Of a stretch of DNA of 36,483 bases, positions 1-36,483 are shown piece by piece. The number at the start of each line of letters is the position of its first letter. Position 1 is the stretch's first letter. Below the pieces are notes generated by a model. It worked only from the letters and a program-made list of their open reading frames with translations, ran no database searches and was not told the DNA's origin. The position numbers were made by a program, and so were the translations under genes. Location: the IMG/VR virus record IMGVR_UViG_3300028840_006758, one strand, 5' to 3'. The DNA comes from a virus.

Positions 1-144
1 AAGAGTATGACCGGGTTGGTAACTATATTCATTGCTTACTTGTTTTAAAGAATAATGAATTAGCTCTGAACAGTAAAATGCATTGATAGAATTCTCAAAA
101 TAATAGTCATAAGGAGTCCCTATAAAGCTCCTTGCAACTTTAGA
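1..144. repeat. Terminal direct repeat copy 1 (assembly overlap of a circular or circularly permuted genome)
   Basis: aagagtatgaccgggttggtaac...ccttgcaactttaga is identical to 36340..36483. Confidence 0.95.
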
Positions 145-495
145 TGCATCGCTCCTATCGCTCTCACTCACTTCTTTTGCTCTTAATATGCATATTTTGT
201 CTTTAGAAAAGAGAAACTTAGGAAGAGATTTTCTAATAACGCCCTCACCTACAGCTTCTACGACATATTCTCTTCCATAGATATCTTGGTAATACATTGC
301 TGAGTGGGTGTATTTGCCTGAAATCAAAATATTACTCGGCTCATAATTACGATATGACAGTAAGATATCGCCCTGCTGAAGAACTCTCCTGGCATCAAAA
401 TAAAAAGAATCTCCTATCTTTCTCTTAAGGGAGAGTTTACCGAGGTGGTAGTTTATCGGATAAGCGAGCTTAAGAATAAGTCTTCTAAGGTTCAT
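1..495 (-). CDS. Permuted NlpC/P60-type cysteine peptidase (YiiX/YaeF, C92-like); N-terminal 165 codons of a junction-spanning 188-aa gene
   Basis: Not in the ORF track because it is cut by the window edge. Hand translation from ATG 495..493 (ATGA overlap with the stop of 492..1472) gives MNLRRLILKLAYPINYHLGK...QQGDILLSY...KYTHSAMYY...VVEAVGEGV...IGTPYDYYFENSINAFYCSELIHYSL...GHTL with no stop down to base 1. The conserved His (THSAMY) precedes the Cys (FYCSELI), as in permuted papain-fold amidases. Confidence 0.7.
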   Translation of the reverse strand, partial: MNLRRLILKLAYPINYHLGKLSLKRKIGDSFYFDARRVLQQGDILLSYRNYEPSNILISGKYTHSAMYYQDIYGREYVVEAVGEGVIRKSLPKFLFSKDKICILRAKEVSESDRSDASKVARSFIGTPYDYYFENSINAFYCSELIHYSLKQVSNEYSYQPGHTL

Positions 496-1472
496 GACTC
501 ATTCCGAGACAATGCATAAAATGTAGCAGTCCCATAGCTTCCCGTAAGCTCTAGATCTTCGACAGAAAAGACTCGAAGCTCAGCACCGACTGAGCTTTGC
601 AAGGGCTTAATGGATCCATAGTTAAAAGGAAACACCAAGATATCAGATGGCAAATCCCCTAATTTTTTAATAACACCTGTTCCAAGGTTTGCCTCATTCA
701 CAAAATCCTTCATGCTGGAGTATTGAACCGCTTGATACATAACCTTGTTGGGTAAATCTAAGGGGTTATAGACCCATATCTCAAATCTCAATGGGGTGTT
801 AATAGCAACATCATCTGAAAACTGAATTTCAGAATGCTCGATAAGAAGCAAGGTATTGGCATCAGGTTCCACGGTAAATGTTGAACCGTTTGCTTTCCAG
901 TAGTCTGCCGTTACAGGTCCAGTAGGAGCAGAGTTAAAAGTGACCTTACCAGCAGCGTGATCAATTGTGTAATCTGTGTCCGCTACCTCAACACCATTAT
1001 CATAAATGACGGGTTTGTAAGATTGCTTCAGATCTTGCCTTGTAGTCACCCCGTTAACAACATCAATCCAGTGAGTATTGACCGCCTCATAAGTTGTTCC
1101 CGTATCTAGGGTGAGAGTTTCACCTGTGACCTCAGTACTTTCCTGCCACCAAGTTGTTTTATTACAAAAATCGTGAGTAACTTTATGCAGTGAAGACTCT
1201 TCACTTTTATACGAAACAACAGGAATAGCATTTTGAATGGCGCTTGCTTTGTCTTGTTTTTGATTACAGTTTGCTTTGAAATTGTCTTCAAAGTCCTCTT
1301 GATCTGATCCGGCCGGTGCCGTTGCTGCTTTGTTGATGTCGCAATACATATGAAACCAATCGTCGGCCGCATATACCAGATAAGCGCCCGGAAGTTCAAT
1401 ATACTGCATCGTGCTTACAAGTCCGCGTGTGTTTACTGCAGTCTTTAAGTCAGTCCACTTTACTTCAATCAT
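492..1472 (-). CDS. Hypothetical virion-module protein (326 aa)
   Basis: Long ORF in the structural operon. Its start overlaps the upstream gene by 8 nt and its stop overlaps the next start (ATGA). Thr/Gly/Val/Asn-rich beta-type composition. No motif recognised. Confidence 0.7.
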   Translation of the reverse strand: MIEVKWTDLKTAVNTRGLVSTMQYIELPGAYLVYAADDWFHMYCDINKAATAPAGSDQEDFEDNFKANCNQKQDKASAIQNAIPVVSYKSEESSLHKVTHDFCNKTTWWQESTEVTGETLTLDTGTTYEAVNTHWIDVVNGVTTRQDLKQSYKPVIYDNGVEVADTDYTIDHAAGKVTFNSAPTGPVTADYWKANGSTFTVEPDANTLLLIEHSEIQFSDDVAINTPLRFEIWVYNPLDLPNKVMYQAVQYSSMKDFVNEANLGTGVIKKLGDLPSDILVFPFNYGSIKPLQSSVGAELRVFSVEDLELTGSYGTATFYALSRNES

Positions 1473-2340
1473 TGATCAAATACCCCTCATATGCGGCCGT
1501 GACTCTTGTGTTATTAGATTCTGCTATAGCGCTGATTTTTATATCTGATTTTTCAGGAAAGCTTGTGATCCAATTATCACCGCTTGAAAACGGACCCCCG
1601 TTTGAATCTATACCGACAATATCTATCGTGCGAAACGCTCCGCCCTGTGGTCTGAATTTAAAATAAACTTCTATTTCCCTGTTTCCCGATCCCCCACCTG
1701 AACCACGAACCGCTTCGCATCGCCACCGCTGAATGTACAATGTTTTACCGGCAGGGACGGTGTAAACCGCTTGCTGGGTTTGCCCAAGATCTTCTGGAAT
1801 TTCTGCAAGTGTATTTCCGCCTTGAAATATCTGAATATCGCCTTGGTTAATTTCGCCACTGCCCGCAGTTGTGACAGATGCTCTATTCACTCTTAGATAA
1901 CTGTTTGTAAGCGTAACGTTTGTTGTTCCGTTCATTGTTACAACTTCGCTAATCTCGTCATAATTTGAATCAAGTCCTTCAACTGTAACAGTCCTTGCAC
2001 CTGTTCCTGCACTTTTGTCACTATTGCTGCTTGAGTTGATTTGTGTTGAAGCTGCACTCGATGGAAAAGAATATGTTCCCCCGAAAGAAACAACGTCTTC
2101 CATCGTTCCGGAATCAAAGTCATCATTTCGACCGAACTTTCGATAAAAAATTATTCCCGTAACATTGCCTCTTGCGACTGCAAGAAGCCAATTTGAATCG
2201 ATTGATTGTGTCGTAATAAGGGAATCGACATATGTACGTCTGTTTGAGTCAATCTTAATAAATTGCGAAGTCGACTCATCTTTAATGACGGCAACAAGAT
2301 TGTCCTCATCTGTGGTGCTATTTGACTCATAGATTCCCAT
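1465..2340 (-). CDS. Hypothetical virion-module protein (291 aa)
   Basis: Long ORF, coupled to its neighbours. Gly/Ser/Thr/Asn-rich with a GSGGGSG linker. No catalytic motif recognised. Confidence 0.7.
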   Translation of the reverse strand: MGIYESNSTTDEDNLVAVIKDESTSQFIKIDSNRRTYVDSLITTQSIDSNWLLAVARGNVTGIIFYRKFGRNDDFDSGTMEDVVSFGGTYSFPSSAASTQINSSSNSDKSAGTGARTVTVEGLDSNYDEISEVVTMNGTTNVTLTNSYLRVNRASVTTAGSGEINQGDIQIFQGGNTLAEIPEDLGQTQQAVYTVPAGKTLYIQRWRCEAVRGSGGGSGNREIEVYFKFRPQGGAFRTIDIVGIDSNGGPFSSGDNWITSFPEKSDIKISAIAESNNTRVTAAYEGYLIND

Positions 2341-2572
2341 GCTGCGCCCAATCCTCCGATTCTACCTGATCCTTAAGTTCTTCTTCTTCAATATTTCCTA
2401 GGATCACTTTAATCTTATCGAGATCCGTAATGGTTTTTTCTAGAATCTGAAACTGACTCCTCGCCATTTTAAATTCACCCTTGTTTAAAAAAACAATGGC
2501 ATTAGCAAGGGACGCTTTCTCTTCTTTATATTTCACTACGGTCTCCAAAGTTAAAGGGGGCAATGCCCCCAA
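2327..2572 (-). CDS. Small acidic helical protein (81 aa as drawn; start uncertain)
   Basis: The ORF as drawn starts at a TTG inside a GGGGG-CATTG-CCCCC hairpin. An internal ATG (MARSQFQ...) with AAGGGTGA upstream is an alternative start. Confidence 0.4.
   Translation of the reverse strand: MGALPPLTLETVVKYKEEKASLANAIVFLNKGEFKMARSQFQILEKTITDLDKIKVILGNIEEEELKDQVESEDWAQHGNL
2556..2570 (-). other. GC hairpin (GGGGG/CCCCC stem, 5-nt loop) just after the stop of 2576..3406
   Basis: gggggcaatgccccc read directly. On the minus transcript it is followed by UUUAACUUU. Confidence 0.4.
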
Positions 2573-2575
2573 GTA

Positions 2576-3406
2576 TTAAGCATATTCTGAAACAACAACT
2601 GAGTTCGCTGATCCTGCTCCCCCTGCAATCATATAGATATCTAATGCTTCACCCAGCAAGAACTCTGCAGAAGCATTTTTAGGTATCTTGTGACCACCCG
2701 TTGCACCAGAAACGGTAACAGTGTTCGCAGAACCTACGTAAATTGGCTGGTTGTCTAGGTTTTGCACTAGAACTCTCTTTCTTCCTCCGAGAGGTGTTCC
2801 CACTAATTCAGCTGCTGTAGCGGCAGGAGTGTAAGCACTTAATTGCCAGGCAACATCATGACTATCTCTGACCATGAGTCTTCTATAAAGGTCAGATAGT
2901 AAATCCGCTCTATCATTTGATGCTGAAAGTGCGCCAATCGCTGAAGCAGTCGTGACACCACGTTGACCAACCTTAATTGGGTTACCAGAATCGGCATCAT
3001 CGTCACCCACTGAAGATGTTAAATCAGCGGCAACCTTTAACTCTCCGTCGTCGTTGAAAACAAGCGGATGTGCGTCTCCATCAGCTGATACTGGTGATCC
3101 ACCAGCGTCTTGTCTTACACCGTAGATACTAAAACCGTATCCAGCAGCAAAAGCAGCATCTGAAATTTCAAGATCAACTAGATTAGACTCATCTCCAATA
3201 CCCACATAATCCGTAGCATTGGTTAAGCTTCTAATATCAAGATCTGTAGCTGAAACTGTTACCGTGTTACCAACATTAACGTCTAACGCTCCTGCAGTAT
3301 CAGTAATAAGTGTTCCACCAGCAGAAATAAGGTAACTACCAACTCTCTGCGATCCTGAAATATCACTTGGGTCAAATTGTAATTCGTCTAAAGAAATCCC
3401 TGACAT
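2576..3406 (-). CDS. Hypothetical structural protein (276 aa) with a C-terminal beta module paralogous to the 3746..4156 product
   Basis: Strong SD (GAGGGGGGAATTATG). The C-terminus VLVQNLDNQPIYVGSANTVTVSG...LDIYMIAGG...VVVSEYA parallels YTLHNKSDEDTIYIGNSDVTAD...VTLYGRCES...ILKVMELG of the 136-aa protein. Confidence 0.75.
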   Translation of the reverse strand: MSGISLDELQFDPSDISGSQRVGSYLISAGGTLITDTAGALDVNVGNTVTVSATDLDIRSLTNATDYVGIGDESNLVDLEISDAAFAAGYGFSIYGVRQDAGGSPVSADGDAHPLVFNDDGELKVAADLTSSVGDDDADSGNPIKVGQRGVTTASAIGALSASNDRADLLSDLYRRLMVRDSHDVAWQLSAYTPAATAAELVGTPLGGRKRVLVQNLDNQPIYVGSANTVTVSGATGGHKIPKNASAEFLLGEALDIYMIAGGAGSANSVVVSEYA

Positions 3407-3422
3407 AATTCCCCCCTCTTGG

Positions 3423-3746
3423 TTATGTCCAATACATTAATTCTATATTAACCGATGCCTGATCAGCTTGAACATAAATGTTGGGAGAGTTTACGTTGAG
3501 ATTATCCAGAATTAACGCAGACCCTTTTCTAATGGTCCAATAATTCGTCCCTGATTGACTCGCTGTAAAAGCTATTTGTAAATTTGATTGTTCTTGGCAT
3601 CGTAAAAAGACTTGCTTAACGTTTCCGGTTAACGACAGCGTAAATTCTGTGTTTGCTGTACCGGGTGAAGTAGTAATTGAGTTATTAGGGGTCGTTGCCC
3701 CCGAAACAGTCTCAAACTTCGTGGTAAATTGATTAGCGTTTGCCAT
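3423..3746 (-). CDS. Hypothetical small structural protein (107 aa); possible head-tail connector by size and position
   Basis: ORF coupled to the upstream gene (start and stop share base 3746). It ends ...PNIYVQADQASVNIELMYWT, a weaker match to the same module as its neighbours. Confidence 0.6.
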   Translation of the reverse strand: MANANQFTTKFETVSGATTPNNSITTSPGTANTEFTLSLTGNVKQVFLRCQEQSNLQIAFTASQSGTNYWTIRKGSALILDNLNVNSPNIYVQADQASVNIELMYWT

Positions 3747-4156
3747 TAGCCAAGCTCCATCACTTTCAGTATGGCGCTTTTTCCACTCTCACAACGGCCA
3801 TACAAAGTTACCGTTTCGGCAATATCAACATTTAGTCGTGAGCCTGGGTCTAGTTCATAACCGGATGTATTTGACCCAACAACCGTATCGGCCGTGACAT
3901 CAGAGTTTCCGATATAAATAGTATCTTCATCAGATTTATTGTGTAATGTGTAAGAGTTTCGAGGACTGAGTGCAGTAATCGGAATCGCAGTTGCAGAATC
4001 AGTAATTTGAATCACAGAGTTTCTAATGGCATTTCTCACCCCACCAGGTGTGACATTACCCCCACCAATTTGGACGTTTCTTGCGACATGTCCCTGATCG
4101 TCATTAACAAACGATTGAGTGTTATCGGTTATTGGATTACCTGAACGTGCGACCAT
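3746..4156 (-). CDS. Hypothetical small structural protein (136 aa); possible head-tail connector by size and position
   Basis: ORF in the structural operon. Shares the IY[IV]G..(D)VT...G..L....(L/I)Y....V.E module with the C-terminus of 2576..3406. Confidence 0.65.
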   Translation of the reverse strand: MVARSGNPITDNTQSFVNDDQGHVARNVQIGGGNVTPGGVRNAIRNSVIQITDSATAIPITALSPRNSYTLHNKSDEDTIYIGNSDVTADTVVGSNTSGYELDPGSRLNVDIAETVTLYGRCESGKSAILKVMELG

Positions 4157-4173
4157 TCAAACCTCGTTTAAGC

Positions 4174-4210
4174 GAGCACAGGGGAAAGGTTTGGAAGAAC
4201 CCCTGCGCTC
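4174..4210 (-). other. GC-rich stem-loop (11-bp stem, 1 mismatch) after the capsid gene group
   Basis: gagcacagggg (4174..4184) pairs with cccctgcgctc (4200..4210). It lies in the 85-nt gap after 4242..4625. No U-run follows on the minus transcript, so it looks more like a stabiliser or partial attenuator than a full terminator. Confidence 0.5.
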
Positions 4211-4241
4211 ACATATTTTCTCCAAGGAGACGCTGGAGAAA

Positions 4242-4625
4242 TTAGGCCTGATAACCCTCAAAATAGAAATCAATCTCACCAGCACTGTACAAAGCAGTGG
4301 CAATAGTGATTTGAACTCCGTCTTCAGCAGCATCAACTAAGTGTGGAGCAACTGAAGCAACTAAAGCACCAGTTCCGTTGGCAACAGATCCAGCAGCAAA
4401 AGCATCCATATCAGTGAAATATCCGTCATCGTCACCTGTAGCATCTTCACCTAAAACAATTGTTCCACCACCAACTGGTGCAACTACACAGTGAGCTACA
4501 ACTCTTGTTACAATAAAATCATCGGGAAGGTTACCAAGAGCATGTGTTCCAATAGCTCCAGCATCTGCAGCATCCCAAGAAAATTTAATGACTCTTAAGT
4601 CAGGTTTAAAGCCTTTAGCGCCCAT
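4242..4625 (-). CDS. Hypothetical head-associated protein (127 aa); decoration or auxiliary capsid protein suggested by position only
   Basis: Two genes downstream of the major capsid gene and upstream of the hairpin. Gly/Ala/Asp-rich. Confidence 0.6.
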   Translation of the reverse strand: MGAKGFKPDLRVIKFSWDAADAGAIGTHALGNLPDDFIVTRVVAHCVVAPVGGGTIVLGEDATGDDDGYFTDMDAFAAGSVANGTGALVASVAPHLVDAAEDGVQITIATALYSAGEIDFYFEGYQA

Positions 4626-4636
4626 ATTTTACCTCT

Positions 4637-4873
4637 TTAATTTGAAACTTTTTTCTTTCTTACTTTCTTTACTGTCTTCGTTTTCTCGGCACTTTGTAAA
4701 GTCCCTTTCTCCAGCTTATCGTCTGCAATTGCCTGGATGAGATAATGGACATACCAATTGCCTCCAACTTTGTTCCACTGTGTAATCACAATGGAATAAG
4801 ACTTAGACAACTCTCCCAGTTGTTGCTCCAAAAGCGCGAGATTGTTTCCTACCAAGTGCCGAGCATTAATCAT
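4637..4873 (-). CDS. Hypothetical protein (78 aa) with a Lys-rich tail
   Basis: ORF starting 4 nt after the capsid gene stop. C-terminus KTKTVKKVRKKKVSN. Confidence 0.55.
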   Translation of the reverse strand: MINARHLVGNNLALLEQQLGELSKSYSIVITQWNKVGGNWYVHYLIQAIADDKLEKGTLQSAEKTKTVKKVRKKKVSN

Positions 4874-4876
4874 GTA

Positions 4877-5719
4877 TTATCCTGAGATCTTTACATAACG
4901 CTTATTATCAGCAAGCGTGTAGCCATAAACCATGTCGGCACTCATTAAGTAACCGTACTTGTTTTGCGGGTGAAGATCAGAGATTTTAAGCCTGATTTCT
5001 TGTTGCATAACAACTTGAAGAGCAGAAGGATGGCAAGCAAAACCAAGGTCTGCACCAAAAAGATTGTGCTCCATAATCGTAAAGCCCATGAATCTGTCTG
5101 ACACACCTTCTTCACTGTTGTTTCCTGCAACAAAGTCACGAGACATCACCTTAGTAGAATCAAGGATATCTCCGTAGTACTGAGGATCTAGAAAAAGAGT
5201 TCTTCCTCTTAGTGGAACCTTAGCTTGAGAAAGAAGAGTTCTCATTGTTCCAAGATCAACAGCTTCAAGATCAGAGGCAACCGCTGGAGCGATATCGTGA
5301 TCAGGTGCTGAAGCAGAAGGTCCAGCAGAAAGAGCAGCTAAAAGATCACTTTCCATTTGCTCACGGATCGCGTCAACGAGAGCAGTTTGAGCTTCTTGTT
5401 GAAAAGATTGAGACTGAAGATCAGCAAGATCAGTAAACTCAAAAGCAGCAGATGCTCTCTTGTTTGCCTGAATATTAAACTGAGCAGTTGCCATTGCCTC
5501 TGATGCAAATTGTTGTGCATCGTCAGTGAGTATTTCCCCACTTGGCTTTTGAATTTGGTTTACTCTTACAGTATCACCCATTCTTGCAATAACGCCTGAA
5601 TAACGTCTTTCAAAAAATAGTGATAGCATTGAGTTATCACTTCTTAATTCATCATAAAATTCACTTGCCCACATCTCTGGAATGAGATTGTCGAGCTGAA
5701 CTACACCTGAAACGGCCAT
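4877..5719 (-). CDS. Major capsid protein (HK97-fold type, 280 aa)
   Basis: Follows the scaffold gene. Strong SD (AGAGGGGAATTATTATG). The N-terminus ...LDNLIPEMWASEF... and the overall pattern resemble P22/HK97-like coat proteins. Size and position fit. Confidence 0.75.
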   Translation of the reverse strand: MAVSGVVQLDNLIPEMWASEFYDELRSDNSMLSLFFERRYSGVIARMGDTVRVNQIQKPSGEILTDDAQQFASEAMATAQFNIQANKRASAAFEFTDLADLQSQSFQQEAQTALVDAIREQMESDLLAALSAGPSASAPDHDIAPAVASDLEAVDLGTMRTLLSQAKVPLRGRTLFLDPQYYGDILDSTKVMSRDFVAGNNSEEGVSDRFMGFTIMEHNLFGADLGFACHPSALQVVMQQEIRLKISDLHPQNKYGYLMSADMVYGYTLADNKRYVKISG

Positions 5720-5839
5720 AATAATTCCCCTCTAAATTTGTATTATTTTTTAGTATCATGACAGCACAGCATGTCAGGGACTCATTCCACTGGTAACAAG
5801 TCCCTTTTATTGTGCACTAAATATTTCTTATTGAAAACA

Positions 5840-6511
5840 CTAAGGTCGAAGTGTTACACCACGAGCAGCATAAAACGCTTTTTTGATCTCAGGGTCCCGT
5901 CTCTGTGCGGGTGTCAACGCTTTCCATGCCTCTGTAGAAAAGTCTCCCGTACTTGCAATATTCTGTGCAGGAGTATGATCAACACCCACTTTTTGCGGAC
6001 CAAAAGCACTAGGCATTAACGACTTGATTTCTTTCGCTTGGTGCTCAACGCCTAAAACCATACGGTGTTCATCGTCATACTTAAGAGACTTCATTTCTGC
6101 CAGTCTTACCAACCCGTCAATAGAGTCTTCTCTGGCACCCATCTCCTTAAGAGCTTTGCGGACAGATGCTCTTTTAAGATCGTCAACTTGTCGGTCCTTA
6201 GTCGTCTTAATCTCTTCTTCATATTGAAGTCTGACTTCTCTTTCTTTCTCATAAAGACCCTTATAGTCCTCTTTCTCTCTCATGGACTGTTCACGAATCT
6301 CGGTAAGTTGTCGCTCAAGATCCTGTGCTTTAGTCTTCCAATTGTTCTTTTCCGTCCAAAGCTTTTTTTGATGTTCGTTTTCATGGTTTGGTTCAACTTT
6401 CTCAATCTTAGGTGCTTCTACATTGACAGCACCGTCAGCGACGAGATCAACTGGGTTACCATTAACTGACGGTCCAAATCCTGCTGATTCTACTTTTGGT
6501 TCATTTTCCAT
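5840..6511 (-). CDS. Scaffolding protein (223 aa from Met13 of the listed ORF)
   Basis: ATG at 6511 is preceded by AGGGGGAGACAA, whereas the listed start at 6547 would overlap the upstream gene. Highly charged coiled-coil sequence (EKEREVRLQYEEEIKTTKDRQ...). Located directly upstream of the capsid gene. Confidence 0.7.
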   Translation of the reverse strand: MENEPKVESAGFGPSVNGNPVDLVADGAVNVEAPKIEKVEPNHENEHQKKLWTEKNNWKTKAQDLERQLTEIREQSMREKEDYKGLYEKEREVRLQYEEEIKTTKDRQVDDLKRASVRKALKEMGAREDSIDGLVRLAEMKSLKYDDEHRMVLGVEHQAKEIKSLMPSAFGPQKVGVDHTPAQNIASTGDFSTEAWKALTPAQRRDPEIKKAFYAARGVTLRP

Positions 6512-6521
6512 TTGTCTCCCC

Positions 6522-7049
6522 CTAGAAAAATATTCGTTTAATTTCAAGATCTATAATTTGCCTTACTTTGTCTTCAATAATCTTAAATTCCTTCTTAGTT
6601 AGGGCAAGAAAAGGTCTTTTTTCTGATGCAAATTCCGCCACCATTCTATTGGTGAGTTCAGTATCATATCGGAACGTCTCTTTAATATTAATCTCAACCC
6701 CTGTTCCAACTCTCCGAAATCCCAATGCCTCTAGCATTTGCCCCGTGTATGTTAAGTTACTTCTTCTAACGCTTGCAAACTTGCCTCTAGGTCGATTCTT
6801 TTTTCTGAAATTAATATAAGTTTCTGATAGGTCATCAAGCTTTGTCTGTTCCGGAAATCTATTGGTTGCTCTATCAGCAGATCCCAATGTGTCGTCATCA
6901 ACACCTTTTCCAGCTTTAACTCGCTTATAGATAATATCCACAGTTAGTTGACCGATTATATTAAGGTTCTTTCTCGATGTAACCTGCTTAAAAAGCCTCT
7001 CTGTTCTCTTTCTAAGATCTAAAAGATCTTTATTAACCGGCATCATCAT
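6522..7049 (-). CDS. Virion morphogenesis / minor head protein, paralogue B (175 aa)
   Basis: Shares LTYTGQML and RPFLALTKKE with LKLTGSML and RDFFGLPEKE of the adjacent gene. Lies between portal and scaffold. Confidence 0.55.
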   Translation of the reverse strand: MMMPVNKDLLDLRKRTERLFKQVTSRKNLNIIGQLTVDIIYKRVKAGKGVDDDTLGSADRATNRFPEQTKLDDLSETYINFRKKNRPRGKFASVRRSNLTYTGQMLEALGFRRVGTGVEINIKETFRYDTELTNRMVAEFASEKRPFLALTKKEFKIIEDKVRQIIDLEIKRIFF

Positions 7050-7614
7050 CCCCTACAGTAGTAGCTAATACGTTAGCAGCAAGAAGATTCTCAAATAACG
7101 CATCTAGTTCTTCTGGGTCCGCCGCTCTTTGCGTTTGAATAGCAGTTCGCAAAAGATCTTCCTCTTCTTTTTCAGGTAAACCAAAGAAGTCCCTAGGAGA
7201 AGTTCTCCCATGCTTCCCGTACCGACCGGTTATGTGTCCTTGTGCTTTGTCTCTATTGTCTTGGTCTCCGAAGTTAAAGGTGATTGTGTAACGGGTGTTT
7301 CTATTATCGATATCAGAAAGCATTGATCCCGTAAGCTTAAGATCCACCCTTCTCTTACCGCCTTTATAAATCTTGAATTCCAAACTTTCTTTATATCCAT
7401 CTGACTTATAGTTCCCCATAGACCTATTATTCTTATCTATTCCCGATGTGGTCCTTTTAATAATCTCATCTCTTACCAGATTGGCATAAAAGAACTTCAA
7501 CCCATCATTAATAAGAAGAGGTCTTAGGCGATCCCTAAGCTCCCTCTCCTCTGAGGCGTATGCTCTTTTAAAAACATCCAGAATATTGATCTTATATTTG
7601 GGGTTGTATGCCAT
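7033..7614 (-). CDS. Virion morphogenesis / minor head protein, paralogue A (193 aa)
   Basis: See 6522..7049. Overlaps the portal stop by 23 nt. Confidence 0.55.
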   Translation of the reverse strand: MAYNPKYKINILDVFKRAYASEERELRDRLRPLLINDGLKFFYANLVRDEIIKRTTSGIDKNNRSMGNYKSDGYKESLEFKIYKGGKRRVDLKLTGSMLSDIDNRNTRYTITFNFGDQDNRDKAQGHITGRYGKHGRTSPRDFFGLPEKEEEDLLRTAIQTQRAADPEELDALFENLLAANVLATTVGDDDAG

Positions 7615-9055
7615 TGCCCGCTTCTTCCTCTTCTACAATATCAATCCCACGTGTTGCCACCTCTGTCTGTACAGCAAGAAACTCTCCTTTTTCTCTAAGA
7701 ATCTCTTCATAAAGCTCATCAATAGCGGTGTCGTTATAGTCAGGATAATGCTTTTTGAGCTCTCTTTTAAGCGTCGTAAGCCCCACATCAAGCATTTGTT
7801 TAGAGTTTTCAACCTTCTCCTTTTGACTAAGGAGAATCTTAGGCTCTTGAAAGGAGATATTGACACTAAAAGCATCGGAAAAGTCTGAGTCTAATTCAGG
7901 TACGAGTTGATTAGTCTCCCTCCAATAGGGAATCATGTACTCGGAGAGTTTCGTCCATAGATCATTCTCAGCTTTAAAGAAATATGCCTGCTGATCTGCT
8001 TTGTCTTCTACTGACTCAGCATTGTCTAAAGCTTTAGAGATTCCCGAGATAAGATCCTCAACGCTTTGAGTTGTTGCAATAGTCTTTGCAGACAGGTTCT
8101 TGGTAGTAAGAAGCATAGACATGATATTAGCAATAAGTTGCAGGATAGCGACAATATCAATTTCCGGTTTGACTGTTCCAATCTCGGGCTTTTCTCCTCC
8201 CGGACCATACTGAAGTGAAATAACAGATGATGGGTTACCTGGAATATCCCCTACAGGGCCAATAGTCCACAATATACTCCATGCCTGATATTTCACGGCA
8301 AATAAAAGGTCAGTTAAAACCACGGGAATCGCAATTGCTGCTTTGAGAAGATCGTCGTCGGGAATCGGATCAACTTCGTCAATGGATGTGGTTTGATAAA
8401 TAAAGGGCAACTCTCCATACGGGTTTATTCCATCGACATTATCCATCTTAATCATAATCTCAGGAATAATTTGTCCGTGTCCGTTAATGACTTTATGTCC
8501 AATATCAGACCAGACAACAATAATCTGATTTTCTGGAATAACATCCCATTTCTTGATTAGCGCTACAATATTAGGCCTTGTTTTTCGGTAGGTGTCATGG
8601 GCATAAACCTCATAGCGATGTCTTGGATACAGTCTAAGCCCCGGCCATCCGTTTTCATCGATATACATCTCTATGAGAAATCTTTTAAAGAGCTTAAGAT
8701 GGCGGTTTGCTTGTTTCATTATCTGATTAAGCTCAAGATAATGCTCATAATCATTCATTAACTCGGTATCTGTCTCAGATTCGTCCTCAACGGTTCTATT
8801 AGGCGCCTCAACATAAACACCAGCAAGTTTGTTAATGATTTTTTCAACGATATTAATGGGAACAAGACGACCAATAAGCTCATTAACCGTTTCTGGCTTA
8901 TTAAATTCTTTATCAAGCGCCTCTCTTATAATCTCTTTGGTTTTTCCGTTGTACATGAGGTAGCGCTTATACTCTTCCTTGCGTGCTTCGATTTTATGGA
9001 CGGCATTGATATCCTTTGCCACCATTTCTAGTACTTCAGTATTAAGTTCGATCAT
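7592..9055 (-). CDS. Portal protein (487 aa)
   Basis: Immediately downstream of the large terminase. Size and acidic C-terminus are typical. Called by position; no diagnostic motif read. Confidence 0.7.
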   Translation of the reverse strand: MIELNTEVLEMVAKDINAVHKIEARKEEYKRYLMYNGKTKEIIREALDKEFNKPETVNELIGRLVPINIVEKIINKLAGVYVEAPNRTVEDESETDTELMNDYEHYLELNQIMKQANRHLKLFKRFLIEMYIDENGWPGLRLYPRHRYEVYAHDTYRKTRPNIVALIKKWDVIPENQIIVVWSDIGHKVINGHGQIIPEIMIKMDNVDGINPYGELPFIYQTTSIDEVDPIPDDDLLKAAIAIPVVLTDLLFAVKYQAWSILWTIGPVGDIPGNPSSVISLQYGPGGEKPEIGTVKPEIDIVAILQLIANIMSMLLTTKNLSAKTIATTQSVEDLISGISKALDNAESVEDKADQQAYFFKAENDLWTKLSEYMIPYWRETNQLVPELDSDFSDAFSVNISFQEPKILLSQKEKVENSKQMLDVGLTTLKRELKKHYPDYNDTAIDELYEEILREKGEFLAVQTEVATRGIDIVEEEEAGNGIQPQI

Positions 9056-9068
9056 ATGCCCCCCAGCA

Positions 9069-10343
9069 TTATGCCCAGCTTGTGATTTTTGTTTCTGGAA
9101 TCTTAACTAGTGGTTCATACCACCAAGCGAGATAACCAAGACAGTCAGAGATGTGTGTTAAGAGAGGATCTGTCTTTTGATCTAGCTTGTTATCTTTCCA
9201 GCTCACTTTTTCCAAGTCATTAATTAATTTCTTGCAACTGGGATCTATTATAATACGCCCGTCTTGCAATAGTCGATTCACGTTATTAACTCTATCGGAA
9301 ACGAATGGGTTATAGGTCTTTTCAACCCGCATTCCTGACCCTTGTAGAATAAGAAAATCCGATTGACCGGATGTTTTTCTATTTCTACCGGTTGAATCGG
9401 GAATTATTCGCCCTTGGAGATTGTTTCTTAGGATATAATCTCTCATTTTGTATGTGTCAGAGTTGCGAAGAAATGCTTCACTAAAGATATAGAGCTTATC
9501 GTCTCGTATTTGCCCAAAAACTGCCGTCATGGGATCAACGTTAAAGTCCATACCAATGAGAATCTCACCATTAAGGCGTTGCACTGGTGCGGTGTGGTCG
9601 TCTCTTCTAAATGAGTAGTAAGCAATTCCATCATCGGCATCACTAAACTCTCCTCGCAAGAATCGTGCTTGGTCTTTTTCCGACATAGATTTGAGGAGAT
9701 TTATATAGTCCTCGTCTATGTTCTCAAGGTTGTCAGTGGGGTTCATAAGCAAAGATTCGTAGTTTTCTGGATTAGCTAAAGGTTCATTGTCCTCTGGTTG
9801 AAGCTTTTTAATAAACATCCAGTACGACCAATGTGTTTTGACCGGAGGATTGCAATCATAATATGCTTTTTTTGCCAGAGTATTTTTTTCAGCTAACCGC
9901 GTCTTAGCAATACCCACAGAGCTACTATTTATTTGAGAAGATTCGTTGAAGTACATAGTGGAGTATTCGTTTCCGAGGATCTTTTCTACTCTTTCCTTAT
10001 CATCTAATCCACCTACCCAAATTTCAGAACCATTTGGAAGCTTAAGGAAATAGTCTGATTTGTTATAATTTTTCTCGGTTATTCCCAGATGAGGAAAGCA
10101 TGTTGTGACGACCTTTGGAAGTGTATCAAGCCATATAGAGCGCTTGGCATGGTTGAATTTGAACCTAAGAATGCAGTGACGGCTTTTTACCTTAGAGGCA
10201 CGTACTAATATGGCATAAACAAGAATAAAAGTTTTACCTGAACGAGACCCTCCAAAAAGCATAATATCTTTTGCTTTTGAGATGAGTAGCTTTACGGCCT
10301 CTTTTTGTTTGTCTGTTTTTTTAAAGACAACAGATACGCTCAT
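9069..10343 (-). CDS. terL: Terminase large subunit (424 aa)
   Basis: Walker A FGGSRSGKT near the N-terminus, a Walker-B-like YFNES, and a C-terminal nuclease-type IGMDFNVDP. 4-nt overlap with terS. Confidence 0.85.
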   Translation of the reverse strand: MSVSVVFKKTDKQKEAVKLLISKAKDIMLFGGSRSGKTFILVYAILVRASKVKSRHCILRFKFNHAKRSIWLDTLPKVVTTCFPHLGITEKNYNKSDYFLKLPNGSEIWVGGLDDKERVEKILGNEYSTMYFNESSQINSSSVGIAKTRLAEKNTLAKKAYYDCNPPVKTHWSYWMFIKKLQPEDNEPLANPENYESLLMNPTDNLENIDEDYINLLKSMSEKDQARFLRGEFSDADDGIAYYSFRRDDHTAPVQRLNGEILIGMDFNVDPMTAVFGQIRDDKLYIFSEAFLRNSDTYKMRDYILRNNLQGRIIPDSTGRNRKTSGQSDFLILQGSGMRVEKTYNPFVSDRVNNVNRLLQDGRIIIDPSCKKLINDLEKVSWKDNKLDQKTDPLLTHISDCLGYLAWWYEPLVKIPETKITSWA

Positions 10344-10693
10344 AGCTTTTCGTCATCAACATCAATTTTGATTTTAGGCATTTTAATGTTTTGATCGATA
10401 TCTGCTTTGTCTTTCCAGCCACAAAGATTTTTAAGACAGAAGATAAGCATCACATTATCGCCTTTTTCTGCTTTTTTTATGGCCGTTCTGATAAGCGAAA
10501 AGCGTGTGTGCACCATATTTTGCTCACGAAATTCCGCAAAGGTACAGTTATAATTGTTTTTGATGTGGCGCTCTATGGTGTCATGCGAAACGCCTAAAAA
10601 TGCTTCGCAGTCCGCCATGGTAGGTTTTAGACGCAGGATCGCCTTTAATTGACGGTCTTTTTCTTCGTCAATTAACTTTGGTTTAGTTTTCAA
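10340..10693 (-). CDS. terS: Terminase small subunit (HTH type, 117 aa)
   Basis: TTG start behind AGGAGGGG. HTH segment MADCEAFLGVSHDTIERHIK. C-terminal LIFCLKNLCGWKDK resembles the conserved small-terminase tail. Coupled to terL. Confidence 0.7.
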   Translation of the reverse strand: MKTKPKLIDEEKDRQLKAILRLKPTMADCEAFLGVSHDTIERHIKNNYNCTFAEFREQNMVHTRFSLIRTAIKKAEKGDNVMLIFCLKNLCGWKDKADIDQNIKMPKIKIDVDDEKL

Positions 10694-10715
10694 ATTGTCC
10701 CCTCCTAAGTAGTAC

Positions 10716-11228
10716 CTAGAGATTGCTATCGATCTCCCAAAAGTTAATGAGATCTATTTTCTCCTTAGAAACATCTTCTTGTTCAAAAATCTTCTTCGCC
10801 ATAAACCTTTTTTCGTCCAAAGATGTTTGCCTAGTGTACTGATTAAACAAAGCTTCGTCGTTAGAACGATGAACGTTAAAGAGCCAAGTATAGTAGTTTG
10901 TCCATCCATTGTAACATTTCTCGGCATCTTTAAGATGTATAGCGAAAACTTTGGGTGTGTTTAAGTGCTCGGGATACTTTTCGGGTGGGTAATGATTAGG
11001 AACGACCTCGATTTTTTCAATCATTGCGGACATTTTAAGGTCTTTGTAGTAGCGGTTATAAAATATAATGAACTTAAGATTACCGTGAACAAGAGCTTTT
11101 AAATAATAATTAGAAAATTTACGATACTCGACTTTCTTCTCTCCACTAAGAATCTGGTCAAAATAAATCTTCTTTAATCCAAGTTTAACTGTATTTCGCA
11201 CGTTCATATTCCAATCCTTTTTCTGCAT
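10716..11228 (-). CDS. ASCH (PUA-like) domain protein (170 aa)
   Basis: The N-terminal YFDQILSGEKKVEYRKF fits the ASCH G-x-K-x-x-E-x-R signature. The C-terminal half is unassigned. Confidence 0.5.
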   Translation of the reverse strand: MQKKDWNMNVRNTVKLGLKKIYFDQILSGEKKVEYRKFSNYYLKALVHGNLKFIIFYNRYYKDLKMSAMIEKIEVVPNHYPPEKYPEHLNTPKVFAIHLKDAEKCYNGWTNYYTWLFNVHRSNDEALFNQYTRQTSLDEKRFMAKKIFEQEDVSKEKIDLINFWEIDSNL

Positions 11229-11282
11229 TATACTCTATAACGCAACGGTATAAAAGGGATATGCACACGTAATATTAGCTAT

Positions 11283-12383
11283 TTAGATTGATTTTCCGAT
11301 ATATTTAAAGGTAAACGTTTTTACTTTAGACCTGGAACCCTTATTTAGTCTTCCGTATACAATCGCTTTTTTCATCTTTCTATCGACTGCAATAAGCTTC
11401 CATTTAGGGTTTTTAATTCTTGATAAATACATAGGCACCGATGAAAACTTTGCCATAATCTCATAGCCATATTTATCAATGAGATATTCGGCCGTTTTTT
11501 CCACGAGAAGATTACCTAAACCAAAGCCTATGTAGTCCGGATGTATTACAACCCGGTTTGAGTGCATTTTAAATGTTTTATCTGTTGGTCTTTTGGGGAC
11601 ATAATTTGTAAATGCCCCAAAGCCGACTTGCTCATCATCCTTAAACAAACCAAAAAAATGAGATTTCCCTCTCGATACTGACTCACTCAGATAATGATAC
11701 TTGCTAAAGTATTTCCATGTTGATTTATCGACTTCTTTAATTGTGAACTCGAGCTTTTCTGAGCGTTGCCAAACCGACCTCCGATGTTCGAGGTACTCTT
11801 GTTTATTACAATCAATGATCCAGTCGGGTTTTAGCCATTCGATTACGTCGTAATGGCATGCGATAAGTACAATGCACTTATCGGTCTTTCTTGCATATTT
11901 TTGAATGGAATGACTCATGACTTTTGCCACCGTCCGATCCACAACAGATGTCCACTCATCAATAACAGACACCTCATCGTTTTCAATCATAGCAAGAACG
12001 GCCTCTGCTCTTGCTTGTTGACCGTTTGAAAGTGTCCCAGCGGGTCTAATCCAGCATGGAACAGAAGTTAGGCCTATACCAGACAATGCCTTTGCACAGT
12101 CGTTATAGGGCATGTTTTCGGGCAATTGATTGATGACAGGTTTAGACTTATCTAATCTGCTTCTTAAACTCTCCTCACCCCAGATTTCTCTTGCAAGGGT
12201 TGTCTTTCCTGAGCCTGAGGCGCCAACAATAAGACCAATATTAAATGGTGTAGTGACATCTGCCTTTACTTCTAAGTGATGCTTAAGTTTTTTCTCAATA
12301 TCTATGTCTAGTGCATCGGCAGCTTTTTGTGTCCTAAAGTTGATGACTGGATCAGATTTGAGGTCTACGACATAAGTTTGCAT
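11283..12383 (-). CDS. ABC-type ATPase fused to a C-terminal GNAT-like acyltransferase domain (366 aa)
   Basis: Walker A GASGSGKTT, signature-like LSNGQQARA, Walker B VSVIDEWTSVVD, and H-loop-like IACH. The C-terminus VGFGAFTNY...NRVVIHPDYIGFGLGNLLVEKTAEYL fits the GNAT motif A pattern. Confidence 0.65.
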   Translation of the reverse strand: MQTYVVDLKSDPVINFRTQKAADALDIDIEKKLKHHLEVKADVTTPFNIGLIVGASGSGKTTLAREIWGEESLRSRLDKSKPVINQLPENMPYNDCAKALSGIGLTSVPCWIRPAGTLSNGQQARAEAVLAMIENDEVSVIDEWTSVVDRTVAKVMSHSIQKYARKTDKCIVLIACHYDVIEWLKPDWIIDCNKQEYLEHRRSVWQRSEKLEFTIKEVDKSTWKYFSKYHYLSESVSRGKSHFFGLFKDDEQVGFGAFTNYVPKRPTDKTFKMHSNRVVIHPDYIGFGLGNLLVEKTAEYLIDKYGYEIMAKFSSVPMYLSRIKNPKWKLIAVDRKMKKAIVYGRLNKGSRSKVKTFTFKYIGKSI

Positions 12384-12901
12384 TTAATTTCCCTTGTCTG
12401 GAACTCTTGAAATAGATCCTGTTGCTCCAGTTCGTCTGAACATTCAATAAGGATTAGGTATTGTTCTTCATCTAGGATATCTTTAACTGATGTTTCTTTC
12501 TCAGGATCTTCTACAACAAACTTTTTAATACCTAAGACCTCTGTATCAAAGTCTGGCATATCTCCTAGTTTGTTAATAACAGCATCCATGTCGAGATCTG
12601 ACCATCTTGCTATTTCATTATCTGCTGTCATATCAGCATACTCTTTTTCATCTGAGTCATAGTCATGATAGATAACAGGAACCTCTTTGAGCTTGAGCTT
12701 TTTTGCTGCTTCGTATCGTGCATGTCCTTTAACAATATATCCTGATCTATTAGATACGATTATGGGTGATCTCCAGCCATTGTACTTAATGATCTTTACC
12801 AAGCGTTTTATCTGATCATTTGAGTGCATATTGTTATTGTTTGGGTTTGGTTTGAGATCTTCTATGGGAATTAGCTTATCGTAGATACCGTGAAACTTCA
12901 T
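12365..12901 (-). CDS. ParB/Srx N-terminal-domain protein (178 aa, no partition-type HTH seen)
   Basis: LKPNPNNNNMHSNDQIKRLVKIIKYNGWRSPIIVSNRSGYIVKGHARYEAAKKLKLKEVPVIY matches the ParB N-domain pattern (..G.hR..A). Acidic C-terminal half. Confidence 0.75.
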   Translation of the reverse strand: MKFHGIYDKLIPIEDLKPNPNNNNMHSNDQIKRLVKIIKYNGWRSPIIVSNRSGYIVKGHARYEAAKKLKLKEVPVIYHDYDSDEKEYADMTADNEIARWSDLDMDAVINKLGDMPDFDTEVLGIKKFVVEDPEKETSVKDILDEEQYLILIECSDELEQQDLFQEFQTREIKCKLMS

Positions 12902-12982
12902 TTATGCCCCTCTATTAATGGTATTCGACGATTTAACAAAATGTGTTCTAAAATGGCAAAAATATGTTCTTGGAGGAACACC

Positions 12983-13807
12983 ATGAAAACCTTATTTCTC
13001 ATTCTCTCATTTCTTTTCGTAAGCTCTTGCTCAGCTAATGGAGAATGGTCCGGTCATACTATGCAAAGAGAGAAGAAGGTTTGTGTGGTGGGAGATACAG
13101 GAATGGGGACAAAAGAACAGGATAAGGTAGCAGATGCCATGCACAATCATGGGTGTACGGATATCTTAATTGCTGGAGATGTTATTTATCCCAGTGGACT
13201 AATCTCCATGAATGACAAAGACTTTAAGCTGAAGTTTTTGGATCCTTATAAAACTCTCTTTAAGAAAGCGACCTTTTATCCTGCTCTAGGCAATCATGAC
13301 TATTACGGCAAGCAAGAGGTGTGGTTAACCATAGGGGAGAGTTATCCTCAAATTCATTTTCCCCACTATTGGTACAAGTTTGTCATTGGCGACACGTGCT
13401 TTTTTGCGATTGACACCAATTGGTACAAGATCAAGATGTATAAATGGCTCAGATCTGAGCTTAAAAAAAACAAGGGTTGTCGAAAAAAGATTGTCTTCGG
13501 ACATCACCCCTATAAGTCCTCAGGGTCTCATGGTGATGCTAATCCTGCACGCAAGCTTCTAATGCGCTACGGGTTTATGGGAAAAGCTGATCTCTATATA
13601 GCAGGGCATGATCACCAGTTAAGTGATGAGGGGATAGTCAGAGGGACACGTCAGCTTATTTCTGGTGCAGGGGCAAAGCTTCGTCCACTTAAGAAGAATC
13701 CTGAGTGGGGAGTATCTGAATTAGGTTTTGTTTCCTTAGATCTTAAAGAAATGACTTATACGTTTATTAACTACAAGGGTGAGGTGCTTTACTCGGGCGG
13801 GTTTTAG
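12983..13807 (+). CDS. Lipoprotein calcineurin-like metallophosphoesterase (274 aa)
   Basis: ATG at 12983 is 6 nt after GGAGG. Signal peptide with lipobox MKTLFLILSFLFVSSC. Motifs GDTG, AGDVIYPSG, GNHDY, GHHP and GHDH. It is the only plus-strand gene inside the minus-strand block. Confidence 0.8.
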   Translation: MKTLFLILSFLFVSSCSANGEWSGHTMQREKKVCVVGDTGMGTKEQDKVADAMHNHGCTDILIAGDVIYPSGLISMNDKDFKLKFLDPYKTLFKKATFYPALGNHDYYGKQEVWLTIGESYPQIHFPHYWYKFVIGDTCFFAIDTNWYKIKMYKWLRSELKKNKGCRKKIVFGHHPYKSSGSHGDANPARKLLMRYGFMGKADLYIAGHDHQLSDEGIVRGTRQLISGAGAKLRPLKKNPEWGVSELGFVSLDLKEMTYTFINYKGEVLYSGGF

Positions 13808-13816
13808 TTCAATATT

Positions 13817-14095
13817 TCACCCGAACCACTCCCTTATGTTTTCCTCTTGCTCTACCTTATTCCATATCGCCTGAGCACGGTCATTATCGTTTAGATAGTC
13901 TTCATAAGTAAGACCCAGGTCAATAGCTCTATTACAATAGCGCTCAAACTTTTTAAGCTCAGCAAGACCCAAGGGATCTTGCCGGTCCATAATAACCTGA
14001 TAGACCCGTTCATCTAATCGATTGAAACAATACTCAGCAACAATGTTCTTAGCGTTTTCTGCCACATATTTTCGTATAGCTTCATCATCTGTCAT
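13817..14095 (-). CDS. Hypothetical early protein (92 aa)
   Basis: ORF coupled by a 4-nt overlap to the upstream gene. No motif recognised. Confidence 0.55.
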   Translation of the reverse strand: MTDDEAIRKYVAENAKNIVAEYCFNRLDERVYQVIMDRQDPLGLAELKKFERYCNRAIDLGLTYEDYLNDNDRAQAIWNKVEQEENIREWFG

Positions 14096-14721
14096 TGAAA
14101 TACCCTACATTCAGAAAGATGGACCTTAAAATCTTTAACCTGACACCAGGCAAACATCCTACGCCTTCTTTCAATAATTGTTTCCACTAAAGGGGCAGTA
14201 GGAAGCTCTAGGCAATCTTTCCATTCATAAAACTTGATCAATTGACCGTCGTCGCAAATAAGAAAGTCGGAATCTGATGTCCCAACTCCGTATCTGTACT
14301 CTTCTGGCATCAACGAGGTCATATTGAGAGAGTAAAGATAGGTCTTATACGGGGAGAGTTTAGTTCTGTAGACAAATCCATGTGGCAAAAAGTCAGTCAG
14401 ATCAAAATGATCCTTAAACTCTATTGCCCCCTTTGTCTCTTCATCAAACTCCCTCAAGGCGCAGACAGTGGGAAGCTCATTCTTATGCATTTTTCCCGTA
14501 ACAAGACTAGGAAAAGCAAAGTCTGGTAAAGGAAGTTGACCCAACATAATTGGAGATAGCTCGGATATATTGTGTCGTGAGTTATGGACACTTATATCCT
14601 CTTCGATAGTGGTCATTTTTTCGCATCTAAGCATCACGTAAGTATTGCAGTCCTCTCCATAGTAAAAGGGAAGAAGAGCAATGTTATCCATCGCTATCAA
14701 GCTTTCTCTCGACATCAGCAA
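14092..14721 (-). CDS. Divergent Nudix-like hydrolase (about 200 aa; start uncertain: TTG 14721, ATG 14715 or ATG 14691)
   Basis: GKMHKNELPTVCALREFDEETKG fits G-x5-E-x7-R-E-U-x-E-E with the final Gly displaced by one residue. Confidence 0.45.
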   Translation of the reverse strand: MLMSRESLIAMDNIALLPFYYGEDCNTYVMLRCEKMTTIEEDISVHNSRHNISELSPIMLGQLPLPDFAFPSLVTGKMHKNELPTVCALREFDEETKGAIEFKDHFDLTDFLPHGFVYRTKLSPYKTYLYSLNMTSLMPEEYRYGVGTSDSDFLICDDGQLIKFYEWKDCLELPTAPLVETIIERRRRMFAWCQVKDFKVHLSECRVFQ

Positions 14722-15202
14722 GATGTTTTTGGGACTGCTTGATCATGTTTTCCATACGGCCAAGCTGGGTGTGGTAGTTGCCCATGATGTAGTTGAGCTG
14801 TTTTTTTATCTCTTCCATCATTCTTTCTTTGAAAGCGTCTATTTTCTCCTGCTCTTGATACTCTTCGTTAATGAATTTGGTTACAAGAATCTCAAAATGT
14901 GAGCTGAAGAGACCGTCTTTGGCGTACCAGTCATAAACATTAACCTTAGCGTCATGGTTTTTGATTTCTACTTCTTTTTGCTCAAGCATCCTTGTAGGAA
15001 CAGTGACAATAAATCGACAAACATGATGTTCACCAGTGGACTTGAAGTCATAGGTATAAAACTCGTATCCAATAGAGGATTTATCGTCATCGTAAAACTC
15101 TTTTAGTTTTTCGTTTTCAAAAATAACCCTCTCTATACATGCATACAAAACCTTGGCCGTAAGCTTTACCGACTCTCTATGCTTCTTATTATCTATCTTC
15201 AC
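14684..15202 (-). CDS. Hypothetical early protein (172 aa)
   Basis: ORF in the leftward early operon. C-terminal coiled-coil-like segment. No motif recognised. Confidence 0.6.
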   Translation of the reverse strand: MKIDNKKHRESVKLTAKVLYACIERVIFENEKLKEFYDDDKSSIGYEFYTYDFKSTGEHHVCRFIVTVPTRMLEQKEVEIKNHDAKVNVYDWYAKDGLFSSHFEILVTKFINEEYQEQEKIDAFKERMMEEIKKQLNYIMGNYHTQLGRMENMIKQSQKHLADVERKLDSDG

Positions 15203-15205
15203 AAC

Positions 15206-15550
15206 TCACTCCTCTATAAATTCACTGGTATAAACATTCTCGGTCTTTTGTGTCTTGCCTATCATTTCTTTACCTAAGTGCTCATGAATCTCTTCGTACA
15301 CTTGTTTTTGAAACAAGGAATGATCCTCTAAAAAAGAATTGTTCTTCAGATAAAAGTTCGCCTTCATTCGGGATTCAAACCACTCTTGTGAAACATTCTC
15401 AGTGACTTGGTGAAAGTTTCGCTGGTTAAGGTCAAATCTAAGCATCATAAAGCGCTCAAAGCGATCTCTTGACTCTTCTATATAGCGAAGAAACAAACTC
15501 TCCTCTTCTTCTAGGTACTTGTTTAGAGCATCAATTTGAATTTGATTCAT
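15206..15550 (-). CDS. Hypothetical early protein (114 aa, acidic)
   Basis: ORF in the leftward early operon. No motif recognised. Confidence 0.6.
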   Translation of the reverse strand: MNQIQIDALNKYLEEEESLFLRYIEESRDRFERFMMLRFDLNQRNFHQVTENVSQEWFESRMKANFYLKNNSFLEDHSLFQKQVYEEIHEHLGKEMIGKTQKTENVYTSEFIEE

Positions 15551-15560
15551 TAAACCTTCT

Positions 15561-16073
15561 TTATGTCGGGGTATGCATATCAGGAATTAATTCTGCGTTT
15601 ATATCTTTAATCTGTCTAATTTCTTTTATAGCGTCAGTGTTCCATATACACCCTGAGGAGACATCCCAACCATAAAAAGCATCAAGCTCTGGCACCATAA
15701 GTGTAGCGCTATGGTCAAAACCTATGATCTCAATACCGCTATATGTTTCAGAGACCTTGCCCCAATTGATCATTTTATTGGCAAGACACTGAGGGACAGA
15801 ATCATCAACCTTGACCTTATACTTTTTGATGAATGCATAAAGCTGAGACATTGTCAGAGTAATTATTTTGTCCTCGTGCAAGATAAGCTCAAACTTATTC
15901 TTGAGCTCATTAAGTCTAAATTCTTGATCCCTGCACCATTGCTCCCATTCATCGTTTATGGAGTACCAAAGACCATGGGGTTTAAGGGAGAAGTTCTTAA
16001 CTGTCTGGTTTTTTTGTTGAGAGACGTTGACTGGTTCTAATTTATTATCTGAAGCGTAATGAATTCTTTTCAC
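15561..16073 (-). CDS. Hypothetical early protein (170 aa), first gene of the leftward unit
   Basis: GTG start 6 nt after AAGGA. Trp-rich motifs KPHGLWYS and GWDVSSGCIW. Family not recognised. Confidence 0.6.
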   Translation of the reverse strand: MKRIHYASDNKLEPVNVSQQKNQTVKNFSLKPHGLWYSINDEWEQWCRDQEFRLNELKNKFELILHEDKIITLTMSQLYAFIKKYKVKVDDSVPQCLANKMINWGKVSETYSGIEIIGFDHSATLMVPELDAFYGWDVSSGCIWNTDAIKEIRQIKDINAELIPDMHTPT

Positions 16074-16236
16074 TCGTAATCCTTGGTTGGTTCGCTATAT
16101 TTATTACGAGTTAAGATCGAGGGCAAGCTCTCTATTCTAAATAATAATTATTTGACTTATTCAGAATAATCCACATCCCTAATGATTCTAGAGGGATAGA
16201 GCGTACGTGATTTTAGCTACTTAGCGAGGAGGAGGG

Positions 16237-16265
16237 TTGGAATAAATGACTTTTCGCGTTATAAT
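16237..16265 (+). promoter_or_regulatory. Sigma70-type promoter for the rightward unit
   Basis: TTGGAA (16237..16242), 17-nt spacer, TATAAT (16260..16265), 30 nt upstream of ATG 16295 with AAGGGGGA as SD. Confidence 0.6.
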
Positions 16266-16294
16266 AGACTATCGAAATAAAAAAGGGGGACATT

Positions 16295-16579
16295 ATGGAT
16301 TTAACTAATTTTTATTTACGTCTAGATGACTTAACTAATGGTCAATGCGCTACGATGATCGAGGACATTATTAGCGGAAATCAAAACGAGCTTCTAGACT
16401 GCTTAGAGAAAGACTCTAAAGAGACTCTAGGCATTAACTTCTATCTAGAGACTTATATGGAGTCTGTTAGAGTTCTTAAAACGGCATTAGATAGACTTGG
16501 TCTTAAAAACGATAGCACGATTAAGGCCCATTTAATTAATCTCGAGTTAAACGCTAAGCTCGCATACTGCTACTTATAA
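16295..16579 (+). CDS. Hypothetical early protein (94 aa)
   Basis: ORF with SD and promoter upstream and a terminator downstream. Confidence 0.65.
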   Translation: MDLTNFYLRLDDLTNGQCATMIEDIISGNQNELLDCLEKDSKETLGINFYLETYMESVRVLKTALDRLGLKNDSTIKAHLINLELNAKLAYCYL

Positions 16580-16588
16580 CTAGACCCC

Positions 16589-16605
16589 TTTAGACTTAGT
16601 CTAAA
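16589..16605. repeat. 17-nt perfect odd palindrome tttagacTtagtctaaa, within a cluster of TAGAC motifs
   Basis: Read directly. TAGAC also occurs at 16581 and 16613. It lies between convergent genes. Confidence 0.5.
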
Positions 16606-16615
16606 GTTTCGATAG

Positions 16616-16653
16616 ACGGGGCATGACTAGCGATAGAAATGCCCCGTTTTTTT
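16616..16653 (+). terminator. Rho-independent terminator
   Basis: acggggcat (16616..16624) pairs with atgccccgt (16639..16647), followed by a T7 run. It overlaps the stop of the convergent gene 16652..17125. Confidence 0.8.
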
Positions 16654-17125
16654 ATTCGTTACACTCAGGGCAAATAATATCTCTATATTCTGATTCTATT
16701 TTCTTTAACTGAATATTTAGAAAGTCGGCCTCTTCTTTTTGTGAATTGAGATCGTTGGTCATTTCTTCTATTAACTCGAGATGCATTCTATATTTGATAC
16801 ACATATGCATATGGGTCTTTAAAATTTCGTCTATCTTATCCATTCTATCGCAATGATCATCATAGTCATCTTGTTCAAAACCATCATCTAAGTGATCATC
16901 ATTAGTTTCTGGATAAAGTGTTGCCCCAATAGTATCTATGCCCTCTTCTTTATTCTTAGATGGAACTATGCCGCCCTCATCAAACTTAACCTTATCTTTA
17001 AACCATCTCGATATAGTAGCTGAAGTTGTCCCTATTATCTCAGCTACTTCTTTGAATGTTTGTCCTTTATTTACCATTTTAACTGCTCTGTTTTTTGTTT
17101 TTTGATCGAATCTTTTTCCTGGCAT
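16652..17125 (-). CDS. HTH DNA-binding protein (157 aa), candidate repressor or regulator
   Basis: The N-terminus GKRFDQKTKNRAVKMVNKGQTFKEVAEIIGTTSATISRWFKD is an IS3-OrfA-style HTH. Acidic linker, coiled coil, and C-terminal CPECNE. Transcribed divergently from 17428..18075. Confidence 0.65.
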   Translation of the reverse strand: MPGKRFDQKTKNRAVKMVNKGQTFKEVAEIIGTTSATISRWFKDKVKFDEGGIVPSKNKEEGIDTIGATLYPETNDDHLDDGFEQDDYDDHCDRMDKIDEILKTHMHMCIKYRMHLELIEEMTNDLNSQKEEADFLNIQLKKIESEYRDIICPECNE

Positions 17126-17301
17126 TTGAAACCCCTTTAAATGGAATGGCCACCTTCATGTGTATGAGATTTTTCTTATATATGAACAACTAAAAAATAA
17201 AAACCCATAGAGCACACACCCTGCTGGCTTTTAACGTTGCCTCAGGGAGTGCATATTATAATTTTTATTTTTTTTATTTATTAATGAATATCTATTTATT
17301 G

Positions 17302-17315
17302 AGTAAGTACTTACT
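17302..17315. promoter_or_regulatory. 14-bp perfect palindrome AGTAAGTACTTACT, candidate operator
   Basis: Read directly in the 302-bp AT-rich divergent intergenic region. On the minus strand its end (TTACTC) could act as a -35 with TAAATA 17 nt downstream. Confidence 0.4.
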
Positions 17316-17427
17316 ATCATGGATCACTAAATAATTCTTTTCGTAAATTAAATTAATTAACTTATACATAGGCCTTGCACTATTTCCCGACCTGGGGCAT
17401 AAGACAGTTGACACAAGGAGACAAGGT

Positions 17428-18075
17428 ATGAATTTGACTAGCACTATTCTTAAGTTACGGACGGAACAAACAAAAAAAGTAGAGTTGGATTTAGCAATAG
17501 AAACGATAGAGAAATTAAAAAATAATTTTTCACCTTTTACACTTTCTGAGGTCATCGAAACTCTAGCAAGTGACTTTATTTTGAGTAAAGAAACTCAATC
17601 AGTTGATAAGGAAAACGTAAAAGAAATACCCAAAAAAAAAGAAAGTGTTGTTTCTCATATGGAGATAACAAAAGACTTTGATCCGACCAAGATGGTTAGC
17701 ACTAATAAAAAATACGGAATGATAGACGAGTGGAAAAGATTTATAGAGACAAAAGAAGGTATAGCTATTACTGAAAAACTCTTAGAGAGATGCTCTCATA
17801 AAGTTCAAATTGAATGGTTTAATAAATATGACGGCGCTTTTCTTGTAAAGCACCTGAAGTATATCCATAAGGCATTAGATGAAGGGATAATTAAACCAAC
17901 AAAAAACAAGGGCAACTTCTCTCAAATCTTTACAAACTATCTAAGAAGAACAAAAGAGGATGAGGAGTCTAGAAATAGACTTAATAGCACACTTAATCAT
18001 TCAATGTTTTCGCCTAGACAAAGGCTAGAGATACCAAAAAACTATAAATCAAAGGCGTATAATAGAGCTTCATAA
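17428..18075 (+). CDS. Hypothetical protein (215 aa)
   Basis: ATG 7 nt after AAGGAGACAAGG. Lys/Glu-rich. No motif recognised. Confidence 0.65.
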   Translation: MNLTSTILKLRTEQTKKVELDLAIETIEKLKNNFSPFTLSEVIETLASDFILSKETQSVDKENVKEIPKKKESVVSHMEITKDFDPTKMVSTNKKYGMIDEWKRFIETKEGIAITEKLLERCSHKVQIEWFNKYDGAFLVKHLKYIHKALDEGIIKPTKNKGNFSQIFTNYLRRTKEDEESRNRLNSTLNHSMFSPRQRLEIPKNYKSKAYNRAS

Positions 18076-18078
18076 AAA

Positions 18079-18115
18079 AACCCTCGAGCGTTCAGAGATT
18101 CCGCTCAAGGGTTTT
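18079..18115 (+). terminator. Putative rho-independent terminator
   Basis: aaccctcgagcg pairs with cgctcaagggtt (one C-A mismatch), followed by TTTT. Starts 4 nt after the stop codon. Confidence 0.5.
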
Positions 18116-18239
18116 CAAATTGTCCCAACCAAGGACAACTATGTCTTGAATCCTTATGCATGAATAATTAATCTATTTCAACATCTTTCTTTTATTTTGG
18201 TCTTGTGTCATATTCTGATCTCCCAACCAGGAGATATTT

Positions 18240-18911
18240 ATGCAATATATGGAAGTGTTCTACCTACACGGCCGCCCTTACATCAAAGCTTCACATAAAC
18301 TAAAAAAGTTTAAAGAAGATCCCCGCTATGCCCACTGGCGCATCAATACAGAGGTTTTAGAAAACACCGAGACCTATGCCGTCGTTAAGGCATCAATCAT
18401 TGACCACAACGGAACAGTCATGGCAACCGGACACTCTCGGGAGGATGTCCATACATCTGAAGTCACACAAACATCATTCCTTGAATGTGCAGAAACATTT
18501 GCCGTCGGAAGAGCGCTATCTTTCCTCGGTATGGGGCTTGAAGAAATGGGACCATACGAGATTTGCTCTAAAGAAGAGTATGAAGTGGCAAAAGAAAAGC
18601 AAAAAGATACCCGCAAGAAAAAGAAGGCCGAAAAAAAGAAGAAAGAAGAAGAACAAGAAACAATAACAACAAGGCAGGGCACCACTCTGCTTCACCTCGC
18701 TAAAGATGCCGGATTGACAGACGATCAAGATCGTTTAGATTTCCTAGAAGAGTTTGGAGTCAAAGACTTTGATCATATAAAGAAAGAAGACTTTGAAAGA
18801 GCTAAAACTCTCCTCGAAGGCGAGAAGAAGGAATACCTCGCTTATAAAGAAAAAAGAAAACATAAATTCAAGGAAGATTTAACCGTCACATATGACGAAG
18901 AGGACTTCTAA
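18240..18911 (+). CDS. Putative Rad52/Sak-like ssDNA-annealing or DNA-binding protein with Lys/Glu low-complexity linker and acidic tip (223 aa)
   Basis: The N-terminal 100 aa (...VVKASIIDHNGTVMATGHSRED...FLECAETFAVGRALSFLGMG) resemble the beta-hairpin plus helix core of Rad52-type annealases from memory only. KKKKAEKKKKEEEQE linker. The C-terminus YDEEDF is similar in style to SSB tips. Confidence 0.35.
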   Translation: MQYMEVFYLHGRPYIKASHKLKKFKEDPRYAHWRINTEVLENTETYAVVKASIIDHNGTVMATGHSREDVHTSEVTQTSFLECAETFAVGRALSFLGMGLEEMGPYEICSKEEYEVAKEKQKDTRKKKKAEKKKKEEEQETITTRQGTTLLHLAKDAGLTDDQDRLDFLEEFGVKDFDHIKKEDFERAKTLLEGEKKEYLAYKEKRKHKFKEDLTVTYDEEDF

Positions 18912-19294
18912 TGGGTGCTGGCAAAACGTATTCGCCTGAATTTAAACAACGTGTTGTAAAAATCTTTCTTGAAGAGGGTATGACCTATGCGGCCCTTTCC
19001 TCTCGATTTGGAGTTACTGGTTCGACGATTAAGAACTGGGTTAAAGAACACCTAGTTGCTACAGACTCAAGTGACGATAAGAAAGATGCTCGTAAGGTCA
19101 AAATGTTTCTTAATGACCTTTCGATGATTTTTAAAAAGCATAATGTGACCCCCGATGAAGCTGAGTACCGTATTGAAGAAAGAAAAGCTTGTTTTGACAT
19201 TTCTTTTTTTATTTTTGACATCAATACAAATCTATTAACTGGCAAAGAGCTTCAAGACCACTTTCAAAAGCGAATGGCAGGGGTGCGCTCATGA
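18911..19294 (+). CDS. HTH DNA-binding protein (127 aa), paralogue of the N-terminus of 16652..17125
   Basis: GKTYSPEFKQRVVKIFLEEGMTYAALSSRFGVTGSTIKNWVKEH. Its ATG overlaps the upstream stop (TAATG). Confidence 0.65.
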   Translation: MGAGKTYSPEFKQRVVKIFLEEGMTYAALSSRFGVTGSTIKNWVKEHLVATDSSDDKKDARKVKMFLNDLSMIFKKHNVTPDEAEYRIEERKACFDISFFIFDINTNLLTGKELQDHFQKRMAGVRS

Positions 19295-19590
19295 ACAAAG
19301 AAGGGTTTAAAAAGAAATGCCTTTATGACTTTATGGCAAGGGCAGACAAAAAGAAGTTTGGAAGAGCTAATTTTGGAAGAATAATTGAATACGCTTATCT
19401 GACCGGAGGCACTCACTGCCTATACACCCTTCTCGACTCACATAAAAAAGAACCCTTTCAATCAGTTGATGAGTTAATTGGAGAGTTACAAACTTATTTT
19501 CTAGATATTGGTAACGATGTTATCAGGCATCACTATAAGAAAATGGCACCTCTTAATCTTGAAGAGATGCTTACATTTATGGAGAAGTAA
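19291..19590 (+). CDS. Hypothetical protein (99 aa)
   Basis: ORF coupled by an ATGA overlap. No motif recognised. Confidence 0.55.
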   Translation: MNKEGFKKKCLYDFMARADKKKFGRANFGRIIEYAYLTGGTHCLYTLLDSHKKEPFQSVDELIGELQTYFLDIGNDVIRHHYKKMAPLNLEEMLTFMEK

Positions 19591-19591
19591 T

Positions 19592-19804
19592 ATGAATGAA
19601 CAGGTTTGGGGACAACTGGAATTTAAAAAAACTGTCTGTCAAAATTGCTTTGGTATCAAGCAAGTTGATTCCAATATATGCACACACTGCAAAGGGAAAA
19701 GTTGGATTGCGATTGACGATGGAGAGTTTAGGGAGAACATGATCAACTATTTAGTTCGGGAAAAAGATACCGGATCGAAGAAGTTTGAAACGGACTGGTC
19801 ATGA
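19592..19804 (+). CDS. Zinc-ribbon protein (70 aa)
   Basis: ATG at 19592, directly after the upstream TAA. CQNC...CTHC pair with DnaJ-like CxxCxG spacing. The listed longer ORF from 19508 overlaps the upstream gene and was not used. Confidence 0.55.
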   Translation: MNEQVWGQLEFKKTVCQNCFGIKQVDSNICTHCKGKSWIAIDDGEFRENMINYLVREKDTGSKKFETDWS

Positions 19805-19989
19805 ACGAACTTGAGCCAGAGCTTGAGCGCCACTACAAACACGTTATTAAAATGAAAAACATTCACATTGAGTGCTTAGAAGAAGTGAATGATAAGATAT
19901 GCAGGACTAATAAGATTTTATTCTGGCTTGTTATGATCAACACTGGTCTAGCTCTTGCTATATCACTGTTCAGACTTTTCTATACTTGA
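19801..19989 (+). CDS. Small tail-anchored membrane protein (62 aa)
   Basis: C-terminal hydrophobic helix ILFWLVMINTGLALAISLF. ATGA overlap with the upstream gene. Confidence 0.5.
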   Translation: MNELEPELERHYKHVIKMKNIHIECLEEVNDKICRTNKILFWLVMINTGLALAISLFRLFYT

Positions 19990-20166
19990 AACAAAAAGAT
20001 TCTTCTTAACTGTACCTAAGAATTCGTCTTCTACCTCCTGACTACAAACAAGACCTAAAGCATAACAGTCAGTCGAGAGATAGAGGGCGGATTCAAATAT
20101 TCCCTCATAGACCCCGACGGAAAGAGTTGCATAGTACAAAACAAATTCCTTTATTTAGTCAGTCCC

Positions 20167-20385
20167 TTGTTTAAGAATAAACTAAACAAGGGACAAGCTG
20201 TGAAAAATAAAGAGATTGTAAATCATTTTGAGAAACGCATTATTGAAATTAAAAAACACCTCTATCTCAGAGATGAGTATTTTAAAAAAAGGGGAATGGA
20301 CACAAAGGAGACAAGAGGAGAGTTGGCGCTCATTACTAAAACTCTCCAACTTAACGTCAAACTTTATGAAAAGTTCAAGGCGTGA
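20167..20385 (+). CDS. Hypothetical protein (72 aa; TTG start as listed, in-frame GTG at 20200 after AAGGGA is an alternative)
   Basis: ORF preceding rusA with a GTGA overlap. Confidence 0.45.
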   Translation: MFKNKLNKGQAVKNKEIVNHFEKRIIEIKKHLYLRDEYFKKRGMDTKETRGELALITKTLQLNVKLYEKFKA

Positions 20386-20903
20386 TCATGATAGTGCGCA
20401 TGAAGTTTGATTGCGAACCTATTTCTACTAATCATATGAACGGAAGAAATCACAAAACAGGACGAACCTTTAAAGCGAGTAAATCCGTTCAGTTTAAACG
20501 TGATATTCACGACCAATTAAGACAAAAATACTGGGAACCGGTAAGAGCACTTGTTGAAGGTGGGTACGGGTCTGATTTTGTGGGTCTAAAGAATATGCAA
20601 GTGCCGTACGGTTTAGTGGTTGAGTATACCTGGCATTTTCCACACTCTAAAATCCTTAAGAAAGCAAAGAACAAGAAATCCCATAGGCATATCAGAAAGA
20701 GAAACTGTGACGTGAACAACTACGATAAGTGGACCACAGACTGTCTATTTGAATTTTTAGATATTGATGACTCTTATATTATTGATATGCATTTAAAGAA
20801 AAGACCAACGGAACTTGAAGAGACTTGGTTTGAAGTAGTGATTAAAGTTGAGCTTTTAGAGCAAGATGAGCATTACCGAGATTTTATCCAACCCTTAGAA
20901 TAA
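20382..20903 (+). CDS. rusA: RusA-family Holliday junction resolvase (about 167-173 aa)
   Basis: CDVNNYDKWTTDCLFEFLDIDDSYIIDMHLKK fits the RusA D-x-(D/N)-N...K...D...DD pattern. Possible starts are GTG 20382, ATG 20388 and ATG 20400. Confidence 0.65.
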   Translation: MIMIVRMKFDCEPISTNHMNGRNHKTGRTFKASKSVQFKRDIHDQLRQKYWEPVRALVEGGYGSDFVGLKNMQVPYGLVVEYTWHFPHSKILKKAKNKKSHRHIRKRNCDVNNYDKWTTDCLFEFLDIDDSYIIDMHLKKRPTELEETWFEVVIKVELLEQDEHYRDFIQPLE

Positions 20904-20937
20904 ATACGGTCCTAGTCATGGACATCTAGGACCGTAT
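20904..20937. terminator. 12-bp perfect hairpin at the convergent junction of the rightward and leftward units
   Basis: atacggtcctag pairs with ctaggaccgtat across a 10-nt loop. The U-runs are weak on both strands. Confidence 0.5.
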
Positions 20938-20975
20938 CTTGTCGTGGAGTTTACTAACGTGTGGAAGTGGTCACT

Positions 20976-21281
20976 CTAGTAAATATCTACATTATCAATG
21001 AAGTTTTTAAACTTGTTAAGACGCTCCGCTTGTTTTTTTGAAATTCTTTTGGTGTGACGTATCTGCCAAAGAGTCTTTTGTGTTTGGGCAATAAACACAT
21101 CAAAATCTTCATCATCTTCCCAACCACTTCTCCAGTCTTTGCGAAGATCACCCAAGAAACCAATAAGCTCCGTTATAAGAGGGATGATTTTAAGTATAGG
21201 TCCTATATAGGGTATTGACGTTCCAAAGTTACCAACAATACCAAGGAGTTTTCTTAATAATCCCAGCACGGAACTCATCAT
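20976..21281 (-). CDS. Small hydrophobic/amphipathic protein (101 aa), holin-like candidate
   Basis: N-terminus VLGLLRKLLGIVGNFGTSIPYIGPILKIIPLITELIGFLG followed by a charged tail. It is the last gene of the lysis cassette. Confidence 0.45.
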   Translation of the reverse strand: MMSSVLGLLRKLLGIVGNFGTSIPYIGPILKIIPLITELIGFLGDLRKDWRSGWEDDEDFDVFIAQTQKTLWQIRHTKRISKKQAERLNKFKNFIDNVDIY

Positions 21282-21289
21282 CTTTCTCC

Positions 21290-21664
21290 TTAGCGGTCTG
21301 CAAGTTCGTCTTTAAATGCGTCAATAAGCCCAAGGACTCTAGACGCAAGTTCCGAGACTTCTTCCCCCGAAAGATCTTTAATTTCCGAAGGTATCTCTTT
21401 AGCTCCTCTAATAACATCCACCATCACCTTTGCTGATTTTAAAAGATCACGGTGCACTACCATGTCTTTAAAGGATACTTTACCATCTTTAAAAACCTTT
21501 GCCCCAGCAACGACGATTACTTCCATAAGCTCAATGATATCTAGAAGATTTTCAATACCTCTTTCTTCCATCTTCTTAACCATGACATGCTGTGCCCATA
21601 GTTTTGAATCTTCAAGATCTTTTAACTCAACTGCCTCATCTGCTAATACTAGTTCATGCTTCAT
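21290..21664 (-). CDS. Hypothetical helical protein (124 aa) in the lysis cassette
   Basis: ORF with SD AGGGGGAATTATG. No motif recognised. Confidence 0.6.
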   Translation of the reverse strand: MKHELVLADEAVELKDLEDSKLWAQHVMVKKMEERGIENLLDIIELMEVIVVAGAKVFKDGKVSFKDMVVHRDLLKSAKVMVDVIRGAKEIPSEIKDLSGEEVSELASRVLGLIDAFKDELADR

Positions 21665-21673
21665 AATTCCCCC

Positions 21674-22243
21674 TTAAGCATCAAAATCACGGACAAAATA
21701 TCCGACTGCGTATGGTACGGTAAATTCTCTTGTGTTGTTCCAATTAAAGTCGTGATTAAAACCCATTTTATGCGCCCATTCGTGCGCTAGGTTACCCGCC
21801 ACATCGTTAAAGTCGTTATTAGAAAACCAAGAGTAATAGATCCATTGAGATACAGTATTTGAATACGTATAGCCAATCACATTTCCAGCATGCGAATAGT
21901 CAACATGCAACGTCATATCAGCTTCATTGTCAGGTGTTGGTTGGAGAGTTTCGGAACCAGTCATAAGCTTGTTATAGATCCCCTTACGACTAAGCCCATT
22001 AGACATCTTAAAGTTATTCACTTTTTGCCAATAGGTCTTATAGCGGAACCATTTCCATTTGCGGTAGCTGTACCAGTAGTTATACGACATGCACCAATTA
22101 TAAAACTCTTCTGAGCTTAGGGCGTCTGCCATATGATTAACCGCCATTTCCACCTTTTTTTCGTCTTTTCTTGAAAGATCCGCTTGTAAATCAAGACGAA
22201 CGGAGAATTTTGCAAACTCATCCCGTTCAACATCAATAATCAT
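21674..22243 (-). CDS. Zinc metallopeptidase-like protein with an extended metzincin-type motif (189 aa)
   Basis: LAHEWAHKMGFNHD fits HExxHxxGxxH followed by D. Trp/Tyr-rich. No signal peptide seen. Confidence 0.55.
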   Translation of the reverse strand: MIIDVERDEFAKFSVRLDLQADLSRKDEKKVEMAVNHMADALSSEEFYNWCMSYNYWYSYRKWKWFRYKTYWQKVNNFKMSNGLSRKGIYNKLMTGSETLQPTPDNEADMTLHVDYSHAGNVIGYTYSNTVSQWIYYSWFSNNDFNDVAGNLAHEWAHKMGFNHDFNWNNTREFTVPYAVGYFVRDFDA

Positions 22244-22251
22244 ACTCCCCC

Positions 22252-22743
22252 CTAAAGCAAATACTCATCCCAATCAGAATCCGGTCTTACCTGCAAATGG
22301 GCATGGGTATAGGCAAATTTATTGTCTGACTCCGGTGCATTGTAGTTCTTATGCACCACTATGACACGCTGTCTGTGGTCTTTAGCGGATATGGCACCAA
22401 TTTGATAAAAGGGATTAGGTGCGTCATTGAGTTCTTTACTATGGGTTAAATGATTAAGCTGGTCAATAAGCTCTTGAACGTCGTTATAAGTCCATCCATG
22501 GACCGAGCGGAGACTAAGATCCGCTGCCCGTCCTTGGACATGCGTTAATGAGGAGGAATTGTATCTTTCGTTTTGTGCATAGGTTCTGACGACAGAGGTA
22601 AGTACGGGTCTAATTCCCCTTTCAAGGCAAAATTTACCAACAAAACCGATAACCATAAGCAAATGAGGATGAATGTATGCCAAATCAACGTCTTCATGGC
22701 GCTCTTTGAAATTTAAAAACTGTTTCACTTTATAATTCTTCAT
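22252..22743 (-). CDS. Endolysin, peptidase M15 family (163 aa from ATG 22743; the listed TTG at 22761 is less likely)
   Basis: LTSVVRTYAQNERYNSSSLTHVQGRAADL fits the S-x-H-x-x-G-x-A-x-D zinc site, and YTHAHLQVR fits the H-x-H site of M15 peptidases. Confidence 0.7.
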   Translation of the reverse strand: MKNYKVKQFLNFKERHEDVDLAYIHPHLLMVIGFVGKFCLERGIRPVLTSVVRTYAQNERYNSSSLTHVQGRAADLSLRSVHGWTYNDVQELIDQLNHLTHSKELNDAPNPFYQIGAISAKDHRQRVIVVHKNYNAPESDNKFAYTHAHLQVRPDSDWDEYLL

Positions 22744-22861
22744 TAAATTAGACCCTTTCAAATATTAGGGCCTAAAAAAAATGAATTGTAAAAGAACAAA
22801 AACCCCTTTAAGTTTTCTTGAACACGAAGTCCCTTTCTGTTCATAGAAAAAAGACAAGTGT

Positions 22862-22902
22862 CCGAGAATTGTTACCTTTGCGGTTCTCGGTCACTTTTTT
22901 TT
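22862..22902. terminator. Hairpin flanked by A-run and T-run (bidirectional-terminator shape) after the tail-fibre operon
   Basis: ccgagaa (22862..22868) pairs with ttctcgg (22884..22890). There is a T8 run 4 nt downstream on the plus strand, and a U6 run 9 nt downstream on the minus transcript. Confidence 0.4.
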
Positions 22903-22944
22903 AGTTCCACCGCTTTTTTTCTTCTTCTTTTTACCGTATGGCAT
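22891..22944 (-). CDS. Candidate 17-aa polylysine micro-ORF MPYGKKKKKKSGGTKKK
   Basis: Hand translated. ATG at 22944 lies 6 nt after TAAGGAG. The TGA (22893..22891) abuts the hairpin stem. The Lys codons may simply reflect the A-runs that flank the terminator. Confidence 0.25.
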   Translation of the reverse strand: MPYGKKKKKKSGGTKKK

Positions 22945-22954
22945 CAAACTCTCC

Positions 22955-23287
22955 TTATCTGCCTAGATGCTTTTGTTGGTGATACTCGTTAAGCCTCTTT
23001 TCCAACTCATTCATTCTCTCATAAACACGAATAAAGCGCTCATCCACTTGCCTTGAGAACTCAACCTGATCCGTCCTACGCCATCTATCCTGCATACTAT
23101 GCTCAAGTGCGACCATCTTCTCTTTCATGTCTTCTAAAGCGTTTGAAATGTAATGAAGTTGCGTTTTAAAGACTTCGTTATTCTTGTCACTGGTATAGAC
23201 CATGGCGACTGTTCCGATAAGAAAAGAAACAAGGAGAGTCGTTAAGACTCCCCCTATATGCTTCTCAAGGTAGTTCACCCTAGACAT
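22955..23287 (-). CDS. N-terminally membrane-anchored coiled-coil protein (110 aa); i-spanin-like or holin-like architecture
   Basis: TM segment GGVLTTLLVSFLIGTVAMVY followed by about 75 aa of heptad-like charged sequence. Confidence 0.5.
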   Translation of the reverse strand: MSRVNYLEKHIGGVLTTLLVSFLIGTVAMVYTSDKNNEVFKTQLHYISNALEDMKEKMVALEHSMQDRWRRTDQVEFSRQVDERFIRVYERMNELEKRLNEYHQQKHLGR

Positions 23288-23304
23288 AACTAAACCCCTC
23301 CCAG

Positions 23305-25974
23305 CTAATTGCTGATCTTAGTAATAGCTATGTGATGAAACAATGCGTTTGCTTGCAAGGTCACCCCAGCATTTGACCTCAGGCTGAGCCTCTCACCCTT
23401 TAAGAGACGAACCGCCCCACTAAAAGGTGTGTTTTGTGAACCTCGACCAATACCAATAACCTTATCCTGAGAACCGTCGATATATGTTTCGATATTGTTT
23501 GAAAAGTTGGTTGATGTTCGAACCATTCCTTCAAGTTCAACAATCTGATCTGCAAAGGCAGTATATCCTGACCCGTCCCAAGCGCCATGGGTATCGTAGT
23601 CTTCAGTTGAAAAATCAATGTCTGTGGTATTTGCTGTTAAGACAGTCGCACCATTGTTTCTTGCAGAAGCATTATAAGACTCGGCACCTAGGAGAGTTTC
23701 GGGCGTAGAAATCTTAAAGATGGTTAACCTATGATCAATTTGGTCCGAAGCGTTTTGGTAAGAGGTACTTGAGTTGATTCGAATCGATCCAACTTCACCA
23801 GCAAGGGCATAAATTCCGATAACACCTGCAGCATTTGAAGCGGCCGATCCATAACCTGTATGCATACGCCCATAAGTACTCCCGTCTTTGTAAAACAAAA
23901 TAGAAGTAGACGTACCAGTTGTTCTTGTCGTGGCGATGGCAATATAAACTCCATCCTCTGGAAAGGTGTATTGACTTCCATCCCATGAGTTTGTGGTATC
24001 AACTTCAGTGACTGTGTATTGAAGATCAGTAACACTTGCCGTGATAGATCCAGATCCGGGGTTAGAGTGAGCAATAAGGGCAACCTGACGATTAGTAAAG
24101 GCCGAACTCATAACTGCATTAGATGACCAACCTAGAATCGGAACATTTACATACATATAGATTCTATCGCCTGAAGCAATGGAAAATGGTGCGGTGTTTG
24201 AGACGAACTGAATACGACCAGAACTGGAAGCACTTGCTGCGCCTAGTCCAATAGAAGTGGTGGTTTGATAGCGGGCAAGCATTGGACCAAAGTCTGCAGC
24301 ACCGGAATCAAGCATTGAACCGTAACCAAGTGAAGAGTTGTCAGTGTCGGTTGTCATTAACACACCGGTATCAATTACCTCGCCATTTGGAGTATTAACG
24401 GCAAATGTCGCTGCGTTGGGAGCACCCGAGAACTCGATATAGATATGCATCTCAAGGTTTGATCCAACTCTCCGATAGTATCCATCGTATGTAGTGTTGG
24501 TCGTGAATGTGCCCGTAGGAGTAAAATTCTCCCAGGAGGTTTGAACTGCGCCTTTTTGAATGACTCTTGGTCCAAGCTCCATAATCATATTGAGATCATA
24601 AGCACTGGCATTGGTTGAAGCGACATGAACACAAAAACGATAGTCAGTGTCAGAGGCATCAGTTTGAAACTCAGAGTTAAAATAACTCTCCAAAGTTCTG
24701 GCATCTAGCTCAACCGGATTAAGTGGAATGACGTTAAAGTCAGCAACAAAAGAGTCACTTGATGAAACAACATAGAAACGAATATCACCCGTGGCATAGT
24801 TTGCGCTTGCTATATAGTTAAGAACAAATCTTAAGATTGCTGCTTTATCCCCACGCCTAAGAGTAAAAGGATAGTAGTAACCTTCCCCCTGCTCATTTGA
24901 TGCAGCTTTAGCAAAATCCATATCCGTCGTTCCACGAAGAGGACTTGTTGTATTGGAAGTTAACGTAAAGTTTCCTGAGGCGGTTCCTCCGAAGTCATCC
25001 GGAGCATCCCCTGCTGTAGTGTTGGCATAAGAGACCCAGCTGGCAATTGTGACCCCATCACCTTCTTCAATGTAGTTAAAGACACCAGCGCCCCCGCCTG
25101 AACCGGATCCACCGACAACCATCCATCGTGCTTCTGTGGCGTCATAGCGAAGGAGAAGAGAAGCTTCATCTTCTAGGGTGAGATTTGATCCTGTACCCGT
25201 AAGAACTCTGTTTGCTGCTGTTCCACCTGTGTCGTTGTTAATCGTAACTTGCCCACCTGTAGCGTTCACGAGCTTGAGAAACTGCTCTGAGACTCCAGCA
25301 GGAATCATATCAACTGATGACAAAGATCCGTCTGTGAGCCTTACTGTGGAGGTAGCAGGGAGAGTTAATGTGACATTAGAACCGGTAGCGGTATCGTTTG
25401 CAGAAGCTCCTTTATAAAAGCCATCGGTTTTAACCGACACACCAGCGTGAACAGACTTTTCTACTCCAATTCCGCCCTCAGTAACAAAGGTCCCTGTGTC
25501 TTTATCTGTCGCTTCAGTAGTGGCACTTGAAACAATCTGAGCTGAGTGAGTTTTAATCCCACTGACGGTCTGTGCCGTTCCAACTGTCATCACCTCTGAC
25601 TCAGAACCGGCATCTCCCATAATAAAGCGAGAGGCAGCAGTTGAGCTATAAGTGATCCGAGCATTGGTGGCATCAGACATTTGAACTTCAAAACCTGATA
25701 GTCCATCTGCTGCAGCTTGGTTTCCATTCTCATTAACATAGAGATAAAGAAACGCCCCGTTCATTTCGGTAGTCCATGCACCGTTTAAGTACACTCTCAC
25801 CACATGATCGGTTGAGTTATAATAAGAGCCACCATTAGCTGCTGCCCCTACCGCTGCTTCATAAGCGGCATCATTAGCATAAGTGGCGTAGGATGTTGTT
25901 TGTAAAAAGGTCGTGGTTGGTGCCTCAACCGATTCGCCTTCAGCAAATTGGAGCACCCGTGTTTGACCGGCCAT
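23305..25974 (-). CDS. Tail fibre / receptor-binding protein (889 aa) with two tandem C-terminal C1q/TNF-like modules
   Basis: Last large gene of the tail operon, with SD GAGGGGGGAATTATATG and a GGSGSGGGAG linker. The two modules, aa 628-756 and 757-889, share WDGS.YT, Y.DGS, L..GE..S.R.N and H..(T/A)I.KIS. Confidence 0.75.
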   Translation of the reverse strand: MAGQTRVLQFAEGESVEAPTTTFLQTTSYATYANDAAYEAAVGAAANGGSYYNSTDHVVRVYLNGAWTTEMNGAFLYLYVNENGNQAAADGLSGFEVQMSDATNARITYSSTAASRFIMGDAGSESEVMTVGTAQTVSGIKTHSAQIVSSATTEATDKDTGTFVTEGGIGVEKSVHAGVSVKTDGFYKGASANDTATGSNVTLTLPATSTVRLTDGSLSSVDMIPAGVSEQFLKLVNATGGQVTINNDTGGTAANRVLTGTGSNLTLEDEASLLLRYDATEARWMVVGGSGSGGGAGVFNYIEEGDGVTIASWVSYANTTAGDAPDDFGGTASGNFTLTSNTTSPLRGTTDMDFAKAASNEQGEGYYYPFTLRRGDKAAILRFVLNYIASANYATGDIRFYVVSSSDSFVADFNVIPLNPVELDARTLESYFNSEFQTDASDTDYRFCVHVASTNASAYDLNMIMELGPRVIQKGAVQTSWENFTPTGTFTTNTTYDGYYRRVGSNLEMHIYIEFSGAPNAATFAVNTPNGEVIDTGVLMTTDTDNSSLGYGSMLDSGAADFGPMLARYQTTTSIGLGAASASSSGRIQFVSNTAPFSIASGDRIYMYVNVPILGWSSNAVMSSAFTNRQVALIAHSNPGSGSITASVTDLQYTVTEVDTTNSWDGSQYTFPEDGVYIAIATTRTTGTSTSILFYKDGSTYGRMHTGYGSAASNAAGVIGIYALAGEVGSIRINSSTSYQNASDQIDHRLTIFKISTPETLLGAESYNASARNNGATVLTANTTDIDFSTEDYDTHGAWDGSGYTAFADQIVELEGMVRTSTNFSNNIETYIDGSQDKVIGIGRGSQNTPFSGAVRLLKGERLSLRSNAGVTLQANALFHHIAITKISN

Positions 25975-26026
25975 ATAATTCCCCCCTCAATTGTTTTTAA
26001 TATTTTATCCAACTCTCCTGAGTGTG

Positions 26027-28075
26027 TCAGAGATTATAAAGATCCGTTGCCAGTATCCGTGTCTCTCTGTTTTGCTTTTGGATTTCTATTATTTTGACAT
26101 CATTTGATGTGCTTCCACCAGGGATGTCATTCGTCTCAAGGATAAATTCGTCCCCAATTTCAGAATCAAAGTTAATTCCCTTGGTTGTCAGGGTATGGAG
26201 GATGGATCTTTCGGATTTAATATTGATATGGTCTGTTATTTTAGAGACAAAACTCTCCAGTACATGCCGAAACCTTACGGTGTTATCTATTCCGTGAAGG
26301 TATCGTGATTTGTTTGATGAGGCGGTTTGTGAGGACACCCCCACAAACTCTGAAGAATTGTAATGAGGATTGAAAGCAACAAGTTGAGTCGCAATATCCT
26401 TATAATCCACACCATAAGAGTGAGTATTTTCAACAATCTCGGTATTAGATATCGTTTCAGTGGGTGTAAAGCTTGCAAACAGCTCATAAACAAATTCAAA
26501 AGAGTCGTTTTGATAGATGTAACCCAGCGTTGACGAAAGAATCCGTTCTATCGACTTAAAGTAACTATTAAAGTCTAGCTCATCAAAAGTTGGAATAGAA
26601 AAAGCGGCATTTACCGCCAAACTTGACTTGGCAGTGGTAAAGCTTGCTGCATTAGCACTTAGGCCCGTAGCTTCAATGATCTCTTTAAGCACATCCGCTT
26701 GATTCTGGTTTGATTCCTCTGGCTTAATCTTAAAAAAGACCCCAAAAGTTGCTGGATCTAGGGTAGGCATGGACAGAGTCGCTTCAAAGTTATTGGTAAA
26801 GGTCACTTCAATAAGCTTATGCCCTGTGGCAGTAAGGTTTGTCTCTGTGGCGGTGTAGTCTCTGCCGTATAGCGGGTAGTAATAGTTATTCTGCAGGTCT
26901 CTTATGACTAAAGATGGGCATACATTGGAATTGATTGTATCAGTCGCCACAATTGATGCGTTTTTTGTAACGTAGACATAATGATTTGTTCGATCCACGT
27001 ATAGTACTCGGGAATAGTAAGTCCCAGAGCCAGTGATGACAAAAGTATCCCCAATATGAATCTTTGGTGAGACAACCGAAGTGGTATCCAAACGAGTGAA
27101 GTTAGCGTCAGTATTATCCACACTAGTAGGTGAGAAAGAAAAATCAGTGGTTCCATAAGTCCCCACTCTTCCACAAGCAAACTCTCTATTATTAGAAGTC
27201 GTTAAGTTTGTGGTGTAGTTTGTACACACCGCCTCATCCATTAGCTCAGGATTAAGTGCTTGAGCGTCAGGGAGGTTGGTGACTGTCTCTGGAATTGTAT
27301 CGTACCTTGTCACAGAACCAAAATAATAGCGAATAGGTTGATTTTGATAGTTGGACTGAATATTGGTGAAGTTGTCATTGGTATAATAAATAACGTCATC
27401 ACCCATAGTTGCCAGAGTTGAAAGGACATCGATGTCATCCTTAATGGAAAAGATCACCGATGTTCTTCTAACACTTAGAGCTGAGATTCTTCCCCTAAAG
27501 GTCACCTTAAAGTTTTCAATCTCATCAAGAAAATGCCACACCTCAATAGATGAATTATAAAAGGAATCTTCTGGTGTGAGATATTGGTTAAACTCTCCGT
27601 TGTCATTGGTAATAGTCATATTACTTGATGAAATCGACAAGATTCCGGCAAAGATGTTCTTCACTGACTGAGTGACTTGGGGTGAGCTTTGTATTCTCGG
27701 TAACCATTCTCTTAAATCCACCGTAGGACTTGTTGGATCCTTACCAACGACCCGGAACCGTTCAATCGTATAATAGAGGTTATAGGTTGCGACAATAGCA
27801 TTTGAGCTAGAAGGAGCAGCATTTAAGTTCACCGTGAGTAGATTGGTGGTTTCGTTAAAACTAAACTCTCCCGACGAAGGTGTGCCTGAGACTTTAGTAA
27901 GCTCCGTTCCTTGTTCAAATACTGATTCCAGGTCGTATGGAAAGGTCATGGTGTAGGTAGTTCCGGACACTATGGCGAGTGCTGCATTTACATAGCGCCT
28001 TGGAACCACCTTCACCAAGATGAATTTTTGTGTTGTCTGGTCTGTCTTTTTGGTTGAATAATTATTTGCCATCAA
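26027..28075 (-). CDS. Tail tip / baseplate hub protein (682 aa), by position
   Basis: Large ORF between the distal tail genes and the fibre. ATGA overlap with the upstream gene. No motif recognised. Confidence 0.6.
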   Translation of the reverse strand: MMANNYSTKKTDQTTQKFILVKVVPRRYVNAALAIVSGTTYTMTFPYDLESVFEQGTELTKVSGTPSSGEFSFNETTNLLTVNLNAAPSSSNAIVATYNLYYTIERFRVVGKDPTSPTVDLREWLPRIQSSPQVTQSVKNIFAGILSISSSNMTITNDNGEFNQYLTPEDSFYNSSIEVWHFLDEIENFKVTFRGRISALSVRRTSVIFSIKDDIDVLSTLATMGDDVIYYTNDNFTNIQSNYQNQPIRYYFGSVTRYDTIPETVTNLPDAQALNPELMDEAVCTNYTTNLTTSNNREFACGRVGTYGTTDFSFSPTSVDNTDANFTRLDTTSVVSPKIHIGDTFVITGSGTYYSRVLYVDRTNHYVYVTKNASIVATDTINSNVCPSLVIRDLQNNYYYPLYGRDYTATETNLTATGHKLIEVTFTNNFEATLSMPTLDPATFGVFFKIKPEESNQNQADVLKEIIEATGLSANAASFTTAKSSLAVNAAFSIPTFDELDFNSYFKSIERILSSTLGYIYQNDSFEFVYELFASFTPTETISNTEIVENTHSYGVDYKDIATQLVAFNPHYNSSEFVGVSSQTASSNKSRYLHGIDNTVRFRHVLESFVSKITDHINIKSERSILHTLTTKGINFDSEIGDEFILETNDIPGGSTSNDVKIIEIQKQNRETRILATDLYNL

Positions 28076-28572
28076 GTTTGCCTTAATTGAAGGGTAAATA
28101 CTTGCATTTGTATCGGCTTTTCAAAGAACTCGTCATTCTCATTGAGAGAATAAATACTATCTGGGTGATCATACAAGACAGAGATATAACTGGCATCCGT
28201 TTGAGGGTCGTTATTAGCTACGGTTATTGTAGGATAGTACTTAAAGTTCTTGTTTCTCCATCGTGGTGTTGAGAAATCAAAGCGAAAGTACCCTAGAAAG
28301 TTATTCTTTAAGGGGTCACTTGTGTCAAAAGTCACATCTGATAAATTAAAGACATCTGAAGTCATATAGGTATTTTGAAGATCAGAGTCAGTGTAGATCT
28401 TCATCGTCAGTGTTTCAGACCCATTAAGGACCGTAAAATCTCGGATAAAAACAAAGACCCTAATCTTAGAAAGTATCCCGTTTTCAGCGGGTTGAAGACT
28501 CCCAAGTCTTACCTCTTCCCCTGGGTCAAAGCTCTTAGCATATTTAAGATCAGCAAATTGAAAGATAGACAT
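28072..28572 (-). CDS. Distal tail protein (166 aa), by position
   Basis: ORF coupled on both sides within the tail operon. Confidence 0.55.
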   Translation of the reverse strand: MSIFQFADLKYAKSFDPGEEVRLGSLQPAENGILSKIRVFVFIRDFTVLNGSETLTMKIYTDSDLQNTYMTSDVFNLSDVTFDTSDPLKNNFLGYFRFDFSTPRWRNKNFKYYPTITVANNDPQTDASYISVLYDHPDSIYSLNENDEFFEKPIQMQVFTLQLRQT

Positions 28573-29708
28573 TACAAGACCTCTCTAAGTTGAAGGGTCA
28601 TATTAAAATATTGATGGCGCACATGGCGAAACTCTGGTTCTCGGTCGAAGATTACATACTTTGTAAAATCCCCTAATTCATCAGAAATACATAAAGCAGG
28701 ATCAAGGGAGACAAACAAAGGTGTATGAGTGCCAAAATCGTAAAACAATTGTTCCAAAGTATCCCGCTCACCCTTTGTAAGAAGCGCAATACCTGCTGAA
28801 GTAAACTCGGAGTACTTGGTTTTACGATCAAAGTAGATTTGTCCTTGTTCACTGGTGGTTCTTAGACTTGGATCCACGATTCTTTTTCTAAAGCCGTTTT
28901 GAATATTAGTACCAGTTAATGTGGTGTAATCGCCTAGATAAATATAACTAAACTCAAACCCCTCTGGTCCACCCGTATTAGTCTTGTCTTCAAAATAGAA
29001 TCTCCAAAACCGATAACCCGTATCAGCAATGTCATCAAAGAATCTAAAAAGTCCCTGATCTTGGCGGGTCAAGGTCACATCTAAAGGAGGACTAGTAAAG
29101 TCTGATAAGTTGTTTGCTTGAATCTTAATCGTGGCATCAACGGAGAGGGTGAATTCCTCCCCTAGAGGAGAAATCACACCAAAGAATTCTACAGGAGCAT
29201 TATATCCAAGATCCCATTGAACAAATTCATACATATGGTTGCGGGGTTCATCTGCAATCCTCTCAGTAGAAATCACCTCATCCGTTGTCAGGACAAACCC
29301 GAGATCCGCCCAAAGAGCTTCCGTTTGTTGAGAGAATCGAAGAGTATGTCCTGAAGCGTGTGCGAACCGAAAAGAAAACTCTCCGGCCGTATTGTTATAG
29401 TCAAATGTCCAACCTGAAGAGACAGTGTTAAGCTGAGTCTGGATCTCAGTCGCCAAAGTGGTGGGGTTATATTCCCCTGCAGTAATAGTAACCGTCTTAT
29501 CCGATCCATCGTTGATATACAAAAGGTCATTGGAATCAAGGGTTATAAGAAAGTATCCATCAGGTCTCCAGACTTTTGATCGAAATTTATTATTAATGTT
29601 TGAGACGGGAAAGGCGGAGAGTTGACTAGACTTCATAATCGAAGCGGTGGTTAACTCTCCTAGGTTATTATCCATGAACCGTATTCGGTTGTTTGTGGTC
29701 GTTGTCAT
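28572..29708 (-). CDS. Distal tail protein (378 aa), by position directly after the tape measure
   Basis: Its start and the tape-measure stop share base 29708. Beta-rich. No motif recognised. Confidence 0.55.
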   Translation of the reverse strand: MTTTTNNRIRFMDNNLGELTTASIMKSSQLSAFPVSNINNKFRSKVWRPDGYFLITLDSNDLLYINDGSDKTVTITAGEYNPTTLATEIQTQLNTVSSGWTFDYNNTAGEFSFRFAHASGHTLRFSQQTEALWADLGFVLTTDEVISTERIADEPRNHMYEFVQWDLGYNAPVEFFGVISPLGEEFTLSVDATIKIQANNLSDFTSPPLDVTLTRQDQGLFRFFDDIADTGYRFWRFYFEDKTNTGGPEGFEFSYIYLGDYTTLTGTNIQNGFRKRIVDPSLRTTSEQGQIYFDRKTKYSEFTSAGIALLTKGERDTLEQLFYDFGTHTPLFVSLDPALCISDELGDFTKYVIFDREPEFRHVRHQYFNMTLQLREVL

Positions 29709-32700
29709 TAGGCGATCCTCTGATTAGTTCGAGATAGCTCAAGTAGTATATTAGCAAAGGTGCTTTCGTTAAGTTCAACACTTGCATTAACTTGTTGTCC
29801 ACCTCGAAGAAGATCCGCTATTTCTGTAAGGAGTGAGATCTTTGCCGTTTCATCAGGTCCTGATTGATTGTTTTGTGAATCTAAGAAGCTTTCAAGCTTA
29901 GGAGTTAAGTCATCTCTTACAACGAACTCTCTTGAAGTTAATCGAGCAGGAAAAGTATCGTTGGGAAAACCATCAGGGACAATACCACCAGTAGCAAACC
30001 CGAAAGCATCGCCAATTCCACCGACAATTCCCCCGACTGCGCCTGTAACGCCACCAATAATTCCACCGCCTGAACCTCCTCCTAAAAAGTCACCCACGAT
30101 TGGGATAGATTTGATCAATTCCTCAACAAACGATCCTGCACCCGAGATTATTTCAGAAATGAAACGTGATCCTGCACTAATGACTGAGTCAAAAAGAACT
30201 CTCCCTGCCTGGGCAAAAATATTAGGAAGATTACTGAAGAAATTTCGGATGATGTTGAATGGCTCCAATATGAACTTAACTAATTGAGGTCCGACATTTG
30301 CGAAGATGTTAATAAGTGCTTGTGGTAATGTCTTCGCAAGTTCAAACGGCACTTGAAATGCCAAAGCTTTTGCCAGAGCGATTGCCACACGTGGTGTAGC
30401 TTTCACTAATGCAATAATTATCTCATCCGACTTCTCAGCTAATCTTTCAATTATAATAGGCGCTTGTTCTGCTAGTGCCTCTATAAAAACTGGCAAACCT
30501 GTCAGCACGTTTTCCACGATCACAGGGATGGCATCCGCAAAAGCTTTTACCTGCTCACGTATCGCATCCGGTCCTTGTGCAAAAAGATTAATTAAAGGAT
30601 TAAGTGCTTGTCCAAGTCCTGGTGCAATAGCATCAAGACCTAATGTGGCAAAGTCTAAAACAACCGCTTGAGCACCTTGGGCACCACCGGCAAAGGCATT
30701 GGCAAAACCTATTCCTATAGCTGCAGTGGATGCTTGGGAGAGTTGTCGTCTTAATCCGTCTATTTCTTGTTGTTTTATTGCTCTAAGCTCAGGACTAATC
30801 GTAAGATTGTCGTCAAGTTGCTTTTGAAGGTTTTCAATAGCTCTAGTTTGCTCAGTCTCAGATCCAAATATGTTTCTTAAAGAGTCTCTAAGGTTTGCCC
30901 CACTAAAGACCTTATCAATACTCGCTTCAACCTGATCAAACTGTCTTTGAAACTCTTGGATAAATCTGGTGTTGTCTTTAATAACTGAAGTGTTTCTTTT
31001 CTTATTAAGGGCGACCGCTTTACTATTAAAATCCTCAAGAATCTTCTCTTCTAATGCCTTAGCTTTCTTGAGTGTCTCGCCTTCTCCCTTAAGACCCCCT
31101 TCAATAAGCTTGAGGCGCTCATCACGGGTTCTTTTGAGTTGATCTAATTGAGATACACCTACATTTTGAAGCTTCTTCTCAAGGTCCTGAATGCCCTTAG
31201 TGTTAAACTTAGAAAATGCCTCATCAATCTTTTTCTTATTCTTATCTACTTGATCAGCGGCACTATTGGTTGTCTTGGCAACCGTATCTGAGAATTTAAA
31301 AAAGTTATCGTTTGCGCCATCTAGTGACTGGCTAAGTAGATTAAGTCTATCTCTTGCAACGAGGATTCTATTAACCTGTGCATCGTCAAAGATTCCAAAT
31401 GGATTACTTTGAACAAAACCTGCCACCACATCCGTAAGCTTAATAAAGCCCTGAATGACTTTTCCAATAGCTCGTCCAGCTAAGGCAACAAGAACATCAC
31501 CAAGACCTTTAAAGGCATCTGTGGTGTCTCCTAGTATTGGAGTTAACGCTGTGGCAAGAACTTCTGAAATCACTCCAAAGATTGTTGAAATAATCTTTGT
31601 CTCTTCTTCTATAAGCTGGAAGATTTTAAAGATTCCAAATAAAGCAGAACCTAATAGGGCAAAACCTGCAACAACCGCTCCGACAATGGTAGTCAGTGTC
31701 CCAAGGGTCACACCTAGTGGAATAAGAGCAGCATTAACCGCCACAATAGCAATCTTAAGCTTTACAAAAGCAATTGACGCTGTGGCAATGGCAAGAACGG
31801 TTCCGGATATTGCTGCACCAAGGGCAAGAAAGCCCGCAACAAAGGCAGAAAGGACTTCTGACTCTCTAATGACATTAAGAATATTAGTCAGGACGATAAT
31901 AACTTGCTTAGCTGTAGGAAGAAAGAATTGACCAATCTTGTCACCAAGAAGTGCAAAAACATCACCTAGTGTTGAAAGAGCACCGTTAAATGTTTTGGAG
32001 AGTTTAATAAGACCCTCAAAAGCAAAGCCACCTTCTTCAGATAATGAGGCAAATGCTTTTTCAAAGGTGGCAAAGTCAACAACCCCCTTGGTTACTAGAT
32101 CTTTAACTGCTGTCTCAGCGACTCCTAGGGTCTTAGCAATGGCGGGACCGATAGGGATGGCACGTTCTTGGAACTGCAAGAGTCGTTCACCAGTAAGCTT
32201 ACCAGCAGCAGCGACTTGTCCAAAAATAAGAGAGATTTCATCGATAGACTTACCAGAAGCGGCAGCGACGTTACCGATTTCAGTAAGTTTTGTGTTGAGT
32301 TCATCTACTTCAAAGCCAAAGCCTAGAAGTTGTTTTCCGGCATTGGCAATTGAGGCAAATTGAAACGGTGTTCCTGCTGAGAAATCTTGAAGTTCTTTTA
32401 ACGCACCATTAGCAACTTCAACATTACCCGTGAGTACTTCAAATTGGACCCCGATATCTTCAAACTTCGCTGCTTGGGCAATGGCACCACCAATTGCTGC
32501 ACCAAAACCAGCAAAGGCAATACCCGCTTTAATAGCAGCGCCTTCTGCGAAGTTGAGGAAGTCTTCGTTTTCTTGATTTAAGCGTTCATATTCTTTTGTG
32601 GCATCCGATACGGCACTTGAGAATCGTTTAGCTGCAGCAGTACCCTTAACAAACGCAGAATTGATGTTTGCTTCTATGGCACCCGTTGCTTTTTTGATTG

Positions 32701-32752
32701 CTCTTAAGGCCTTATCGCTAAGTATATTAAGTTCTATCCCGATTCCGGCCAT
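29708..32752 (-). CDS. Tail tape measure protein (1014 aa)
   Basis: The conserved core ...GNVAAASGKSIDEISLIFGQVAAAGKLTGERLLQFQERAIPIGPAIAKTLGV... is typical of tape measures. Long Ala/Gly/Ile hydrophobic stretches and a Gly-rich GGGSGGGIIGGVTGAVGGIVGGIG segment. Follows the G/G-T pair. Confidence 0.9.
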   Translation of the reverse strand: MAGIGIELNILSDKALRAIKKATGAIEANINSAFVKGTAAAKRFSSAVSDATKEYERLNQENEDFLNFAEGAAIKAGIAFAGFGAAIGGAIAQAAKFEDIGVQFEVLTGNVEVANGALKELQDFSAGTPFQFASIANAGKQLLGFGFEVDELNTKLTEIGNVAAASGKSIDEISLIFGQVAAAGKLTGERLLQFQERAIPIGPAIAKTLGVAETAVKDLVTKGVVDFATFEKAFASLSEEGGFAFEGLIKLSKTFNGALSTLGDVFALLGDKIGQFFLPTAKQVIIVLTNILNVIRESEVLSAFVAGFLALGAAISGTVLAIATASIAFVKLKIAIVAVNAALIPLGVTLGTLTTIVGAVVAGFALLGSALFGIFKIFQLIEEETKIISTIFGVISEVLATALTPILGDTTDAFKGLGDVLVALAGRAIGKVIQGFIKLTDVVAGFVQSNPFGIFDDAQVNRILVARDRLNLLSQSLDGANDNFFKFSDTVAKTTNSAADQVDKNKKKIDEAFSKFNTKGIQDLEKKLQNVGVSQLDQLKRTRDERLKLIEGGLKGEGETLKKAKALEEKILEDFNSKAVALNKKRNTSVIKDNTRFIQEFQRQFDQVEASIDKVFSGANLRDSLRNIFGSETEQTRAIENLQKQLDDNLTISPELRAIKQQEIDGLRRQLSQASTAAIGIGFANAFAGGAQGAQAVVLDFATLGLDAIAPGLGQALNPLINLFAQGPDAIREQVKAFADAIPVIVENVLTGLPVFIEALAEQAPIIIERLAEKSDEIIIALVKATPRVAIALAKALAFQVPFELAKTLPQALINIFANVGPQLVKFILEPFNIIRNFFSNLPNIFAQAGRVLFDSVISAGSRFISEIISGAGSFVEELIKSIPIVGDFLGGGSGGGIIGGVTGAVGGIVGGIGDAFGFATGGIVPDGFPNDTFPARLTSREFVVRDDLTPKLESFLDSQNNQSGPDETAKISLLTEIADLLRGGQQVNASVELNESTFANILLELSRTNQRIA

Positions 32753-32761
32753 AGCGATTCC

Positions 32762-33333
32762 TTACTTTTTGGACTTAGACTTTTGTTTGTAAAACTTGTT
32801 TATTTCATCATTGATAATAGCATAGGCCTTTGCGGATATTGAATCGAGATCTTGATAGTCGTGGCGATAACCTAATTCAGCGAGGTTTTTCATCAGGAAA
32901 AACTCATCAACAAAGAAAGTGAGTTCATTGTCCCCGTGAAAACCTCGTATTCGAAGATTTGCAGTTCTTCTAAGCTTCGCCTCTTCTACTTTCCCAAGTT
33001 TCCCGCATTCATAACGGCACTTGATGCGTCAATGATGAGAGTCTCAAGTTCTGCTATCTTCTCCATTTGTGCATAAGACTTCACGTGAATCTCTTTTTTA
33101 GGAATCTTAATATCGACTTCTTTAAAAAAAGGTTCTGTGACACTTAATAGGTTGATCACCATGTCAAGCTTGGAGGTCATGTCTTTAAGCACGACATTGC
33201 CCTTTGAATCCATTTGTAGCTTACAGTCACGTGCCATCATGAGCTTTTCACGCTGTGTTGGCGTCTTAAGAATGAGCTTCCCCTCAATTCCCTCATAACC
33301 ACTTAAATCAAACTTAAATGAATCAAAGTTCAT
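32762..33333 (-). CDS. Tail assembly chaperone frameshift product, G-T-like (about 190 aa, -1 shift at 32995..32989)
   Basis: Hand translation of the -1 frame after G GGA AAG gives GKVEEAKLRRTANLRIRGFHGDNELTFFVDEFFLMKNLAELGYRHDYQDLDSISAKAYAIINDEINKFYKQKSKSKK. It is open for 77 codons to TAA 32764..32762, 9 nt before the tape-measure ATG. Confidence 0.75.
32986..33333 (-). CDS. Tail assembly chaperone, G-like (115 aa)
   Basis: Lies between the major tail gene and the tape measure. Ends ...NAGNLGK with the slippery heptamer immediately before its stop. Confidence 0.8.
   Translation of the reverse strand: MNFDSFKFDLSGYEGIEGKLILKTPTQREKLMMARDCKLQMDSKGNVVLKDMTSKLDMVINLLSVTEPFFKEVDIKIPKKEIHVKSYAQMEKIAELETLIIDASSAVMNAGNLGK
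32989..32995 (-). other. Programmed -1 ribosomal frameshift slippery heptamer GGGAAAG
   Basis: The plus strand reads ctttccc. In the zero frame it is G GGA AAG TAG. This is the same heptamer phage lambda uses at G/G-T. Confidence 0.75.
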
Positions 33334-33349
33334 GCCATTGTCTCCCTGG

Positions 33350-33371
33350 AAAAAAAGGGTCCGAAGACCCT
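33350..33371 (-). terminator. Rho-independent terminator/attenuator after the major tail gene
   Basis: The minus transcript reads AGGGUC-UUCG-GACCCU followed by U6, starting 6 nt after the stop codon. Confidence 0.8.
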
Positions 33372-33376
33372 ATCAT

Positions 33377-34909
33377 TTATAGTTCGTTAACGAACAACTC
33401 TTCTTCACCATTTGGTGTGTAAGTTGAAAGAGTCATTTGAAGTTCTAGAACTCCGTCTGTATCGACAACTTCGTACGAAGTAATGGTTGTAAATGGGGCA
33501 TAAATGTTTTTTACAGTCCCCGCGGTCCAGTTGCCTCCAGACTTTTCACCATTGTTGTACATAAATTGGACATTGGCGTTTGTTCTAAACTTGAAGAACT
33601 TATCAGCATCGTACTGAGTAAGTCGAGCTGTCACATCAAAAGTCGTTGCTCTTGCTGTAATAAGTGTTCCCTCTCGTCCTGAAGTGGCACAAAGAGAAAG
33701 AAGGTTTGACACAGTGTTGGTACCGTTCATTGTGACGTTTGAAGCGTTGAAACAAACATAGTCGTCAAAGTCTCCAAAAGTCACTTCGTTTGCTTTCCCA
33801 ACGTTTGGATCAGTTGAGTCATAAGAAGGTGTTTGAGGAGCAGTGATGTCGATCACATTGTCTGCTTCATATGAAGTAGCACCTGTGTCATCAGCAGCAA
33901 TATCAAATCCGAGTTTGTCACCAATTGTGTTTGCTGTGTTTGTTCCCGTATTCCAAAGAAGACTTAAAAGAGCAGAAGTACTTGAAGCAATTGTGTACTT
34001 ACCCGTTGAACTTGAGTAAGTAACCTCATAACTCTCCGCTGAATCGACTGACTCCATCGCAGTAGCGAGGGCATTCGCTAAATCTACAGGATCTTTATAC
34101 ATTTGAGCTGTCACTTGAGCAGCAAATGTTCCATTGTCTGATGTAAAATCCAAGTAAATGTCACTTGAAGTGATCTCAATTGGGTTGAAGTAGTATTCAA
34201 TTCCAGCTAAGGCATATTCACAGTTAATAAGCTGTCCGGCATCAGCTGTCATAGTCATCGTAGAAACACGAGAACCAGACATCATTTCAACGGCACCGCC
34301 ATTTGATCGGTAAACCCACGTAGTAAAAGTCGGATGACCTTCTGTCGTTGGGTAGAAGAGTACAGCTTGTCCTAAATTTACCCCAGAAGCTGGTGCTGCA
34401 GGTAAATTGAAGTTAAGTGAAAGAGTATCGGTTGAAATTGACTGAGTATTTCTTACTCTAAAGCCATTCACACCATCTTTAATGAGAAGACCGTGACCTA
34501 AGTCTCTAAATTGTGCTCCCTCACCAGCGTCTACTACAATAGTTGCTCTTGTTGAAGCATCCCCTGCAGTTGATCCACCTACTGTATCGTATTCAGTCCC
34601 ATTAACGGTCTTCCCGCCAAGAAAACTCTCAATAAATAATCCGTGGTTACTTTCAGTCCCGGCCGTACCAGAGGCGACCCAGTAATGCGAAATTGTTGAT
34701 GTGGGAGACTCAAGACCAAGAATAGATTTTGCTTGGGCGAGTGAGTTAATAAGTCGATCGTTTGTTAATTCTTCAAATGCAGGAGTGATTGAGAATCCAT
34801 CCTGAAGTGCAATATAGTCATCAGTGGCACTTGTAGGAGAAACTGGTGTTCCTTCCGTTACTTCCTCTACAATTGCGCACACCGACGAACGGTTGTTCAA
34901 TGCTGTCAT
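33377..34909 (-). CDS. Major tail (tube) protein, unusually large (510 aa)
   Basis: Directly upstream of G/G-T and followed by a strong attenuator, which implies high expression. SD contains a G9 run. No separate sheath/tube pair is present. Confidence 0.6.
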   Translation of the reverse strand: MTALNNRSSVCAIVEEVTEGTPVSPTSATDDYIALQDGFSITPAFEELTNDRLINSLAQAKSILGLESPTSTISHYWVASGTAGTESNHGLFIESFLGGKTVNGTEYDTVGGSTAGDASTRATIVVDAGEGAQFRDLGHGLLIKDGVNGFRVRNTQSISTDTLSLNFNLPAAPASGVNLGQAVLFYPTTEGHPTFTTWVYRSNGGAVEMMSGSRVSTMTMTADAGQLINCEYALAGIEYYFNPIEITSSDIYLDFTSDNGTFAAQVTAQMYKDPVDLANALATAMESVDSAESYEVTYSSSTGKYTIASSTSALLSLLWNTGTNTANTIGDKLGFDIAADDTGATSYEADNVIDITAPQTPSYDSTDPNVGKANEVTFGDFDDYVCFNASNVTMNGTNTVSNLLSLCATSGREGTLITARATTFDVTARLTQYDADKFFKFRTNANVQFMYNNGEKSGGNWTAGTVKNIYAPFTTITSYEVVDTDGVLELQMTLSTYTPNGEEELFVNEL

Positions 34910-34940
34910 GTCCCCCCCCCGAGGTATAAAAATGTCTTAA

Positions 34941-35414
34941 CTAAAAATCTTCAAAATATTCAACGTTGTAAATAGATTGTATAACTAAATAGTTTTTCAT
35001 GTCATCAAATACGTCTTCTATCCCATTATCAGTCTCAAAGAACATATGAGCTTTACCAGAAAGCAACGTTGGCGTTTGCTCAAAGTTTGCCAGTAAAACA
35101 TAATGATCTTCTAAAAGGCGCTTGTGAGCAGTGTCCCGTATATCGATATCACGCTCTGTGCCTCGTGCCACAATCGTGTTGACAAAAGTAATAGGACGCC
35201 TAATTGAAAAACCGCAACTAGAAAGATTCCTATTAGTATTGATCGCTTCACCAAAATACCACCCGTAACCCCGGTTTAGTGCCAGAGACTCATTTGCCAC
35301 AATATCTTTAGGTCGAACTAATTTCTTAAAGGTATTTGCTGGAAAGTTGGGTGTCGTAAAAAGAGCATCAATTCTTGTGTTTAGCTCATCGTAAATATCA
35401 CTAATAACACTCAT
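34941..35414 (-). CDS. Tail terminator / tail completion protein (157 aa), by position
   Basis: ORF directly upstream of the major tail gene. Size is typical. Confidence 0.5.
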   Translation of the reverse strand: MSVISDIYDELNTRIDALFTTPNFPANTFKKLVRPKDIVANESLALNRGYGWYFGEAINTNRNLSSCGFSIRRPITFVNTIVARGTERDIDIRDTAHKRLLEDHYVLLANFEQTPTLLSGKAHMFFETDNGIEDVFDDMKNYLVIQSIYNVEYFEDF

Positions 35415-35416
35415 GA

Positions 35417-36265
35417 TTACCTCTTTATAGATTTCACAGAGCTTGATAACTCTCCCTGAGAGACAAAAGCATTTCCATCCTTGTCTAGGGTAAATCTTTC
35501 AATATCAAGCGCCTCTTCATAAAGAACTCTGAGCTCTTGGCGTCTTTTCATATAACTAGGACCAAGGTTTTGATAGATAAGATCAAGTGTTCGATATGTT
35601 GCGGGCATAACAACGTCATCAAAGCGGAGAATCTGTCCCCGGTTCATTACGAGACCTCTTCTTTTAAGATCCGTCATAAGCATTTTAGAGGCGGTTATAA
35701 TTTGATCAATCCAATCTGTCTTAGATCCACTTGAGTCAAATGACGTAAGAAACTCATTAATCTCAATATCGATATCGTCCAGGATAGAATCATTAGTGAA
35801 AGTATAAGTAATTTCCTTAATCTCAGTCCCCGCATCTAGACCACTTGGAAAAGTCGCTCGGTACCAATAGGAGTTATAGATTCTTAGAGAGTTTAACTCA
35901 TCTGGAGAGTTTGAATCCTCTGTGTCATTAACCGGTCTCCAGCTGTAATCAATATATGGCGACCACTGAATAATTCCCGATCTGCCAAGAACGGCCCCTG
36001 ATACTTTTGTTGCATCCAGTATATCAACTGCAGATCTCCAATTTGTTCCATCCCAGTATTCAATGGTGATGTCCCCCCCAGTAGCATTGGCCGTACTACC
36101 CATGTGGAAATACATGTTGTTAACCGGAAAATATTGAGCAAAGTATAAAGTATCAGCGGCCGTGATGGCAGGAATAAGGGTGACCCCCTCCTCTTGATTG
36201 TCTAATGACAAATCAGTGAATGATCCACCCGTCTCTTTAAAAACTCTAAAATATTCATAAAGCAT
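35417..36265 (-). CDS. Hypothetical neck/tail-joining protein (282 aa)
   Basis: ORF whose start lies 2 nt after the stop of the junction-spanning peptidase gene. No motif recognised. Confidence 0.6.
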   Translation of the reverse strand: MLYEYFRVFKETGGSFTDLSLDNQEEGVTLIPAITAADTLYFAQYFPVNNMYFHMGSTANATGGDITIEYWDGTNWRSAVDILDATKVSGAVLGRSGIIQWSPYIDYSWRPVNDTEDSNSPDELNSLRIYNSYWYRATFPSGLDAGTEIKEITYTFTNDSILDDIDIEINEFLTSFDSSGSKTDWIDQIITASKMLMTDLKRRGLVMNRGQILRFDDVVMPATYRTLDLIYQNLGPSYMKRRQELRVLYEEALDIERFTLDKDGNAFVSQGELSSSVKSIKR

Positions 36266-36267
36266 AA

Positions 36268-36483
36268 TTATCTACTTTCGAGGATATGCTCAAACTGAGA
36301 TGCCTCGTAAAAATCCATAGGTGTTACCGTCTCCATGCCAAGAGTATGACCGGGTTGGTAACTATATTCATTGCTTACTTGTTTTAAAGAATAATGAATT
36401 AGCTCTGAACAGTAAAATGCATTGATAGAATTCTCAAAATAATAGTCATAAGGAGTCCCTATAAAGCTCCTTGCAACTTTAGA
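36268..36483 (-). CDS. C-terminal part of the same junction-spanning peptidase gene (36340..36483 duplicates 1..144)
   Basis: The frame continues from base 1 to 36339: GMETVTPMDFYEASQFEHILESR, then TAA at 36270..36268, 2 nt before the ATG (36265) of the next gene. Confidence 0.7.
   Translation of the reverse strand, partial: SKVARSFIGTPYDYYFENSINAFYCSELIHYSLKQVSNEYSYQPGHTLGMETVTPMDFYEASQFEHILESR
36340..36483. repeat. Terminal direct repeat copy 2
   Basis: Identical to 1..144. The repeat may continue beyond the window edge, which cannot be seen. Confidence 0.95.

Follow-up and report, generated by a model that had tools for sequence, protein, structure and literature searches.

A ParB-domain protein and an ABC-ATPase::GNAT fusion beside the terminase genes of a virus: a conserved gene pair and candidate DNA-modification module

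Directly upstream of its terminase genes, the IMG/VR virus record IMGVR_UViG_3300028840_006758 encodes a ParB N-domain protein and a fusion of an ABC-type ATPase with a GNAT acyltransferase, which form a conserved, functionally linked core pair. On balance, we favor the reading that the pair modifies phage DNA, as a module of two components that is expressed late and belongs to the "ParB-terminase locus" type. This architecture is widespread and not new, having been predicted before by others. The window (the whole stretch of DNA analyzed, 36,483 nucleotides) carries the ParB N-domain gene, the ABC-ATPase::GNAT gene and an ASCH-like gene on the minus strand, all directly upstream of terS/terL:

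12365..12901, minus strand: ParB/Srx N-domain protein (178 aa, acidic, pI 4.9; Pfam ParB_N)
12365..12383, minus strand: overlap of the ParB stop and the fusion start (19 nt)
11283..12383, minus strand: ABC::GNAT fusion, whole gene (366 aa; phrog_11143)
11772..12383, minus strand: ABC-type ATPase half, aa 1-204 of the fusion (Pfam ABC_tran, PDB sequence matches, Foldseek)
11286..11771, minus strand: GNAT acyltransferase half, aa 205-366 of the fusion (Acetyltransf_1/_10; basic, pI 9.9)
10716..11228, minus strand: accessory protein with an ASCH-like N-domain and a DUF7249-like C-domain (170 aa)
10340..10693, minus strand: small terminase subunit terS, the start of the packaging genes (phrog_309, E 1.5e-5; phrog_606)
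9069..10343, minus strand: large terminase subunit terL (Terminase_3, E 5.5e-14; Terminase_6N, Terminase_6C; phrog_979, phrog_2)

The first-pass annotation of this DNA had described three consecutive minus-strand genes upstream of terS, and the corresponding open reading frames are all present. The 19-nt overlap that it reported between the first two is exact and suggests translational coupling, and every peptide that it quoted (IVKGHARYEAAKKLKLKEVPV, GASGSGKTT, LSNGQQ, VIDEW, ACH, HPDYIGFGLGNLL and SGEKKVEYR) is found in the translations. The terminase genes lie downstream, within 600 nt, and the small subunit falls into one cluster with the ORFs ahead of TerL at 24 loci.

The fusion matches phrog_11143 with E 2e-82 (residues 16-364 on profile positions 13-351 of 357). 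Its N-terminal half scores 32.9 bits against ABC_tran (cutoff 25) and contains Walker A (G54-T62), the Q-loop (Q86), the signature (L118-Q122), Walker B (D142-E143), the D-loop (S146/D149) and the H-loop (H177). The PDB sequence matches of this half are ABC nucleotide-binding domains, as are all top Foldseek matches of its AlphaFold2 model (pLDDT 87.9). Conservation was assessed over 70 members of the fusion family sharing 27-63% identity. Residues G54, S56, G57, G59 and K60 of Walker A are invariant in all 70, and so are L118/S119/G121, D142-E143, S146, D149 and H177; Q86 of the Q-loop is not (33/70). An evident DNA-binding insertion, for instance a coiled coil, is missing from the ABC head.

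The C-terminal half is recognized by Acetyltransf_1 (29.6-31.5 bits, cutoff 20.7) and Acetyltransf_10 (28.3 bits), GNAT models of Pfam are matched by 60 of the 70 family members, and the predicted structure of the domain (pLDDT 87.6) retrieves 448 GNAT matches in the PDB by Foldseek at E<=1e-3. Pfam together with AlphaFold2/Foldseek thus bear out the earlier description of a full ABC motif set joined to a GNAT-like C-terminus, and settle the question it had raised of whether the C-terminal domain is a GNAT. The acyl-CoA pyrophosphate loop reads Y284-x-G286-x-G288-x-G290, with all three glycines conserved and G286 invariant in 70/70 members. Residues W223, H230, Y231, R277, P282 and D283 are specific to the family and equally invariant (70/70). 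The conserved loop and these residues argue for catalysis, and, judged from sequence conservation, both enzymatic halves of the fusion are intact and under strong selection.

By structure, the GNAT half resembles generic acetyl-CoA GNATs: its top Foldseek neighbors (Naa60, SpeG, PaiA, RimI) are protein N-terminal acetyltransferases and polyamine acetyltransferases. TmcA (2zpa) appears at rank 42 (E 1e-5, TM ~0.59), equal to unrelated GNATs, and NAT10 gives a weak profile match (E 0.079) over 25 residues only. A specific kinship with TmcA/NAT10 was rejected, since dozens of generic GNATs rank equally, and an enzyme of the TmcA/NAT10 type was likewise rejected, since the ATPase is ABC-type and not helicase-type (RecD-like). 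Mom is absent from the top 50 neighbors. Membership of the Mom family (PF25680) was also rejected, with 15.0-17.0 bits against a cutoff of 27.1 and an hhalign probability of 1.2%; weak Pfam Mom matches occur in 9 of the 70 family members. In the domain model the topology is that of a plain GNAT: strands alone follow the last helix, from residue 126 on, and no helical insertion like the HTH of Mom is seen there. The invariant H230-Y231 align with Mom H58-Y59 in a statistically non-significant hhalign, and a correspondence of W223 with the functionally important Mom W48 is suggested by spacing only.

The ParB protein scores 35.6 bits against ParB_N (cutoff 26.3, E 9.6e-9). It has a G-x-x-R box, in which G59-H60-A61-R62 is the counterpart of the canonical GERR box, and a short conserved C-terminal segment (LILIECSDELEQ...). 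Its family profile finds the CTP-binding domain of Spo0J/Noc/M. xanthus ParB in the PDB (E ~1e-13). No partition-type HTH was detected: Pfam gives only ParB_N (aa 10-85 of 178), and in the clearest profile matches from the PDB, Spo0J and M. xanthus ParB, the alignment is confined to the N-domain and ends at about residue 95. These alignments agree with the previous assignment of a ParB/Srx N-domain without such an HTH. A ParB for chromosome or plasmid partition was rejected, as the central parS-recognizing HTH is absent by both Pfam and the PDB alignments. The best PHROG is phrog_498 (E 2e-30), which represents the ParB N-part of ParB-DNA methyltransferase fusions; this type of ParB is therefore also found fused to a DNA-modifying enzyme. 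Because the protein has no HTH, its contact with DNA is something that we infer, and we predict that it activates its partner, the fusion enzyme, or targets it to DNA.

The fusion family comprises at least 4,966 clustered proteins (E<=1e-10) and occurs in 73 phage records, both sequenced phages and prophages, from many bacterial phyla. Its cultured carriers include Pasteurella phage Pmp13, Leptospira phages LE3 and LE4, Lactococcus phage P335 and Rhodococcus phage Jace. The closest relative of the fusion in the window shares 63% identity with it, and the best BFVD match is a protein of Leptospira phage LE4 (TM 0.86). The family is annotated by JGI as "ABC-type ATPase with predicted acetyltransferase domain"; members are still labelled "ABC transporter", "siderophore transporter" or "hypothetical".

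In 62 of 72 viral loci and 58 of 75 genome loci, the gene directly upstream of the fusion, on its strand, encodes a ParB homolog; in 14 of the latter 75 no ParB was found. Among 72 related loci, 32 have the two genes overlapping (by 16, 19 or 22 nt), and an overlap is also found in phages Pmp13, LE4, 315.4 and P335. The arrangement recurs in two independent collections and so is not due to chance. Moreover, Lactococcus P335 and Streptococcus 315.4 encode the ABC and GNAT parts in two neighboring genes, which indicates that the two act together as a complex. The module stands directly before terS/terL in the window and in most related viral loci. Terminase is the main match among the 57 first large ORFs downstream of the fusion (Terminase_6N in 35, Terminase_3 in 21, TerL_ATPase in 9 and GpA_ATPase in 3, counts that may overlap), and adjacency to terminase is only partial in the genome loci (at least 25/56).

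The third gene is an occasional, optional accessory. Gene callers start its ORF at Met8 (11207), which is likely the true start and gives a protein of 163 aa. It consists of an ASCH-like N-domain (aa ~10-103) and a DUF7249-like C-domain (aa 104-164). The ASCH signature G-x-K-x-x-E-x-R is present as G-E-K-K-V-E-Y-R at aa 29-36, and the K, E and R of G-x-K-x-x-E-Y-R are invariant in 51 homologs of the N-domain, 35 of which match ASCH at E<=0.01 and 8 the related DUF3850. The assignment of the 170-aa product to ASCH is supported by the signature and by these family-level matches, but its own score remains below the Pfam ASCH cutoff (17.7-18.5 bits against 21.2). In 5 of 80 viral loci the fusion is followed downstream by a BLAST relative of this protein, mostly as the very next gene; among the protein of the window and 131 intervening ORFs, Pfam ASCH is found in 3 of the 132 sequences. 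In Pmp13, a phrog_625 gene occupies the same place.

Consequently, the unit proposed in the first-pass annotation shrinks from a trio to the core of ParB and fusion: the co-occurrence expected for the three families is found for these two (62/72 and 58/75) but not for ASCH (5/80). Its role of eraser for the ASCH protein goes no further than superfamily membership. The alignment of the ASCH family with E. coli YqfB has an hhalign probability of 9.5% over 22 columns and covers the shared N-terminal ASCH motif only, and a search of the PDB with the family profile returned no chain at E<=1.

An aspartate decarboxylase (PanD) and a family-III CoA-transferase are inserted next to the fusion in 5 of 80 loci, for example in the cultured phage Jace (gp85-gp88). 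Dedicated acyl-CoA donor genes are typical of hypermodification pathways. The PanD and CoA-transferase loci suggest such a dedicated donor, possibly beta-alanyl-CoA. The phage of the window has no donor-synthesis genes, and its acyl donor is for this reason probably a host acyl-CoA such as acetyl-CoA.

A system of this kind had already been predicted. According to the accounts given in PMC7824862 (section 3.4.7) and PMC4738411, Aravind's group proposed that an ABC-ATPase-coupled GNAT acylates a DNA base (Iyer, Zhang, Burroughs and Aravind, NAR 2013). The published example of an ABC-coupled GNAT, Tenacibaculum phage pT24 (PMC7824862), is among the fusion homologs found here. The group also described phage ParB-terminase loci (ParB-Tls), for which a DNA-modifying role in packaging is predicted (PMC4738411; PMC8256090). 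The window shares with the predicted acyl-modification system the fusion architecture, the ParB neighbor and the position before the terminase; nothing essential differs, and it adds a new sequence plus an ASCH-DUF7249 gene that is rare among the members. The earlier statement that the architecture is uncharacterized is correct as regards experiment, but the architecture has been described, functionally predicted (PMC7824862, PMC4738411) and named by JGI. The literature yielded no experimental work on the fusion family, nor any report of a modified base from a carrier phage.

A close parallel for the ParB protein is provided by the 5mYOX176/ParB176 system, in which experiments show that a thymine dioxygenase requires a small phage ParB to act post-replicatively on dsDNA (PMC13229309). 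The ParBs of this group have 194 aa, a nucleotide-binding and a C-terminal domain, and no DNA-binding domain (PMC13229309). Compared by description, the ParB of the window is alike in architecture, size (178 against 194 aa) and adjacency to an enzyme, and it shares with ParB176 its nearest PDB relatives, M. xanthus ParB 7bnk, 7bnr and 7o0n. ParB176 is also encoded near terminase genes, next to the modifying enzyme whose cognate activator it is (PMC13229309). The partners differ, being an Fe/2-oxoglutarate dioxygenase in the 5mYOX system and an ABC::GNAT protein in the window.

For the GNAT domain, the experimental precedent is Mom of phage Mu, a GNAT-fold enzyme that modifies adenine N6 in dsDNA (PMC13219725, PDB 8BV8). 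As a late-expressed phage GNAT that acts on dsDNA and evades restriction, Mom resembles the proposed module, and mutation of its H58-Y59 drastically cuts activity (PMC13219725). However, Mom is a single-domain protein with an essential HTH-like insertion (~175-209), uses Gly-tRNA rather than acyl-CoA as donor (PMC13219725) and needs neither an ATPase nor a ParB, whereas the GNAT of the window has no such insertion and retains a canonical acyl-CoA loop. TmcA/NAT10 follow a shared logic, combining an NTPase module with a GNAT that uses acetyl-CoA to acylate the exocyclic amine of a nucleobase, but they differ from the ABC system of the window in their helicase-type ATPase, RNA substrate and lack of a ParB partner. 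Finally, in the Dnd system a ParB-superfamily protein (DndB) and an ABC ATPase (DndD) cooperate in DNA modification (PMC10853773); its chemistry, sulfur in the backbone, and its place in cellular defense, not linked to phage packaging, set it apart from the present module.

We propose the following scheme. It builds on what the analysis shows, namely the identities of the domains, the conservation of their motifs, the linkage of the genes and their place in the genome; the DNA target, the acyl-CoA donor, the parts played by ATP and ParB and a purpose in anti-restriction are predicted. ATP binding would bring a pair of ABC heads together in the usual sandwich dimer. This dimer would engage dsDNA or open and position a base, and the basic GNAT domain would then move an acyl group from acyl-CoA to an exocyclic amine of a DNA base. 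ParB, made in fixed proportion to the fusion through the overlapping frames, would serve as its cognate activator or DNA-loading partner. Newly replicated phage DNA would be marked just before or during packaging, and the acyl mark would shield the phage genome from host nucleases. Several observations count against this scheme: a GNAT structure as close to protein and small-molecule acetyltransferases as to nucleic-acid ones, sub-threshold similarity to Mom, an ABC head without an evident DNA-binding insertion, a ParB without an HTH, and genome loci in which no ParB was found or in which terminase adjacency is partial. Where present, the ASCH-DUF7249 protein might bind to the acyl-marked base, or serve to clear away acylated nucleotides or RNA. 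A bolder version, which we put forward tentatively and would not yet bet on, is that the pair represents the first ATP- and acyl-CoA-dependent DNA N-acyltransferase. It would lay down an undescribed base mark at packaging (acetyl here, beta-alanyl in the PanD/CoA-transferase variants), with a ParB lacking a DNA-binding domain as obligatory activator and ASCH as reader or proof-reading deacylase.

The genes had previously been read as a module for an acyl mark on cytosine. The functional linkage stands and acylation of nucleic acid is the most plausible chemistry, but nothing indicates cytosine, and the GNAT resembles TmcA or Mom no more than it resembles generic GNATs. Among the possible targets, phage DNA is the better supported, in agreement with the independent published prediction (PMC7824862, PMC4738411, PMC8256090).

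It is unlikely, though worth considering, that the fusion is instead a protein or small-molecule acyltransferase for host takeover or counter-defense, with ParB as a nucleotide-binding regulator; its target might be RNA polymerase (as for phiKMV Rac), a packaging protein, an immune effector or a signalling nucleotide. This would fit the top structural neighbors Naa60, SpeG, PaiA and RimI and the known phage GNATs that modify host proteins (PMC7824862), and PanD with the CoA-transferase could equally feed a small-molecule pathway. However, it leaves unexplained the near-obligate, translationally coupled ParB, kin to ParB-methyltransferase fusions, as well as the position before the terminase and the need for an ABC ATPase. 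Moreover, Foldseek rank among GNATs tells little about substrate: those of Mom are not predictable from its structural neighbors, according to its authors (PMC13219725).

We regard it as quite improbable that the system is an ATP-driven analog of TmcA/NAT10 acting on cytidine in host or phage tRNA or rRNA, with ASCH reading or removing the mark. The combination of ATPase and GNAT does resemble the logic of TmcA, which is among the Foldseek matches (rank 42), as NAT10 is among the weak profile matches (E 0.079); in addition, RNA binding was the original prediction for ASCH domains, and E. coli YqfB carries the annotation of N4-acetylcytidine amidohydrolase. Nevertheless, the ATPase is of ABC type, unlike that of TmcA, the TmcA/NAT10 matches are no better than those to dozens of unrelated GNATs, and ASCH occurs in only a small minority of the loci. 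Furthermore, the constant partner has a ParB fold whose characterized relatives act with DNA, and the constant neighborhood is a DNA-packaging operon.

That ParB loads ABC-type SMC complexes is established biology, and it favors a packaging accessory without chemistry, in which ParB would be a nuclease or pac-site factor, the ABC protein an SMC/Rad50-like end or condensation factor, and the GNAT regulatory. The pair is indeed directly upstream of terS/terL in most loci, and a ParB fold may have nuclease activity (the profile matches include PDB 5k5a, "ParB domain protein nuclease"), but this reading is very doubtful given the acyl-CoA loop and putative active-site residues conserved family-wide, the PanD/CoA-transferase genes of 5 loci, which make sense only with group transfer, an ABC head without coiled coils, and a phage that already encodes its own terS.

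The copy in the window brings no new principle beyond the optional ASCH-DUF7249 gene. If the preferred reading of the pair as a DNA-modification module is true, the family would represent a second, mechanistically different GNAT route to DNA modification, using acyl-CoA and ATP where Mom uses aminoacyl-tRNA, and would add a new chemical mark to the anti-restriction repertoire of phages. It would also widen the part played by ParB-like proteins, which were recently shown to activate enzymes that modify DNA bases. The PanD/CoA-transferase variants and several carrier phages in culture open the question to direct testing.

Three open reading frames on the minus strand of the window lie directly upstream of the terminase genes, as the first-pass annotation had placed them, and all the motifs quoted there are found in the translations. 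The ParB gene and the gene of the ABC-ATPase::GNAT fusion overlap by 19 nt.

Genes of the module and its surroundings in the window
12365..12901, minus strand: ParB gene, 178 aa; Pfam ParB_N 35.6 bits against a cutoff of 26.3
11283..12383, minus strand: ABC::GNAT fusion gene, 366 aa; ABC_tran 32.9 against 25, Acetyltransf_1 29.6 against 20.7
10716..11228, minus strand: ASCH-like protein gene, 170 aa; Pfam ASCH 17.7 bits, under the threshold of 21.2; DUF7249 at aa 104-132
directly downstream of the three genes: terS, phrog_309
downstream, with terS: terL, Terminase_3, E 5.5e-14

A megablast search against 50,697 phage records returned no close DNA relative of this region. The numbers of promoter-like (8) and terminator-like (4) signals in 10300-14200 are within the range of shuffled sequences, and operon boundaries therefore cannot be claimed.

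The fusion matches phrog_11143 (function unknown) over its full length (E 2e-82) and has at least 4,966 homologues at E<=1e-10, some of which are named “ABC-type ATPase with predicted acetyltransferase domain” by JGI. Its AlphaFold2 model (pLDDT 87.9, pTM 0.78) resembles ABC nucleotide-binding domains. Foldseek hits of the whole chain were dominated by ABC transporters and uninformative on the GNAT, which was therefore modelled separately; the model of residues 203-366 (pLDDT 87.6) matched 448 PDB GNATs at E<=1e-3, and the assignment of the C-terminal half to this fold thus held up. Among 70 non-identical family members (27-63% identity), the invariant residues of the ABC half include G54, S56, G57, G59 and K60 of Walker A, L118/S119/G121 of the signature, D142-E143, S146/D149 of the D-loop and H177, and those of the GNAT half W223, H230, Y231, R277, P282, D283 and G286. 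G288 is kept in 69/70 members, at position 290, 60 members have G, 8 have A and 2 have S, and the Q-loop residue Q86 is not conserved (33/70). The invariance across these members indicates that selection preserves both predicted activities, ATPase and GNAT. With a pI of 9.4 (9.9 for its GNAT half) the fusion is basic, and ParB, at pI 4.9, is acidic.

The fusion was detected by tblastn in 73 phage records from very diverse hosts, and the order ParB, fusion, (ASCH), terS, terL, portal is found in Pasteurella Pmp13, Leptospira LE4, Streptococcus 315.4 and Lactococcus P335. In the last two, whose hosts are Gram-positive, two neighbouring genes encode the ABC half and the GNAT half separately (L003:4001-5070 in the Streptococcus phage record, L004:4001-5055 in that of the Lactococcus phage). 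Their ABC half is listed under the names “ABC transporter” or “iron siderophore transporter”, very likely in error. The ParB partner carries the label “DNA modification methylase” in Javan prophages. A fusion copy with 34% identity was also identified on a contig of a Candidatus Woesearchaeota MAG, binned as a DPANN archaeon (L118, match at 1938-2972), and further copies are present in Patescibacteria and Saccharibacteria MAGs. Unless these contigs are mis-binned, the module extends to viruses of very small-celled hosts.

Co-occurrence of the three gene families, as initially proposed, stood for ParB and the fusion. Among 80 IMG/VR viral loci, 72 of which include upstream sequence, an ORF of the same BLAST cluster as the window's ParB is present in 63/72, adjacent and on the same strand in 62, and the two genes overlap by 16, 19 or 22 nt in 32/72. 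Pfam ParB_N is passed by 43 of 64 upstream-ORF sequences (the window's ParB and 63 from related loci). ParB also adjoins the fusion in 58/75 loci from species-representative genomes (80 loci in total), where TerL lies within 4 kb in at least 25/56. The first large downstream ORF in the viral loci (n=57) mostly matches terminase families (Terminase_6N 35, Terminase_3 21, TerL_ATPase 9, GpA_ATPase 3; these counts may overlap). The third family did not follow this pattern: relatives of the window's ASCH protein come after the fusion in only 5/80 viral loci, and Pfam ASCH matches 3/132 sequences (the window's protein and 131 intervening ORFs). The ASCH gene is outside the core module, and the three genes do not form a unit.

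The best PHROG of the window's ParB is phrog_498 (E 2e-30), corresponding to the ParB N-part of ParB-DNA methyltransferase fusions, and a profile of its family finds Spo0J, Noc and M. xanthus ParB through their CTP-binding domain (E ~1e-13). It harbors a G-H-A-R box where G-E-R-R is usual, no HTH was detected in it, and its conserved C-terminal segment overlaps the start of the fusion gene.

An exhaustive search identified 56 relatives of the ASCH-like protein, which is made of two modules, an N-domain of ~90 aa with stand-alone homologues of 87-110 aa, and a DUF7249-like C-terminal module (aa 104-164); the two domains, fused in the window, each occur alone as well. The K, E and R of G-x-K-x-x-E-Y-R are invariant in the N-domain family. 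Since 35 of its 51 members match Pfam ASCH (8 match DUF3850), the predicted ASCH identity is supported at the family level. A role as an eraser, put forward from the ASCH protein E. coli YqfB, found no such support: by hhalign the likeness to YqfB is confined to a 22-column motif (probability 9.5%), with no significant similarity beyond it, and a profile search gave no PDB match to the N-domain family. Pasteurella phage Pmp13 has a phrog_625 (ASCH-like) gene in the equivalent position, though on the opposite strand (L001:5085-5366, minus strand).

The closest structural neighbours of the GNAT half in Foldseek are generic acetyl-CoA GNATs; TmcA ranks only 42nd behind them, and a TmcA-like membership was rejected. 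Membership of the Mom family was considered owing to a faint Pfam match, 15-17 bits for the window's fusion, under threshold, with 9/70 family members at E<=0.01. An invariant K-x-H-Y-L motif (H230-Y231; codons of K228-H230 at window 11689-11697) also aligns with K57-H58-Y59 of phage Mu Mom (L085:1378-2100), in an alignment that is not statistically significant. The H58A and Y59A substitutions drastically reduce Mom activity (PMC13219725), and the motif match may be taken as a lead only. Membership was rejected on the basis of the hhalign probability with Mu Mom (1.2%), the sub-cutoff Pfam score and the absence of Mom (8BV8) from the top 50 Foldseek neighbours. The GNAT of the fusion has retained the canonical acyl-CoA loop, and the insertion of Mom is missing from it. 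The fusion works like Mom or TmcA only in a broad sense and is a member of neither family.

An aspartate decarboxylase (PanD, E ~1e-30) and a short family-III CoA-transferase adjoin the fusion in 5/80 viral loci, one of the five being the cultured Rhodococcus/Gordonia phage Jace, where gp85 is ParB, gp86 the fusion, gp87 the aspartate decarboxylase and gp88 the CoA-transferase homologue.

PanD and CoA-transferase genes next to the fusion, by comparison locus
L046: 1796-2823
L048: 1975-2987
L052: 3917-4892
L060: 6098-7206
L070: 1916-2967
L086 (phage Jace): 4598-5709, PanD and CoA-transferase homologue

Aspartate decarboxylase yields beta-alanine, which makes beta-alanyl-CoA a plausible donor in these variants and suggests that the two genes are a dedicated supply of it for the GNAT. 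In the literature searched, no article connects these genes. Neither gene is present in the window by tblastn, so host acyl-CoA is the likely donor in this phage.

Divergent from the ParB gene lies a calcineurin-like metallophosphoesterase (window 12983-13807, plus strand; 274 aa according to the gene callers). Its N-terminus, MKTLFLILSFLFVSSC, resembles a lipobox-containing lipoprotein signal peptide, and it may therefore be a moron-type secreted enzyme; a longer ORF that begins with GTG at 12890 and overlaps the ParB start is probably an artefact of ORF calling. At 14092-14721, two genes upstream of the module and like it on the minus strand, there is a weak NUDIX hydrolase match (21.3 bits, cutoff 21.1) with no recurrence in related loci. 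One of the window's 39 other ORFs matches phrog_151 (“transposase”, E 5.5e-9); at E<=1e-5 no further DNA-modifying enzyme came to light. When ten large unassigned ORFs were scanned with Pfam, the only matches were a RusA resolvase (20382-20900) and a weak depolymerase match; many large ORFs have no Pfam match (e.g. 26030-28075 and 33380-34909).

The system was reportedly first described by Iyer et al. in 2013 (NAR). PMC7824862 cites that article; Tenacibaculum phage pT24, which it names, is among the fusion homologues. The initial reading, that the genes form a module for acyl modification of nucleic acids, is reasonable and agrees with a published prediction; cytosine as its target is unsupported, the GNAT being no nearer to TmcA than to generic GNATs. 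The literature search found no experiments on the ABC::GNAT family. PMC8256090 repeats a suggestion that ParB proteins guide modification machinery while DNA is being packaged, and phage ParBs with a nucleotide-binding and a C-terminal domain, devoid of a DNA-binding domain, were shown experimentally to be cognate activators of a thymine dioxygenase on dsDNA (PMC13229309). PMC13219725 shows Gly-tRNA-dependent modification of adenine in dsDNA by the GNAT Mom. We consider, with moderate confidence, that the most likely mechanism is a ParB-assisted acylation of phage DNA at the packaging stage, in which the fusion would use ATP and acyl-CoA. The module of this virus belongs to a kind that is already known, with a predicted function.
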